Assembly: GCA_965116925.1 (NCBI GenBank)
Contig: OZ220744.1
Location: forward strand, 3,808,001 to 3,872,000
From: Candidatus Poribacteria bacterium
GTDB taxonomy: Bacteria > Poribacteria > WGA-4E > PCPOR2b
Length of the DNA: 64,000 nucleotides
Direction of reading: 5' to 3'
The notes beneath the pieces were generated by a model that saw only the letters and a list, made by a program, of their open reading frames with translations, was not told the origin of the DNA and ran no database searches. This document shows positions 1 to 64,000 of the stretch, one piece after another. How positions within the stretch are numbered: position 1 is the first letter of the stretch; the number at the start of each line of letters is the position of its first letter. The translations under genes were made by a program, and so were the position numbers.

Positions 1-1169
1 TTGTTTCAACAGTGCCTGTTATAGACGACACACTTTATCGCTGGGATACACGCACAGTCGCCGCCGGTTTATACACGATTGAGTTAGTGGCACGGGATAC
101 GCCGAATGGTGATTACGATAGGGAACATCTTGCCACTATATCAGTCACGGTTGAAGTTGATAGACATCGTCCAGAGGTCGAGATTCTTTCTCCCGCTGAG
201 AACGAGCAGGTGTCACAGAGAATTGAGATTCGTGGCACCGCAGATGACCGGAATTTCAAGGAATATACCATTGAATACGGACCCGGAGAGTCTCCTGATA
301 CTTGGTTACCCATATCCAAACCGCCGACGTTTTCAACCCCTGTGACCCGCGATATATTAGCGTTATGGGACGCGCCGAATTTATCGGGGCTGCACACATT
401 ACGGTTAGTTGTGGAAGATACAGCGGGACATAGAGAAGTTGATCAAGTGCGTATATTCTTCAATCCGAGTGTAGATCGTGAAACTGGCGGCACGGTGGAA
501 AGCCATGACAATCGGGCAAAAATCACCTTTCCGCCGAACAGCTTGCCACGGACAACTGTCATAACAGTCAACCCGGTGACAGAAAAATCGTTGCTCCCTG
601 TTTCCCCTATACCGTTTCAGGCTTACGATTTTGCACCTGAGGATCTGCGGTTACACCAGTTGAAACCGGCAACCCTCCAATTTTCCGTTGAAGATGCAGC
701 ACTACTTTCAAGCTCTAAAAGAAAAGAAACCTTGACAATCACCCGCTGGGATGGCAAAACATGGCTCCCTATTGGTGGGACAATTAATGTACAGCGCGGG
801 ACAATCTCAACGGTGGTTTCGACGCTTGGACGATATGCCATCACCACAAGACCCGCTGTAGAAACGGAGGAAAATACGATTATCTCCAATCTAACCTGCC
901 AACCGCGGGTGTTCTCGCCCAGCCGGGAATCAACGTGGATCTCATTTCGATTAAATCGTCCTGATGATATAACAATTAAAATCTATAATGAAGCCGGACG
1001 CTTGAGACGGTCACTAAGAGAATCGGAACCCTTGTCAGATGGGGGACATGTTTTCGAGTGGGACGGACGCGATGATGAGAATCGGCGGGTGGTCAGTAAT
1101 TTTTATTTCGTCACCGTTGAGGGCGAGGGAGCGCTGGGGACAAAAGTTGTTGTGGTACAGAATGATTAG
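1..1169 (+). CDS. Ig-like repeat surface protein with C-terminal FlgD/T9SS-CTD-like domain (5' end probably outside window)
   Basis: Ig-like segments (WDTRTVAAGLYTIELVARD, PEVEILSPAENEQV); C-terminus QPRVFSP...IKIYNEAGRL...WDGRD...YFVTV is typical of FlgD_ig/T9SS C-terminal domains; frame open to the window edge. Confidence 0.75.
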   Translation, partial: VSTVPVIDDTLYRWDTRTVAAGLYTIELVARDTPNGDYDREHLATISVTVEVDRHRPEVEILSPAENEQVSQRIEIRGTADDRNFKEYTIEYGPGESPDTWLPISKPPTFSTPVTRDILALWDAPNLSGLHTLRLVVEDTAGHREVDQVRIFFNPSVDRETGGTVESHDNRAKITFPPNSLPRTTVITVNPVTEKSLLPVSPIPFQAYDFAPEDLRLHQLKPATLQFSVEDAALLSSSKRKETLTITRWDGKTWLPIGGTINVQRGTISTVVSTLGRYAITTRPAVETEENTIISNLTCQPRVFSPSRESTWISFRLNRPDDITIKIYNEAGRLRRSLRESEPLSDGGHVFEWDGRDDENRRVVSNFYFVTVEGEGALGTKVVVVQND

Positions 1170-1387
1170 GGGATGAAGCGTGAAACGTGAGTGACGGGAT
1201 TCTGGAAGCTGAAGCAAATGGCTAAAACGGTTAGAAATATGGTAAAATTATGAAATCAAAGTTGCCGGCTGTCAAAATTTTTCTTGTCACAGTGTAAATT
1301 TCTCGCCAGCGGGCACGTGGGGAATTTCTATTGTCATAGATTTTAGAATTTGCGTCTCGTTACCTAATTAAAGAATTTTCAGTCTCA

Positions 1388-3544
1388 ATGATATGGATTA
1401 CCGAAAGAGTCTTGACAAAACTGAGTACACTTCGCATGATATTTGGAGTGTGCTGCTGTCTTTCAGTGTTATTCGTGCTATGCGCTACAGATGCGATATA
1501 TGGTGCTGAGGAGCAGGCGACAACAGGTGCCCGTGCTATCGGTATGGGAGGGGCATTCATCGGTGTTGCGGACGACGAAAACGCTGTGCGTCGGAATCCC
1601 GCCGGACTGCCCCGTTTGGACAGATATGCTGTAGGGTTTGAACAGACGCCGTCCGGGTTGTTTGATGCGCTGCAAACAAGCTATCTCAGCGCAGTCTTGC
1701 CGACATCCGAGAAGATGGCACTGGGCGTTGATTGGCTGCAGGTTGGTATTGAAGATGAAGAGTTGAACTCAAATCGCGACAGTTTCAACTTTGCTTATAG
1801 TTATGCCCCTTTGTCTCAACTGTCCCTTGGGGCAAATCTGAAATACTTTACGTGGTCAATCGCACTAGATGACAGATCGAGGGGAGCAGCAACGGGTTGG
1901 GGCACGGATGTTGGTCTTCTGTACCAGCCCCATCGCCGCTGGAAGTTGGGGGTACTTGCACAAAATTTCATCGGTTTTGGATCCGGGGAAGGATTGAGTT
2001 ACGGCACTTGGATAAGACACGATTCAGATGTCAGAGAAAAAGTTTTCCCGACTGCATACAAATTTGGTATTGCGTATCATCCTATTTCAAATTGGTTAAT
2101 CTCCGCAGACCTAACAGACCGGTTGCAGCTCGGCACAGAATTTTTGCCGAATCGAAATTTTGCCATCCGTGCAGGATTCCAGAAAGATTTGTATACGTCC
2201 GAGTCACCGACTTATTCGCTGGGTGGTAGTATAAGATATAGATGGATGGATTTTAACGTCGCGTATCTCATCCCTCCGACGTTGCCACCAACTACCTATG
2301 TTGGGCTTTCGCTCAACTTCGATTTTCGGAAGTTGCCGGTGCTCATTGAGGAGGTTCGCATAAGAGATCTCTATCCAGTGCTTCGTCGCTATTATGCTAC
2401 ATCGAATCGAGATCTAGAGAAGGAGACTTTGGATAGTGCCACGCCGCTGGTAATTACAGAGGCGGATCGAGAGTATTACTATCCACTTGAGGAAGCCAAT
2501 CAGATCGGCAGGATTTGGCTCAAAAACGAGAGCAATAAAGAGATAACCGTTCATATTAAACTCTTTATTCCTGAATTTGTCAGCAAAAACGGCACAGAAG
2601 TTGCGTCTGTTATTGAGATGCAGCCGTTAGAGCGGGCTTCGGTGCCAATACAACAACTGGTGTTAACACCAAAAGCACTGAAATTGTCGCAAAATCAGCC
2701 TGTTGAGGCACAGATTCAAGTGATTGAGAGCGGGGGCTCCGCCTACCGAACTTTTCCTGTAACATTTTTGTTACACGATAATCATTCAATCCAGTTGGAT
2801 GATGTTGCGAAACTTGCTTGTTTCATTTCCTCGGAAAGTTCGGTGGCAGATTCGGCGATTGGTGCATTCATCAATCAGGTGCGTACCGCATTTCAGACGG
2901 AGATTGATATCGCGGATATGCCGGAGAACCTGTATGTTGCCATGTTGTTGTTTAATGTTCTGCACGGCGTATCGTATGCGCGGGATCCAAATATACCGCG
3001 GCAGAGGGGGACAATTGATGAGATTAAGCATCCCCATGAAATGTTGGAAAGTCTTATGGGGCAGCACTCAGGAGATGACGATAAATCTACCTTTGGTGAC
3101 TGTGATGACAGCACAGTCCTCTACTGCTCTCTACTTGAATCGGTCGGCATCGAAACAGCACTCATTCAGCTACCAAATCATGTGTTAATGGCGTTTAATC
3201 TGGGCAATATTTCTGTTAAACAAGCGCAAGAAATAGGCTTACCCAGCGATTACTACGAGACAGTCAACGGGCAGGCTTGGATTCCGATTGAGACAACTCT
3301 TATCAACGACGGTTTTGCCGCTGCATGGCAGGAAGGGTGTCAATCACTCCAAGCGGTGAATATCCGGGCTGAAACTGTTGAGGATGCATGGGAAAAATAT
3401 GGTGAGAGTCCCTTTACGGGAGAACCGATCCAGCTTTCTATTCCAAAAGACCTCACCCAAAAACGGATTGATGCGGACCTCGCCACTCCATGGCTGATGG
3501 AATTTTTGAACGCACTCTCCAACGTTAGTACATTAGTAGATTAG
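1388..3544 (+). CDS. PorV/PorQ (FadL-like) outer-membrane barrel fused to a C-terminal transglutaminase-like domain
   Basis: Signal-peptide-like N-terminus (start may be ATG 1436); GARAIGMGGAFIGVADDENAVRRNPAGL barrel plug motif; alternating beta-strands; C-terminal GDCDD...HV...WIPIETT. Confidence 0.75.
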   Translation: MIWITERVLTKLSTLRMIFGVCCCLSVLFVLCATDAIYGAEEQATTGARAIGMGGAFIGVADDENAVRRNPAGLPRLDRYAVGFEQTPSGLFDALQTSYLSAVLPTSEKMALGVDWLQVGIEDEELNSNRDSFNFAYSYAPLSQLSLGANLKYFTWSIALDDRSRGAATGWGTDVGLLYQPHRRWKLGVLAQNFIGFGSGEGLSYGTWIRHDSDVREKVFPTAYKFGIAYHPISNWLISADLTDRLQLGTEFLPNRNFAIRAGFQKDLYTSESPTYSLGGSIRYRWMDFNVAYLIPPTLPPTTYVGLSLNFDFRKLPVLIEEVRIRDLYPVLRRYYATSNRDLEKETLDSATPLVITEADREYYYPLEEANQIGRIWLKNESNKEITVHIKLFIPEFVSKNGTEVASVIEMQPLERASVPIQQLVLTPKALKLSQNQPVEAQIQVIESGGSAYRTFPVTFLLHDNHSIQLDDVAKLACFISSESSVADSAIGAFINQVRTAFQTEIDIADMPENLYVAMLLFNVLHGVSYARDPNIPRQRGTIDEIKHPHEMLESLMGQHSGDDDKSTFGDCDDSTVLYCSLLESVGIETALIQLPNHVLMAFNLGNISVKQAQEIGLPSDYYETVNGQAWIPIETTLINDGFAAAWQEGCQSLQAVNIRAETVEDAWEKYGESPFTGEPIQLSIPKDLTQKRIDADLATPWLMEFLNALSNVSTLVD

Positions 3545-3602
3545 TAGATTCATTCATGAATGAACCAATGAACCGAAATAAGTTACACTAGGAGGAAAAC
3601 CG

Positions 3603-4481
3603 ATGATAGTCCACAAAACCTTAACCGTTACAATCTGTTTACTCTGTATGATGCTGGCATACACCTCGTATGCTGAATTGGAAGAGTCAACAGCAACATT
3701 TACATTTGGTGAGATAGAAGTTCTAAAAACCGGCGAACAGGAGTGGCGTTTTCTGGAGAAAGGCATGGTCCTCGCTGCAGACGATTTGGTGCGAATGCCA
3801 CCCTTCTCGCTGATGCGATTAAAAATAGAGGAGGACACCCGCTTACCGACCCTGTCAGGTGGACGTGAGGTCCTTGTTCGGACGTTAATCAATGAAGGCC
3901 TTCAGCGTAGGGAAGCCCAAAAAGGGAGGCGGATCAATGAAGATTTTGATGAAGATCCCGCAACGGATGTGCTGCCCGTTGGCAATAAGCGAAAAACACG
4001 GAATCGCGCTTCGGATTTTGAGGGATTGCCTGCGGTGAAGGTAAGTCAAAATGAGCTAGAAACCCTTCGTCGCAAAATCGATCTGCTTCCCGATGAGATT
4101 GCATTGTTGGTCTCTCCTGTCGTCGTTGGCTCTGTCCGAGAAAATGTGGAAGATCCCGCGTATCCTGCGCCCAACCTGGACTTGGCTCGAAAAATCTACG
4201 GTATATTCAACAAAATTGAGGTGGAGGTATCACGTCGTCCTTTGTTGTATGCTCAACTGCTTCACCATGCTGGTCTCAATGCTGATCTTGACATCAATGA
4301 AAAAGGGCAGCTGTTCGTGGTTTTTGACAGTGAGGTCCTCTCCGACAACGCCAAACAGATTGCCGTAAATCAGCAGTTAATCCATGAGAGGCAGGGGGAA
4401 GATACGGTCTGGATTGCTGTGCAGATTCAATCATCTCAACAGAATTTCACGACAGCATGGTATCAAGGAAGCCAGCAGTAG
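3603..4481 (+). CDS. Exported protein: FecR-like N-terminal domain plus degenerate transglutaminase-like C-terminal domain
   Basis: AGGAGG RBS; signal peptide; TFTFGEIEVLKTGEQEWRFLEKGMVLAADDLVR resembles a FecR domain start; C-terminus aligns with the C-terminus of the upstream protein. Confidence 0.55.
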   Translation: MIVHKTLTVTICLLCMMLAYTSYAELEESTATFTFGEIEVLKTGEQEWRFLEKGMVLAADDLVRMPPFSLMRLKIEEDTRLPTLSGGREVLVRTLINEGLQRREAQKGRRINEDFDEDPATDVLPVGNKRKTRNRASDFEGLPAVKVSQNELETLRRKIDLLPDEIALLVSPVVVGSVRENVEDPAYPAPNLDLARKIYGIFNKIEVEVSRRPLLYAQLLHHAGLNADLDINEKGQLFVVFDSEVLSDNAKQIAVNQQLIHERQGEDTVWIAVQIQSSQQNFTTAWYQGSQQ

Positions 4482-4549
4482 AGGGAAAACAGGGGGATGA
4501 GCCCGTGAGCAGATGAGGTGATTGCACATTTTATACCTCACCAGACTTT

Positions 4550-6484
4550 ATGCTCTCAAAACTAGCGCAATCTCAGAAAGTATATCTCCTGATCGGCATC
4601 GTGAGCCTGCTGCCGTTCATAGTGGTTGGGTTTCTACGTGATCTGGGTACTTTTGAGTTTATTGAACTGAAGACGCTAGATAGCCGACTACGGTGGACTG
4701 TGCCTCCTTCGCCCCCAGTTTCCTCTCAAATTGCGCTGATTACGATTGATGCCAAAAGTGAAAAGGAACTTGGACTAGCACCAGCATGGCGCTCCCACAT
4801 TTACGCTGCGCTGATTCACTCGCTCCAGCAAGCCGACCCGAAAGCAATTGGCTTAATTGTGTGGTTCAACAGCGAGTGGGAGGATGAACAACGGATTCCC
4901 GGTAAAAAGCTATTTGTTATCCGCCCCTACCCTAAGCCAAAGCCCACGGGGGCACTGCCAGAAGTCACCGATTGGCGCACCTTACCCGACAACTTAGCGC
5001 AAGCGCAGGGTTGGGGTTTTAGTTATTTCCCGTTGAGCGATTCGGATGGTATCGCTCGTTCCGCCCAGCTTGTCGTCAAAGACCTTGCCACAGGGACTTA
5101 TCGTTACTCCTTCGCAATGTCGATCCTGTGTCAAGCCTATGGTGTTTTTCCCACATCTATAAAATTGCAGGAGGAATTTTGGGTTGGAAAATATCTTGAA
5201 TTCGACTCGCCGACGGGAGAGGTAGTCCGTGTTCCTGTTGACTCACAGGGACGATTGTTCATTCGATTTGTCGACGATGAGAAGGTGTTTCAGCCTGTTT
5301 CTTTTATTGATGCTCTATCAATGGCGGAAAATGAAACGAACCAATTTTTGCGCGAATTTAGCAATAAGTGCATATTGATTGGCATCACAACAGAAGGTGT
5401 CAATAAAAGGGCGACCCCAGTGGGCGAACTGTCAGCACTCGCTCTGCGGACAAATCTGCTCAACGGTCTGTTAAATCAAGATTTCGTTTGGCAACTCAGT
5501 CGAGGCGGCAATCGGCTCTATATTGTTTGTCTTGCGGTGCTTTCTGTCGCGGTAACAATGTTAATTTACCGAAGCGGACATAGCTACCGATCTATGCTAC
5601 TCTTCGGCAGCGGTCTGATACTATGTCATCTGCTTTTTGTCGGCGGGATGTTCGTTCTCTTTGACCTTTGGGTTGAAGTCACTGGATCAACCCTAGCATT
5701 GCTTCTTAGTAGTGGAATCAGTAGCTTACTCCTAGCGCATCTTCGGCTGCGGTATTTGCTTAGTCAGTTGCAAACGACGCAAGATCAGTTGGTCAGATCA
5801 GAAAAAGAGGCTGTGTTTGGTGTGATGTCGGCGCGTGTTCGGCATGAGTTGCGAAATGCGCTGAACCTAATCCGCGCTCCGGCGGAAATGATCCGGGTTA
5901 ATTTTCAAAAGCAAGACCCTCTCAAGCTGCGAGAACAACCCGCAGAGATTGTTAGTGAAATGGATCAGATTATTGGGTGGGTAACAAAGCTGGATGAAAT
6001 GATCGAAGATGAATTCAGCTTTTTCCAAGATTCCCACATGAATTTCGAGCGACAAGCAGTTGAACCCATCCTGAAGTCCGCGGTGGAGATGGTACAACCG
6101 GTGATTGATGAGAATCAGATCGAAGTTCGGATGAATCTGCCGCCGATAATTCCGCCACGGCGCCTCGATGATGATAAGATGCGGATTGTCTTTACAAACC
6201 TAATTAAAAATGCTTGTCAAGCGATGCCATCGGGAGGGACATTGGAAATTGTCGTAGAGGTGTCAATACTTCAGCAGGACAGAGTTACTGTCATCGTCAA
6301 GGACACAGGAGTGGGCATCCCTGCGGAGGAACTCTATCGAATTTTTGAACCTTTTTATACAACTAAACCACGTGGATTGGGCCTTGGTCTGGTGAATGTA
6401 AAGAACATCGTCGAAGCGCATGGCGGCACAGTACGGGTGGAGAGCGAAGTTGGTATAGGAACGACGTTTTTCGTTCGGTTGTAA
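4550..6484 (+). CDS. CHASE2-domain sensor histidine kinase
   Basis: N-terminal [23 protein letters not shown] and [13 protein letters not shown]2 motifs, 3 TMs, H-box RHELRNAL, N-box NLIKNA, G-boxes [20 protein letters not shown]. Confidence 0.9.
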
Positions 6485-6533
6485 CCGATCTCTACCGTTT
6501 TCTCAGGCAATTACGCATTAACGGATACAAATC

Positions 6534-8009
6534 ATGAAACACGCACGAATTTTAATTGCAGACGACGAACAGGCGACCTGTAAATACATTGATGCACAAC
6601 TCAAGATGGAGACATCAATTGATGCCTCCGTTGATTTTGCTTATAATCGGGATGCGGCTATTGCACAGTTAGACGAAAATCCGTCTTATGACTTGATTCT
6701 GGTCGATCTCTGGATGCCGGACGCACAGGGAATTTTGGATAGAGAAGCAGGGCTAAAAGTTCTTAAGCAGAGCAAGAAACAACACCCGATACCGCAAGCC
6801 ATAGTTATTACTGCTAACAGTTCTTCGGAAACTGCACTTGAGGCAAGTGGATTGGGGATTTACGACTATGTCAGCAAGCCGATTAACTACACCCACCTAA
6901 TCGAAGTTGTCAAGGAGGTGTTGAGCCAGCGCGATCACGAGCCTCCTGCTCAAGATGACAATATAGGTTTTGCCGATGATTATGCCGATGATTATGAAAT
7001 TATTGGCAAGAGTCCTGCCATGATTGAAGTGATGACAACTGTCGGGCGAGTTGCGCGATCAGAAACAGATGTCTTACTCTATGGCGAAAGCGGCACTGGC
7101 AAGGATTTTGTCGCACGCGCCATCCATAAGCATAGCCCACGTTCTGGGGGTCCCTTTGAGGTTGTTAATTGCAGCGCAATTCCAGCAGAGTTAATTGAGG
7201 CAGAACTATTCGGCATCGGGAGACGGGTGGCGACATCGGTTGACCAACGTCCGGGCAAATTTCAGCAGGCACACGGTGGGACTATTTTTCTTGATGAGAT
7301 TGGCGATCTAAGTCTGGAGATGCAGCCGAAATTACTGCGTGTGTTGGATTATAAAGAGATTCAGGGCGTTGGGGTGAAAGTGCAGCGGGTTGATGTTCGG
7401 ATTATCGCTGCAACCAATCGTGACCTTGGGGCGGCGGTGCAAGCAGGAAAGTTTCGGAGTGATCTCTACTATCGTTTGAAGCCGATAATTGCTTTACCGC
7501 CATTGCGCGAGCGCGAAGGAGATATTGAATTGTTGGCGTGGCATTTTCTCCACAAATATTCTCACCTCCTCGAACAGAAGCGTACCTTTGGTTTTGACGA
7601 TGTGGTGCTCGCGGCATTTGAGCAGTATCATTGGCCGGGAAACGTGCGGGAATTGGAGAAAGCGATCGAATATGCAATCCTCACCTGCACGGGTCCACAG
7701 ATTTCCATACGCGATTTGGTGCCGGAAATCTTTGAGAACAGCGCTGAATCTACTCCTGAATTCCTTGATCAAGGAAGGGGTGAAAGGGACGAGAATGCAG
7801 ATGTGGGGGATGTAGGTTTTCGTAGCCTACTTGATGCTGCAACAATTAAGGAGGCTTCACAAGGATTTGAGCGAATTTTCTTGGAGCACAAACTCAAGCA
7901 AAATCACTGGAACATTCAAGCAACGGCGGAACAGATTGGTATTCGGCGGCAGTCGTTGCATCGTAAGATTAATGAATTGGGGTTGCAGCGAGATTTGAGT
8001 CGGACTTAA
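6534..8009 (+). CDS. NtrC-family sigma54-dependent response regulator (REC-AAA+-Fis HTH)
   Basis: REC (ADDE, DLWMP), Walker A GESGTGKD, Walker B FLDEIGD, WPGNVREL, C-terminal HTH; GAFTGA position reads RVATSV. Confidence 0.93.
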   Translation: MKHARILIADDEQATCKYIDAQLKMETSIDASVDFAYNRDAAIAQLDENPSYDLILVDLWMPDAQGILDREAGLKVLKQSKKQHPIPQAIVITANSSSETALEASGLGIYDYVSKPINYTHLIEVVKEVLSQRDHEPPAQDDNIGFADDYADDYEIIGKSPAMIEVMTTVGRVARSETDVLLYGESGTGKDFVARAIHKHSPRSGGPFEVVNCSAIPAELIEAELFGIGRRVATSVDQRPGKFQQAHGGTIFLDEIGDLSLEMQPKLLRVLDYKEIQGVGVKVQRVDVRIIAATNRDLGAAVQAGKFRSDLYYRLKPIIALPPLREREGDIELLAWHFLHKYSHLLEQKRTFGFDDVVLAAFEQYHWPGNVRELEKAIEYAILTCTGPQISIRDLVPEIFENSAESTPEFLDQGRGERDENADVGDVGFRSLLDAATIKEASQGFERIFLEHKLKQNHWNIQATAEQIGIRRQSLHRKINELGLQRDLSRT

Positions 8010-8019
8010 TGGGAATTTG

Positions 8020-8059
8020 TGTCGCTTTTGTGTTACATCGTCACATTCAGGTGACGATG
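8020..8059. promoter_or_regulatory. Tandem palindromic sites, candidate enhancer (UAS) for the NtrC-type activator
   Basis: TGTCGC-N6-GTTACA (8020-8037) next to perfect inverted repeat CATCGTCAC-N6-GTGACGATG (8036-8059), about 190-230 bp upstream of the predicted sigma54 start. Confidence 0.55.
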
Positions 8060-8222
8060 GCGCGAGGCATAAACCAGCTTGGAATTGCCAATCAAAATAC
8101 GATAATAAAAAAGTAGCGCACTTCAGTTGATAGCCGTCAATCTTGTCACCTTCCGCTTTCACGGTTAGCTTATTGCTGATTTCTCTTTTCTATTTTCTCC
8201 CAATTTCCATCTTGTCGCAATG

Positions 8223-8237
8223 TGGCACATATATTGC
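8223..8237 (+). promoter_or_regulatory. sigma54 (-24/-12) promoter
   Basis: TGGCAC-ATATA-TTGC matches TGGCAC-N5-TTGC exactly, directly downstream of a bEBP gene. Confidence 0.8.
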
Positions 8238-8294
8238 CTATAGTTAATGAGGCAGTTTACAGGCAAGCTAAAGACTCAAGTGTTGGGGGAAAGA

Positions 8295-9482
8295 ATGGTG
8301 CTGCAGACAAATGAAGTTATACCGCTAAAAGGTCCTACTAAAACGCCCGTTGACGATTTAACAATCCCGAAGCTGCGTTTTGTACCCACCGATGCACAAA
8401 TACAAGAGTCACCAGAAGAATTTCCAATTGACGCAGCCAATGATAACGCCAAAGCGTTTGAAACCCGTTATTCAGATCAAGAGGACGGTTTATTAAGGAC
8501 CTACCTTCACCAGATTGGTAAAATCCCACGTTTAACTCAAGAGGAAGAAACCAACCTGTTCATCAAGATTGAAAAGCGTCGGTTGCAATCTGATGAGCTC
8601 TATCAGGAGTTGGTCGCCTACCTGCCTGACCTTTCTCTGGACAACCAGCCATCTACTGCTATCCTGAACCGCAGAATTATAGCTGAATCCCTCCCACAGT
8701 CCACCGAAGAGTATCTTTTGGATTTGGTGCAACACATAAAGTTATACAATGCAGAGGCTGAGACTGCTAAGAACCACATTGTTGAAGCGAATTTAAGACT
8801 AGCAGTCTGCATCGCGAAAAAATATCGGGAGCGTGGACTTGATTTACTCGATCTGGTTCAAGAGGCGAGCATCGGACTTCTCCAGGCGGTTGATCACTTT
8901 GATTGGCAGCGTGGTGTCAAATTTGGAGCGTACGCTTCGTGGTGGATGCAGCAGGCAATTGGCTGTGGTATTGCTAATCATGGGCGGATGATTCGTCTGC
9001 CGGCGTATATCCTCGGTGAGATTCGGAAGGTGAATCGGGTGGAAGCACGCCTGCATCAGCAGACCAATCGCGAACCGAGCCGAAAAGAGGTCGCTGAGGC
9101 ATCGGGGCTCACTGTGGATCGGCTTCTGCTACTGGACCGACTAACCACTAATACCGTATCGCTGGAGACTTATAATAATTCGGGACAAGGTGGAATTGAG
9201 GATTTTGTCGCGTGTGAAAAGACCCCGAATCCGCTAGAGGAACTCACTCGGCAAAATTTGGTGGCGGAAGTGAAAGCAGCCTTGACCGAGCTACCGCCGC
9301 GCGAACAGCAAATCATTTCCCTAAGATATGGATTGGAAAATGGAAAGGAACACAGTTTACAGGAGATTGGTGCGTTCCTGAATCTCTCCAGAGAGCGGAT
9401 TCGACAGCTTGAGATGAGAGCCTTAAATCGACTACGTCACCCTGCTCGTTGCGAGCACTTCCGAGATTTTGAAGACGTCTAG
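8295..9482 (+). CDS. RpoD/RpoS-like sigma-70 factor (non-primary, group 2-like)
   Basis: Region 1.2 YLHQIGKIPRLTQEEE, 2.1 IVEANLRL, 2.2 DLVQEASIGL, 4.2 SRERIRQLE; start put at ATG 8295 (GGGGGA RBS) because ATG 8247 lies at the predicted sigma54 TSS. Confidence 0.9.
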   Translation: MVLQTNEVIPLKGPTKTPVDDLTIPKLRFVPTDAQIQESPEEFPIDAANDNAKAFETRYSDQEDGLLRTYLHQIGKIPRLTQEEETNLFIKIEKRRLQSDELYQELVAYLPDLSLDNQPSTAILNRRIIAESLPQSTEEYLLDLVQHIKLYNAEAETAKNHIVEANLRLAVCIAKKYRERGLDLLDLVQEASIGLLQAVDHFDWQRGVKFGAYASWWMQQAIGCGIANHGRMIRLPAYILGEIRKVNRVEARLHQQTNREPSRKEVAEASGLTVDRLLLLDRLTTNTVSLETYNNSGQGGIEDFVACEKTPNPLEELTRQNLVAEVKAALTELPPREQQIISLRYGLENGKEHSLQEIGAFLNLSRERIRQLEMRALNRLRHPARCEHFRDFEDV

Positions 9483-9483
9483 C

Positions 9484-9885
9484 CTAGGAGGAAGGCGGTG
9501 ACCTCGTTCCTTCTCGTTGTGAATCCGGTGATTCTTCAGGATTGAACATGTAGTCGAAGCTCAACCACAAGCTGCGAGAATAGCGGAAGAAGAAGATGGG
9601 GAAAAGGGCGCAGAAGGCTACCCACAGAATGAAGTTTGCAAGAAAAGAGATAGAAGTGAAATAACCCAACGCAAAATAGCCAGCAAATGCAATAAGAACA
9701 GTCATACCGTAGTTAATATACATTGCCCCGACAAAGTATCCTGCCTCGCGTTCAAATCCGAAGCTACAGCTACCGCACTCCGAACGCATTTTGAACATAC
9801 CTGTAAACATTCGACCTTCACCACATCTCGGACACCTTAAGCGCAGTCCTTTTACGAAGATTTGTCCCTTGCTCTGTTTCTGCAT
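9484..9885 (-). CDS. DUF983-family membrane protein
   Basis: RCPRCGEGRMF...CGSC zinc ribbon, EREAGYFVGAMYINY, two TMs. Confidence 0.85.
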   Translation of the reverse strand: MQKQSKGQIFVKGLRLRCPRCGEGRMFTGMFKMRSECGSCSFGFEREAGYFVGAMYINYGMTVLIAFAGYFALGYFTSISFLANFILWVAFCALFPIFFFRYSRSLWLSFDYMFNPEESPDSQREGTRSPPSS

Positions 9886-9947
9886 CTACTGCTTTCCCTC
9901 CTTGAACTCCCACCTTCAATAAGTTATAATTTCCGATTGAGAACCTA

Positions 9948-9976
9948 ATTTTAGCATAGCTGGTCGGTGATGTCAA
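9948..9976 (-). promoter_or_regulatory. sigma70 promoter for the DUF983 gene
   Basis: TTGACA-17-TAAAAT with extended -10 TG on the minus strand. Confidence 0.65.
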
Positions 9977-10146
9977 TTTAGTCTTGCAAGCAGAAGTCGA
10001 TCGCCTCCCACTCTTTGATGTTGGCACCAATAATGGCAATCTATCATGAACGTTGCCGTAAGGGCGAGGCTCACTTGCCCTATTGGCGTGCTCAACATTT
10101 TTCAAACCGATTCATCGGTGAATCGTGGAGCTAGCGGAGCACAATT

Positions 10147-10959
10147 ATGGATTATCGCATAGAAGCGAACCGAAAGAACTGGAACGAGCGCACCCCTGCT
10201 CATGCAGCCTCTGAATTTTACGATGTGGCGGGATTTCGCAATGGTCGGATAACGCTGACCGATATAGAAAGAACGGAGGTGGGTTCTGTCGAAGGCAAGT
10301 CTCTGCTGCACCTTCAGTGTCACTTTGGTATGGATACGATGTCATGGGCTCGATTGGGAGCGGAAGCGACGGGGGTTGACATCTCAGACGCCGCAATCGA
10401 TTTGGCGAAAGCATTGAATGATGAGCTGCAATTGAATACCCGATTTATCTGTTCCAATATCTACGACCTACCCGATGTACTGGATGAAGAGTTCGACATC
10501 GTATATACGGCGATGGGGGTGCTTTGTTGGTTGCCAGATTTGTCTGGATGGGCAAATATCATCGCTAGATTTCTCAAACCCAACGGTATTTTCTACATCT
10601 TGGATGGTCACCCATTCGCACACGTATTTGAATCGGAAGAGAACCTAGATGGAGTTCAGGAACTACGGGTGCGATATCCGTACTTCAAAAAAAAGGAGGG
10701 CGACTTCTACGAGGGTGGCCAGCCCAGTTATGCAAGTTCAGAAGTCATAGAAGCTGGATGTTACGAATGGCAGCACAGCGTTGGTGAGATACTGAATGCC
10801 ATCTTGGATGCTGGATTACGGATTCAGTTCTTTCACGAGTTTGCACGCAGTGGCTATAAAGCCTTTCCATGTATGGAAAAAGGTAAGGATGGCTGGTGGC
10901 GGCTTACATCGCACAACGACTCAGTCCCACAACTATTCTCGCTGAAGGCGACTAAATAA
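10147..10959 (+). CDS. Class I SAM-dependent methyltransferase
   Basis: GKSLLHLQCHFGMDT motif I variant, GVDIS, FDIVY. Confidence 0.9.
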   Translation: MDYRIEANRKNWNERTPAHAASEFYDVAGFRNGRITLTDIERTEVGSVEGKSLLHLQCHFGMDTMSWARLGAEATGVDISDAAIDLAKALNDELQLNTRFICSNIYDLPDVLDEEFDIVYTAMGVLCWLPDLSGWANIIARFLKPNGIFYILDGHPFAHVFESEENLDGVQELRVRYPYFKKKEGDFYEGGQPSYASSEVIEAGCYEWQHSVGEILNAILDAGLRIQFFHEFARSGYKAFPCMEKGKDGWWRLTSHNDSVPQLFSLKATK

Positions 10960-11038
10960 GCCTGAATAGCCTCAGTTCATACGACTGAGTTAAAAGTCTA
11001 TCGGTTGCACGACTTGAGTTGTCCTTGATTGCATTATT

Positions 11039-13882
11039 ATGAAAATCCAAAACGGCATTGCAATTGTCTGTTTCTTCCTCTCTGGTTTCGCGGGGCTAGT
11101 CTACGAGGTGTCGTGGATACGGAAGGCTTCTCTGGCCTTTGGATCCACGACGTTTGCTGTTAGCACAGTATTAGCGGTCTTTTTTCTCGGACTGGCTTGT
11201 GGCAGCTATCTGTTTGGACGAATTGGCCAAAACACGGTGCGACCATTAAGGCTTTACGCGCTGATCGAAATCGGACTTGGACTGTTCGCTATGGCAAGTC
11301 CTTACCTCCTTGACTTCACGGAGAGCCTCTACGGCCCAATCTATCGCGCTCTAGCGGGTCATGCCGTTATTCTATTCATAGCACGCGGGGTGCTGGTGTC
11401 TCTCGTCATCCTCCCACCTACTATCCTCATGGGCAGCACACTTCCCCTCTTTTGCCGCCAATTCGTTCACAGCGATGCAAGGGTCGCCAATCGTGTTGGA
11501 ATGCTTTACGGGGTGAACACCTTGGGCGCAGCGGTGGGCTGTGCAGCAGCTGGGCTCTTCTTGCTGCCAACACTCGGACTTCGGCTCACTGTTCAGTTGG
11601 GGGCCGCCTTGAACCTCCTGTGCGGCATTGCTGTCTGGCTATTACCCGTCGCCAAAAATCAGCTTCCTCAATTGAATCAGGATTCAGAGGAGCCTGCAAG
11701 TCAGGGCAAAATAGCTACGGAACGGTTTACCGCCGCGCAGCTCCCCATTGCCATTCTGTTCTTTTCCGTTGGCTTTGTCGTCCTTGGGAGTGAGGTGCTT
11801 TGGACACGCTACTTGCGACTTTTGACCCGTCAGAATAGCGTATACACCTACACCTTAACACTGACAGTGATACTAGTCGGTATTGTCCTCGGTAGTTTTC
11901 TCGCTTCCCGTCTCTTCGATCGGTCAACACCGCGCGCACGATATTTTGGTCTATTTCAAATTCTTACAGGGCTATCGGTGCTAACTGTTATGACCCTTCC
12001 ACATACTTTTTGGGCAGGTGTCAAAAATGAGTTGGGGATGTATTTCCTTCTACTATTGCCGCCCGCGATCCTTTCGGGCGCGTCATTTCCGCTTGCGGTG
12101 CGGATGGTTGTCGAAGGTGCATCAGGGGCAAGTATAGGGACGGGGCGGATGGCAGCAATTAACACGCTGGGTGGAATTCTCGGCTCGCTGCTGATTGGAT
12201 TTGTGGGGCTGCCCATCTTTGGGATAAAGTTCAGCCTCCTGTTTATTACAGGCGTCAGTTTATTAACCGGATTCGCTGCATGGTTCTGGATTGACAAAAC
12301 CTTCTCACCGCTTTTGCGAGGAGGAGCAGTGGCCGGAGCATTACTGATCTGGGTCTGTGTCCCTTTTGCTTCAGGGACTCAGATACCCGCCGATTTTCTT
12401 GCGAGTGGACGGCAACTGGTGGCTTTCCGTGAGGGATTTGATGGAGATTTGGCTGTTATCCGAAGAGATGAGAAGTGGATTGAACTTGAAATTGACCGAT
12501 GGTGGCAGGGAAGCAATCTAAAAAATCAGCAGGTAGTTGGGGCGCATATTCCAGCCCTCTTGCACCCGAATCCAAAAAACGTTTTGGTTGTTGGAGCAGG
12601 GACCGGACAAACGCCAAGCCGTTTTCTGATATACGATATTGACCGTCTCGATTGTGTCGATATCGAACCGACGCTGTTTGAGTTTATCCGTGACCATTTC
12701 GACTCGAAGTGGATGGCAGACGAACGGGTCAAGCTGATTAGTGAGGACGGGCTCAATTACCTGAATCACAGTGATGTTATGTATGATATAATTGCCATTG
12801 AGGTGGGCCAAATCTTTCGCCCCGGTATTGCGTTTTTCTACACTGCTGATTTCTACCACCGTTCCCGGCAACGACTTCGGCCCGGTGGTCTCCTCACCCA
12901 ACTGGTTTCAATACCGTCGCTCACAACCGATCAGTTCCGGGGTGTGATTAAAACCTTCCTTGACGCTTTTCCGCAGAGTTTTCTGTGGTACAACTCCTCC
13001 GATTTGCTCCTGATTGGTGTGAACGATACAGATTTCAAGATCAGCCCCACCACCTTAGAACAGTTATCGTCTAATGAATCCGTGCGCCGCGACTTGCGCT
13101 ACACCTTTTGGGGCGGACCTAAACAGTGGCTTAACTGGATTCCTGTCTTTCTCGGAGGATATCTGGCAGGGCCGCATGAACTCGCTCAACTGGCATCGGG
13201 GGCTCGCCTTTACCGTGATGATTTGCCGGTGCTCGATTACGCAACCAGTTTGAGCTACATCACCGAGACGAATGAGATTCCAATTGTCAAAGATTACCTG
13301 CTCAAGCATACCGGTTCCCTAGACGAGGTCATTGATTTCACACTTTCTGCCGAAAAGATTTCAGATATTGAAGAGCTCCGCAAGAAAAATCTAGGGGCAA
13401 TCATCGCAGAAGCCCTTCTCCGGCGGGCAGAGCTGCTGACACTTTCAAGAGACGATGCAGCCGACGAGGTTATTACGTTACTTTCAGAGGCGGTCGACTG
13501 GAATCCGGACCATTTTGAGGCGAATCGTATGCTCGCCGACGCGCTGATAGGGCAGGGGCGGAACAAAGCGGCGGGGCGCTATTATGTGGAGGCTAACCGA
13601 ATTCGCCCGGAAGATCCCCATGTCCTACACGGCATTGCCCACACACTCTATCGTCTCAATAGAATTGAGGCAGCAATCCCATACTATCGGGCTTCGTTGC
13701 GCCTACGACCCAACCACGCCGAGACGCACAATCACATTGGGCTCGCCTTGGCTAAACGAGGAAATTTCGTCGAGGCACGCCAGCACTTCAAGACAGCGGT
13801 CCGCTTGGATCCTGACTACACTGAAGCCAAGCGAAATCTTGCTGGGGTGAGGAAAGCTCTACAGGCGATGCCGCAAAGGTGA
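11039..13882 (+). CDS. Fused MFS-like/spermidine synthase-like membrane protein with C-terminal TPRs
   Basis: FFLSGFAGLVYEVSW, YGVNTLGAAVG, about 13 TMs, VLVVGAGTG/EDGLNYL SAM-fold, TPR repeats at the C-terminus. Confidence 0.88.
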   Translation: MKIQNGIAIVCFFLSGFAGLVYEVSWIRKASLAFGSTTFAVSTVLAVFFLGLACGSYLFGRIGQNTVRPLRLYALIEIGLGLFAMASPYLLDFTESLYGPIYRALAGHAVILFIARGVLVSLVILPPTILMGSTLPLFCRQFVHSDARVANRVGMLYGVNTLGAAVGCAAAGLFLLPTLGLRLTVQLGAALNLLCGIAVWLLPVAKNQLPQLNQDSEEPASQGKIATERFTAAQLPIAILFFSVGFVVLGSEVLWTRYLRLLTRQNSVYTYTLTLTVILVGIVLGSFLASRLFDRSTPRARYFGLFQILTGLSVLTVMTLPHTFWAGVKNELGMYFLLLLPPAILSGASFPLAVRMVVEGASGASIGTGRMAAINTLGGILGSLLIGFVGLPIFGIKFSLLFITGVSLLTGFAAWFWIDKTFSPLLRGGAVAGALLIWVCVPFASGTQIPADFLASGRQLVAFREGFDGDLAVIRRDEKWIELEIDRWWQGSNLKNQQVVGAHIPALLHPNPKNVLVVGAGTGQTPSRFLIYDIDRLDCVDIEPTLFEFIRDHFDSKWMADERVKLISEDGLNYLNHSDVMYDIIAIEVGQIFRPGIAFFYTADFYHRSRQRLRPGGLLTQLVSIPSLTTDQFRGVIKTFLDAFPQSFLWYNSSDLLLIGVNDTDFKISPTTLEQLSSNESVRRDLRYTFWGGPKQWLNWIPVFLGGYLAGPHELAQLASGARLYRDDLPVLDYATSLSYITETNEIPIVKDYLLKHTGSLDEVIDFTLSAEKISDIEELRKKNLGAIIAEALLRRAELLTLSRDDAADEVITLLSEAVDWNPDHFEANRMLADALIGQGRNKAAGRYYVEANRIRPEDPHVLHGIAHTLYRLNRIEAAIPYYRASLRLRPNHAETHNHIGLALAKRGNFVEARQHFKTAVRLDPDYTEAKRNLAGVRKALQAMPQR

Positions 13883-13935
13883 GCGCAGCCTTTATCCGAT
13901 GTTATTCACTAGCAAATTAAATTGAAAAATCGTTG

Positions 13936-13964
13936 TTGACCTAAGAACTAAAACGTGATACAAT
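13936..13964 (+). promoter_or_regulatory. sigma70 promoter upstream of the FG-GAP cluster
   Basis: TTGACC-17-TACAAT with extended -10 TG. Confidence 0.65.
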
Positions 13965-14063
13965 AAATAGGCTAGCTAGAGGTTGTCCAATAAGAAGAAT
14001 TATTGGATACTGGGACCTAAAGGTCAGTTGAAAGGAGTTTTCAATCTGAAAGGAGCGTTATCA

Positions 14064-15710
14064 ATGAAAGTTTTGCAACTTAGCTTTACCTGTCTTGTTT
14101 TATTGGTTGGGCAGGTCGCACTGAGCTATGCCGCTGTTCCCGATGTCGAGGGGGAGGTTGTTCCTAGACCCGAAGGAGGAAGCACCAATTGGGGGCATTC
14201 CGTTGACATCAGTGGAACGGTTTTCATCGCTGGGTACACCTCGTATGTTGGAAATGCTGGAGGTGTCTTCATCATGGAACAAAAGGGGAAGCGGTGGGAT
14301 ATTTTAGAGCACTTCAAAACTCCCGATAACGGAACGAGAGATTGGTACGGGAAGGCTGTCGCTATTGAAGGTGATATTGCTGTTGTGAGTGCCTACGAAC
14401 ATGGCGGGAAAAAACGCACCGCAGGCGACTCGTTAGGTGAGGGGCCCGGGAGGGTTTATGTCTACGAGCGTCAGGGCGGCAAAGGGTTTGGAGAGATGGC
14501 AAAATTGAAGGGCGAGGGCATCCAAAACAATGACCGGTTCGGGTATTCTGTTGACCTCAGCAGAGATACCCTCATTGCCGGAACCCCTTTTCATGACGAG
14601 GAGAAGGGTGCGGTCTATGTTTATAAACTTGAAAACAAGCAATGGAAGCAGCAAGCTAAACTTCAAGCGGACGACGCGGGTGTCAAGAATCGGTTCGGTT
14701 GGGACTGTGCGATCCATGAAAACACGATAGTTGTCGGTGCCCCGCTCGCTGCTGCACCTGCGAGACTCTCCGGCGCGGCGTATATCTTTAAGCGACAAGG
14801 AGACGCTTGGGTACAGACGGCAAAGGTTACCCCCGAAGATGGGGATGGCGGCGATAGTTTCGGTGCTGCTGTTGATGTGAGTAAGAGTCGTATCATTGTT
14901 GGAGCAAACAAAGACGAGAACGAAGTGAAGAAACGTGGCTCCGGTTCTGCCTATATCTTCCAAATAGTTGGAGATGCCGTTACACAGGAGGCGAAGTTGA
15001 CCGCGGACGAACCTCAGGAAGGTGCCGGCTTCGGTCTTTCGGTTGCACTCGATGTGAATCGTGCACTCGTCGGGGCACCCTCTGCCGATACGAAGCGCGG
15101 CGATGACTCCGGTGCTGCTTATGCGTTTCTGAAGGTCGGTGCCGACTGGGTGTTGCAGGCGAGAGTTATACCTGAGAAAGGACCGGATGAGGGTAAGGGG
15201 CTGACCAGTGGTGACAATATGGGCAGTGCTGTCGCCCTTGATGGTGAATTCGGGCGAAAATTCAACTTCGCTGCCATCGGCGTTCAATGGGATCATCAGG
15301 AAGGTGATGATAACGGTTCCGTATATATCTTTGATACCCAGAATGTGGACGGTCTCAACATACCGTTGTCGGTTGAGCCCCGCGGTGATTTGGCACTGAC
15401 GATGTTCGGGGATATCAAGCGGACAGCGTTGCTTCAAAACTTTCCCAATCCGTTTAACCCAGAGACGTGGATTCCTTATACGCTGGCTGATGATACGGAG
15501 GTAAACGTTCGTATCTATGATGTTGAGGGTAAGTTGGTGCGTCATCTGGACATCGGTTACCAGCGGTCAGGACAGTATATCAACAGAGAGAAGGCTATCT
15601 ATTGGGATGGTAGGGACCAATTGGGTGAGTCGGTTTCGAGTGGTGTCTATTTCTATACCCTAAAGGCGGATGGGTTTTCAGATACCCGCCGTATGGTTAT
15701 CCTCAAGTAG
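14064..15710 (+). CDS. FG-GAP repeat beta-propeller protein with FlgD/T9SS-like C-terminal domain (copy 1)
   Basis: AAGGAG RBS then ATG 14064; signal peptide; repeated FG.SV.....VGAP...GAAY; C-terminal LLQNFPNPFNPETWIPY...WDG...SSGVYFY. Confidence 0.9.
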   Translation: MKVLQLSFTCLVLLVGQVALSYAAVPDVEGEVVPRPEGGSTNWGHSVDISGTVFIAGYTSYVGNAGGVFIMEQKGKRWDILEHFKTPDNGTRDWYGKAVAIEGDIAVVSAYEHGGKKRTAGDSLGEGPGRVYVYERQGGKGFGEMAKLKGEGIQNNDRFGYSVDLSRDTLIAGTPFHDEEKGAVYVYKLENKQWKQQAKLQADDAGVKNRFGWDCAIHENTIVVGAPLAAAPARLSGAAYIFKRQGDAWVQTAKVTPEDGDGGDSFGAAVDVSKSRIIVGANKDENEVKKRGSGSAYIFQIVGDAVTQEAKLTADEPQEGAGFGLSVALDVNRALVGAPSADTKRGDDSGAAYAFLKVGADWVLQARVIPEKGPDEGKGLTSGDNMGSAVALDGEFGRKFNFAAIGVQWDHQEGDDNGSVYIFDTQNVDGLNIPLSVEPRGDLALTMFGDIKRTALLQNFPNPFNPETWIPYTLADDTEVNVRIYDVEGKLVRHLDIGYQRSGQYINREKAIYWDGRDQLGESVSSGVYFYTLKADGFSDTRRMVILK

Positions 15711-16034
15711 TTTTCCTTGAAACACATCAAACCTTCCACTTGGATTGCTAGGTGTGATTCTAATTGAAAGCTTTTACATGGTGAAACCCAGCATTCGATA
15801 ATCTGCGTGTGAATTAGAGTGTTGGGTTTCACTTGATTTAGCCACACAATAGTGTTGTTAACAAGCAGTGCTCCAGCCTACCTTTACAGGGATTTGTTCT
15901 AACCGTTCAACTCAACCCGTACGATATAATTAGTTTTGATGTAGTGGTGTGACCTGTGGGTTGAAATTTGCCTCTCGACGCAGTGAATTAACCGTTGATT
16001 GGGGAAACGGTTAATCCTGAAAGGAGTGCTATCA

Positions 16035-17687
16035 GTGAAAACCTTGCAGATTACCTTCACCTGTCTCATTCTACTAGTTGGACAGGTCGCACTGAGCTAT
16101 GCTGTTCCCGATGCTGAAGGAGACGTTATCCATAGGCCTGAGGGAGGACAAACCAATTGGGGGCATTCTGTTGACATCAGTGGAACAACCCTCATCGCCG
16201 GGTATACTTCTTATACAGGTGATCTCGGCGGTGTCTATATCCTTGAATACGATGGGAAGAGATGGGATCTTATAAATCACTTCAAAACCCCCGACGGAAA
16301 CACGAGGGATCAGTATGGACATGCTGTCGCTATTGAAGGTGACATTGCCGTCGCGAGTGCCTACGAACACGGCGGGAAAAGACCTACCGCAGGTGGAAGG
16401 TTCGGAGGCGGACCGGGAATAGTGTATGTCTTCCAACGTCACGCCGGAGGGAAAGGGTTTGGGGAGATGGCAAACTTTAAAGGCGAGGGTGTCCAGAATG
16501 ATGACCGGTTCGGATATGCTGTTGACCTCAGTGGAAATACCCTTATTGCTGGAACCCCTTTCCATGATGGAGAGAAAGGTGCTGTCTATGTCTACGTGCT
16601 TGACGGAAACAAGTGGAAACATCAAGCTAAACTCCAAGCGGACGATGGGGCTCCAAAGAATCGGTTTGGTTGGGATTGCGCGATTAGTGAAAACACGATA
16701 GTTGTTGGTGCCCCGCTCGCTGCTGCACCTGCAAGGCTCTCCGGCGCAGCTTATGTGTTTAAGCGGCAGGGAGACGCTTGGGCGCAGGTTGCAAAGATTA
16801 CCCCCGATGACGGGGATGGCGGTGATAGTTTCGGTGTTTCTGTTGACGTGAGTAAGAGTCGTATCATTGTTGGAGCGAACAAAGACGAGAATGAAGTGAA
16901 GAAGCGTGGCTCGGGTTCTGCCTATATCTTCCAATTAGTTGGAGATGCCGTTACACAAGAGGCGAAGTTGACAGCGGACGAGCCCCAAGAAGGTGCGGGT
17001 TTTGGCTTGACAGTTGCGCTGGATGTGAACCGTGCACTTATCGGCGCGCCTTCGACCGATACGAAACGGGGTGACGATTCGGGAGCTGCTTATGCGTTTC
17101 TAAAGGTCGGCCCCGACTGGGTGTTGCAGGCGAGAGTCATACCTGAGAAAGGACCGGATGAAAGTAAGGGCCTGACCAGTGGTGACAATATGGGTAGTGC
17201 TGTCGCCCTTGATGGTCAATTCGGACGACGGTTGAATTTCGGTGCTGTCGGTGTTCAATGGGACGCACACGCTCAAGGTGGCGATGATGAAGGTTCTGTA
17301 TATATCTTTGATACCGCCGATGTGGAGGGTCTCAACATACCGCTGTCGGTTGAGCCACGCGGTGACTTGGCACTGACGATGTTTGGGGATATCAAGCGGA
17401 CAGCGTTGCTTCAAAACTTTCCCAATCCGTTTAATCCAGAGACGTGGATTCCTTATACGCTGGCTAATGATACGGAGGTAAAAGTTCGTATCTATGATGT
17501 TGAGGGTAAGTTGGTGCGTCATCTGGACATCGGTTACCAGCGGTCAGGAAGATATATCAGCAGAGAGAAAGCTGTCTATTGGGATGGTAGAGACCAACTG
17601 GGTGAATCAGTTTCGAGTGGTGTGTATTTCTATACCCTAAAGGCGGATGGGTTTTCAGATACCCGCCGCATGGTTATCTTGAAATAG
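16035..17687 (+). CDS. FG-GAP repeat protein with FlgD/T9SS-like CTD (copy 2)
   Basis: GTG start after the same AAGGAG leader; close paralog of copy 1. Confidence 0.9.
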   Translation: MKTLQITFTCLILLVGQVALSYAVPDAEGDVIHRPEGGQTNWGHSVDISGTTLIAGYTSYTGDLGGVYILEYDGKRWDLINHFKTPDGNTRDQYGHAVAIEGDIAVASAYEHGGKRPTAGGRFGGGPGIVYVFQRHAGGKGFGEMANFKGEGVQNDDRFGYAVDLSGNTLIAGTPFHDGEKGAVYVYVLDGNKWKHQAKLQADDGAPKNRFGWDCAISENTIVVGAPLAAAPARLSGAAYVFKRQGDAWAQVAKITPDDGDGGDSFGVSVDVSKSRIIVGANKDENEVKKRGSGSAYIFQLVGDAVTQEAKLTADEPQEGAGFGLTVALDVNRALIGAPSTDTKRGDDSGAAYAFLKVGPDWVLQARVIPEKGPDESKGLTSGDNMGSAVALDGQFGRRLNFGAVGVQWDAHAQGGDDEGSVYIFDTADVEGLNIPLSVEPRGDLALTMFGDIKRTALLQNFPNPFNPETWIPYTLANDTEVKVRIYDVEGKLVRHLDIGYQRSGRYISREKAVYWDGRDQLGESVSSGVYFYTLKADGFSDTRRMVILK

Positions 17688-17728
17688 TTATCCTTATCCG
17701 AGAGAGCGACTTAATAGGTTTTGTAAAG

Positions 17729-17766
17729 TAATTGTAGGTCGAGATGTAAATCTCGACCTACAATTA
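17729..17766. repeat. Perfect 17-bp-stem palindrome with GTAG ends (REP-like or terminator)
   Basis: TAATTGTAGGTCGAGAT-gtaa-ATCTCGACCTACAATTA. Confidence 0.75.
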
Positions 17767-17811
17767 ACTGCTTATTGAAAAAGGTGGTTCATCCTGAAAG
17801 GAGCGTTATCA

Positions 17812-19455
17812 ATGAAAACCTTGCAAATTATCTTTACCTGTCTCATCCTATTAGTTGGACAGGTCACATTGGGCTATGCCGCTGTCCCTGATGTTGAGGG
17901 AGAGGTTGTTCCTAGGCCCGATGGCGGAAGCACCAGTTGGGGGCATTCCGTTGACATCAGTGGAACGACCTTTATTGCTGGGTACACCTCGCATAGGGGA
18001 CATAGTGGGGGTGCCTTCATCATGGAACGAGAGGGGAAGAGGTGGGAGACTTTAGACCACTTTAAGACCCCCGATGCGGGGACGATGGATTGGTACGGTT
18101 GTGCCGTTGCCCTTGAAGGTGACATTGCTGTCGTGGGTGCCTACGAACATGGTGGCAAAAGACGCAAGGCAGGCGCACTGTTAGGTGGCGGACCAGGATT
18201 AGTGTATGTCTACAAACGTGAAGCCAAAGGGTTTGAGGAAATGGCAAAACTTAAAGGCGAGGGTGTCCAAAACGATGACCGGTTCGGATATTCGGTTGAC
18301 CTCAGCGGGAAAATTCTCGTCGCTGGCACTCCTTTTCATGACGAGGAGAAAGGTGCTGTCTATGTTTACCAACTAGACGGTAAGCAATGGAAACAACAAG
18401 CCAAACTTCAGGCGGACGATGCGGGTGTAAAAAACCGATTCGGTTGGGACTGCGCGGTTCATGAAAACACGATAGTTGTCGGTGCCCCGCTCGCCGCTGC
18501 ACCTGCGAGACTCTCCGGCGCAGCGTATGTCTTTAAGCGGCAGGGGGACGCTTGGGCACAGGTAGCCAAGATTACCCCCGAAGATGGGGATGGCGGCGAT
18601 AGTTTCGGTGCTGCTGTTGATGTCAGCAGGGATCGAATCATCGTTGGAGCAAACAAAGACGAAAATGACGCGAAGAAGCGCAGCTCCGGCTCTGCCTATA
18701 TCTTCCAATTAGTTGGAGATGGCGTTACACAGGAGGCGAAGTTGACCGCGGACGAGCCTCAAGAAACTGCTAGCTTCGGGCATTCGGTTGCCCTTGATGT
18801 GAACCGTGCCCTCGTCGGCGCGCCTTTTGCAAATACGAAACGAGGCCTTAACTCCGGTGCTGCTTACGCCTTTTTGAAAGTGGGAGCCGATTGGGTGTTG
18901 CAGGCGAGAGTCATACCTGTGAAAGGACCAGATGAACCCGGTTTACCGGGTGGCGACAACATGGGCAGTGCCGTTGCCCTTGATGGTAAATTCGGACGAA
19001 GATTCAACTTCGCTGCCATCGGCGTTCAATGGGATAGTCAAGAGGGCGGGGGTGATGCCGGCTCCGTTTATATCTTTGATACGAGAGATGTCGACGGTCT
19101 CAACATACCGTTGTCGGTTGAGCCACGCGGTGACTTGGCACTGACGATGTTTGGGGATATCAAGCGGACAGCGTTGCTTCAAAACTTTCCCAATCCGTTC
19201 AACCCAGAGACGTGGATTCCTTATACCCTCGCTGATAATACAGATGTAAACGTTCGTATCTATGATGTCGAAGGTAAGTTGGTGCGTCATCTGGATATCG
19301 GTTACCAGCGGTCAGGACGGTATATCAGCAGAGAGAAAGCTGTCTATTGGGATGGTAGGGACCAACTGGGTGAGTCTGTTTCGAGTGGTGTCTATTTCTA
19401 TACCCTAAAGGCGGATAGGTTTTCAGACACCCGCCGCATGGTTATCCTGAAGTAG
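17812..19455 (+). CDS. FG-GAP repeat protein with FlgD/T9SS-like CTD (copy 3)
   Basis: Same leader and RBS; close paralog of copies 1 and 2. Confidence 0.9.
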   Translation: MKTLQIIFTCLILLVGQVTLGYAAVPDVEGEVVPRPDGGSTSWGHSVDISGTTFIAGYTSHRGHSGGAFIMEREGKRWETLDHFKTPDAGTMDWYGCAVALEGDIAVVGAYEHGGKRRKAGALLGGGPGLVYVYKREAKGFEEMAKLKGEGVQNDDRFGYSVDLSGKILVAGTPFHDEEKGAVYVYQLDGKQWKQQAKLQADDAGVKNRFGWDCAVHENTIVVGAPLAAAPARLSGAAYVFKRQGDAWAQVAKITPEDGDGGDSFGAAVDVSRDRIIVGANKDENDAKKRSSGSAYIFQLVGDGVTQEAKLTADEPQETASFGHSVALDVNRALVGAPFANTKRGLNSGAAYAFLKVGADWVLQARVIPVKGPDEPGLPGGDNMGSAVALDGKFGRRFNFAAIGVQWDSQEGGGDAGSVYIFDTRDVDGLNIPLSVEPRGDLALTMFGDIKRTALLQNFPNPFNPETWIPYTLADNTDVNVRIYDVEGKLVRHLDIGYQRSGRYISREKAVYWDGRDQLGESVSSGVYFYTLKADRFSDTRRMVILK

Positions 19456-19670
19456 CTATCCTTATCGAATCTAAAACCAGATTTGGAGTAGATACTCGTC
19501 CCTGATCCAAAATTGAGAACGGGTATCTGAACCTATTTTTGGGCGGTTGTCGTATTGGGCAGGTCGTTGAACACTTCGTATTTCAGCGAGCCCGAACGGC
19601 ATTATGAGCAATATTATCGAGTTATGGGTTTAGAGCGAATTGGTAAATTCGGAATTCGTTTCTAAAAGTA

Positions 19671-19699
19671 TTGCCTTTTATTTTTATTTATGATATAAT
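19671..19699 (+). promoter_or_regulatory. sigma70 promoter for the LamG gene
   Basis: TTGCCT-17-TATAAT with extended -10 TG. Confidence 0.65.
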
Positions 19700-19892
19700 T
19701 TCCAGTGTCTTATATAGTGGTAGATCCAAAATGGATTTTAGGGGTTTGTTCTCCGATAATTTTTTTGAATCGGAGCGTTCCCTAGCAGATATGATGATGA
19801 ACTTCCATTATCATAAATTTAGTTTTAGAGTCAATTGAATTTCAGATTTTGACTCTAGAATTTCATTAACCTCAATATAAGGAGGAATTAAA

Positions 19893-20729
19893 TTGAAACG
19901 CCTACTATTTGTTACACTCGCAATAACTTTAGTTGCAGGTGGCTATGCAACCGCTCAGATGGCGGTATTTATTGATGGTGCTGACTTTGAGAGTTATGTG
20001 TCAGCACCGCATGACCCGTGTTTCTTCGACGATGACCTCTGTTGTCCGTTTACCTTTGAATCATGGTTCAAACCCTTTGACTCTCAAGGGGAGCGAATGA
20101 TTCTCAACAAAGAGGATCATTGGGAAAGTGCTAACAAGGATGGCCTCTTCCAATCTGCTATCGCAGGTGCGAAAGAGGACGGCAAAAATAACGGTTGGGC
20201 ATGGGAAAACAGTGGTCTCGGTGTCGGGGTCAATGTTTGGAACCACGGCGCAGTTGTCTGGGATCCGCCAAAAGTCCATATGTTTCTCAATGGCAAACAG
20301 GGGGACGATGGCGAGCACGCTGGCAATAAACTGGCTTGGGCGCATGAAGATACGTTCAAGATGGGAAGGCGCGAACGTGGTGGTGCGACGCACTCTGTCT
20401 ACCACGGACTGATTGACGAGGTCCGTATCTCAAAAGGTGCCCGCTACAAAGGCGACTATGAGGTTCCTAAAACCGAGTGGGTGCCAGATGCGGATACAAG
20501 AGCCCTCTATCATCTGAACGAAGTAGAAGGCGCAGCGACAATTGTCAATTTTGCCAAAGAGGGTGGCCACGCCAAACCGTGCCCGGATGCTGTTCTCGAA
20601 GGGGCAGTTGAGTTGTGGGACGTTGGTCTTGGTAGCGGACACGAACAACCGTTTGAGCCGTTCTCTGTTGAGCCCGGTGGCAAGATGACGACGACGTGGG
20701 GACACGTTAAAGACCGTCCAGTATATTAA
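19893..20729 (+). CDS. Secreted LamG/concanavalin-like jellyroll protein
   Basis: TTG start after AAGGAGG; signal peptide; FTFESWFK, WNHGAVVWD, MFLNG, GLIDEVRIS; C-terminal SVEPGGKMTTTWGHVK. Confidence 0.85.
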   Translation: MKRLLFVTLAITLVAGGYATAQMAVFIDGADFESYVSAPHDPCFFDDDLCCPFTFESWFKPFDSQGERMILNKEDHWESANKDGLFQSAIAGAKEDGKNNGWAWENSGLGVGVNVWNHGAVVWDPPKVHMFLNGKQGDDGEHAGNKLAWAHEDTFKMGRRERGGATHSVYHGLIDEVRISKGARYKGDYEVPKTEWVPDADTRALYHLNEVEGAATIVNFAKEGGHAKPCPDAVLEGAVELWDVGLGSGHEQPFEPFSVEPGGKMTTTWGHVKDRPVY

Positions 20730-20771
20730 AAAAATGTGATGCGTAAACCGCGTATCTTCAATGATGTTAAG

Positions 20772-20805
20772 AGGGGCGAAACTGAAAATGTTCGCCCCTT
20801 TTTTT
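20772..20805 (+). terminator. Rho-independent terminator
   Basis: AGGGGCGAA-N10-TTCGCCCCT followed by a T run. Confidence 0.8.
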
Positions 20806-20862
20806 ATTGCTTGCATGTAGGGTTGAGATTTGATAACATGAGGTTGTAGGGGGATAGAGTCG

Positions 20863-21738
20863 ATGAGTCGTTTCACTATAGTAGCGGTTACACTGCTGTT
20901 CTTCAGTGCTGTAACTGACTCCGTCTCGAATCCTGCGCTTGACCTTGGTGATCACCTCTTTGCGTTGGGAGATTACAACGCGGCGATTACGGAATACAAG
21001 CGGTTTCTATTTTTCGATGCCGACCCTCCGCAGGCGGGTGAGGTACAGTTCAAAATTGGCTTGGCATACCGCGCTCAGGAGTGGTGGGCGGAAGCGGCTG
21101 AAGCGATGATTGCGGCAGTCCAATTGACAACGGAAACCGAATTGCAGGCGGAGAGGCGGGTTGAGCTCGCTGTGACACTGATTGCTAGTGGCACCTACGA
21201 TCTCGCGCTAGTAGAACTGATCAAGGTTGATATGCAGAGCCAGTCGGCACGGTTGCGTCAACGCGCTCGTTTCTTACGGGGGATTGCCTATCTGTATCAG
21301 TTCAAGTGGGAACAGGCGCGATCGGTGTTTCACGCGTATTTCGATAAAATTCCCAGTGCAGCGGGAGCTGCTACTGAGATTGACAGGCTCTTTTTAGATG
21401 CTCATGGTCGGTCACAGAAGTCGGAAAAGGTGGCGCGGCTGCTCTCTACCCTTTTGCCAGGGCTAGGACAGACTTACGCTGGCGACTGGAAAAATGGGTT
21501 GAATGCCCTGCTTCTCAATGGAGTGCTCGGTTACGTTACCCTTGATGCTGCAATCGAACGAGACTATGACGACGCGCTCCTTTCGTTCTTCTTTCTGTTT
21601 CACCGCTATTATTCGGGGAACCGTTACCGCGCAGCAGAGGCAGCGCAGACGTTCAACGATCGGGAAAATCGCCAGCATGTCGAGAAAATTTTGCAAGCCT
21701 TGGCAATTCAATTCGCACAAGATAAGCGCAGGGAATGA
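20863..21738 (+). CDS. TPR protein with C-terminal TM2/DUF5683-like membrane segment
   Basis: Signal peptide, TPR helices (GDYNAAITEYKRF), LSTLLPGLGQTYAG motif. Confidence 0.7.
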   Translation: MSRFTIVAVTLLFFSAVTDSVSNPALDLGDHLFALGDYNAAITEYKRFLFFDADPPQAGEVQFKIGLAYRAQEWWAEAAEAMIAAVQLTTETELQAERRVELAVTLIASGTYDLALVELIKVDMQSQSARLRQRARFLRGIAYLYQFKWEQARSVFHAYFDKIPSAAGAATEIDRLFLDAHGRSQKSEKVARLLSTLLPGLGQTYAGDWKNGLNALLLNGVLGYVTLDAAIERDYDDALLSFFFLFHRYYSGNRYRAAEAAQTFNDRENRQHVEKILQALAIQFAQDKRRE

Positions 21739-21801
21739 GACAGATGCTTGAGTCCTATACCTTGCCCTCCCGATCAAGATAAAAAAATTGGACTGTTTCT
21801 C

Positions 21802-22566
21802 ATGCTCATAGATTCGCACGCCCACATTCAATTAGATAAATTTGATGCAGATCGGGGAGCTGTTTTGGAACGAGCTCAAGAGGCCGGGGTGCACGCGATG
21901 ATGGTCATCGGATTTGATCTGGAGACCAGTCGTGGGGCAATTGCGCTCGCAGAAAAATATGATCAGATCTACGCGACCGTTGGTATGCATCCACATGATG
22001 CGAAAGATCTGGCTGACGAAACTGTGTGTATCTTTCGCGACCTTGCTGCACACCCGAAAGTCGTGGGACTCGGCGAGATGGGTTTGGATTACTACCGAGA
22101 TCTCTCTCCCCGTCCGATTCAGAAAACAGCGTTTGAACGTCAGTTAGATCTGGCGGAGGAATTGGACCTCCCGATAGTGATCCATAACCGTGAAGCCTAC
22201 CACGACATCCTCCCAATTTTGCAGGCGCGGCGCGGCAGGGTACGTGGTGTGATGCACTGTTTTTCGGGTGATGTTGAAATTATGCGCCAGAGCCTTGCAC
22301 TCGGATTTCACATCGGCATCGGTGGTCCGGTGACTTATCGCAAGTCAGACGCTTTGCAGGAGGTCGCTCAAAAAGTTCCCGCGGATGCCTTACTAGTGGA
22401 AACGGATTGTCCATGGCTAGCACCACAATTTCGACGCGGGAAGCGCAACGAGCCGGCGTATGTTCGTGCAACAGCAGAGAAGATTGCCGAACTGCGCGGC
22501 ATGTCGCTAGAAGAAATTGGTGAGATAACGACACAAAATTTTGAAGGGTTATTTATCACGTCATGA
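21802..22566 (+). CDS. tatD: TatD family deoxyribonuclease
   Basis: MLIDSHAH, GMHPH, GEMGLDYY, HNREA, HCFSG, ETDCPWLAP. Confidence 0.95.
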   Translation: MLIDSHAHIQLDKFDADRGAVLERAQEAGVHAMMVIGFDLETSRGAIALAEKYDQIYATVGMHPHDAKDLADETVCIFRDLAAHPKVVGLGEMGLDYYRDLSPRPIQKTAFERQLDLAEELDLPIVIHNREAYHDILPILQARRGRVRGVMHCFSGDVEIMRQSLALGFHIGIGGPVTYRKSDALQEVAQKVPADALLVETDCPWLAPQFRRGKRNEPAYVRATAEKIAELRGMSLEEIGEITTQNFEGLFITS

Positions 22567-22656
22567 GTTCAACTTAATGCACGGTATGAGTTTCTCGAAA
22601 CGTAGGCGTTATTGTAAATTTAATTCATATCGGATATTTTAGAGGAGAGTTATTCG

Positions 22657-23760
22657 ATGAAAATCACAAAGGTCGAGACATTTTTAGTTAAACCGCGTTG
22701 GCTCTTTTTGAAGATTCACACCGACGAGGGATTGGTGGGGCTTGGTGAACCGATCCTCGAAGGACGTGCCAAGACCTGTGCACAGGCTGTCGATGAGCTT
22801 GCACCTTATCTGATTGGCAAAGATCCACGGCGCGTTGTCCACCACTGGCAGGCGATGTATCGCCACGCCTTCTATCGTGGGGGTCCCATCATGACGAGTG
22901 CATTGAGTGGCGTAGATCAAGCACTCTGGGATCTTGCGGGGAAGTCGCTCGGCGTTCCTGTCTATCAGTTGTTGGGCGGTCCGACACGCGATCGCATCCG
23001 TTTGTACAAAGGTGGCGGTGATCCTGAGACCATCAAAGAGTGGGTTGATAAAGGGTTCACAGCATTTAAGACAGGTGTTGCTGGTGGAAGACCTGCTCGA
23101 CTAATTGAATCGAAAGGATTTGTAGACCGTGCCGCTGAACGATTTGCTGCATTGCGCGAGGCCGCTGGACCTGATGTCGATATTGGCATTGACTTCCACG
23201 GTGCAATCAGTCCGCAGACAGCAAAACTGCTGATTCGTGCGTTAGAGCCTTACCAGCCGATGTTTATTGAGGAACCGTGTCAGTGCCAAAATGTAGATGT
23301 AATGGCAGAAATTGCGCGGGGCACACATTTGCCGATTGCTACCGGGGAACGGATTTTCACTAAGTGGGGCTTCCGTGAAATATTGGAGAAGGGTGCAGCT
23401 TCTATCCTTCAGCCAGACTTATGCCATGCAGGTGGAATCAGTGAAGTCCGAATCATTGCAGGTATGGCGGAGGCATACTACGCTGGTCTCGCGCCTCACA
23501 ATCCATTGGGACCAATTTCGCTTGCGGCGTGCATTCAGTTAGATGCCTCGATTCCCAACTTCCTCGCACAAGAGCATACAACGTTAGGGGAGGGTTACCT
23601 CAAGAACCCGTTTGTTTTCAAGGACGGCTTCGTGGAGTTACCGACGGGTCCCGGTTTGGGGATTGAACTTGATGAAGATGCGATGGAGGATAAGATCGAC
23701 CACGACTGGCAGAACGCCCAGACCTATGATCCAGATGATGGGTCAGTGATTGATTGGTAG
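22657..23760 (+). CDS. dgoD: Galactonate dehydratase (enolase superfamily)
   Basis: PRWLFLKIHTDEG, GEPILEGRA, FYRGGP, DFHG, QPDLCHAGG, APHNPLGPI. Confidence 0.85.
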   Translation: MKITKVETFLVKPRWLFLKIHTDEGLVGLGEPILEGRAKTCAQAVDELAPYLIGKDPRRVVHHWQAMYRHAFYRGGPIMTSALSGVDQALWDLAGKSLGVPVYQLLGGPTRDRIRLYKGGGDPETIKEWVDKGFTAFKTGVAGGRPARLIESKGFVDRAAERFAALREAAGPDVDIGIDFHGAISPQTAKLLIRALEPYQPMFIEEPCQCQNVDVMAEIARGTHLPIATGERIFTKWGFREILEKGAASILQPDLCHAGGISEVRIIAGMAEAYYAGLAPHNPLGPISLAACIQLDASIPNFLAQEHTTLGEGYLKNPFVFKDGFVELPTGPGLGIELDEDAMEDKIDHDWQNAQTYDPDDGSVIDW

Positions 23761-23894
23761 TTTGCGTGTTTGTTCATTGGTTCATTGAATGAAGTTCTGA
23801 ACTCTTGAACGCTTAACCGATGGGGAAACGACATCCTCATCAACCCACACCAAGGGTTAATGCGGGAAATTGACTAAAACTAAGGAGGCGTGCA

Positions 23895-24665
23895 ATGCTA
23901 ACAGCAGAGCAGGAATCGTATTTTGACACTTTCGGCTTTCTCTTTATGCGGCAGTACTTCTCGCCGGAGGAGATGAGCGAGATTACGCATCAGTTCGACA
24001 AGGTGCTGACGGAAGAACGTGGTGGCAAGCCCTTCACCGGGGAAGAACAGGGTACGACAACCATCGTTGAACACAGCTCCTTTTTTACGCAGCTTGTTGA
24101 AGACGATCGCATCTATGAGGTCATTGAACAGTTGATGCCGGGCGAGTTCATCTGGTCTGGTTCTGAAGGCAACCTTACTGCTCACAGCGAGCACCGATGG
24201 CATGCGGATCGACAAGGCGTCGCAGAGGTTGATTACCTGCGCATCAAGGTGATGGTCTATCTCGATCCAGTGACGAAAGATCGAGGCTGCTTGCGCGTTA
24301 TCCCCGGTTCACATCGGCTGCCGCTCCACATGGATCTTGGACCACTAATCGCTCAGAAAGCGGATTCGAGCCCAAGTACCTTCGGAGTTTCCGGATCAGA
24401 ATTGCCATGCTTTCCGCTTGAAGCGCAGCCGGGTGATGTTGTATTCTTCAATCACTGTCTGTGGCACGGGATGTTCGGGGGTTGGGCGGGGCGTCGCTAT
24501 ATCGCTCTAAAATTCGCCGCCAAGCCGACAACTGAAGCGCACATGGCTTCTCTGCGGCGTTGGTCACCCTATGCTCTGAAGCCTAATGCGGCATTTATAA
24601 ATAGTGATAGACCGCGAGTTCAGAACATGATGAAAGGCGTTCCGGGGGTTGGATCGGGCGGCTAA
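23895..24665 (+). CDS. Phytanoyl-CoA dioxygenase (PhyH) family protein
   Basis: FDTFGFL, WHAD, GCLRVIPGSH, PGDVVFFNHCLWHG. Confidence 0.9.
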   Translation: MLTAEQESYFDTFGFLFMRQYFSPEEMSEITHQFDKVLTEERGGKPFTGEEQGTTTIVEHSSFFTQLVEDDRIYEVIEQLMPGEFIWSGSEGNLTAHSEHRWHADRQGVAEVDYLRIKVMVYLDPVTKDRGCLRVIPGSHRLPLHMDLGPLIAQKADSSPSTFGVSGSELPCFPLEAQPGDVVFFNHCLWHGMFGGWAGRRYIALKFAAKPTTEAHMASLRRWSPYALKPNAAFINSDRPRVQNMMKGVPGVGSGG

Positions 24666-24925
24666 TTGTGGGGATTGATATGTTCTAGTTTAACGGTGGG
24701 TACGGTCACCGCAAGGGTCGGTTGAAAATCTATTGCAAATATTCTGATTATACCTCTGCCTGCTTCGGATCACGGATGAAAAGCGCGGTCAAGATGGTCG
24801 CGAGTGTAGCGACGATAAGAACGGGGTGGAAATCCTAAAACTACCAAACCGCAACCTTTTAGCGTTGCCGATAACGCTATTGTTAGGCATAACACGTCTC
24901 CTTACCTTTTGCCGTGTGTGCAGTT

Positions 24926-26488
24926 CTATCCTTTCTTAAAGGTAACGACTTCTGGCAATGGCATATAGTTCTGTTTTTCAAGGAGTGCGAGGAGTTTCTG
25001 AGATTGCTGGCGTGATACCACGAAATCCGTTGGGGAAATCTCACCGAGAATATACCTCCCAATCTGTTTGGAGGTTTTGATTTCTTGGGCGATATGCACG
25101 TTTTTGCAGCGTAGCAGCATCACATCCATTAAATAGATCTGACCATACTGTTCTGCCCAATCTTTGATAGAGATCTCAACATTTTGCGGAATACCCGTTT
25201 TGGAATGAGTTTGCAAAAATATCAAGATTTCATCAAAGGAGAAGCCTGAACGCAAGCCGTTGTAGATTGATTGGGCGGAGAGTTTATAGGTGGACATCTG
25301 ATCTGCTTGATGGAGTTCTGCAATATGATTGAGCTTCCAGCGAAGTTCGGGTGCTAGATAACTTGAGGCAAGCACCTCGTGATTGGGTTGAACAATAAAC
25401 GATGATTCAAACTCGTAATTCTCAATCGGTTCGTCATAGAAAAGGCGTCGTCCGATATCTGTTACCTGAATTGCAACATCATCCCCTAGATGGGCAAATG
25501 TAATCCCTCCCATATAGGTTAGGTGGTTAACTAAGGAACGTTCAAGCTGAGAATAAAGGGTTTGCCTCCAAGTAGCACTCACTGCGAATGTGGAGATTTG
25601 ATCTTGAATCGAGGAAAGCAGGACCCACTGTTCTGGGGAGAGAATGCGCACAATGGATTGTGCAATTGGCACTGATGGGTCTTTCGACATGCCATGTTCC
25701 AACCAGTGGTTGTATATGTCCAAGAGTTTTTCTGGATCGGTTTTTTGGATCCATTCCTTGCCGGCTTCACTACATACTAGGTCAGCATCCTGTCGATAAA
25801 TGAGTTTTTGGTGTCGGCAAAAATCAAAGATCAGAGCTAAACGATCCGGATTTTCCGCCGCTGGGTTGATCCGATCGTAGACTTTTGGTGTGTCGTTCGG
25901 CACTTCAAAATGTTTGAGAAGATGTTTCTGGGTATGCTTGTAGATGCTGCCTTGTTGCGTCTGCCGTATTCCGTATTGGGAGGCAAAGCAGAGGAAGGTA
26001 AAAGTATCCCGGACCAGTGCAAAACCGTCATTGCGAATATTCATGGGCGTTTCTTTGGGGTGCCTCAGGGTCACGCTCATATCTTCCGCGAAAATTTCTT
26101 GTAGCAACAAACGCAGGTCAGCCGGGACAATATAGTGATATTGCATACCGCTTGCTGCGAATGTGAAAATAAAGCCTGATTCGGCGAGGGTATGCAGAAT
26201 TTCGGCACCTCTGCTAGACCAACCGCGGCTCATTTGATTAACCTTCCGATTGAATAGATGAAACGGAACCCCCGTTTCCCCGCATGAGAAGGCAAGGATC
26301 ATCAGCACTAAACGCTCGTAAGAGTTAAGGCGCGCTACCAAGTCTTTCAAGAATGCTGGATTAAGAAATCTCTCAACAATTTGATGGCGCAACTTTGATG
26401 CCGGAAGTCGATCCGTTAATCCTATCCGGCGTGCGGCTCGTTGGCAGTATGCTTTGGAGGCGTTCTTAAGGAAATCTCTATAGTTCAT
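24926..26488 (-). CDS. Helicase-associated (XPB/Ssl2 N-terminal, Helicase_C_3-like) domain protein
   Basis: C-terminal FIVQPNHEVL...YKLSAQSIYNGLRSG...FLQTHSKTGIPQNVEISIKDW; no Walker motifs. Confidence 0.8.
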   Translation of the reverse strand: MNYRDFLKNASKAYCQRAARRIGLTDRLPASKLRHQIVERFLNPAFLKDLVARLNSYERLVLMILAFSCGETGVPFHLFNRKVNQMSRGWSSRGAEILHTLAESGFIFTFAASGMQYHYIVPADLRLLLQEIFAEDMSVTLRHPKETPMNIRNDGFALVRDTFTFLCFASQYGIRQTQQGSIYKHTQKHLLKHFEVPNDTPKVYDRINPAAENPDRLALIFDFCRHQKLIYRQDADLVCSEAGKEWIQKTDPEKLLDIYNHWLEHGMSKDPSVPIAQSIVRILSPEQWVLLSSIQDQISTFAVSATWRQTLYSQLERSLVNHLTYMGGITFAHLGDDVAIQVTDIGRRLFYDEPIENYEFESSFIVQPNHEVLASSYLAPELRWKLNHIAELHQADQMSTYKLSAQSIYNGLRSGFSFDEILIFLQTHSKTGIPQNVEISIKDWAEQYGQIYLMDVMLLRCKNVHIAQEIKTSKQIGRYILGEISPTDFVVSRQQSQKLLALLEKQNYMPLPEVVTFKKG

Positions 26489-26688
26489 TGTGTGCTCAAC
26501 TGCTCCTGATCGGAGATTGGGTGAAAGGTAAATTATAGCATACCAGCATCACAAAACAAGCCTTATTTTTGGTTTTCGGTCCGTAAGGAAAAAGGTTGAA
26601 AAATGGGCTACAGGCACTGAAGATGCTGAGTGAGTCTATTATTGAGTTTGTTGTTTCGCGCTATATATCGCATAGATGGAGGGAATCG

Positions 26689-28110
26689 ATGAAATCATCT
26701 AAATATCACGTTTGGAAGTGGCGAATTGCCTTGATGACATTGGCAGCCTGGATCTGCCTTGATGGCGTGGAATTAATCACACAAGCGCAGGTGCAACCCC
26801 CCCGTCGTAGAAGAGGGTTAATGATCAGTCCAGAGGCCTTAAAGAAAAGGGAGGAACCAACGGTTGATATTGGGAAAAGCCTCGTGGAAATTGCCCAGCG
26901 TGCAAGCCGTCAAAGCGCGAACCAGATGGTAGATTTGGTGCTTATTATTGATGGAAGTTTGGCGATGAAAGGTCCGGGCAAGATAGTCGAAGAACGGATT
27001 GTTGATATAGCGAATGCCTTTGAAGAATCGATGGTTGATTATCGGTTTGGGCTCGTTTGGTTTCAAGATGCTGGTAAAACATCACGGATCACAGTCAAAC
27101 CGTTGCAGCGAGGACTCACTGAACTTGAAGACGACTTTCGCAATTTACCACCACCGAAATTTAAAGGGCGTGCCGCTGGACACGGGCTCGACGCGATTAT
27201 GAAAGGTATTGAAGATTTGCAATTCCGGTGGGATGCCGAAAAGCACCTCGTTGTTGTGACAAACTCAAAATTGCAAACGTCTTGGGAAGGAAAAGACGGG
27301 AAAAATCAGGTTATCGGGAAGATTCTGGATTGGTGTAAAAAAGAGGAAATTCGGATTAACATCATCGGAGTCAGCGAAGAGATACAGATGCAGTTGACTG
27401 ACCTGACCGACGGGAAGTGGTACGCTATTGACAAATATCAACGTAGGGTTGACCATGCCCCTCTGATAGATAAATCTATAACTAAGATTGATGGAATTTT
27501 CAGACGCATCGCTCAACATATCGCTGCAACGGCGGAACAACCCGTCGATCTGATATTTGTGTATGACTCCAGCTTGAGCATGAACGAAAAAGTGAATGAA
27601 ACTTGCATGGGACTGGATACATTGGTCGAGGTTCTGGATAGTGAGGGGATAGATTATCGATTTGGAATCATCCGGTTCTGGGCACAGTCAGGAGGCGGTG
27701 AAAGTTTGATTACGATAACGCAACCGCCATTAAGTGCTGAACAGGTGAAAAAACTGTTTCAGAGACCGAAGCGCGGCGACGAACATCTGTTGGATGCAAT
27801 TATGGAAGGTGTACCCAAACTGCAAACACCTGATGATCGGAAGCTCGTACTCTTTATCGTTACCGATGAGCCCTCTAGCAGTGGACCGGGAACAAAATAT
27901 ACGTCTATGAGGGCAGTCGAAGTCTGTCGCAGCGTTGACGCGCAAGTCAATGCTATCGGAGGAGTGGGATCGATGGGTTCTGTACATGATTCAGCCGATG
28001 CTCATGGGGTTTCTGACGAATTCCAGCGACGTGCTCCTGCAGCCACAAACGGACAACATTACATCATGCCGGGGGCCGCGGTGCTATTTCAGAGTCGGCT
28101 CATTAGGTAA
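26689..28110 (+). CDS. Exported protein with two tandem vWA domains
   Basis: VDLVLIIDGSLAM...DYRFGLVWF and VDLIFVYDSSLSM...DYRFGIIRF...VTDE; GGAGG RBS before ATG 26689. Confidence 0.8.
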   Translation: MKSSKYHVWKWRIALMTLAAWICLDGVELITQAQVQPPRRRRGLMISPEALKKREEPTVDIGKSLVEIAQRASRQSANQMVDLVLIIDGSLAMKGPGKIVEERIVDIANAFEESMVDYRFGLVWFQDAGKTSRITVKPLQRGLTELEDDFRNLPPPKFKGRAAGHGLDAIMKGIEDLQFRWDAEKHLVVVTNSKLQTSWEGKDGKNQVIGKILDWCKKEEIRINIIGVSEEIQMQLTDLTDGKWYAIDKYQRRVDHAPLIDKSITKIDGIFRRIAQHIAATAEQPVDLIFVYDSSLSMNEKVNETCMGLDTLVEVLDSEGIDYRFGIIRFWAQSGGGESLITITQPPLSAEQVKKLFQRPKRGDEHLLDAIMEGVPKLQTPDDRKLVLFIVTDEPSSSGPGTKYTSMRAVEVCRSVDAQVNAIGGVGSMGSVHDSADAHGVSDEFQRRAPAATNGQHYIMPGAAVLFQSRLIR

Positions 28111-28185
28111 GCGGTTAATTGATTGAAAATCTGTCCCCTGTAATTTATCGAGTTAGCAACGGATGCCTGTTGACCATACATGGAA

Positions 28186-28251
28186 GTTTGGTAGGCGCTG
28201 TTTCCAACTGCGCCGATTTGGAGTGTTTCATTAATTCTAAAATCTACTATA
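28186..28251 (-). mobile_element. Truncated TATAG-ended MITE (one end plus REP hairpin) flanked by a 33-bp direct repeat
   Basis: Near-identical to one half of 53290-53397; direct repeats at 28154-28186 and 28250-28282 (1 mismatch). Confidence 0.8.
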
Positions 28252-28291
28252 GCAACGGATGCCTGCTGACCATACATGGAAGGGAGATAGC

Positions 28292-29716
28292 ATGATAGAC
28301 GCGGAATTGGCTTTCGCTTCAGCGACCAATCTCTTAGAAATGATCTCGACGAAACAGATTTCCCCGGTAGAACTGACCGAGTTATACTTTGACCGCATCA
28401 ATAGACTGGACTCACAACTAAACGCATTCCTGCTCTTGACCCACGACGAGGCGATGGAAACTGCCAAAGCTGCCGAAGCGGCAGTTATCCGCGGTGATGA
28501 ACTAGGGCCTCTACACGGGCTGCCCATCCCTATCAAGGACACCCAAATGACCAAGGGGATACGGACGACTTCGGGTTCGGTGGTATACAAGGATCGGATA
28601 CCGGAGCGGGATTCCGCTGTGGTGGAGCGTGTGCAAGAAGCTGGAGGCATTGTCATCGGCAAAACCAATGTTCCAGAGTTCGGCATGGTCGGCACTTGCG
28701 AGAACAGCTTGGGTATCTCCGGCTGCAACCCTTGGAACACCGATCGCACACCGGGAGGCTCCAGCGGTGGTGCTGCGGCAGCTGTGGCAGCGTACCTGTG
28801 TCCCCTTGCTACCGGTAGCGATGGTGGCGGATCCATCCGTATACCCGCCAACTTATGTGGCGTTTACGGCATCAAGCCTTCGCAGGGGCGCGTCTCCGGC
28901 TACACAGGCTTGCAAGGTCCTGCGATGCCTTACATGTTCTCACAGAACGGTCCCCTTACCCGCACTGTGAGGGACGCTGCCTTACTGCTCCAGACGCTTG
29001 CCGGGCACGATCGCAGAGATCCCACCTCCCTCCGAGAAACACCACCCGATTTCATCGCTGCAGTAGATAGAGAGATTCAGGGGTTGCGTATCGCTTGGAG
29101 CCCAGATTTTGGCTTCGCTGATGTGGAACCCGATGTCTTGGAGGTTACCTCAAGGGCAGCACAGCTATTTGAGGGTCTCGGTTGTCACGTCGAAGAATCC
29201 GACTTGGCGATGGACCCGCCTTATGACACTTTCGGTGCCATCATAGCGGCGGATTCGTATAGCAGCCAAGGCAGGTATCTGGAAACCTATGGAGATCAGA
29301 TGACCGAATTTGCTGTATTCCTTCTTGAATACGGTGCGAAAGTCACCGCAACCGATTACGCTAGGGCACTCGGTCAGATAGATCTCTTGAAGGCGCGTAT
29401 GACCGACCTGTTTGAGAAATATGACCTGCTGCTTTCGCCGACATCGTGTTTCCCTGCCTTCCCCAACGGCGAGTATCCCGGCAAGTGGTCACCTAATAGG
29501 ATTTTCCCGGATCAGTACTGGAATGGTGCGTTTACGTTACCGATTAATGTGATTGGACACCCCGCTGCTACCGTGCCCGCAGGTTTCTCCTCCGACGGTC
29601 TGCCCATCGGTCTCCATATTGTAGGGAGGAAGGAAGATGAAGAAACAGTGTTGGCTGCATCGAGGGCATTTGAGCGGGCGCACCCATGGATACAGCACCG
29701 ACCTCCGGTATCCTGA
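28292..29716 (+). CDS. Amidase signature family protein (GatA-like)
   Basis: PLHGLPIPIKD, GKTNVPEF, TPGGSSGG, GSDGGGSIRIPA. Confidence 0.93.
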   Translation: MIDAELAFASATNLLEMISTKQISPVELTELYFDRINRLDSQLNAFLLLTHDEAMETAKAAEAAVIRGDELGPLHGLPIPIKDTQMTKGIRTTSGSVVYKDRIPERDSAVVERVQEAGGIVIGKTNVPEFGMVGTCENSLGISGCNPWNTDRTPGGSSGGAAAAVAAYLCPLATGSDGGGSIRIPANLCGVYGIKPSQGRVSGYTGLQGPAMPYMFSQNGPLTRTVRDAALLLQTLAGHDRRDPTSLRETPPDFIAAVDREIQGLRIAWSPDFGFADVEPDVLEVTSRAAQLFEGLGCHVEESDLAMDPPYDTFGAIIAADSYSSQGRYLETYGDQMTEFAVFLLEYGAKVTATDYARALGQIDLLKARMTDLFEKYDLLLSPTSCFPAFPNGEYPGKWSPNRIFPDQYWNGAFTLPINVIGHPAATVPAGFSSDGLPIGLHIVGRKEDEETVLAASRAFERAHPWIQHRPPVS

Positions 29717-29890
29717 TCGGTCACTTAAAATTGCGAATATCGTAATCTGTATTACTGCGCCCCACGTTCAGGCATTTAGGGGCGTTTTTATTTGTCCCCT
29801 CCAGTTGAAACTTTGAGGTATGAATGCAGCTAAAGGGTAACAGATTAGAATCCGCGGATATAGTAATCGCACCTATCGGCAATTTTTCCC

Positions 29891-30280
29891 CTATGGAAGG
29901 TTGAGTTGCCACGAGACACCAAAGCGATCACTTACCCAACCGAATCGTGCGCTAAACCCGTAGTTGTCTAATGGCATAAATATCTCTCCATCCTCAGCAA
30001 GTGCTGAGTACAACCGCTCAAGTTCTTCTTGTGACTCACAATCAACGAAGATTGAGATAGCGGGCGTGAAGCCAAAATCATGCTTTATCGGAGTATCAAT
30101 ACAGATGAATTCTCTACCACCAAGAGTAAAAAAGGCGTATTGAATTTTGCCTTTATGCTCACCTTCGTTGTAGTATGACACATCAGTCACTTCAGACATG
30201 GGGAATAGACCAACGTAGAAATTCATTGCGTCTCCAGCAGTGCCATCAAACATTAGATGGGTTCGGATCCTTGTCGCCAT
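29891..30280 (-). CDS. VOC/PhnB-like (3-demethylubiquinone-9 3-methyltransferase-like) protein
   Basis: FTPAISIFVDC, MPLDNYGFSARFGWVSDRFGVSWQL; AGGAGG RBS. Confidence 0.9.
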   Translation of the reverse strand: MATRIRTHLMFDGTAGDAMNFYVGLFPMSEVTDVSYYNEGEHKGKIQYAFFTLGGREFICIDTPIKHDFGFTPAISIFVDCESQEELERLYSALAEDGEIFMPLDNYGFSARFGWVSDRFGVSWQLNLP

Positions 30281-30494
30281 CAGGTATTTTCCTCCTGTGT
30301 TGTATAACTCTTTTTTAAACCGAATATTTTCCACATAACACTATTTTGCGGCTGTAACCGCTGACTTTTTGGTTATCCAGAACTTTTTACTCCCTTCAAC
30401 TCGGCATCACAGTCGTGAAGTTCGGCATAAACCGTGTCCGATACGCGGGCAGTGCGAAAAAAGAAAAACAGAACAGTCTAACCCTGCCTTCATT

Positions 30495-32171
30495 TTACGG
30501 TGTTGTTGCGACAGTTTCATCGTCTTGTTCAGCGGCTTTCCCACGAGTGGCGTTGGTGAGAACAATGTTTCCGCTGATGCTGGTAAGCCGTAGGCTTGCC
30601 TTTGGCGCATTAAGTATTCCGCTAATCCAATTTGTCCGAACCTCCGCGTCAATTAAATCCCAATCACACTTCAGCACCCCGGTGACACTATTTGCATTGA
30701 TTGTGCAAGCGACAGATTCGGCTAGCTCCATCTGAATGTTCCCGCTGGCGGTGTTGATATCGTATTCCGCGCTTTCGGCAATTTCTCCCTTGATGGTAAC
30801 AACACCTGTCGCGCTGTTGATTTTAAGCCGAGCAGGTTCTGCGTCAATTATGGTCGCTGCGCCGTTCACGAAATTCAATTCAAGCGCACGTAGTCGATGC
30901 TGCGGAACGCGTAGACACTGGTTAACCGTAATTTTTTCTTGGGCTTCATCTCTGGCACGAACCGTTAGGCGTTCCCCGCGTTGGATGATTTCCGGACGCG
31001 CAGCTTCGATCTGCTGTTTTGCGTCCTCTCCGGTTCCCGTTTGAACTTGTAGGGTAATTTCCAATGCAATAGCATCTTCCCTCCACCCCTCTACCAAAAT
31101 TGTCCCATTCACATTGGAAAGTTGGATGTCAGTGATCTGTGGGTGATCAAAACGTTGCTTTTCACGCAATATCTTTGGGCCATCGGGTTCCTCCGTCTGG
31201 CTATCGGGTTGAAAATCCGCGGTTACAGCCGGTGGTGCTTGAGGGTTTGGATCCGCAATTTTGGGGTGTGCTGCTCCGGGTTGGCTTGAGGGTTGCCCGA
31301 ATTGATTAAACGGCAGTGTTACTTGTGTCCCCCATTGCGCTGCCTTCATCATGCGTTCTGGAAAGGCATCAATGGGTCCGTAATTCATCGTCAGCTCATC
31401 GATCTTCGATGTGTACAGATCTCGAATCGTGTCCACATCGCCTTCACCAAAGTAAAACATGCTTACAAAACTCGCCCGCCGATTTGGAGATAGCCCAACA
31501 CCGTAAATCAGTGGTTGAATAACAAAGTGTGTACCGATGCGTGGGTAGTAGATCTCAAGATTGTCTATCACACCGGGAGGGAAAAGCATCCCGAATGCCA
31601 TTCCGTCGTGGGTGACTGCTGCCCAACCCGCGCTGGGGGTGACAGATTTCTTGAATCCGAGTTCAGTAAATCTCCCTGACAAGAGTTGATCGTCAAGGGG
31701 CAGGTGATAAATGTTGTTTTTCAAGGCATTGCCCAGACAGAGTTCGGGATGAATGCCAAACGTAAACTTGTTAAACTGCTGATCGAAATTGGTAAAACTG
31801 TACTCAACCCTCAAGATTGGCGCATTGGGTTCGAGGGATAGCGTTTTGGAAAGCAGCACTCTGCCGAATCGCGTCGGTGAAATGACAGATAGTGTGACAT
31901 CCCCCGTTCCTTTTTCTATTCTCCACGGTGCTTTCCAAAGCTGGTTCCTCAACGGACTGCCGATACACTCCTCAATCCCGCCATATTCTGTGTAGGAACC
32001 GAATTGTACGGATTTTGGATGGGTTCTGTGTAAAAAAGGAAAGTCGTTTGCTTCAACATCAAGGATTCTGCCGCCAATTTCCGGTTGTAATAGCACTGAA
32101 ATATGCTGATTTTCAAGAATGAGTTGGGGGTTCCCCGCATTAAGTTTATCCGCTTCATATATTCTGGTCAT
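30495..32171 (-). CDS. Galactose-mutarotase-like domain fused to a DUF4097-like beta-strand repeat domain
   Basis: LENQHISVLLQPEIGGRI, YGGIEE, FGIHPEL; Pro/Gln-rich linker; repeated xNxVNG/TASGNI/SISGNI strands. Confidence 0.6.
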   Translation of the reverse strand: MTRIYEADKLNAGNPQLILENQHISVLLQPEIGGRILDVEANDFPFLHRTHPKSVQFGSYTEYGGIEECIGSPLRNQLWKAPWRIEKGTGDVTLSVISPTRFGRVLLSKTLSLEPNAPILRVEYSFTNFDQQFNKFTFGIHPELCLGNALKNNIYHLPLDDQLLSGRFTELGFKKSVTPSAGWAAVTHDGMAFGMLFPPGVIDNLEIYYPRIGTHFVIQPLIYGVGLSPNRRASFVSMFYFGEGDVDTIRDLYTSKIDELTMNYGPIDAFPERMMKAAQWGTQVTLPFNQFGQPSSQPGAAHPKIADPNPQAPPAVTADFQPDSQTEEPDGPKILREKQRFDHPQITDIQLSNVNGTILVEGWREDAIALEITLQVQTGTGEDAKQQIEAARPEIIQRGERLTVRARDEAQEKITVNQCLRVPQHRLRALELNFVNGAATIIDAEPARLKINSATGVVTIKGEIAESAEYDINTASGNIQMELAESVACTINANSVTGVLKCDWDLIDAEVRTNWISGILNAPKASLRLTSISGNIVLTNATRGKAAEQDDETVATTP

Positions 32172-32314
32172 CCGCTTTGTCCTCCTTTCTTAGTTTTGTT
32201 ATTTGAAGGTGTTCTCCGCTTTTGGGTTGTTCTGATTACGTTTCAAGGACGGAGGCAGTTGTTGCATAGATTCATTGAATTATGTGATAGTATACAAGCC
32301 CGACCTACCAAGTT

Positions 32315-33361
32315 TTAATTTGGATACCATGGCCAATCAATTTTATGCCAGATTCCTTGACTCGCAGCGGGCGTCCCCCCGTAGGCGAACCAAGTTAATC
32401 CGAGATTTGGGCACGCAACATTGGCGTAGACTGTCCAAAAATTGTCTGCCTCTCTCCGTTGTTCGACATCTGTATCAGCAAGAATACGAATTAAATCATC
32501 GGGCAAATGTGAAGAGAATTCTCTTTCAAGAAGCGTCTCTATTCTGTCAAAGCGGTGTTCTGACCTCGAAGGGGCTTTGCCGCTGATACGTTTGTTTGTC
32601 GAACAACTGTGATTTGTTGCGACAATTCTTCCGTGAAGTGGATCCCTTCTTGCGTGGCTTGAACAAGCACATTCAAAAACAACAAATTCATTGGTTTTGC
32701 CATCGACAACGAATAAGTTCATCCCACCAATGCGGTCAACAGTATTCAACAGGTTCTCTACATCTGAAATCGTGCGACATGTTTCAAGTGCTTCTGGAAT
32801 GAATACATAAAAGTCCAAGTACGGTTTTTCTGGAGCCGGTGCATCAGAGGTAGGGAGGGCGTTGGCATGGAGCCAGAGTTTTTCTTTGTTCACGCCTGTT
32901 GCTGTAAAAACGTCCCCTTGGAGACCAAAAGTCATCGTGGGAAGGCGTCCCTCAACCTCCCGAATGATGGTGTATCCCCACAGGTCTGGGAGCCAAGCAT
33001 CGTTGTTTCGACCCACCCATGCCTTTCCATCAATCTCGCATACAAAGGCACTGCAATTTTTCAAAAAACAACTTTCCGAAAACCACCATTGTGCAAGCCT
33101 TTCTAGAGGGACTCCAGATCCGTCCGACATTCCCTCTATCTCTTCCTGAAATCGTAATGGCAATTTACGAAGCCATGGCAGTGCACCACGCCGTAACTTT
33201 TCTACATCAATGAGGTTGAGCCTTTGTAACCCGGCATCGACATAGAGGTGGATATATTCCTCAAAAACATCTTTCAAAGCACGTCCGTGATTAAAACCAA
33301 TTTCTCTTGGTGTGCCTTTTAAGCGACAAATACGATTGTTATCAACGGTCGCAATTTCCAT
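32315..33361 (-). CDS. C45 family Ntn-hydrolase/acyltransferase
   Basis: GTPREIGFNHG, EEIEGMSDG, NCSAF nucleophile, GRNND, GVNKE, ATNH. Confidence 0.88.
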   Translation of the reverse strand: MEIATVDNNRICRLKGTPREIGFNHGRALKDVFEEYIHLYVDAGLQRLNLIDVEKLRRGALPWLRKLPLRFQEEIEGMSDGSGVPLERLAQWWFSESCFLKNCSAFVCEIDGKAWVGRNNDAWLPDLWGYTIIREVEGRLPTMTFGLQGDVFTATGVNKEKLWLHANALPTSDAPAPEKPYLDFYVFIPEALETCRTISDVENLLNTVDRIGGMNLFVVDGKTNEFVVFECACSSHARRDPLHGRIVATNHSCSTNKRISGKAPSRSEHRFDRIETLLEREFSSHLPDDLIRILADTDVEQRREADNFWTVYANVACPNLGLTWFAYGGTPAASQGIWHKIDWPWYPN

Positions 33362-33388
33362 TTTTCTGTGTCCATGTTTGTTTTAGTG

Positions 33389-33928
33389 TCACAACCGATC
33401 CACTCGATCCAGCCATCCCGTTGAAAGATCCCAATCAAATAGATCACCGGGATTTCCGCTTTCCTTCATACGAATCCACTCGTCAACACTGGATTTTTTG
33501 AATCGTAGTTCAGCGCCCACCTCAAAGTGAGGGATCTCGTTGAGCAGCTTCCACACCACGTCTGGTTCGATTTGCAGGTAAGCGGCGACCTCCTCCAATG
33601 TCATAATTTCTTTCGCCGGCCCTAAACGTCCCCCGTCCCGATCTACACGGCTTTCCAGACGGATAATTGCTTCTCGTAAAGCGTAGATGGCGGATACGAG
33701 ATCGGAATCAGGTGCATACAGACGTTCCTGTAATGTTTCCCACCAATTTTGTGCTGGCTGGATCGTTTCCGCCTTATGCGTTGATTCAATTGTTGCTTTC
33801 AGTTTGTCGTGTTCGGCGGCGCATTCCTTACAATCCGCAAGATGCGCCTCGATTGTATGCTTACCCATTGAAGAAAGCTCGTCGTCGATGTAGGCGACAA
33901 GTTCTTCGCGAACATTATTACATTCCAT
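33389..33928 (-). CDS. zf-HC2 zinc finger fused to an excisionase-like HTH (HTH_17)
   Basis: MECNNVREELVAYIDDEL...HLADCKEC; IMTLEEVAAYLQI...IPHFEVGAELRFKKSSVDEWI. Confidence 0.8.
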   Translation of the reverse strand: MECNNVREELVAYIDDELSSMGKHTIEAHLADCKECAAEHDKLKATIESTHKAETIQPAQNWWETLQERLYAPDSDLVSAIYALREAIIRLESRVDRDGGRLGPAKEIMTLEEVAAYLQIEPDVVWKLLNEIPHFEVGAELRFKKSSVDEWIRMKESGNPGDLFDWDLSTGWLDRVDRL

Positions 33929-34018
33929 TTTTGAATCCTCCTTTTGATTTCGTAATGCTTAGTGCTAAAACATTATGCGGTAAAACTCGCTACTCTTTAT
34001 GTTTGCTAAAATTAGAAA

Positions 34019-34046
34019 GTAGGGAACGCAGATCTGCGTTCCCTAC
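34019..34046. repeat. GTAG-type REP palindrome
   Basis: Perfect 28-bp palindrome GTAGGGAACGCAGATCTGCGTTCCCTAC; second copy at 44271-44298. Confidence 0.8.
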
Positions 34047-34083
34047 GACTATCTCTACTTTGAACTCTTTAATACTCATTGTG

Positions 34084-35286
34084 TTAGCGGAAGGCCGGAT
34101 AGTCCGGCATCTCCTCCAAATCCGCCCAGCGTTTCCGCAATTTAGTAGCCATATCACGGACGGTTGCACCGAGGACTTCCAGATGTCCAAATTCCTCCGA
34201 CACTTGTCCAAAGATGTCGAAACACAATAGGAGAATCTGACGCTGCGTTGAGATTCCCCATTTATGGTCTTCTTCCCATACCTTTTCTATGAAATTGAGC
34301 CTAGAGTGAATTGCCCAGTAGGCACACGCTTCGACAACGGATCGAAAAAAAAGCGTATCGTCCGTTGCTTCAGGGCATCCCTTCACAAGCTCGACACGAT
34401 ACGCCATCTCCATTTTTTCAACTACATCATTTGGCACACGGTTAATATGGTACCATGTTGGGAAGCAGGCACGACCGTAGATCCCATCTCTAAGTGCATG
34501 TCGGAACTCACCAAACTCAAAGTCGAAGAGTTTCCTTTCATCGCCGACAGGCAGCGCATTCATAGGAATCGGATCGCCGTGCGTATAAGCTTGGAATGGC
34601 CCTGGGGCAGCAATGAATGTCGCAACCGTTTTCATTTCTGTCTTTGCTCCACGATGGGCTTTCACTCCAATCCTTCCACAGACTTCATCTAATTTTCCCA
34701 TAAGCCGCTGCCATTCGCCGGTTATAGAAGGAGGCTTGTCTCTGGGACCGAGTCGGTCACGGATGCTATCGTACACCGCCTTTTTAGGAATCGTCAGGGC
34801 GTGCATTTTCCCCAGTGCCCTTGCCAGTTTGATTAATTCCCCCGTTGCAGCTGTGGGCGATTCTCCGCGCAGACTCCCGTAAAAATTCCGCCCGTCTCCT
34901 AAATCCTCAATGACCATAAGCCCCTTTTCCCAATCTCCGGCATAAAATTGTGCGGCTGGCGAATTTCCATCTGAAATTTCGCTCAAAAATTCGAGTCCCG
35001 CCCAATCGTTGAAGAATCGGGGAACCATTTCATCCGGTGAGTTCGGATGAAATTCCGTTCCATCAGTGGTCAGTGCCCTTTTGATGACAACACTTTGCGG
35101 GACACCGGGAGGACTTTCTAGCATACAGCAGCGAAGGACCGTCGCCCGATCTGTATCAAATTCTGTTTCCATTTTAAGCCGCACATCGCCCCCGAATGCT
35201 TTACAGAGTACATTTTCTGCGATTGCTACGGTTTCGGCATGGTCTTTTTGGTCTGATTCAGGCATTATAAGTCCTTCAGTTGACAA
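34084..35286 (-). CDS. Aminoglycoside phosphotransferase/kinase-like protein
   Basis: VVIKR, MVIEDLG, HGDPIPMN (Brenner motif), LFDFEF. Confidence 0.8.
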   Translation of the reverse strand: MSTEGLIMPESDQKDHAETVAIAENVLCKAFGGDVRLKMETEFDTDRATVLRCCMLESPPGVPQSVVIKRALTTDGTEFHPNSPDEMVPRFFNDWAGLEFLSEISDGNSPAAQFYAGDWEKGLMVIEDLGDGRNFYGSLRGESPTAATGELIKLARALGKMHALTIPKKAVYDSIRDRLGPRDKPPSITGEWQRLMGKLDEVCGRIGVKAHRGAKTEMKTVATFIAAPGPFQAYTHGDPIPMNALPVGDERKLFDFEFGEFRHALRDGIYGRACFPTWYHINRVPNDVVEKMEMAYRVELVKGCPEATDDTLFFRSVVEACAYWAIHSRLNFIEKVWEEDHKWGISTQRQILLLCFDIFGQVSEEFGHLEVLGATVRDMATKLRKRWADLEEMPDYPAFR

Positions 35287-35302
35287 ATCAACGCAAAACG
35301 GA

Positions 35303-36106
35303 TTAAGAATCTACTTTCTCTGCCACCCAAGCCATATATTTGGGCAGTTGGGATAGCAGTGAAGATTGCTCAGCCTGCGCTCGTGTTTCCACCATCTTCT
35401 TGATATACAAACCCGCTTCTGCGATTGCGTTGATAACATCCGCAAGTGGGTGAAAAAATTCAACGATTGGCAGATTTCCATCCCAACCGCCGTATTCATC
35501 GGCGATAGGCGTTCCTGTAAAATTGGAGTATTCTGGCGAGTCGTCAAAATAGTCACGTATGACCGTAAGTGAACAACCCGTTTCTTTTAAGCAACTTACC
35601 ACCGGATGATCGGCAGACAACAACAGACGTCCACCCGGTTTCAAGACACGATGCCATACACGTGCAGCTTGATACAGGTCTTCCAGCCAGCAGATATAGG
35701 TGGCATAAACGATGTCAAACTGATTGTCCGCGATTGGTGCCAAGATTTGGGCATCGGCAACCTTGAATTCAATACGGGAGCCAATTTTCTCGGCGTTGCG
35801 TTTTGCCAGTTTAATCGCCACGGGACTAAAATCACAAGCAACAACCTCGGCACCCAGATTTTCCCACGAAAAGGCTTGCGTGGCATCGCCGGCACAACAG
35901 ATGTCTAACAGTTTTTTTTCTTTGACATCGCCAGCCAGTGCAATTTCTACATCATTCAACTCAACACCTCCATTTGCAAAAAATTGATGAAAGTCTGGGC
36001 GTTTCTTTAGCTTAAATGATGTATAATGTGGGTGGTAAGCGTCCCACGCCTTGCGGGACATTTCAAGATGTTCTGCTTTCGTTAAATTTGATTCTGTCTT
36101 TTTCAT
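35303..36106 (-). CDS. Class I SAM-dependent methyltransferase
   Basis: KLLDICCAGDA, CDFS, FDIVY, RVLKPGG; start uncertain (36106 or 36136). Confidence 0.88.
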   Translation of the reverse strand: MKKTESNLTKAEHLEMSRKAWDAYHPHYTSFKLKKRPDFHQFFANGGVELNDVEIALAGDVKEKKLLDICCAGDATQAFSWENLGAEVVACDFSPVAIKLAKRNAEKIGSRIEFKVADAQILAPIADNQFDIVYATYICWLEDLYQAARVWHRVLKPGGRLLLSADHPVVSCLKETGCSLTVIRDYFDDSPEYSNFTGTPIADEYGGWDGNLPIVEFFHPLADVINAIAEAGLYIKKMVETRAQAEQSSLLSQLPKYMAWVAEKVDS

Positions 36107-36147
36107 CCGTATTCCCATTCCCTTGAAAATCATCACGGTCTGGTTTG

Positions 36148-36347
36148 TCGGTGATGTTCACGGAGTAACGGCACACGGAGTGTGCCTACTACTTTATTCG
36201 GTGGTGTTCACGGAGTAACGGCACACGGAGTGTGCCTACTACTTTATTCGGTGGTGTTCACGGAGTAACGGCACACGGAGTGTGCCTACTACTTTATTCG
36301 GTGGTGTTCACGGAGTAACGGCACACGGAGTGTGCCTACTACTTTAT
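36148..36347. repeat. Tandem array of 4 x 50 bp, each unit carrying a GTAG-type REP hairpin
   Basis: Unit TCGGTGGTGTTCACGGAGTAACGGCACACGGAGTGTGCCTACTACTTTAT; hairpin GGCACAC-GGA-GTGTGCC followed by TAC; no variable spacers. Confidence 0.95.
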
Positions 36348-36357
36348 AATGTTTATT

Positions 36358-36465
36358 TATAGTAGATTTTAGAATTAATGAAACACTCCAAATCGGCGCA
36401 GTTGGAAACAGCGCCTACCAAACATGGGGAACGAAAGTGTCTATTTATTTTTTGAATTCACTATA
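36358..36465 (+). mobile_element. 108-bp TATAG-ended MITE (short form)
   Basis: Imperfect TIRs TATAGTAGATTTTAGAATTAAT / ATTTATTTTTTGAATTCACTATA; internal REP hairpin; five related copies in the window. Confidence 0.85.
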
Positions 36466-36475
36466 TTTTTAGCGT

Positions 36476-38545
36476 TCACCATAATTGACGAAAATTTGGG
36501 AAGTTGGATTCAAACAGATACGCGAGTTTCGTAAACACAGCTCGCTCACCCGGCAGGCTATCCACAAACACAAAGAAGAAGTGGCTTTCTGGGGTGAACT
36601 CGTAGTCGAAGATTGCGTTGAAATTGTAGCTAATCTCATCTTGCAGCCGCTCATCAACGCGTTCAACAAAAATGAGCCAACCGATCTTTCGGGTTAATTG
36701 ATAGTTACTGCGGAGCCGGAAAATCAGTGTGTTTCGATACGTGCGCCAAAAGAAATTCTCAAGGTCTATATCAGCAGTCAGCTTGCCGAAGAGGTTGACA
36801 CCCGCAGAGCAGCTAGTAAATCGGTTGAACTCATCTCGACGTGTGCCGAAACGATTTCCAACCCCTAAGTGCCACCACGGTGCTTCATAAGCAACCTCTG
36901 AACCGATAAACTTGGTGTCAAAAAGTTGACCGACTTCGCGGAGTACACCAAACCCACCGGAAGTGAAGAGGTCAAACCGACCAACATCAATATTGAAACG
37001 GAACTCGCTCCGCCGTTCCCGTAGTAATTTTTGTGCATTGATTTGATGAAAATGGCGCGTATCAATCTGAAACAGCTGCACCAAATTTTCCTCCGGAAAC
37101 TCATAGTTGTATCTTACACGGGCACGGCTCCGACGGAACGCCTCATCTTCAAGCCCCATCTCATTTGGACGAAAGCCGTCCTGAATCTCTTCGAGCCGAA
37201 TGTTGGCGAGCCACCCTTGATGCAGCCATTCCATCGCGGTATAATACGCCCAGTGCGTTTCACCATCAATGAGGTCAACCGCATACTGCGATGTCGCAGT
37301 CCAGTTTCGATGAAGTCCAAATCGACCGTTGAGCGATAGGAGTCCTACATCGCGGTCAGCTTGGTGTTTGTGTGTGCCCATTGCGCCGATGACAGTCCGC
37401 TCACCGATATTGTAATTCACCCGCCCAGCTAAAAGATTCGCCTGCTTTTTCTGATCGGCATCGTATCGATCTATCATTTTGCCATAGGTATTGACAACCG
37501 AGAAATTAGCACCGCCCATTGTACCTGCTGTTTTGGCACCGAAATCAATTTCTTGAACACGACGGGTGTAGAATAGATTGAGCGGTAGATCAAACAACTC
37601 GGCACCCTCCCGGAAGAATGGACGGCGTTCAGGGAGAGACAATTCCCGGTCACTTGCGATGTTAATTTGGGTTGGATCGCTCTCTAATTGTGAAAAATCG
37701 GGATTAAAAGTCACATTTGAGGTGAGGCGCGTCGAAATTGGGAGGATAAGGTCTAACCCACCATCAAGGTCATTGGGTCGATTTTCTATCGCGCGATAGC
37801 TACCGTAGGGGAGAATACCGAGTTTCTGCTCTGTTTTGATCTTTTCCAAATTTAAGCCAGTTAAATTGCCAAACTCCGACACACGTGAGAAAAAAGCGGT
37901 GTGTGCCCAAGAATAGGATTGACTGTTTACCGGACGGACCCGCCAAAAGTTAATCCCCCATGTGGTATTGCGCGGATTAAAACGGAGTGCACGGAACGGA
38001 ATCGCAAATTCTGCGGTCCAACCATTCTGGTGTTTCTTTATTTTCGCTTCCCATTTTGCATCCCAACTCATGTCGAAAACACTCTCGTTGCTGACCCGCT
38101 CATCTGTCTGTGTGCCGAGCGTATTGACGGCAAAAATGTAGCAGTTACGACGGTCATGATAGGTATCAAGCATCACTTCGATACAGTCATTCTGCCAAAC
38201 AGGGGAATCCCGGCGCGTTTTCGTTTCACGTAGACTGTTCATGTCCGGTTCCTCGCAATGCACACCGATATAGAGGGTATTCTCATCGTACAAAACCTTT
38301 GCTTGAGTGTTTAGCTGTGCAAGCTGAATGTCTCCCTCTTTTGCACGGAAGAACTTGTTGGCAACTTGGGCGTGTTGCCATACACTGTCGGTAAGCTTGC
38401 CATCAATAACCGGGGGAGTATCCACCCATGTGGCATTGATGGTGCGCGTCGAATTTTGCGTTTCTGCGAAAAGCGGTATAGCGAACAGCGCAATTAGCAC
38501 CCAAAGTATTGCACGCAGCCACTGCAGCCGTTTAGTTTTCTCCAC
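36476..38545 (-). CDS. CBM9-like domain plus DUF5916-like outer-membrane barrel protein
   Basis: PPVIDGKLTDSVWQ, DCIEVMLDTYHD, WTAEFAIPF, TFNPDFSQLESD, PERRPFFREG. Confidence 0.85.
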   Translation of the reverse strand: MEKTKRLQWLRAILWVLIALFAIPLFAETQNSTRTINATWVDTPPVIDGKLTDSVWQHAQVANKFFRAKEGDIQLAQLNTQAKVLYDENTLYIGVHCEEPDMNSLRETKTRRDSPVWQNDCIEVMLDTYHDRRNCYIFAVNTLGTQTDERVSNESVFDMSWDAKWEAKIKKHQNGWTAEFAIPFRALRFNPRNTTWGINFWRVRPVNSQSYSWAHTAFFSRVSEFGNLTGLNLEKIKTEQKLGILPYGSYRAIENRPNDLDGGLDLILPISTRLTSNVTFNPDFSQLESDPTQINIASDRELSLPERRPFFREGAELFDLPLNLFYTRRVQEIDFGAKTAGTMGGANFSVVNTYGKMIDRYDADQKKQANLLAGRVNYNIGERTVIGAMGTHKHQADRDVGLLSLNGRFGLHRNWTATSQYAVDLIDGETHWAYYTAMEWLHQGWLANIRLEEIQDGFRPNEMGLEDEAFRRSRARVRYNYEFPEENLVQLFQIDTRHFHQINAQKLLRERRSEFRFNIDVGRFDLFTSGGFGVLREVGQLFDTKFIGSEVAYEAPWWHLGVGNRFGTRRDEFNRFTSCSAGVNLFGKLTADIDLENFFWRTYRNTLIFRLRSNYQLTRKIGWLIFVERVDERLQDEISYNFNAIFDYEFTPESHFFFVFVDSLPGERAVFTKLAYLFESNFPNFRQLW

Positions 38546-38627
38546 CCTCTTTTTCTCCTACCTCATTTGTGCCCAAAGTTGCACTTTGTATTTCAGAACC
38601 CAGATTTTTCCACGAAATAGTCATTTA

Positions 38628-39401
38628 TTAGATCTCTCCATTCAGGTGTGTTTTCACTTGTGCCAACATCTCCTCTTCAGAGATTGCCTCCTCCCGGTCT
38701 CCAGCGTATTGCACTTCCACCCACCGATAAATCTTCTCGACTGCTGGATGGGTTTCGCCTATGGGCGTTTGACCTTCCCCCTCCAGATAGGCATTTATCC
38801 ACAACAACACACCATATTTGCCGGAGGTTCTGGTAATGATAATATCGACTAATTCTTCTTTGTCTTCTTTCGTCTGTGGAAATTTGCCTTCTTTGTTCAC
38901 TTCCAAACCGGATACATTGGAGATAACTGCCTTATCAATATAGGAGTGTTTGAAGGCGTAATGATGCGGACGTGGGTTGTCAAATTCGGTATATTTGCCG
39001 ATATTAATCTGGCAACGAAAAACCACCGGTGCTTTCCCACGAGATTGTGCGAGCTGTGCTGCCCTTGTATGAGCTTCCCTTGATTTTTGGGTAAACCAGA
39101 TCTTCTTCCCTGCCCGCGCCCGCGCCTTGAATCCTTCCGTCATAATCGCCTTGGCTCTATCAATCGTCGTGCCGTGCCAGACGGTGATGACATTTTTAAA
39201 CCCGGTATTCCAGCCCACATTGATAACACTGCGAATCCACTTGGGTTCAACGCCGTGACGAATTGCGAACTCTTCCAGCGTTAGATCCGGGTCTTGTGCA
39301 GCCTGTTTCTGAAATTGTTCTGCCAACCAGGCGAGATCTTTATCTTCAAGTCGTCGCTGATAGAGATCCTGTTTTTGCCGATTTTTTCTTTTTTTCGCCA
39401 A
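38628..39401 (-). CDS. Hypothetical protein with HTH-like segment and ADP-ribosyltransferase/KptA-like domain
   Basis: VWHGTT...IMTEGF...IWFT...A...A...PVVFRC resembles the H-G-T NAD-binding ART fold; probable TTG start at 39401. Confidence 0.5.
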   Translation of the reverse strand: MAKKRKNRQKQDLYQRRLEDKDLAWLAEQFQKQAAQDPDLTLEEFAIRHGVEPKWIRSVINVGWNTGFKNVITVWHGTTIDRAKAIMTEGFKARARAGKKIWFTQKSREAHTRAAQLAQSRGKAPVVFRCQINIGKYTEFDNPRPHHYAFKHSYIDKAVISNVSGLEVNKEGKFPQTKEDKEELVDIIITRTSGKYGVLLWINAYLEGEGQTPIGETHPAVEKIYRWVEVQYAGDREEAISEEEMLAQVKTHLNGEI

Positions 39402-39415
39402 TGTAAAACACCCCT

Positions 39416-40747
39416 TTATGACAAACACCAGACATTTCCGGTGAACGGTGGGAATAGACAGTCGAGCAGAACACCCGCTTCGTCCCGTCCATCACAATCG
39501 ACAAAATTGGTTTTCAATTCGTTGAACCGACGGCGACCACACAGGAGTTGCAAAAAAGTCAGATCTGGAAAGCGCGCATCGCCGTCCTCGACTGAATCGG
39601 GCGACCAGTTGGAGATGTCCGTTATTTTTCCGCCGTTAAATTTTAGTTGAATGCCGCTTCGGTAGTAATTCAGTTTCAGTTCGCCGTTATAGCCTTCTGC
39701 GACAGTTCCTACGAGATTCTTTTCTAAAGCAGGCTGGATATGCCGTAAAAAGGCGACTAGATCCGGCACACGGATGTACAATCCATACGGTTCATCCACG
39801 CGGATTTTATTTCCCAGCAAGGCGTGGTAGGCGGGATGTGTGCGTCCAAGTTCCAGGTTGATAGCCTTCAATTCTTGGTCTTTATGATTTCCGTATGCAG
39901 GCATTGCTTGCGCGATTTTCCACAATCCACCCAACATACCCGGCATCAGGTTAAGATAGCCTACGCCGGATTTGAGTTCGATCCGAACGATGTATAGTGC
40001 GTTGTCCTCTATCCACGGGTAGTATTGTACGTAGCCCAACCGATCACCCGCCGCCGTCTCAATGATTAGCCATTTCCAGTGTGCAAAATCGTTTTCTGAA
40101 CGTCCGCCGAACTCATAATTCCATTCCGCCTCTGACCGTAGGGTCGAGAAAGGTTGACGACAACTAGCACAGTCGTACAACTCTCGAATGAAGGTGTGGT
40201 CATCGTCTACCACGGAACGCAGATGATATTTTTCGGAGTCACCATCTTTCAGTTTCGGCAGATCGATTCCAGCTATGGCTCTTCCGCCGTCGATCTCCAT
40301 TGCCATCTCATACCCGAATTGGCGATAGTACCACGGGATGCCGGTGATGCCCTGCATCAGTTCACCCTTCACTGCACTCAAGGCGTGTATCACCTCAAAC
40401 TGTTTTCGCACCAAGCCGCGTCGACGGTATTCCGGTTCCGTGACGACCACTTCGGGTCGCCCAAACTTGAACGGGATCCCACGGTATGCCCACGTCTGGG
40501 AGATGAGACACATTGACGAGACGATTTTGTTCGTGCGGGTATCTTCCACTAATGTAAAATCGCTCGCTTTCACCGTTGGATGACGACCTGACATCAAACC
40601 GCGTATCCCAACTCCTACTTTCTCATCCTCGAAGATGCGGGCGTTAAATTCAGCGAGGGCGTCCACGTCTTCGGGACGTGCAAACCGCAATATTAGATTG
40701 TCGCCTAGATCAATAGGCATTTGAGAGAGAATTGAATTTTTAGACAT
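39416..40747 (-). CDS. GNAT family acetyltransferase (Eis-like)
   Basis: VVTEPEYRRRGL acetyl-CoA motif, GIPWYYRQFGYE. Confidence 0.88.
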   Translation of the reverse strand: MSKNSILSQMPIDLGDNLILRFARPEDVDALAEFNARIFEDEKVGVGIRGLMSGRHPTVKASDFTLVEDTRTNKIVSSMCLISQTWAYRGIPFKFGRPEVVVTEPEYRRRGLVRKQFEVIHALSAVKGELMQGITGIPWYYRQFGYEMAMEIDGGRAIAGIDLPKLKDGDSEKYHLRSVVDDDHTFIRELYDCASCRQPFSTLRSEAEWNYEFGGRSENDFAHWKWLIIETAAGDRLGYVQYYPWIEDNALYIVRIELKSGVGYLNLMPGMLGGLWKIAQAMPAYGNHKDQELKAINLELGRTHPAYHALLGNKIRVDEPYGLYIRVPDLVAFLRHIQPALEKNLVGTVAEGYNGELKLNYYRSGIQLKFNGGKITDISNWSPDSVEDGDARFPDLTFLQLLCGRRRFNELKTNFVDCDGRDEAGVLLDCLFPPFTGNVWCLS

Positions 40748-40942
40748 TTACGCTTCCGTCCTCGAGCCATAGCGGCTTGAGATAGTTAATCAATAAATCG
40801 TGGTATCGTTTGATAGGTATTCTCATAAACTTATCAAAAATCACTTTAGGGGTGTATCCCAAGCATTTATGCTTGGGATACACCCATGCTTTAGCGTTAT
40901 TTTTTTTGTGTATTTTGTAGGTAAAACATGATATAATTATGG

Positions 40943-41017
40943 TGGCTTTCGTGGGAAGGTCTCACACCACCGCACGGTGGTGCTTCCCACAGCCTTTGAG
41001 ACAGGATATGAAAGCCA
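40943..41017 (+). ncRNA. Candidate structured 5' leader RNA with pseudoknot upstream of tnpB
   Basis: Four perfect complementary pairs (8, 8, 8 and 6 bp) directly after TGnTATAAT (40929-40937). Confidence 0.5.
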
Positions 41018-41030
41018 GAAAGCTAATTCC

Positions 41031-42167
41031 ATGAAAACCTACAAATTCAAACTGTATTCTAATCACGGCAATCGTGATCTGCATAAGACAATAGAAGGAC
41101 ACGCATCTGTCTGGAATCATTGCGTCGCGCTCCAGCGTCGGTATTATGCAATCTACGGCAAATATATCAGCAAGTTTAGACTCATCAATCATGTCTCTAA
41201 ACTGAAACGGTTGCCTCGGTTTGCCCATTGGAATCAGCTGCCGAGCCAATCGATTCAGGACGTAGCAGCACGTCTTGATAAAGCCTACAAAGCGATGTTT
41301 GAAGCGCGTGCTGCGGGTCGGAAATGGGGGCGTCCCCGTTTCAAACCGCGTCAGAAATATAAGTCGTTCACATTACTCCAAGCCGGCTGGAAACTTTTGC
41401 TGGGCAATCAGATCCGTATTGGTAAACGAATCTACCGATACTTCAAATCCCGCGAGATACTTGGCACTCCAAAACGCTGCACTATCAAGCGGGACGCCGT
41501 CGGTGATGTCTATATCTGTGTTTTAACGGACTATGAGGAACCTGACCTGAACCGAGCCATGACGGGTAAAATCGCAGGCTTCGATTTCGGTCTGAAACGG
41601 TATCTCACCGGTCATAACGGGCACGATATAGAATCACCACAGTTTTTCAAGCGGAGCATTAACGCCATCAAACGTGCGAGCCGTAAGCACAGCACCAAGC
41701 GCAAAGGTTCAAAGAACCGAGAACGTGCACGACTGAACCTCGCCCGTAAACACCGCACCATCGACCACCAGCGCAGCGACTTCCATTGGAAACTCGCACA
41801 CCATCTGACCGATGAATATGACGAGATACGACTTGAAGACTTGAACCTACAGGGCATGAAAGCGCTCTGGGGTCGCAAGGTCAGCGATCTCGGCTTTGCT
41901 GATTTCGTTCTGAAGCTGGTGTATATCGCTTCCAAAAAAGGTGTTAAAATCACGTTCATCTATCGGTGGTATCCTTCGAGTCGAACCTGTTCCGCTTGTG
42001 GTGCGGTCAATGATGCGTTGAACCTCCGTGATAGGACGTGGCAGTGTCCGAACTGCCACACGCAGTTGGATAGAGATCGCAATGCTGCGGTCAATATCTA
42101 TCGGGTTGGGGCATCAACCCATGCAGGAGAGGACGTAAGTCCCGGTTCGCCGGGCAATCCTTGTTGA
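41031..42167 (+). CDS. tnpB: RNA-guided endonuclease TnpB
   Basis: MKTYKFKLY, RuvC I GFDFGLK, RuvC II EDLNL, SSRTCSACG...CPNC zinc finger, RuvC III DRDRNAAVNI. Confidence 0.95.
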   Translation: MKTYKFKLYSNHGNRDLHKTIEGHASVWNHCVALQRRYYAIYGKYISKFRLINHVSKLKRLPRFAHWNQLPSQSIQDVAARLDKAYKAMFEARAAGRKWGRPRFKPRQKYKSFTLLQAGWKLLLGNQIRIGKRIYRYFKSREILGTPKRCTIKRDAVGDVYICVLTDYEEPDLNRAMTGKIAGFDFGLKRYLTGHNGHDIESPQFFKRSINAIKRASRKHSTKRKGSKNRERARLNLARKHRTIDHQRSDFHWKLAHHLTDEYDEIRLEDLNLQGMKALWGRKVSDLGFADFVLKLVYIASKKGVKITFIYRWYPSSRTCSACGAVNDALNLRDRTWQCPNCHTQLDRDRNAAVNIYRVGASTHAGEDVSPGSPGNPC

Positions 42168-42258
42168 TAGCACAATTCGATTCCTATCGGAAAGGGACTC
42201 CTAAGAATCCCAATCCTTTAGGTTTGGGAGTATGTCAAAATGAAAACCGTTCTCGCCA
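42100..42258 (+). ncRNA. Predicted TnpB omegaRNA (reRNA) scaffold plus flank-derived guide
   Basis: Expected from TnpB biology: overlaps the tnpB 3' end and right end, guide starts after TCAA 42238; 5' boundary is approximate. Confidence 0.55.
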
Positions 42259-42327
42259 TCAAACGCAACAAGTAGAATTGTGTTATCGCGGACGATTGCC
42301 GCCCGGGCTACAAGTCGGATTCCTTGT

Positions 42328-42882
42328 CTATTGGCTTTGAATTTGATATTTTCTGACAAGTCTTTCTCCACTATGGATTGAGTTTTCTTTTATTCCATTT
42401 TCTTTAAGGGAAAACCCTAACTTTTCCAAAACCTTCATCGAAGCCATATTATTTTCAGTGGTACTTGCTTGAATTGTTGACAATTCCAAATATTCAAGCC
42501 CAAAATTAACAATGCTCTTGCAGGCTTCGGTTGCAAATCCCATGTTCCAGAATTCGGGGAGAATAGAGTAACCCAGTATCCCCAATTCTCCGTCTTTTCT
42601 CAAGGTGACAATCCCGATAGTTCGAGAGTCCTCCTTTTTCTTAATTAGCAAAGTCATACTGTTTTCGGTAGTTTCCTTCGAGACACAATGAGAAGTCGTC
42701 CGTTTCGCGTCCTCATATCCGAAAGGAAATGGCACTTTTCCTAGATGTTGTGAAACCCTCCAGTCGGAATATAGTTGATGAATGAAATCTACATCACTCA
42801 TTTCAATAATCTTAAAACAGAGGCGATCTGTCTCTACATTCGATAATTGTTCGGCAATATTATAACTTCTTAAAGTTTTCAT
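42328..42882 (-). CDS. GNAT acetyltransferase, RimJ/RimL family
   Basis: ETDRL, LGYSILPEFWNMGFATEA, NMASMKVLEKLGF; visibly AT-rich. Confidence 0.9.
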   Translation of the reverse strand: MKTLRSYNIAEQLSNVETDRLCFKIIEMSDVDFIHQLYSDWRVSQHLGKVPFPFGYEDAKRTTSHCVSKETTENSMTLLIKKKEDSRTIGIVTLRKDGELGILGYSILPEFWNMGFATEACKSIVNFGLEYLELSTIQASTTENNMASMKVLEKLGFSLKENGIKENSIHSGERLVRKYQIQSQ

Positions 42883-42942
42883 TCGGTCGCCCTTTGGTTT
42901 TTTACTTCGTTTTTTCTATCATCGCCGGTCTATTTCTCGCGT

Positions 42943-43770
42943 TTAGGCGGTGTCTTCCGTTTTACGAGCAATCGCCATAATATGTGTACTTACACCAATT
43001 ATTGATGGCTCGCTTTCAAGAGAACGGGCAATATTTAGCAGACGCTCACGGCAATTTGGATCAGCCCACTGTTCTTCAAGATTTTGTAGCAGCCAAGCGG
43101 GGCCCTGAATGCCAAATAGACTCTCAAGATCAAATCCCACAGCTTCTATTTCTGATTTGAGTTCCTCGGGCCGGTGAAGGAACGCCGTTGTAAAGTACGC
43201 TGGATGTTCGTTTGGATTCCGGTGCTGCCCATCCCGTAGATCGCGGTCTACAATTTTGATATACTCCGGATCCATGATACCATCTGCCATCCCGCGTAAA
43301 GTTGAAGCATATCGAGAAATAGCAACGGTGAATATGATGCCGCCCTTGCGAAGGATTCGATACGATTCTTGTAATGCCGAGATTCGTTCGTTTCGCTCCG
43401 TCAAATGGTACAATGGTCCCAGCATGAGAACGACATCTACAGAGTTATCTCCCCGATCTAAATGACGGGCATCCCCAACGCAGAGCTCTGCAATCGGATG
43501 GTTGGGTTGGGCTTGTGATGCTGTGGATGCTTGTTCCACATGAAGCGAAACGGGATCCACAAGATGAACCTCATATCCTCCCCTTGCAAGCCAGCAGGCA
43601 TAGTTTCCGGGACCACCGCCCACGTCATATACTACAGCTGGCGTCGCTGGCAGATGGCATGAGATCAGTTCCCGAATACGAGTCTCCTCAAGTTGTCCTC
43701 CACTTGATGAAAGCCGTTGAATTTCATCTCCCCGCTCATAATAAGCTACGATGCTGTTTAGCTTGCACAT
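42943..43770 (-). CDS. Class I SAM-dependent methyltransferase
   Basis: YDVGGGPGNY, GDARHL, DVVLMLGPLYHL. Confidence 0.9.
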   Translation of the reverse strand: MCKLNSIVAYYERGDEIQRLSSSGGQLEETRIRELISCHLPATPAVVYDVGGGPGNYACWLARGGYEVHLVDPVSLHVEQASTASQAQPNHPIAELCVGDARHLDRGDNSVDVVLMLGPLYHLTERNERISALQESYRILRKGGIIFTVAISRYASTLRGMADGIMDPEYIKIVDRDLRDGQHRNPNEHPAYFTTAFLHRPEELKSEIEAVGFDLESLFGIQGPAWLLQNLEEQWADPNCRERLLNIARSLESEPSIIGVSTHIMAIARKTEDTA

Positions 43771-43827
43771 GTGAGGAAACCTCTTGATACTGAGTTACAC
43801 CTTAAAAATGTCGGTCACTCGAAATAA

Positions 43828-44194
43828 TAGGACTTACGCAGTTGAACGGTAAAATCCAACCCCTTCCGCTACGCGGAACCTATACCTCCATTTCAATGCT
43901 TCACCGACACGATTCGGCAATTTGGCAGGGCACTGGCAGGTCCAAAAAAATATTTCAACGTTACATCGGGGGTTCATTTTTGGTGGATGCCCCTCTGAAC
44001 CCCGATGGGGCCTAGCTTCAGAGCATTTGTAGATTTTTACCACGTAAGAGAAGGTGCATGTAAACGGCTTTTTGACCTGCCAAATACGCACTGTTTATGA
44101 ACCGTTTTTCACTCAAATGGCACCATAACCGTGCCAAATGTCAGGGATTTGGCAGGTCCCTGACAGGTCAAAGCTCTGAAGTGCGTAAGTCTTG
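43828..44194. mobile_element. Non-coding element with AGGACTTACGCA-type TIRs (element A)
   Basis: Left TAGGACTTACGCAGTTGAAC, right CTGAAGTGCGTAAGTCTTG; no convincing ORF or TSD. Confidence 0.6.
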
Positions 44195-44252
44195 TTATAG
44201 CAGAAATTTACTTCTGAGATTCATCGGACATTTGGAGATTTTTCATTTAAAC

Positions 44253-44415
44253 TAGGAGTTACGAACTTCAGTAGTGAACGCAGATCTGCGTTCCCTACGG
44301 ACTCCTTATGGAGCCTCTGCTGTAGTTGCCCGATTCATCGGGCGTTGGAGATAGTGTCTTGCGGCGATAAATCGCCGAACTACAGGTATCTAAGTGTTCA
44401 ACTGCGTAAGTCCTA
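44253..44415. mobile_element. MITE with AGGACTTACGCA-type TIRs, 5-bp TSD and three REP hairpins (element B)
   Basis: TAAAC-[TAGGAGTTACGAACTTCAG...GTTCAACTGCGTAAGTCCTA]-TAAAC. Confidence 0.75.
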
Positions 44416-44637
44416 TAAACTATAGTGGTAGAACGCTTTGCAGTCTTAATTTTTTAACGCACACTTCGCTATATTCTTCAATTTATTTTTAATTCGGCAC
44501 GGTTTTCTACTTTCTAAGTGGGTAGATGGTGGGTGAGGAATTGAGTATTCGTTGGCAGGGAAAAAGGACATTTGATATAATACTTGGCAGTTACGTTGCC
44601 TCACCCAAAATCAAGTGAATAAAGGAGAAAAATTGAT

Positions 44638-45051
44638 ATGGCAGATGGATTTAACGCACCGGGTGTCGTCAAGCCCTTTGGGATTTTTTCGGGTGCTGCT
44701 TGGCAGCCGGAGGGCAAGGTTTTGCATATTTCTGGGCATGTTGCACAGGACCCTGACGGCAACACGGTCGGGGTAGATGATATTCGTGCTCAGACCCGGC
44801 AGACGTTGATAAACATTCAGACCGTCCTATCGAGCGTCGGAGGAGAGATGTCGGATATCGCCAAGGTTACCGTCTTCGTGACCGATATGTCTACACTCGC
44901 CGATATCCACGCAGTACGCGCTGAGTTCTTCGATCCACCATACCCCGCTAGCACGTTGGTTGAAGTAAGCCGTTTGGTCAATCCTGAGTGGCTGATTGAG
45001 ATTGAAGCGGTGGCGGTAATCCCGTTTGACCGAGTTAAAAATTCCGTATAA
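44638..45051 (+). CDS. RidA/YjgF family protein
   Basis: LHISGHV, QTRQTLINI, YPASTLVEVSRL, LIEIEAVA. Confidence 0.93.
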   Translation: MADGFNAPGVVKPFGIFSGAAWQPEGKVLHISGHVAQDPDGNTVGVDDIRAQTRQTLINIQTVLSSVGGEMSDIAKVTVFVTDMSTLADIHAVRAEFFDPPYPASTLVEVSRLVNPEWLIEIEAVAVIPFDRVKNSV

Positions 45052-45102
45052 GGCAAAGTGCCGGGGCGGTGTCTTCCAACCCCGGCGAAAGTTGGGAGGA
45101 TT

Positions 45103-45380
45103 TATAGTAGATCTCAGAATTAATGAAACACTCCAAATCGGCGCAGTTGGATGAAAATTAAAAAAACAGTTCGGTAATTTGCTAGCGACGCCGGCGCGGT
45201 TGAATGAAGATAAAAAAATAATTCGGTAATTTGCTAGTGACACCGGCGCGGTTGAAAACCACGCCTACCATACGTTTCGAGGAAAACCGGGATTACCGAT
45301 TTAAATACTTAAACTTCATCACACCGCGCCTACCGAACATGGGGAGCGAAAGTGTCTACTTATTTTTAGAATTCACTATA
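45103..45380 (+). mobile_element. TATAG-ended MITE, long form with nested ATGAA-ended element(s)
   Basis: Outer ends match 36358-36465; insert 45151-45319 is a 53-bp left half plus a full 116-bp inner element. Confidence 0.85.
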
Positions 45381-45394
45381 ATTGCCACCTCTTA

Positions 45395-46687
45395 TCAAGC
45401 CGCAGCATGAATACTCGCGCGTGTGCCCTCCACGTCAAAACAAGCGAACTGATTGTCTCGCATCAGGCGTGTGGCAATCTGCATCGCCTGTTTTTCGGTC
45501 ATATAGCCGTCCGCAATCTCCCCCTCAAGGGCGCGGCGAATCTCGTTACGCGCTTGAATCGCGTAAGCCATTGAGCTGGTGGGCCATCCTGTATCTCCAC
45601 CGAAAGCGAATATTTTATTCGATGGGACCGCGTGTATGAATCGACGCAGGAAGTCGCGGGAGCTATACGGATCTATGCTCCACGCCCAACACAAATCGAC
45701 CCAGATGTTGCGATAGTGCTTTGCTAGGGCGACAAGCTCATCGTTGTAGGGGTAGGCGATGTGCATCAGGACAAATTTAGCATCCAAGTAGCGGGCAAAG
45801 AGATCGCACATATTTCCGGCAGGGATCCGACTTACCGGCATTCGGTCATTTCCTGCGTAGTAGCCTGTGTGAATTTTGAATGGAAGGTTATGTTCGATCG
45901 ACAACTCAACTCCTCGCGCCCAACACCAATCGCCCAAGCAGAGATAGGTTTCGACGCTAAGCTCCTCCGCGGGTTGGTTTAGCACTTGGGAGAGTGCCGC
46001 TGATGCCTCAACATCGTTCCGTTCGATCCAATTGAGGGTTCGGTTGTAAGCGTGCTGTGCCTTCACAGCAATAGCGCATGGTCCATGCTTCGCGAAAATT
46101 GCCTCCATCCCCTGCTTGAGTGTGCGGAGATCCTTCACTTCAACGCCTGTCTCGGCGTGGATCTGTTCCGTGTCGATCTGCCCGTTACAAAAGCCAGCCC
46201 ATGAGAGGTCATAGAGAAAGAAGTCCAGCCCGGAATGATCGGGTAAACAGGGCCAACTGAAATCATCAGTCTGCACATGATCGAGGTTCGCTACATCGTG
46301 CAGCAGGCGATAACGTTCACCGGGCTTGCGCAGTGCTTTAATTTTCTCACCCGCTGATTCTAGGGCTTCTCCGGTGAGTTCATCAATCCCGTAGACATGC
46401 TCTGCAATGAGTCGCACCGCCTCGCCGTATCCGGTGAACTGCGTCGCTTCCCACGCCTCTTGAATACCTTTGAAACGCCCGGCAATATCTGAGTCTGAAG
46501 CATCCATCAGGCGTTGCATCGAGTCGGGCGATGCGCCCGCCGTGTTGAGGTCTGCGGGAACGTAATTTCCAAACAGGTCTTGTAAGATGTCGGGACCGTC
46601 TTCTAGCCAATCTGGTTCCTTTCGTAGGTGTTCGTGTGTGTCAACCAGAGGGGTCGCTTCGATGTGGTGTGCAAGGTCTGTCGGCAT
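45395..46687 (-). CDS. Amidohydrolase family protein
   Basis: VDTHEH, KIHTG, VLMHIAYP, FGGD. Confidence 0.88.
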   Translation of the reverse strand: MPTDLAHHIEATPLVDTHEHLRKEPDWLEDGPDILQDLFGNYVPADLNTAGASPDSMQRLMDASDSDIAGRFKGIQEAWEATQFTGYGEAVRLIAEHVYGIDELTGEALESAGEKIKALRKPGERYRLLHDVANLDHVQTDDFSWPCLPDHSGLDFFLYDLSWAGFCNGQIDTEQIHAETGVEVKDLRTLKQGMEAIFAKHGPCAIAVKAQHAYNRTLNWIERNDVEASAALSQVLNQPAEELSVETYLCLGDWCWARGVELSIEHNLPFKIHTGYYAGNDRMPVSRIPAGNMCDLFARYLDAKFVLMHIAYPYNDELVALAKHYRNIWVDLCWAWSIDPYSSRDFLRRFIHAVPSNKIFAFGGDTGWPTSSMAYAIQARNEIRRALEGEIADGYMTEKQAMQIATRLMRDNQFACFDVEGTRASIHAAA

Positions 46688-46805
46688 ATTTCTTATCCTT
46701 TCTGATTTTGAATCGTGATATAATCATCTTAAAGTTCGGCATTAATTGTTAGTTTAACAGAGCCTAGGGTTTTACTCAAGAATTTTATGGAAGGACGTGT
46801 GAGTT

Positions 46806-47624
46806 ATGGGTAAGAAAACACCGCAGACGCAGGCTGCGACGATGGAGGTTGGATTGCTTATTGGAAGCCTAGATCAGTTGGAAGATGTTGCGGCGTGGGG
46901 TTATGACTACGCCGAAATCTCTCCCGGCCTCCTTGGAATTGATGAGGACGCTGGTACAATCGAACAAAAGGCACTTGAACAGATTCAGGCGTCGCCGGTG
47001 CCTGTTACAGCGATGTGTGGCTTTTTGGGTCGGTCAAAAGTGGTCGGACCGGAGGTTGACAACGCACGAGTGCGTGACTATGTGATACGTCTGTTTGATG
47101 CGATGCAGCAAGCTGAAATCCCAGTAATCGGTTACGGCAGCGGTGGATCTCGCTTTGTCCCCGACGGATTTTCTGGTGAACGGGCATTGGAACAGGTGAA
47201 CGACTTCCTCCAGATGTGCGCCGACTTGGGCGAACCTCGTGGGGTACAGGTCGCCCTTGAACCGTATAATTACGACGATGCAAACCTCATCAATACGGTT
47301 CCAGAAGGGGTTGAAATGGTTCGGCAGGTCAACCGCCCCGCCATCCAGTTGATGGCGGATTTCTTTCACATGCGACTGAACGGCGAGTCATTCGATACGC
47401 TTGCAGAAGCGGGTCTATACCTGATCCACGCACATATTGCTGAACCGGGTCGAGGCCGTCCGCAGACAACCCCGGCAGAACACGCAGCATACCTGCAAGC
47501 GTTGTGTGAGGCTGGATACTACGGACGTGTAACGCAGACCGGCGAGTTACCCACTTACGATTCGCTTGCAGAAGCTGCTGCAACACTCAAACGATTCGCG
47601 CGTGCAGGAGGGGAGAAACAGTGA
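46806..47624 (+). CDS. Sugar phosphate isomerase/epimerase (TIM barrel)
   Basis: GYDYAE, GSGGSR, ALEPYN, ADFFHM, HAHIAE. Confidence 0.85.
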   Translation: MGKKTPQTQAATMEVGLLIGSLDQLEDVAAWGYDYAEISPGLLGIDEDAGTIEQKALEQIQASPVPVTAMCGFLGRSKVVGPEVDNARVRDYVIRLFDAMQQAEIPVIGYGSGGSRFVPDGFSGERALEQVNDFLQMCADLGEPRGVQVALEPYNYDDANLINTVPEGVEMVRQVNRPAIQLMADFFHMRLNGESFDTLAEAGLYLIHAHIAEPGRGRPQTTPAEHAAYLQALCEAGYYGRVTQTGELPTYDSLAEAAATLKRFARAGGEKQ

Positions 47625-48319
47625 CCGCACCGACTTTCCACTACAGTCGCATCGTTGATCTTTCACGTCCGCTGGTTCCGAGTAAGGGGCAGCATCCGTG
47701 GGTCCGGTATGAGACACAGATTGACAGCATCGTCAGCGATCCCGAAACCGCTCCGGCGTCAGGTCGCTGGTACGTGGTGACACAGATTGGGCTGAGCGGT
47801 CATGCGGGAACTCACGTTGAGGCACCCTTGCACGCGGTCGAGAATGGTGCTGCAGTTGGTGAGCTACCAGTTGAGCAGTTCTTCGGTGAGGCGGCTATCT
47901 TGGACCTCAGCGACGTGCCTTGGTCAATGCCCATTGAGCGTCCACGTCTTGAGGAGGCAGCAGCGCAAGCCGGAGGAATCCAAGCGGGTGACATCGTTTT
48001 TATCTATTTCGGTTGGGATCGTCGTGCTGCGGTTGAAGGCGGGGGACCGCCCTATCCCACGCCTGACGCGCTCCGATGGTTGGTGGATCCGGGGGTAAAA
48101 CTACTCGGCATAGACAGTCCCGGACTTGAGGTGCCGGGCAGCCGCGAACTGATTAACCACCACATTTTATTCGACCGGGGAATCCCGTTAATCGAGAGTC
48201 TCGCACATCTGGAAGATCTCCGCGAGAATCGTGTGTACGTTTTTGCACAGCCGTTGCCCGCCCTTGGCGCGGATGCCATTCCGCTGCGTGTGCTGGCATT
48301 TGAGGGGACTTCCGATTAA
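47621..48319 (+). CDS. Cyclase/kynurenine formamidase family protein
   Basis: VDLSRP, HAGTHVEAPLH, LLGIDSP, IESL; 4-bp overlap with the upstream gene. Confidence 0.88.
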   Translation: MTAPTFHYSRIVDLSRPLVPSKGQHPWVRYETQIDSIVSDPETAPASGRWYVVTQIGLSGHAGTHVEAPLHAVENGAAVGELPVEQFFGEAAILDLSDVPWSMPIERPRLEEAAAQAGGIQAGDIVFIYFGWDRRAAVEGGGPPYPTPDALRWLVDPGVKLLGIDSPGLEVPGSRELINHHILFDRGIPLIESLAHLEDLRENRVYVFAQPLPALGADAIPLRVLAFEGTSD

Positions 48320-48327
48320 TGCGATAA

Positions 48328-49137
48328 TCAAAAAATCTGCATAATTGGCTGTCCCTCCCAATCTTCGGACAATGGCAGATCGAGAACATGAGCGAGCGTC
48401 GGGGCAGTGTCAAAGATTCGCACTGGTTCTTTGATCTCGCCGGTCTGCTTGATCTTCGGTCCAGCTGCTATCCACGGAATTGTCAAATCTTCTGGTAGGT
48501 CCGTTCCATGACTCTTTCCGTGCCCACCGTGGTCGCTCTGAACAAGGATAAAGTAGCGTTCCAGCAGGTTTGCCTTTTCGAGTGCTTTGAGCAGAATCCC
48601 GATTGCTTGATCTGCAATGCCAATCTGTTGAATATATTCCTCAGACATCCAAGCATGTCGATGTCCTACAATATCTACCACCCCTAAATAGACGAAGCAG
48701 AAATCCGGTTGTTCGGCGGTCAGGTGTTCCGCTGCGATCTGTGCTATCGTTAGATCACCCTCCGGATCGTCAAGATTCTCCCTAAAATAGGAGAAATCGA
48801 GTGAACCCGGTGCTGCCAAATCTCGGAGCTGCTCCCAGTTATAGATAAACGCCGTCGTTTTTTTCATTGCATGAGCGGCCTCAACGATACTCGGCACCGG
48901 GCGCACCATCGGGACCCATGTATTGGTTGTGATACCGTGCCGTGATGGCGTTACGCCCCGAAACATGGAGGTGTGGCACGGCAGTGTAGACGATGGAACA
49001 ACGCTCTGTGCATTGAAAGTGTAAGCCCCCCGTGCAATCAGGGTATCAATGTTTGGCGTATTCGCCTGCTGGATGCCATCGGGACGGCAACCATCAATGA
49101 CAATGAGGATTGTGCCGTAGCTTGAAGAGTTTTGCAT
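48328..49137 (-). CDS. Alkaline phosphatase/nucleotide pyrophosphatase superfamily protein
   Basis: VIDGCRPD, PSSTLPCHTS, DIVGH, SDHGGH, DTAPT; start uncertain (49137 or 49152). Confidence 0.88.
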   Translation of the reverse strand: MQNSSSYGTILIVIDGCRPDGIQQANTPNIDTLIARGAYTFNAQSVVPSSTLPCHTSMFRGVTPSRHGITTNTWVPMVRPVPSIVEAAHAMKKTTAFIYNWEQLRDLAAPGSLDFSYFRENLDDPEGDLTIAQIAAEHLTAEQPDFCFVYLGVVDIVGHRHAWMSEEYIQQIGIADQAIGILLKALEKANLLERYFILVQSDHGGHGKSHGTDLPEDLTIPWIAAGPKIKQTGEIKEPVRIFDTAPTLAHVLDLPLSEDWEGQPIMQIF

Positions 49138-49284
49138 AAAATTTCCTCTCAATCGTATGGAATGAGTTTGACCGGTGCATAGCGGAATATGGATAAATTT
49201 TGGATCAACAGCGTCTATGATACCCTATCGTGACACCGTGCACAAGTGGAAATTCCTATCGTCAATCCAATCAATTCAAAGTGC

Positions 49285-49313
49285 TTGACACAGTACGGAT
49301 TTCTGAGTATAGT
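49285..49313 (+). promoter_or_regulatory. sigma70 promoter
   Basis: TTGACA-17-TATAGT upstream of the Gfo/Idh/MocA operon. Confidence 0.65.
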
Positions 49314-49396
49314 TAGAGCGCATTAACCCTTGGCGTAAGAAATTATAGATCCCGATCTGATCGGGACGAACCCGTAAGGAAAATTTGGAGAGAAAA

Positions 49397-50404
49397 ATGG
49401 CAAAAATACGAATGGCTCAGTATGGAACGAAACATGGACACGCCTCCGGCAAATTGCAGGCGATGCAGGTAAACGATGATGTCGAAATCGCAGGGGTTTT
49501 TGAACCTGACCCGCAGCAGCGCGCCTCGCTTGAAGGATCGGGTAGCACTGCTTTTGAGGGTGTTCACTGGTTCGACGACAAGAGCGAGATGTTAGAGGAT
49601 GAGAGCATTGTGGCGATTTCCTCCGAGGGTCTCAACGCGGAAAGTCTCGATCAGACCGAGGAGATTGTCGCTGCTGGCAAGCACGTCTGGTACGATAAAC
49701 CTGCCGGCGATAACTGGACGCAATGGCAGCAGGTAGTAGCGGCTGCGGAGGCCAGGGGGCTGCTCATTCAGATGGGCTATATGCTGCGCTATCATTCTGC
49801 TTTCAAGCAGGTTGCTAGCTGGGCAAAGTCCGGCTTTTTGGGCGATGTGTTTGCTGTGCGTGCCCATATGTCCACAAATATAACTGAAGATGCCCGAACT
49901 CGGATCAGCAACACGCATCAGGGCGGCATCTTTTTTGATTTGGGCGGTCACATGCTCGACCAAGTGGTCTGGATTTTGGGCCGTCCGGTGAAGGTGACTT
50001 CATTCTTACGGAACGACGCAGGCTCAGTATCGGCGTTTCAGGATAATACCTTGGGAGTCTTTGAGTTTGAAAACGCCCTTGCTTTTATCGACATCGCCGC
50101 GATGGAAACCCAACCAGCGGCGCGTCGTTTTGAGGTGTACGGCAGTCAGGGGAGCGCGATCATTGTTGAACCCTTTGAACCCGGTCTGCAAATTCGCCTC
50201 TGTTTGGCGGAAGCGAAAGATGGCTACCAAGAAGGTGAGCAGTTTGTAAAGATCGATGGGGAGAGCCGTCAAAGAACCTATGAACTGGAATTAGACGCCT
50301 TTATAGCAACCATTGAGGGAAAGCAGCCCCCGGATCGACCGATGTCACATGAACTGCTTGTGCAGGAAACGCTGCTGCGCGCAACTGGGGGAATTTCGAG
50401 CTAA
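49397..50404 (+). CDS. Gfo/Idh/MocA oxidoreductase
   Basis: AGKHVWYDKP, GYMLRY, GGIFFDLGGHMLD. Confidence 0.9.
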   Translation: MAKIRMAQYGTKHGHASGKLQAMQVNDDVEIAGVFEPDPQQRASLEGSGSTAFEGVHWFDDKSEMLEDESIVAISSEGLNAESLDQTEEIVAAGKHVWYDKPAGDNWTQWQQVVAAAEARGLLIQMGYMLRYHSAFKQVASWAKSGFLGDVFAVRAHMSTNITEDARTRISNTHQGGIFFDLGGHMLDQVVWILGRPVKVTSFLRNDAGSVSAFQDNTLGVFEFENALAFIDIAAMETQPAARRFEVYGSQGSAIIVEPFEPGLQIRLCLAEAKDGYQEGEQFVKIDGESRQRTYELELDAFIATIEGKQPPDRPMSHELLVQETLLRATGGISS

Positions 50405-50441
50405 ATCAAAGGTGCTGCTCTGTCCAACAAGAGAGGGTATT

Positions 50442-52256
50442 ATGAGCGACAATACAACAAACTTAACCATCCGCTTCCTCACTGACGCTGATGTCCCGAA
50501 GATTCCCCGTTTCTTTGAGGGCCTTTCCGAGGCAAGTCGCTCTTTTTATCATCCATACCCCTTTGATCAAGGTGCGGTCACGAAGATTGCTGAAGAACTC
50601 CATAATCCGAGCTGCGTCCATATCGGCGCATTTAGCGACGAAAAGCTGGTTGGGCATGTCTGGTACGTTGACCGAGGAGGAGATGGTTATCCGGGTTTAG
50701 GCATTGGGATTGTCGATACCTTCCACAACAGAGGCATCGGCCAAGGGCTGATGGGCCGGATCGAAGGTATTGCCCGCGAGCGTGGGAAGCAGGGACTCGC
50801 CTTGACCTGTTATCGGGAGAATTATCGGGCGATCCGCGTTCATGCCAAACAGGGCTATCGCTTGGTTGGAAGGACTGGAGATGATGTCCAGTTTCGGATG
50901 GTTCGCAATTTCGCCGACGATGACACGCCGTACACAATACGGGGGGTGTACGCTTCAAGCATTCCGTGGAATATCGCACCACTGACGACGGATACTTGGA
51001 GCCTCGCTGATTGGAAATGGTACATTGAACTGCTCAATGCAGCGGGCTGCAACTTACTAAAGCTTTATATTTGGCCTACGCAGTATTACCATCCGGACGA
51101 GCCGGAATTGGCTTCCAATGCGTGGCGTTATCAGGTCTGGCACGACGCGCTGGCGTATGCCCGTGTGATGGGGATGGAAACCCATGTCGGCTTTTCAAGC
51201 GGAACCGTGCCGCCTTTAACATGGCTGCGCTACCCCCAAATGCGTGCAGAAGATGTCAATTACACCGGCATCACCCTCTGCTGGCAGCGTGGGAAAGAAC
51301 GCATCCTACCCTATCAGGAATATCTGATCGAGACCTTCGCGGACGTGGCGGACAGTTTTGTTCTCTGGTTCGCAGATCCGGGTGCCTGTATCTGTTCGGA
51401 GTGTAGGGACTACTTGCGGGTCATGTTGAACGCCCTACACACTATATCTAAGGTCATTGATGGCAGAGCATCGATCACGGCTTGCCCTTGGTGGATTGAA
51501 AACATTGAAGCCGGACGAAATGGCTTTGCGCCGCACCCAAATCTGCGCCATCGAATTGCGGCAGAGCTACCCAAAGGAAGCGCGGTGATTATCAGAAGTG
51601 TCGAATATGAAACGATTGACATCATGCGGGAACACGGATTGATTCCTTTACCGCTTGCGTTCTTTCTTGATCCGGAAGGAGGATTTGAGTCGAATAACAT
51701 CTTGCCTGAACCCAAATTGCGGCAGATTGATGCGTGGCTCGAAAGAGGGCTTGCGGAAAAACACACCGCTTCACTCGCTTATCGCTTGACGCCTTATACG
51801 CAGTATCCGGGGGATTACTACTTTTTTCGCCGGCAATTGAACCCCACGCAGTCGAGAGAATCTATCCTCACAGGGCTTGGTGAGTATATTTGTAATCCGT
51901 ACCAGCGAGAAGAATTTCGAGAGGAAGAGGCGCGCTTTGCATCAGCAGTAGAGTCGCTTGACCGGTGGTGGAGCGATCGGGGGGAACAAGATCTGGATGA
52001 CGCAGTAGTAGGACTCGACGCTCTCACGGAAAGACACGCCTCTGTCAGAGACCTTGCCGATGCAGCGACTTTGTTACAGCGATTGTCGCATGGATTGGGT
52101 GATCAATCGCTTGAAGAATTCACCGAAGACCTACGTCTTCAGATGAGTCCTATGCCAATTTTTCGAGGGTTGACGCTTGATAATCTCTGGTCAGGTAGGG
52201 CGCAGGCGTTTCTACAACTTCGCGTTCAAAATTGGTTGAACCGGCTACAACCGTAA
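50442..52256 (+). CDS. GNAT acetyltransferase fused to a glycoside-hydrolase-like TIM-barrel domain
   Basis: N-terminal FHNRGIGQGLM...NYRAIRVHAKQGY; then WSLADWKWYIELL..AGCNLL and DPGACICSEC. Confidence 0.6.
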   Translation: MSDNTTNLTIRFLTDADVPKIPRFFEGLSEASRSFYHPYPFDQGAVTKIAEELHNPSCVHIGAFSDEKLVGHVWYVDRGGDGYPGLGIGIVDTFHNRGIGQGLMGRIEGIARERGKQGLALTCYRENYRAIRVHAKQGYRLVGRTGDDVQFRMVRNFADDDTPYTIRGVYASSIPWNIAPLTTDTWSLADWKWYIELLNAAGCNLLKLYIWPTQYYHPDEPELASNAWRYQVWHDALAYARVMGMETHVGFSSGTVPPLTWLRYPQMRAEDVNYTGITLCWQRGKERILPYQEYLIETFADVADSFVLWFADPGACICSECRDYLRVMLNALHTISKVIDGRASITACPWWIENIEAGRNGFAPHPNLRHRIAAELPKGSAVIIRSVEYETIDIMREHGLIPLPLAFFLDPEGGFESNNILPEPKLRQIDAWLERGLAEKHTASLAYRLTPYTQYPGDYYFFRRQLNPTQSRESILTGLGEYICNPYQREEFREEEARFASAVESLDRWWSDRGEQDLDDAVVGLDALTERHASVRDLADAATLLQRLSHGLGDQSLEEFTEDLRLQMSPMPIFRGLTLDNLWSGRAQAFLQLRVQNWLNRLQP

Positions 52257-52311
52257 AGGATTATTGGACGAAAACCGACAACTCATTTGTTCAATTTGCA
52301 AAGGGGAAGAT

Positions 52312-53310
52312 ATGACATTACTACGATGGGGAATCCTTGGTTGTGGAGATGTGGCAGAATACAAAGGTGGACCACCACTCTATACCGTCGAAGGTTCCGA
52401 ACTAATTGCGGTGATGCGGCGTGATAGAGAGAAGGCTGAGGATTTTGCAGCGAGACATGGCGCGAAACGCGCTTATCACACAGTTGAAGAGCTGCTAGGG
52501 GATGACGAGATTAACGCAGTCTATATCGCAACACCGCCGTACCTGCACTGTGAACAGACGATTCTCACCGCGGAGGCGGGGAAGCATGTTCTCTGTGAAA
52601 AACCGATGGGCATGAATGTCGCCGAGTGTCAGCAGATGATTGATGCCTGCCGTGGGAACAACGTTACGCTTACAATCGCTTACTACAGACCCTTTTTTCC
52701 GAATATCGTAAAAATGAAGGAATTGATGGAGGCGGGAGCAATCGGGGAAGTTGTGCTAGGGCAAATCAATCACACCGCTTCCTATGATCCGAGCAGCCAT
52801 GAGTGGGGCGCATGGCGCACTGATCCGAAAATTAGTGGTGGCGGTGTCCTGATGGATCTGGGGAGCCACCGGATTGATCTGCTGATGTATCTATTGGGGG
52901 AGGTGACGTCTGTTTCTGGGTACGCAGAAAACGTCTATCTGCCCCATCCAGTTGATGATTCTGCTGTCTTCACTTTACGCTTTGAAAACGGGGCACATGC
53001 TGTTGCAAATATCAACTGGAATGTTGGCGTTTCGATTGACGAAGTGGCAGTCTACGGTACGGAGGGGAGTTTGCGCTGCACCCCGCTCAATAGCGGAAAC
53101 CTGACGCTTGAAACGAAGGACAAAAGCGAGTCATTCCACCAACCTCCATTGCCGTATATGCACACGGGGTTAGTTGAAGCCCTCGTCAGTCAGATGCGTA
53201 CAGGTGTGCCAATCCGCTGTACGGGACAGGAAGGGTTAAGGACAAATGCGATTATCGCTCAAATCTACGCGAACAGTGTGAAAGGGAACTATAGTGAATT
53301 CAAAAAATAA
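52312..53310 (+). CDS. Gfo/Idh/MocA oxidoreductase
   Basis: WGILGCG, YIATPP, AGKHVLCEKP, GGGVLMDLGSHRID. Confidence 0.92.
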   Translation: MTLLRWGILGCGDVAEYKGGPPLYTVEGSELIAVMRRDREKAEDFAARHGAKRAYHTVEELLGDDEINAVYIATPPYLHCEQTILTAEAGKHVLCEKPMGMNVAECQQMIDACRGNNVTLTIAYYRPFFPNIVKMKELMEAGAIGEVVLGQINHTASYDPSSHEWGAWRTDPKISGGGVLMDLGSHRIDLLMYLLGEVTSVSGYAENVYLPHPVDDSAVFTLRFENGAHAVANINWNVGVSIDEVAVYGTEGSLRCTPLNSGNLTLETKDKSESFHQPPLPYMHTGLVEALVSQMRTGVPIRCTGQEGLRTNAIIAQIYANSVKGNYSEFKK

Positions 53311-53397
53311 ATACACACTTTCGCTCCCCATGTTTGGTAGGCGCTGTTTCCAACTGCGCCGATTTGGAGTGTCTCATTAATTCTAAAATCTACTATA
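53290..53397 (-). mobile_element. 108-bp TATAG-ended MITE (short form)
   Basis: Reverse complement of 36358-36465 with few mismatches. Confidence 0.85.
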
Positions 53398-53404
53398 AGC
53401 CTAA

Positions 53405-54388
53405 TCACTCTGGGGCACTCCACATATAAATGAGTTCTCCATTTTGGCTTTCTTCCGTGGAGATCCAAGGAAAATTGCACTGCTCCATCTTCTCAATCAA
53501 ATGGTTCATCACGCGAATCGGATTGGAGATATGGCACACGTCTCTCAGTTGTGATTCGGTGACTACCTGCTGGTTGATTATGTATTCAATGGCACACTGC
53601 TCATCTAAATTGAGGAGTATTTCTTTTCGTTGATCGTTTGCTGCTACCGGTAGACCCGAATCACCTTCTTCTATTTCCCCAACTTCCGGGGTTTCCTTCG
53701 CAGCTTGCTCTGAATCCGCCACTACCCGCTGTCCCAAACTCTGACAAGCTGGAACCACTGCTTCTGCAATTCTATTTTTGATCCGGTCCAAATCGCCTTG
53801 TAGTTCCTGGATTTCCTCGTGCAATTGCGTGATGAGCTCGAGTGGCTCTGTGTTGTTGATCGGCGAGTTTAACTGCTCATCGTCAGGAAGGTCACTGGCT
53901 TCTCCCCAATCCGATCCTATCTCCTCTATGAAAGGAGGGTAGAGGTTATCTATACTCGGTGCAGCAGAAGGTAGCCCCACATTTTCAGAATCTGCCGTGT
54001 CTGAGCTCTGGTGCGATTCACAAGGTGGGGTATCAATAAGTTCGATGTTGTACTTGTAGGGGCTGACCCCACCTCTGCTATCAATGTATGAAACCTTGAC
54101 GTAGCAGCAATCGCCGACTTTCAATTGATCCATTTGTCCCTGAATCCGTCTGAGAGTGCGTGCATGATAGTCTCGAAGCATCTCCGGCATCCCTTTGACT
54201 AGCAGCTTAAAATAAGCTATCGGATCGCAGTCGGACTGAAAATATGGTGCTTTAGTAAGCGGTTGCGTCAAATTTGGAAACCGCACAATTTTGGATGGTA
54301 CTGGATTGTCTAACGCCTCAAGTTCAATTCCCCACTGGAGCGGTGCCTCTTTTATACAGGTTGCGACGTAAGTATGATGTTTGGGCAT
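53405..54388 (-). CDS. Hypothetical protein (acidic linker, coiled coil, possible C-terminal winged helix)
   Basis: 327-aa ORF with AAGGAG RBS; LITQLHEEIQELQGDLDRIKNRI coiled coil; no family recognised. Confidence 0.65.
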   Translation of the reverse strand: MPKHHTYVATCIKEAPLQWGIELEALDNPVPSKIVRFPNLTQPLTKAPYFQSDCDPIAYFKLLVKGMPEMLRDYHARTLRRIQGQMDQLKVGDCCYVKVSYIDSRGGVSPYKYNIELIDTPPCESHQSSDTADSENVGLPSAAPSIDNLYPPFIEEIGSDWGEASDLPDDEQLNSPINNTEPLELITQLHEEIQELQGDLDRIKNRIAEAVVPACQSLGQRVVADSEQAAKETPEVGEIEEGDSGLPVAANDQRKEILLNLDEQCAIEYIINQQVVTESQLRDVCHISNPIRVMNHLIEKMEQCNFPWISTEESQNGELIYMWSAPE

Positions 54389-54509
54389 TTCAAAGCTCTC
54401 CTTAGTAACACCTCAATATAATAATACAATAGATGCCTCGGTAAGTTCGTCATACGAAACGTGAAAGGCTGCATAAAAGTTACAAAAAATTGTGTTTTCT
54501 GTAATAATC

Positions 54510-54556
54510 ACACAATATATAGTATTCTATTTTTAACAATCGGCTATATATGGTAT
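54510..54556. promoter_or_regulatory. Tandem NrdR-box-like sites
   Basis: ACACAATATATAGTAT (54510-54525) and CGGCTATATATGGTAT (54541-54556), 31 bp apart. Confidence 0.45.
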
Positions 54557-54650
54557 ACAAAACTTGCGTTAAGTAAATATTTGCAACATAAATTGCACCT
54601 AAGATTGCGCGCAATCGGTCTATGATAGTGTGGATTGGAGACTTGCAAAC

Positions 54651-55535
54651 TCAAGGATACATTTCTGGCACAAAGGTTTGGTCTGTCATGGGTGGCCGCA
54701 TATATCCGGTATCTTCTTGGAGTGGTGGTAATTCTAACTTTGGGTGGGCGAGTGCCTCGTAAGGAATCAGAGTCAACAGGTGGTGAATGCAGTTGAGCCG
54801 CGCACGTTTTTTGTCATGAGCATCAACTACATACCAAGGGGCTTGTTTGATATCTGTATACTTAAACATCTCATCTTTGGCTCGGGAATAATCAATCCAT
54901 CTTTTGCGGGATTCCATATCTATTTCACTGAGTTTCCAACGTTTGGCCGGATTTTTGATTCGCCTTCTGAAACGGCGTTCCTGCTCATCCGCATCTACAG
55001 ATAACCAATATTTGATCAGAATAATCCCGGAGTGCACCAGCATCCGCTCAAATTCGGGGCAGGAACGCAAAAACTCATGATATTCTTCCGCAGTGCAAAA
55101 GCCCATTACCCGCTCGACCCCGGCGCGATTGTACCAACTTCGATCAAAAAATACTATCTCACCGGCTGCCGGCAGATGGGAAACATATCGTTGAAAATAC
55201 CATTGTGTTTTCTCCCGTTCGGTTGGGGTGCCTAGCGCAACAACCCGGCAGATCCGTGGGTTCAGTGGCTCTGTAATTCGCTGGATGGTTCCGCCCTTGC
55301 CTGCGGAGTCACGCCCTTCAAAAATCACGACTACCTTTAAGCCTTGGGTCAGGATATGTTCTTGGAGTTTGATTAATTCTATCTGAAGTTGGGCAAGCTC
55401 TTTCTCATAGAACTTACGCTTCAATTTATTTCGTTCTTCTACAGGCTTATCCGTCGGTTGGAGCCTGATGAAATCTTTCCCAGTTTGCTGATCTTTCTGC
55501 TTTTTAGTTGCTTCATCTTTTTTCTTTTTCGACAT
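54651..55535 (-). CDS. ppk2: Polyphosphate kinase 2
   Basis: FEGRDSAGKGG, WYFQRY, FDRSWYNRAGVERVMGFC, KKRARLN. Confidence 0.95.
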   Translation of the reverse strand: MSKKKKDEATKKQKDQQTGKDFIRLQPTDKPVEERNKLKRKFYEKELAQLQIELIKLQEHILTQGLKVVVIFEGRDSAGKGGTIQRITEPLNPRICRVVALGTPTEREKTQWYFQRYVSHLPAAGEIVFFDRSWYNRAGVERVMGFCTAEEYHEFLRSCPEFERMLVHSGIILIKYWLSVDADEQERRFRRRIKNPAKRWKLSEIDMESRKRWIDYSRAKDEMFKYTDIKQAPWYVVDAHDKKRARLNCIHHLLTLIPYEALAHPKLELPPLQEDTGYMRPPMTDQTFVPEMYP

Positions 55536-55616
55536 GGTTACCCCGCTACTGATGCAAGTTTAGAGACTTTCACTGCCTCTTCTCTGACAATTCCGCCGTG
55601 CCTGACAATCCACTGC

Positions 55617-55645
55617 ATTATACTTACTACAGGGTTTTATGTCAA
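55617..55645 (-). promoter_or_regulatory. Consensus sigma70 promoter of ppk2
   Basis: TTGACA-17-TATAAT on the minus strand. Confidence 0.8.
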
Positions 55646-55664
55646 CAGGAATTCTGGTTCGTGA

Positions 55665-55857
55665 AGGGCAATCGCATCTGTTATAGGAATTCGGTAGTTG
55701 GGCAATCAGAACGCTGGGTAAATCCCTTTTGTAGCGCAGATGTACTGCACTTTGGGCACGTACAGATTGGAAATCTGTACCCACGATATGAAATAGGCAA
55801 TGATTTTCGCAATTCAAGGGTGTAAATCCTACACAATATCTACATACGATTGCCCTA
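55665..55857. mobile_element. About 193-bp MITE with AGGGCAATCG TIRs and 10-bp target duplication
   Basis: TGGTTCGTGA-[AGGGCAATCG...CGATTGCCCTA]-TGGTTCGTGA. Confidence 0.75.
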
Positions 55858-55875
55858 TGGTTCGTGAGATTGCTA

Positions 55876-55904
55876 TTGACAAACCATAATAATTCAGTGA
55901 TAAT
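55876..55904 (+). promoter_or_regulatory. sigma70 promoter of the mutarotase operon
   Basis: TTGACA-17-GATAAT. Confidence 0.6.
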
Positions 55905-55958
55905 TATACAAAGATTTTACATACCCTCAGCCCCATTTCCACAATGAAGGAGACAGGA

Positions 55959-56291
55959 ATGAAACATTTTGGTTTGGCAATCAATTTGAAAGATGATCTG
56001 GAGATTATCGAAAAATACAAAGAATATCATAGCAACGTTTGGCCCGAAGTTCTAGAGAGTCTGCACACGATTGGTATCACGAAGATGAATATCTACCTGT
56101 TAGGTCGCCGGATGTTCATGGCAATGGAAACCGTTGATGCGTTTGACGTTGAAAAGGATTTCCCGCGATACCTGGAACAGCATCCACGCTGCCGTGAGTG
56201 GGATGAGCTGATGCGGACCTATCAAGAGCCGGTGCCTGAAAGAAAACCGGAGGAATGGTGGGCGTTGATGGAGTGCGTCTTTGAGTTCTAA
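55959..56291 (+). CDS. L-rhamnose mutarotase family protein
   Basis: IEKYKEYHSNVWPEV, WDELM, MECVF; AAGGAG RBS. Confidence 0.88.
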   Translation: MKHFGLAINLKDDLEIIEKYKEYHSNVWPEVLESLHTIGITKMNIYLLGRRMFMAMETVDAFDVEKDFPRYLEQHPRCREWDELMRTYQEPVPERKPEEWWALMECVFEF

Positions 56292-56463
56292 CCGTAAGAT
56301 AACAGCATTGATAGCGTATGGATCAAGAGGATAAGAAATCTCGCTTAGAAGCGATGTTGTTTTGCACAGCGTTCACGGGGATCGAGGGAAAGTTTGGGAT
56401 GTGTCGTTTGGCACCCGTCTCGCAATCAGAATCGGAACGATAAAAGACAAACGTAAAATAACG

Positions 56464-57237
56464 ATGAAAAAAACAATCGATCTCATTCAGGCAATGAAAC
56501 AGAATGGACAAAAAATTGCGATGCTGACCGCGTATGACTACCCAACGGCGCGTATCCTCAATGAGGCAGATATCGACATCATCCTCGTTGGCGATTCGCT
56601 CGGCATGGTAGTTTTGGGCTATGAAGACACGCGATCGGTTACGATGGCGGATATGCTCCATCACACCCGAATCGTGGCACGAGCCAATACAACGTGTTTA
56701 CTTATCGCGGATCTCCCGCATCAAGCTTATGAAACTCCGGAGCAGGCGGTCAAAAATGCGCGCGCCCTTTGTGATGCCGGTGCTGATACGGTGAAATTTG
56801 AGGGTAACAAGCCGGAGATTGTAAAAGCCATTGTCGGTGATGGTATTCCGGTGATGGGGCATGTTGGGTTATTACCGCAGACGAGTGAGAAATTTCGGGT
56901 GCATGGGCGCAAGCGGTCCGAAGCCGTGCTGATTGCCGATGACGCAAAGGACCTTGAAGCTGCTGGTTGCTTTGCAATTGTCCTTGAATCTATCCCAGAG
57001 AAACTGGGTCGAAAAATCACGAAGTCGTTGCAGATTCCGACAATCGGCATCGGAGCGGGGGCGGGCTGTGATGGGCAGGTGTTGGTGCTTCATGATATAC
57101 TTGGACTTTTTGACCGCACGCCGTCATTCGTCAAGCAGTATGCAAATATGCGGAAAGAGATCCACCGGGCTGTGACGCACTATAAGCTAGAAGTTCAGCA
57201 GGGGACCTTCCCCGATGAAGGGCATTCATATCGTTGA
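56464..57237 (+). CDS. panB: 3-methyl-2-oxobutanoate hydroxymethyltransferase
   Basis: MLTAYDY, LVGDSLGMV, GHVGLLPQ, PTIGIGAG, DGQVLV. Confidence 0.96.
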   Translation: MKKTIDLIQAMKQNGQKIAMLTAYDYPTARILNEADIDIILVGDSLGMVVLGYEDTRSVTMADMLHHTRIVARANTTCLLIADLPHQAYETPEQAVKNARALCDAGADTVKFEGNKPEIVKAIVGDGIPVMGHVGLLPQTSEKFRVHGRKRSEAVLIADDAKDLEAAGCFAIVLESIPEKLGRKITKSLQIPTIGIGAGAGCDGQVLVLHDILGLFDRTPSFVKQYANMRKEIHRAVTHYKLEVQQGTFPDEGHSYR

Positions 57238-57286
57238 GTGGAGCGTAAATTAAAATTTACTGCGCTTTGCAGGTAAGGAGAAAGCC

Positions 57287-58156
57287 ATGTTCAAAATAGG
57301 TGTTATTGGTGATGAGATTTCACAAGATTTTCAAACGGTTGTCAATGTCGCAAAGGAGTTGAATCTTGACTCAATCGAGATTCGATCTGTGTGGGATAAG
57401 CCGCCGCAGGAATTAACGGAGAGCGATATCAATGAGATGAAACGGATTCTTGATGGAACGGGGGTTCAAATCGTCGGAATCGCCTCGCCGTTTTTCAAAT
57501 GTGACATTGATAACCCGCAGGAACGGCAGGAACATCTTGGAATTCTTGAGCGGTGTATCGAGGTAGCGAAAGCGTTTGATATCAACCTTATCCGCACTTT
57601 CGTCTTTTGGAAAACGGATAACGTCAAGGAACGGTGGGGCGAGATTATCGCTTCCTATGACGAGCCGGTGCGGATGGCGAATGGGGAGGGGATGATTTTA
57701 GGGATGGAAAACGAAGCCTCAACTTCCCTATCAACCGCCAAACTGACAGAGCGATTTATCTGTGAAATTGATTCTCCCAACATCCGCGCTATTTGGGACC
57801 CAGCCAACGAAGCTCACTCAGAAGGCGAGATGCCCTATCCCAACGCGTATGAAAGGCTCAAGCCGCTGATGGTGCATGCCCACCTGAAAGACGCTGGCGA
57901 AAACCCTGAAACGGGTGAGATGGAGTCTGTTCCGGTCGGTGAAGGCGTGATCGATTGGCAAGGACAACTTCAAGCCTTCGTTGACGACGGTTATGAAGGA
58001 CATCTCTGCTTGGAAACGCATTGGCGTCCGACCTCAAAGATTGAGGATGATTTGCTCAACCGTCCGGGCGGAACGGCATTCTCCGAAGCGGGGGAGGAAG
58101 CTTCTCGAATCTGTCTGCAAAATCTGTTTGGGATGATTGAGAAGCTGCATAGGTAA
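57287..58156 (+). CDS. Sugar phosphate isomerase/epimerase (TIM barrel)
   Basis: DEISQDF, MENE, WDPAN, HAHLKD, CLETH. Confidence 0.88.
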   Translation: MFKIGVIGDEISQDFQTVVNVAKELNLDSIEIRSVWDKPPQELTESDINEMKRILDGTGVQIVGIASPFFKCDIDNPQERQEHLGILERCIEVAKAFDINLIRTFVFWKTDNVKERWGEIIASYDEPVRMANGEGMILGMENEASTSLSTAKLTERFICEIDSPNIRAIWDPANEAHSEGEMPYPNAYERLKPLMVHAHLKDAGENPETGEMESVPVGEGVIDWQGQLQAFVDDGYEGHLCLETHWRPTSKIEDDLLNRPGGTAFSEAGEEASRICLQNLFGMIEKLHR

Positions 58157-58176
58157 AATGTAAAGGGCAAATGATC

Positions 58177-59322
58177 ATGAAGATTGTAGATATAAAAACC
58201 CAAACATTCAAATATCAGACGAACCAGGTTAGGGACTCAGAGGGCCACGGACATCCTGGGCCCGAACATGACGCAACTCAAACGCTGCTAACGATTGTTA
58301 CCGACGAAGGCTTGGAGGGTTACGCCTTTGGTGGCAGCCCCGCCATCGTGGAGCAAATTTTCAAGCCTGCGCTGGTTGGGGAAGATCCATTCTATCGTGA
58401 AAAACTATGGCAACGGCTCAAGCACTGGCAGCGCATCCATCGAAACCTCACAGACAACGTGATCGGTGTAGCGGACATGGCGTTATGGGATCTCGCGGGT
58501 CGCTGCTTTGGTCAGCCGGTCTATAAGCTGCTGGGAGGCTATCGAGACAAAGTCCTCGCCTACGCCAGCACCATGTGCGGTGACGAAGAGCCGGACGGGC
58601 TTAGCAGCCCAGATGACTATGCTCGGTTCGCGGAGTGGTGCATACAGCGTGGCTACAAGGCGATCAAGCTGCACACTTGGATGCCACCTATTCCGTGGGC
58701 TCCTGACCCCAAGATGGATGTCAAAGCGTGTGCTGCCGTGCGAGAGGCGGTCGGTGACGATGTTCCTCTGATGTTGGACTGCTACCATTACTACAGTCGA
58801 GAACAGGCACTCTATATCGGCAGGGAACTTGAGAAGCTCAACTACTACTGGTTTGAGGAGCCGATGGATGAACACAGTACCTCTTCTTATGCGTGGCTGG
58901 CAGAACAGTTGGATATCCCGGTTGTGGGTCCCGAAACCGCTGAGGGAAAGATGTTCACCAGAGCGGAGTGGATTCTGCGCGGTGCTGCGGATATCCTGCG
59001 GGGCGGCGTGGGAGATGTGGGAGGGATTACACCGTTGATGAAAGTTGTGCATCTGGCAGAGTCGTTTGGCATGGCGATGGAGGTACACGGCGGCGGCGGT
59101 GGAAATCTCCATGTGTTAGGCGCGATGGGTATCCCCGGTGAATTCTACGAGCGGGGCCTCCTCCACCCGTTTATCGACTATGATGAGGTCGAGCCTTGGC
59201 TGCATTCAAAGATTGACGCTATGGACGATGAGGGATATGTCCATTTGCCGCAGGGACCGGGGCTAGGCTACGACATCAATTTCGATTACATCGAAGAAAA
59301 TGCTGTCGAGAGCGGACAATAA
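58177..59322 (+). CDS. Mandelate racemase/muconate lactonizing enzyme family protein
   Basis: DMALWDLAG, GYKAIKLH, LMLD, WFEEP, GGITPLMK, PQGPGLG. Confidence 0.9.
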   Translation: MKIVDIKTQTFKYQTNQVRDSEGHGHPGPEHDATQTLLTIVTDEGLEGYAFGGSPAIVEQIFKPALVGEDPFYREKLWQRLKHWQRIHRNLTDNVIGVADMALWDLAGRCFGQPVYKLLGGYRDKVLAYASTMCGDEEPDGLSSPDDYARFAEWCIQRGYKAIKLHTWMPPIPWAPDPKMDVKACAAVREAVGDDVPLMLDCYHYYSREQALYIGRELEKLNYYWFEEPMDEHSTSSYAWLAEQLDIPVVGPETAEGKMFTRAEWILRGAADILRGGVGDVGGITPLMKVVHLAESFGMAMEVHGGGGGNLHVLGAMGIPGEFYERGLLHPFIDYDEVEPWLHSKIDAMDDEGYVHLPQGPGLGYDINFDYIEENAVESGQ

Positions 59323-59372
59323 ACGCGCCATGCCGAAGCCTGTTTCCACCAATTGAAGGGAAAACCGTACCC

Positions 59373-60083
59373 ATGAAACTCGAAAACCAAGTTGCAATTA
59401 TCACCGGCGGTGGACGCGGAATTGGCAGATCAACTGCGCTCGCCTTTGCACAGGAAGGTGCAGATCTGGTGCTTGCGGCGCGAACGCTCTCAGAGATTGA
59501 AGCCGTCGCAGGCGAGGTCTCTGCACTCGGTCGGCAAGTCCTTGCAATACCAACGGACGTAACGCAAAAATCGCAGGTGGACGCGATGGTGCAACGGACG
59601 CTCGACAGATTCGGCAAGGTTGATATTCTTGTCAGCAACGCGGGCGTTGCGATCCACAACCCGATTCCCAAGATTCGTGAGGAGGATTGGGATCTCAATA
59701 TCGCCGTTAACCTCAAAGGCGTCTTTCTCTGCACGCAGGCAGTGTTCAGCCACATGTGCGAGCAGAAGTCCGGGCACATCGTCAACGTCTCGTCGGTCTC
59801 CGGCAAATTTGGGCACCCCAACGGCGGGGCGTACTGCGCCTCTAAATTTGGCGTTGTCGGTTTCACCGAGACCACGAATAACGAAGGACGTCCACACGGT
59901 GTCAAAGCGAGTGTGGTGTGTCCGGGACCTGTTGACACCAAGATGCGTCGAGATAATCACCCGGCGGATGTCATCGAGCATCTAACCTTGCCAGAAGAGG
60001 TCGCAGATTTAATCCTGTTTCTCGTTTCGCAGTCCCCACGTGCTCACATTCTTGAGACAGTTATTCGGACGCCACTGATGTAA
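59373..60083 (+). CDS. SDR family oxidoreductase
   Basis: TGGGRGIG, NAG, YCASK. Confidence 0.95.
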   Translation: MKLENQVAIITGGGRGIGRSTALAFAQEGADLVLAARTLSEIEAVAGEVSALGRQVLAIPTDVTQKSQVDAMVQRTLDRFGKVDILVSNAGVAIHNPIPKIREEDWDLNIAVNLKGVFLCTQAVFSHMCEQKSGHIVNVSSVSGKFGHPNGGAYCASKFGVVGFTETTNNEGRPHGVKASVVCPGPVDTKMRRDNHPADVIEHLTLPEEVADLILFLVSQSPRAHILETVIRTPLM

Positions 60084-60099
60084 AAACCGAGGAGGGCAA

Positions 60100-60543
60100 A
60101 TGGTAATTCGTCTACTCAGTATCTGCATTCTGGTTCTGTGTGTTTCGTCGTGGGACTGGGCATCCGTACCGGAGGAGGCTGCGGACCTCACTTTTATCTT
60201 GCGTGCGAATCCGATCCAAATCTCACATCAAAAACAGGAAGCCATCCCGTTCAATCCCAGAGAATCAACACCGATCCGTCTATTTTCGACTGGGCTTATT
60301 CGTATTTACCAGAAATATATCTCGACGCAAGATCTACCCGCCTGCAACTTCTCCCCGAGTTGCTCCCGATTCGGGATGGGGGCAATCCAAAAATACGGCT
60401 TCTCTCGCGGTGTACTGTTGGCTGCTGACCGTCTGCTGCGGGATAATGGAATGGCACTGCACACGCACTACCCCTTTGACGAAATAAGCGGCAAGTACAT
60501 TGATCCGGTTGAGGGATACTCACGGGAGGCGCTGACAAAATGA
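60100..60543 (+). CDS. YidD-like (membrane protein insertion efficiency factor/haemolytic domain) protein with N-terminal signal
   Basis: IRIYQKYIS...CNFSPSCSRF...AIQKYG...DRLLR. Confidence 0.8.
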   Translation: MVIRLLSICILVLCVSSWDWASVPEEAADLTFILRANPIQISHQKQEAIPFNPRESTPIRLFSTGLIRIYQKYISTQDLPACNFSPSCSRFGMGAIQKYGFSRGVLLAADRLLRDNGMALHTHYPFDEISGKYIDPVEGYSREALTK

Positions 60544-61415
60544 TTTGTCGTCACGCCGTTTTTCTCGCCGCGCTCTGCTGCGTCTTTCCCGCATTGATGG
60601 CAATTGCAGACACCCCCCCAATTGATTATTATCAACCTGAAAATATCCGCAAGTTTGCAGATTATCTCTACGCTCAAGGCGACTACCTCCGTGCAGCGGG
60701 TGAGTATCAGCGTTACCTCTTTTCTCAGCCGACTACTTTGGGGGATGAGGTTTTACGCCGAATCGCCGATAGCTATCGTTTGGGTGGCCAGCCTGAACGC
60801 GCCGTTCAATTCCTCGAAACGCTTCTCCAAACGCAGCCCAATTCCAATTTAGCACGATATGAGCTAGGGGCAACCTATTTCCTAATGGAACAGTACGACG
60901 AATCTGCGCGCTTTCTCAAGGAAACACAGGATCTATTTCAGGGAGAAGAGTATCGCTGGAAGTCACAGATACTGATTGGCATGAACAAACTGATGCAAAA
61001 ACGGTGGGAGAATGCTATCCAACACTTCGACCAGTTTGACTTGAGTGGATTGCCAGAAGTTGTTGGTCACCGTGCGTCAACCTACAAAGGATACGCTGAA
61101 AAGGGGAGAACCCTTCCGTCCAAAAGTCCACTGTTGGCGGGATTCCTGTCCACGGTCTTGCCCGGCAGCGGCAGGGTTTATGTAGGACGCTCTAGCGATG
61201 CGCTGCTCACTGTGTTCCTGTTGGGAGTGTTGGGGTGGGCGGCTTACGACGGGTTTGCCGAAAACGGCGTTTCGTCGCGTAAAGGTTGGACGTTTGGCAC
61301 ACTTGGGGGTATTTTCTATCTCGGCAATATCTACGGCTCTGTCGTCGCCGCACAGACCCATAACCGGCGAACGGAAGCAGCATTTTTGGCAACAATCCCG
61401 CTTGAGATTCCGTAG
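60540..61415 (+). CDS. TPR protein with C-terminal TM2/DUF5683-like segment
   Basis: GDYLRAAGEYQRY TPR; LSTVLPGSGRVYVG; paralog of 20863-21738. Confidence 0.7.
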   Translation: MICRHAVFLAALCCVFPALMAIADTPPIDYYQPENIRKFADYLYAQGDYLRAAGEYQRYLFSQPTTLGDEVLRRIADSYRLGGQPERAVQFLETLLQTQPNSNLARYELGATYFLMEQYDESARFLKETQDLFQGEEYRWKSQILIGMNKLMQKRWENAIQHFDQFDLSGLPEVVGHRASTYKGYAEKGRTLPSKSPLLAGFLSTVLPGSGRVYVGRSSDALLTVFLLGVLGWAAYDGFAENGVSSRKGWTFGTLGGIFYLGNIYGSVVAAQTHNRRTEAAFLATIPLEIP

Positions 61416-61431
61416 AGGGGTTCCGGTTGTT

Positions 61432-62529
61432 TTACCGCCTATATTCAAGCAACGTTGCCCCTGTGGTGCGGTTAAAGAGATGTACCTTGGTGGACTTAAA
61501 ACGGATTGGCACACTGTCGCCGCGGTCCATGCGGGCGTCGGGGTGGGTTCGCGCCTTAAAAGTCACGCCCTCCAATTCCAAGGTAAGAAACAGATCGCTG
61601 CCCAACGGTTCTCGTACCACAACGTTGGCTTGGGCGGTGGGTGATTCGCTCGGCAACACCTCGATATCTTCCGGACGTACCCCGAGCTGTACCTCTGCCG
61701 AATCGTTCTCAATCAAGCGTTGTGTCTGTCCCGGCGTAAATTCACATGTATATCCCTGCCCCTTTACCAGCCACTGATCTCCACCGTTTTGCAGCTGACC
61801 GTCGAAGAAATTCATCGGCGGACTTCCAACAAAGCCAGCGATGAAGGCATTGGCAGGTTGATTGTAGATTTCTTCGGGCGTCCCCAACTGCTGGAGTTTG
61901 CCTTCATTAAGCACCACAATCCGATCCGACATAATGAGCGACTCGGCTTGGTCGTGCGTGACATAGACAAATGTTTTTTCCAATTCAGCGTGCAGCCGTT
62001 TGAGTTCGGTGCGCATTGTCACACGCAATTTAGCGTCGAGATTTGAGAGCGGTTCGTCGAGCAGGAACACATGTGCATTCCGGACGATGGCACGCGCTAA
62101 TGCCACGCGTTGTCGTTGCCCACCACTGAGTTCACGCGGCTTCCTCTTGAGCAGGTGGTCGATCTCCATTGCCTTCGCTGCATCCTGTACAAGTTGTTCA
62201 ATCTCATCAGCCGGTGTACGGCGCATCCGCAAGCCAAAGGCGATGTTATCGTAAACCCGCATGTGTGGGTATAGCGCGTAGGTTTGAAAAACCATTGCGA
62301 TATCACGCCGTTCGGGTGGAACATTTGTCACGTCGTCGTCGTCGAAGAACACCCGTCCGCTTGTTGGGTCTTCCAAGCCCGCGATAATGTTTAACGTCGT
62401 GGTCTTGCCACAACCCGACGGTCCCAGCAACGTCAAAAATTCGCGATCGACAATTTCAAGGGTTAGGTCGTCTACCGCGACGACATCTCCGAAGTGTTTC
62501 GTAAGATGTTCAATAACAACTTTTGCCAA
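61432..62529 (-). CDS. Sugar ABC transporter ATP-binding protein (MalK/UgpC type)
   Basis: GPSGCGKTT, LSGGQRQR, DEPLSNLDA, FIAGFVGSP. Confidence 0.95.
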   Translation of the reverse strand: MAKVVIEHLTKHFGDVVAVDDLTLEIVDREFLTLLGPSGCGKTTTLNIIAGLEDPTSGRVFFDDDDVTNVPPERRDIAMVFQTYALYPHMRVYDNIAFGLRMRRTPADEIEQLVQDAAKAMEIDHLLKRKPRELSGGQRQRVALARAIVRNAHVFLLDEPLSNLDAKLRVTMRTELKRLHAELEKTFVYVTHDQAESLIMSDRIVVLNEGKLQQLGTPEEIYNQPANAFIAGFVGSPPMNFFDGQLQNGGDQWLVKGQGYTCEFTPGQTQRLIENDSAEVQLGVRPEDIEVLPSESPTAQANVVVREPLGSDLFLTLELEGVTFKARTHPDARMDRGDSVPIRFKSTKVHLFNRTTGATLLEYRR

Positions 62530-62589
62530 AGAATCCCTCCTGTCCCCTAAAAAGTTCGTCCGAATTACTTCAATTTTTCAGACCTCAAT

Positions 62590-63375
62590 CTATTGGGTTT
62601 TTCTTTTTATTTCACTCCACATTGTTGCCAGTTTTCGCCGCGGTTGTACAGCGGCAGGAGCATCGTATTTTACCTCAAAATCGTCAAAGCGAATAATGTT
62701 GCCAAATCCCGATGACAGATAGATTGTTCCTTCAGTATAACGAACGTCCCTCAAACCCAGTATCTGTTCCTCATTGACAAAAACTCGGAATAAATTTGCA
62801 TCTGCAACAACTCTAAAACGATACCACTCACCCATTTTGACATCAAACGGTGAAAACCTCAGCAACTCATTCTCTATGAAGACGCCCCTAATAAAACCCT
62901 CTGCATTTACCGCCACCCGTTCTATATGCCAAATTGATGCTCCAACACCCCACTCTCCCTCGGTGTTTTGGCCAATAAAAAAATAGTAACCTAAGTCACT
63001 CAGCGATCGTGGATCTTGTAACTTATCGTCCTTTACAAGCCCGAGGAACTTTTCAGTTGAATGCCCACGAAGTCCAATTCCTGCTCCATTAGCAACAATC
63101 GGCTGAAACAAGAAAAGCTCGAGTCTCACAGACACCGTTACATCATAATCGCTAGCGGGCATCCCTTTAAGGGGTAACAAAACGAGAGTGGTGCTGTCCG
63201 GTTGGGGAGGCGGGACACCTGCAATCAATTCACCATCTTCAATAGCTACCGTCTGATGATCCTCGCTAATCACCCACCCCTCCAAATCCAAATTGTTGAA
63301 ATCATGCCGAAGTACCTCTGCTGATGCCGATGATACCAGTAATGTTAACATTAACAGAACGGTTCCTCGTTTCAC
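62590..63375 (-). CDS. Secreted concanavalin/DUF1080-like protein with C-terminal AVQPRRKLATMWSEIK motif
   Basis: GTG start, signal peptide, GEWYRFRVV...VFVNEEQI...FDDFEV beta-sandwich motifs. Confidence 0.65.
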   Translation of the reverse strand: MKRGTVLLMLTLLVSSASAEVLRHDFNNLDLEGWVISEDHQTVAIEDGELIAGVPPPQPDSTTLVLLPLKGMPASDYDVTVSVRLELFLFQPIVANGAGIGLRGHSTEKFLGLVKDDKLQDPRSLSDLGYYFFIGQNTEGEWGVGASIWHIERVAVNAEGFIRGVFIENELLRFSPFDVKMGEWYRFRVVADANLFRVFVNEEQILGLRDVRYTEGTIYLSSGFGNIIRFDDFEVKYDAPAAVQPRRKLATMWSEIKRKTQ

Positions 63376-63423
63376 AGAAAATTACCTATCCTTTCTTCCG
63401 TCGGCTTTATTTTCGATGGTTAC

Positions 63424-63643
63424 TATAGTGGATCTTAGAATTAATGAGACACGCCAAACCGGTGCGGTTACATGAAAATTAAAAAAATAATTCGGTAATT
63501 TGCTAGCGATGCCGGCGCGGTTGAAAACCGCGCCTACCGTATGTTTCGAGGAAAATAGGGATTACCGATTTAAATACTTAAACTTCATAAAACCGCACCT
63601 ACCGGGGGGCAAAAGTGTCTATTTATTTTTTGAATTCACTATA
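63424..63643 (+). mobile_element. TATAG-ended MITE, long form with one nested 117-bp element
   Basis: Outer ends as at 36358; inner element 63472-63588 sits in the loop of the GGTGCGGTT/AACCGCACC hairpin. Confidence 0.85.
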
Positions 63644-63678
63644 AGTATCAACCGTCAGCCGCTTTTCCTTTTGTAAAG

Positions 63679-64000
63679 CTATCCCGTCACCGCACCACCA
63701 ATGCCGTGAATAATGAATCGCTGGAAGATGAATGCGAGGATAATCGGTAGGAGTACTACCAAAACCCCACCGGCGGCGATGATTGTGAAGTCGATCTGTA
63801 ACTCCTGTGCAAAGTCTGATGCTACCACGGTTACAGGCTTTGAAAATATGGTGGAGGTGAACAAGAGGGCAAAGAAAAATTCGCCCCACGACGAGATGAA
63901 GGAGAAAATGCCCACCGCGATCATACCGGGCGTCGTTACTGGCAGGAACACACGGAACAGTGCACCGAGACGGGAACAGCCATCGACCCGCGCCGCACGT
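63679..64000 (-). CDS. Carbohydrate ABC transporter permease (3' part; starts beyond the window)
   Basis: AARVDGCSR EAA-loop remnant, FISSWGEFFFA, FQRFIIHG. Confidence 0.88.
   Translation of the reverse strand, partial: RAARVDGCSRLGALFRVFLPVTTPGMIAVGIFSFISSWGEFFFALLFTSTIFSKPVTVVASDFAQELQIDFTIIAAGGVLVVLLPIILAFIFQRFIIHGIGGAVTG

Follow-up and report, generated by a model that had tools for sequence, protein, structure and literature searches.

A Poribacteria gene cluster combining a barrel-enzyme fusion, a half-FecR pseudo-enzyme and a CHASE2 kinase with a predicted sigma54-to-sigma70 cascade

A cluster of six genes (g1-g6) from a member of the Poribacteria appears to couple a variant form of FecR/CHASE2 envelope signalling to a sigma54-to-sigma70 cascade. 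The six co-oriented open reading frames were confirmed at positions 3..9482 (+) of the window, the 64,000-nt stretch of DNA analysed here. Sequence comparisons support the view that they form one functional unit, because their order is conserved, they are jointly absent from one family (f2) and their domains recur as fusions. The initial annotation knew of no described system with the full layout, and our literature search, conducted mostly outside subscription journals and supplements, found no description either.

The expected conservation of gene order was borne out in relatives. Of the 37 loci from families f1, f3 and f4, 36 keep the order g2-g3-g4-g5-g6, and the 37th runs into a contig end. 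In genomes of other orders (G065, G069, G070, G071 and G072), all six genes again occur in order, and the adjacency of g2-g3-g4-g5 persists across orders despite low identity, with genes overlapping in places. We surveyed 176 Poribacteria genomes, 112 of them from family f2, and detected the g2 enzyme part in 55, g3 in 56, CHASE2 in 57, g5 in 56 and g6 in 54; each count includes 0/112 from f2, and the distributions of g3 and CHASE2 are nearly identical. RpoN, by comparison, is retained in 105/112 f2 genomes and present in 10/10 other carriers tested. The absence of the cluster genes from f2 may reflect a single loss, these genomes being kin. The neighbourhood proposed initially holds across much of the Poribacteria, as the g2-g6 order. 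In distant metagenome loci, a CHASE2 gene accompanies the g2 enzyme family in only 1 of 79 cases, a point against a single unit. RNA assembly contigs from four studies map onto the region (strand, start and level are not readable from contigs), among them an X1 contig that covers g2-g6 but runs on into unrelated downstream genes.

The output tier, in which g4 would act through g5 and an enhancer/sigma54 promoter on g6, is very probably correct as predicted from sequence. The sensor histidine kinase g4 (4550..6484, +) carries CHASE2, HisKA and HATPase domains, in agreement with its first description, and three hydrophobic segments above threshold; its His432 is present in 38/38 orthologues, and it is the only CHASE2 gene in the genome. 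The following gene, g5 (6534..8009, +), encodes an enhancer-binding protein of receiver-AAA+-Fis HTH architecture (REC, sigma54 AAA+ and HTH_8) with an invariant Asp58. Its assignment as an NtrC-type activator stands with regard to these domains and the Walker motifs, but not to loop 1, which reads RVATSV (nt 7224-7241) where GAFTGA is expected. This xVATxV loop occurs in 37/37 orthologues, and g5 is its sole bearer among the 16 activators of this genome whose loop was read. The loop Thr, the Walker motifs and the arginines are kept, and a GVATGV loop has a precedent in a predicted sigma54 activator, according to the available text of PMC4641369. Two RpoN genes are present in the genome, the second being divergent. 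A pairing of the xVATxV activator with this second RpoN was ruled out for want of co-occurrence: searches for the second gene came up empty in G022, G023, G026-G028, G030 and all 7 f4 genomes, although the majority of these genomes have the cluster.

A consensus -24/-12 promoter and palindromic sites had been noted ahead of the last gene, and both recur in relatives. The predicted tandem palindromic enhancer (8020..8056) contains the consensus TGTCAC-N6-GTGACA twice, one base apart; a 5-base spacer fitted poorly and the 6-base spacer was adopted. The palindrome is found in 44 of 47 loci, compared with 6.5 expected from shuffles. A matrix built without this genome scored 39.9 at the locus and 10.8 at the next best genome site; the tandem enhancer is therefore unique in the genome, and the scan found no further g5 target above 10.8. 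The predicted sigma54 promoter, TGGCAC-N5-TTGC (8223..8237, +), follows the GG-N10-GC consensus, and a -24/-12 element lies between g5 and g6 in 47/47 loci. Applied to the whole 6.47-Mb genome, the strict pattern matches at 87 sites, of which 48 are intergenic.

The last gene, g6 (8295..9482, +), encodes a group-2-like alternative sigma70 factor of 395 aa, counted from its probable start. Although the ORF opens at 8247, a start at 8295 is more likely from the sequence, because ATG 8247 sits on the expected transcription start and GGGGGA precedes 8295. The protein comprises sigma70 regions 1.2, 2, 3 and 4 without region 1.1; region 4.2 retains RERIRQ, and region 2.4 is altered relative to RpoD. 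As a separate 591-aa RpoD-like paralogue is encoded in the genome, the assignment as an alternative sigma70 is sustained, and g6 is, by its predicted domains, a group 2 factor distinct from RpoD that was not found in the 112 f2 genomes. Scanning this genome yielded no promoter motif or regulon for g6. Overall, the predicted sigma54-to-sigma70 cascade put forward initially draws good support from footprinting, co-loss and co-relocation.

On the envelope side, g1 (3..1169, +) is the 3' part of a gene for a secreted protein with Reg_prop beta-propellers, Ig domains and a FlgD_ig/CTD-like tail of non-generic type. The full protein has 1231 aa and is encoded from genome position 3805474 onwards, ~2.5 kb before the window begins. 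The earlier description as an Ig/FlgD-tailed surface protein was thus right about the Ig domains and the tail, but the ORF in the window is only the tail of the protein, which also has a sensor-type propeller (Reg_prop). Two observations on g1 count against a single unit: it lies upstream of g2's own promoter, and in family f4, where it is expanded, it stands apart from g2 in 6/6 main loci. In the unit's favour, 6 of the 15 PorV-family barrels of this genome have a neighbouring gene whose product bears a CTD-like tail of non-generic type. The predicted sigma70-type promoter of g2 (TTGACA-17-CATGAT; 1412..1440, +) was seen in 17 of 26 anchored loci, the other 21 of the 47 loci having no anchor. 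An in-frame g2 start at +7 from the promoter, present in 16 of the 17 promoter-bearing loci, suggests that the g2 mRNA may be leaderless, GTG 1448 being in frame 7 nt downstream.

The g2 protein (1388..3544, +) consists of a barrel (~residues 40-315), an Ig-like domain (316-463) and a transglutaminase-fold domain. It passes NCBIfam PorV_fam (NF033709; 91.5 bits, cut-off 90) and fails the PorV equivalog NF033710 (32.5 bits, full-length cut-off 250). An AF2 model (pLDDT 84.8) contains a 14-strand barrel, the Ig-like domain and an alpha/beta domain. Fold searches, which the barrel part dominated, returned PorV 6h3i_F (Z 28.4, rmsd 2.7, 262 aligned) and FadL homologues (Z 29.7 and 27.7), and the g2 profile matches 6h3i_F at E 2e-7. 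As modelled, g2 is a PorV/FadL-type 14-strand outer-membrane barrel; CTD binding, suggested by gene adjacency, is putative. In the enzyme domain, the putative catalytic residues (all +) are Cys572 (nt 3101), conserved in 64/64 rows, and His598 (nt 3179) and Glu635 (nt 3290), each in 63/64. The window protein has no Pfam match of its own; PF01841 is matched by 5 of 64 g2 members (best E 6e-4) and makes up 51% of an Atlas neighbour cluster, and Peptidase_C93 had no match among the 64. Judged by its residues, the domain belongs to the transglutaminase-like superfamily with an intact Cys-His-Glu triad, and enzymatic activity is predicted. The annotated PorV-like barrel-transglutaminase fusion is confirmed by the NF033709 score, the 14-strand model and the triad. 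A quick, unfinished g2 tree with long branches served only to call L068/L069 and the second copy in G068 paralogues.

In g3 (3603..4481, +), a signal peptide is followed by a half-FecR segment (~residues 28-102), a linker with conserved D122-x-L124-P125 and a dead transglutaminase-fold domain. By hhalign, the C-terminus shows homology with the enzyme domain of g2 (E 1e-7), and distant g3 members match PF01841. The [DG]C[DE]D motif occurs in 0/82 g3 rows, and most rows have E, K or D at the position of the His. By alignment, this domain is a pseudo-transglutaminase that has lost Cys and His. The initial reading as a FecR-like protein with a dead transglutaminase domain therefore holds for the dead domain, but FecR similarity covers the N-terminal half only: 0/61 members match Pfam FecR (PF04773), which speaks against the single unit. 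About 75 residues align with the N-terminal part of a FecR-domain protein at E 2e-8, partly circularly, since that protein was found via the g3 profile, and the half-FecR/TPR proteins of distant enzyme loci align to the g3 N-terminus (E 1.5e-6). A resemblance to PorN/GldN (profile E 2e-4) is probably spurious, with no reciprocal PF19841 match in the genome and none with TIGR/NF models in 82 members. Single-sequence folding of g3 gave pLDDT 34.8, and complex prediction for g2 residues 315-718 with g3 residues 25-292 scored 0.00 in both runs.

Fusions and exceptional loci bear on the single unit in both directions. In its favour, Reg_prop propellers are fused to the whole g3 module (P0281, P0318) and to an active enzyme domain with TPR (P0294, P0287, P0308); at L180, a CHASE2 kinase lies directly downstream of a propeller-enzyme gene; 8 of the 79 distant enzyme loci contain half-FecR/TPR genes; and G031 has lost g3-g5, with a truncated g2 and with stops in its distant g1 homologue. 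A weak search of a 5.8-billion set found no longer g3 fusions. Against it, G073 and G074 retain g5-enhancer-promoter-g6 with the kinase elsewhere (the g2 enzyme part and g3 were not detectable there), and a paralogous cluster in G068 comprises g1-g5 but no sigma gene, its activator carrying GAFSGA. Also against it, distant loci of the enzyme family have a close downstream gene in 57 of 77 cases, 39 of the 57 with a lipobox pattern, pointing to a surface-display role. Again in its favour, the relocated sigma gene of G076 has one enhancer-like palindrome and a degenerate -24/-12 element upstream, read by eye. As for secretion machinery, the genome encodes a SprA-like frame of 2187 aa (E 1e-17) and a pair of PorU-like proteins, none of which reaches its curated cut-off, along with 77 FlgD_ig matches; GldM and GldN were not found in searches that had no working positive control.

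We give even odds to one two-tier signalling unit spanning g1-g6, and the input tier (g1 to g2 to g3 to CHASE2), drawn from context, could equally be right or wrong. In the proposed mechanism, T9SS-like machinery would export g1, and the dedicated PorV-type barrel g2 would hold it on the surface, where its Reg_prop propellers may bind a ligand. Barrel occupancy would alter the state of the Cys-His-Glu domain fused beneath, which is placed in the periplasm because the barrel has an even strand count. This domain would act on g3, binding via the dead homologous domain, and g3 would then most likely be cleaved or transamidated, its half-FecR segment switching the CHASE2 domain. The kinase would phosphorylate g5, which would bind the tandem enhancer and open the sigma54 promoter of g6, its sole predicted target, and g6 would redirect RNA polymerase to its own regulon. 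The sequences themselves show the gene order, the domains, which catalytic residues are kept or lost, the conserved promoter and enhancer, and the co-occurrence of the genes; every physical contact, the placing of the enzyme in the periplasm, its chemistry, the ligand and which part controls which are what we infer. From the initial interpretation, the cascade is well supported and the six-gene unit is supported, but the specific relay stays a proposal with points against it: g1 is separable, only half a FecR domain is present, and the enzyme family elsewhere lies mostly beside lipoproteins.

A different role for g2 is possible, if rather unlikely: it may chiefly be a cognate display and processing factor, whose barrel takes g1 and whose cysteine enzyme cleaves, cross-links or releases surface cargo in a LapG-like manner, with g3 and g4 monitoring the load or state of the machine, so that the signal would be secretion or envelope status rather than a g1 ligand. 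The variable Ig-rich lipoproteins that follow distant barrel-Ig-enzyme-TPR homologues (39/57 loci with a close downstream gene), the barrel genes paired with CTD cargo in this genome and the paralogous g1-like/g2-like pairs without g3-g6 (L068, L069) would fit, as would two precedents in the accessible parts of the literature, namely type B CTD cargo paired with PorP/SprF (PMC9143113, PMC12618676) and LapG as a periplasmic protease with a surface adhesin as target (PMC3032545). However, f2 lost the g2 enzyme part along with g3-g6 and yet has 8-12 barrel matches per genome (14 f2 genomes), propeller-enzyme fusions that have no barrel, one of them next to a CHASE2 kinase, hint at sensing, and a periplasmic enzyme would presumably reach surface cargo only in transit.

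It is improbable that the cluster consists of two loosely linked modules, with g1-g3 at the envelope merely clustered and co-regulated with the kinase-activator-sigma cascade and no signal passing between them. The separability of g1 and the loci in G073/G074, G076 and G068 are compatible with this, but it leaves aside the g2-g5 adjacency across orders at low identity, the nearly equal distributions of g3 and CHASE2, and the FecR-domain genes beside CHASE2 sensors in unrelated phyla, as far as described in the available text of PMC5192318 and PMC9239204. Highly improbable, finally, is that g5 is no working sigma54 activator, its altered loop making it a repressor or sigma70-type regulator while another activator drives the -24/-12 element, or that it works only with the second, divergent RpoN. 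Such a reading draws on the loop replacement, seen in 37/37 orthologues and in g5 alone among the 16 activators read, and on the two RpoN genes; it is countered by the conserved Thr, Walker motifs and arginines, the GVATGV precedent, the mostly cluster-carrying genomes in which the second RpoN was not found, and the way g5 stays with its enhancer and promoter even where the locus is reduced.

Returning to a g1-g6 signalling unit, the closest described systems each share a part of it; the comparisons with CHASE2 systems follow the accessible portions of the sources. In Sinorhizobium meliloti NsrA-CyaD1/CyaD2/CyaK-Clr, an outer-membrane barrel receptor likewise feeds inner-membrane CHASE2 sensors (PMC13001267, PMC7529298), and a FecR-domain protein is among the Clr targets (PMC5498481). 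There, however, CHASE2 cyclases give a cAMP/Clr output, whereas the Poribacteria cluster has a histidine kinase and sigma cascade, a PorV-type barrel-enzyme fusion, a pseudo-enzyme partner and CTD cargo. The Burkholderia BiofilmReg operon (response regulator, LysM-FecR, CHASE2 kinase) and the Campylobacterota FecR/TPR/CHASE2 cyclase clusters share a FecR-type periplasmic gene directly before the CHASE2 sensor (PMC5192318, PMC9239204), but they have a full FecR domain in place of half-FecR and a CreB-type regulator or cyclase, and their descriptions, in the text available, mention neither a barrel fused to an enzyme nor an enhancer-binding protein or sigma gene. As far as the available reports go, Borrelia Rrp2-RpoN-RpoS (PMC2940757) and Pseudomonas syringae HrpRS-sigma54-HrpL (PMC3105312) share an enhancer-binding protein acting on the sigma54 promoter of a sigma70-family gene; in the present cluster, by contrast, the sigma gene follows its activator immediately and has a tandem enhancer to itself, the activator carries the xVATxV loop, and an envelope module is attached. 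In Borrelia, the kinase adjacent to the comparable activator is reported dispensable in the consulted part of PMC2940757, which counts against a single unit. The cluster lies outside FecIRA-type cell-surface signalling, outlined in the available text as a TonB-dependent transducer with an ECF sigma/anti-sigma pair (PMC9239204), because its barrel is of the 14-strand FadL/PorV type and its sigma factor includes regions 1.2 and 3. In the accessible descriptions (PMC9143113, PMC12618676), type B CTD cargo of the T9SS and its cognate PorP/SprF share the arrangement of a cargo gene beside a dedicated barrel. The g2 barrel shares its fold with PorV and differs from those pairs in being PorV-family and enzyme-fused, in a phylum outside Bacteroidota in which GldM/GldN were not detected (no working positive control). 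LapG has a transglutaminase-like fold; it is soluble and under inside-out control by c-di-GMP, whereas the g2 enzyme is barrel-fused with a predicted outside-in flow. LapG/LapD/LapA, going by the available part of PMC3032545, resembles the predicted layout of the cluster in linking a cysteine enzyme of the periplasm both to a protein at the surface and to a signalling protein in the inner membrane.

The available text of PMC5192318 calls the stimulus of CHASE2 domains an open question, and the cluster offers candidate protein partners for CHASE2 in fixed order, with a built-in readout in the form of one promoter with a unique enhancer that can be rebuilt in a laboratory strain. We only tentatively suggest a distinct class of trans-envelope signalling, running from barrel-docked T9SS-like cargo via a fused transglutaminase-fold enzyme and a pseudo-enzyme adaptor to a CHASE2 kinase. 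If true, PorV-family barrels would extend from shuttles to signal transducers, the cluster would provide a bacterial enzyme/pseudo-enzyme pair, and the propeller-enzyme, propeller-pseudo-enzyme and barrel-enzyme fusions would make such a pair a general, undescribed CHASE2 input device; the cluster would also mark a regulatory switch that is apparently absent altogether from one large Poribacteria family.

The genome (G000) is a single contig (C1) of 6.47 Mb, of which the window covers positions 3808001-3872000; close homologues carry the name Candidatus Poribacteria. All six co-oriented genes described in the initial annotation were found in place: g1 (window positions 3-1169), g2 (1388-3544), g3 (3603-4481), g4 (4550-6484), g5 (6534-8009) and g6 (8247-9482). 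Domain searches recovered the CHASE2 histidine kinase (g4), the NtrC-type activator (g5) and the alternative sigma70 factor (g6) as annotated, and the observation as a whole is confirmed, with corrections. Immediately 3' of g6 (9484-13882) lie a minus-strand DUF983 gene, a SAM methyltransferase gene and a membrane/spermidine-synthase/TPR fusion; the first two keep this position in the window's genus only.

The surface protein g1 has the annotated Ig domains and FlgD_ig tail, but its part in the window is incomplete: the gene runs upstream past the window start, and the full-length protein (1231 aa) also has Reg_prop propellers (188 bits), a type of domain known to serve hybrid two-component systems as their periplasmic sensor. 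Its tail is not generic; 57 of the 76 tails examined in G000 are of one generic type. Among the Poribacteria families, g1 immediately precedes g2 in f1 and f3, at times with insertions between them, and in none of the six main f4 loci, where homologues sit elsewhere. Family f2 yielded nothing stronger than a weak resemblance of some short proteins to the g1 tail (18 of 112 genomes). G014 (88% complete) contains g1, the rest of the cluster not being found. In one f4 genome, G040, a C-terminal region of the g1 type recurs in about ten proteins encoded on several contigs, some of these proteins being broken. Upstream of the window, the gene directly before g1 (G000:C1:3802923-3805325; L002:2923-5325) encodes a WD40 protein of 800 aa whose CTD-like tail is of the generic type. 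It keeps this place in f1, in f3 and in two genomes of f8, and is a possible seventh member of the cluster. Also upstream of the window, G000:C1:3789563-3802836 encodes four secreted proteins (742-778 aa) that resemble one another and share related N-termini; TYWWNP ends the two whose complete sequence was inspected.

A neighbourhood comparison, proposed in the initial annotation, revealed the order g2-g3-g4-g5-g6 in 36 of 37 loci around g2 orthologues (f1, f3, f4), the remaining one stopping at a contig end. Beyond these 37 are two paralogues without g3-g6 and a decaying copy in G031 (L067, G031:C72; G031:C156:64277-65062), in which g2 is cut to 207 aa, g3-g5 are deleted, enhancer and promoter still precede g6, and a distant g1 homologue has stops. 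Eleven g3 loci of other orders comprise five with g1-g6 (g5 frameshifted in G069), two spanning g2 or g3 to g6, two stopping at contig ends, one without g6 and one paralogous cluster without a sigma gene. In L077 (G068:C670), a paralogous g1-g5 cluster lacking the sigma gene, g2 has an insertion that by eye resembles the half-FecR segment of g3. Across 176 genomes, with g5 and g6 thresholds chosen to leave out paralogues, the g2 enzyme part, g3, g4, g5 and g6 were each found in 54-57 genomes and in 0 of 112 from f2, an absence that may reflect a single loss; RpoN is kept in 105 of these 112.

The annotated -24/-12 promoter and palindromic sites before g6 proved conserved. A loose -24/-12 pattern, with a chance of about 5% per 900 bases by our own arithmetic, was found in the g5-g6 interval of 47/47 loci, which are kin; the site picked in G070 was wrong, but a good one exists there, and the G069 site is weak. 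In L031 (G018) the element is tandemly duplicated, 24 bases apart. No such promoter precedes the other three RpoD-like sigma genes of G000. The enhancer consists of two TGTCAC-N6-GTGACA palindromes separated by one base, and the palindrome was found in 44 of 47 loci, where 6.5 would be expected by chance and none of 200 shuffles gave more than 15. With a matrix built from relatives, the window site scored 39.9 and the next G000 site 10.8, leaving g6 as the only predicted g5 target. RpoN is present, and Asp58, the Walker motifs and the arginines of g5 are conserved. Its loop reads xVATxV in 37/37 orthologues, as it does in the main loci from other orders; a Desulfovibrio activator with a GVATGV loop is predicted to act at sigma54 promoters (PMC4641369). 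A non-activating g5 is highly improbable. Relative to RpoD, g6 keeps region 4.2 and differs in region 2.4, so that its -10 preference has likely changed. An output running from g4 through g5 and sigma54 to g6 is very probable. In addition to the canonical RpoN, G000 has a second, divergent one (446 aa; box ARRTVTYYR, atypical N-terminus) at G000:C1:5245788-5247128 (L029:619-1959); of 61 genomes searched, 34 have it, with no case from f2 or f4. Genome-wide, 48 intergenic strict sigma54 promoters were found, many of which stand upstream of a gene whose product has an apparent signal peptide.

The barrel-transglutaminase fusion annotated for g2 was borne out. The protein passes PorV_fam, and its model (64 sequences, pLDDT 84.8) combines a 14-stranded barrel with an Ig-like domain and with a third domain that has a helix opened by Cys572 and a strand opened by His598. 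D-C-D is invariant (64/64 rows), and His598 and Glu635 are each present in 63. Fold searches matched the barrel to both PorV and FadL; because the strand number is even, the C-terminal domains are predicted to be periplasmic. A conserved promoter (TTGACA-17/18-CATAAT, in-frame start 7 bases downstream) means that g2-g5 can be transcribed without g1. Profile comparison identified g3 as homologous to the g2 enzyme domain, and the g2 profile retrieved it among all G000 ORFs (E 1e-5). Its annotation as a dead transglutaminase stands, the catalytic motif missing from 82/82 rows, but its FecR part is restricted to 75 N-terminal residues similar to the first part of FecR (Pfam FecR: 0/61 members). 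A weak match of the g3 profile to PorN/GldN structures (E 2e-4 to 2e-3) was not reciprocated in reverse searches and is probably spurious.

G000 encodes a T9SS-like kit (for example G000:C1 771756-775463, 2902402-2909981 and 5736947-5743243): a SprA-like 2187-aa frame and two PorU-like proteins (about 2090 aa), all below cut-off, 77 FlgD_ig (FlgD/CTD-like tail) matches and about 15 PorV-family barrels. GldM and GldN were not detected, in searches whose controls also gave no signal. Six of the 15 barrels adjoin a gene with a non-generic tail, resembling Bacteroidota cognate cargo-shuttle pairs (PMC9143113, PMC12618676). Elsewhere, Reg_prop-Y_Y_Y is fused to the g3 module (P0281 and P0318, mutually related), Reg_prop to an active enzyme domain plus TPR (P0294, P0287, P0308), and a smaller barrel to the same Ig-enzyme-TPR (P0286). 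Barrel and enzyme are separate adjacent genes in L086, L087 and L089, and a CHASE2 kinase directly follows a propeller-enzyme gene in L180. In L085 and L089 (G064, G065), a caspase-like/FGE-sulfatase gene follows the enzyme-TPR gene.

Rival readings were also weighed. The main one, less probable than the full relay, has g2 display or process cargo, much as LapG acts on LapA (PMC3032545), with g3-g4 reporting on that process. Among 79 metagenome loci from the best 80 of 469 enzyme matches, a sample with many short contigs in which relatives of the first sequence are over-represented, CHASE2 occurred in one and half-FecR/TPR genes in eight, and 39 of 57 closely following genes were lipoprotein-like, which counts against a general signalling role of the enzyme family. 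In these 39 cases (among loci L150-L228) a barrel-Ig-transglutaminase-TPR gene is followed, tightly and often with overlap, by a variable Ig-rich lipoprotein gene, an arrangement that may serve to display or process surface lipoproteins. That the genes form independent modules is improbable, though G073 and G074 retain g5, promoter and g6 alone, the kinase being located elsewhere.

Parts of the arrangement have precedents in published work: barrel-to-CHASE2 signalling in NsrA-CyaK (PMC13001267, PMC7529298), FecR adjoining CHASE2 in Burkholderia and Campylobacterota (PMC5192318, PMC9239204) and a sigma54-to-sigma70 cascade in Borrelia (PMC2940757). The portions seen of PMC5498481, PMC8195603 and PMC4439547 do not describe the layout, and a literature search, with most subscription journals outside its reach, turned up nothing published on either the cluster or the fusion of barrel and enzyme.

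The initial interpretation is therefore partly supported: its sigma54-to-sigma70 output stands, and the surface-to-kinase relay remains a proposal. For the complete path from g1 to g6, the most likely of the readings, we see roughly even chances. Along it, g2 would display g1 on the surface, the ligand state of g1 would change the periplasmic cysteine enzyme of g2, and g3, as partner or substrate of that enzyme, would control g4 through its half-FecR segment; g4 would then drive g5, sigma54 and g6, so that the cluster may relay a signal from the cell surface to a sigma factor.
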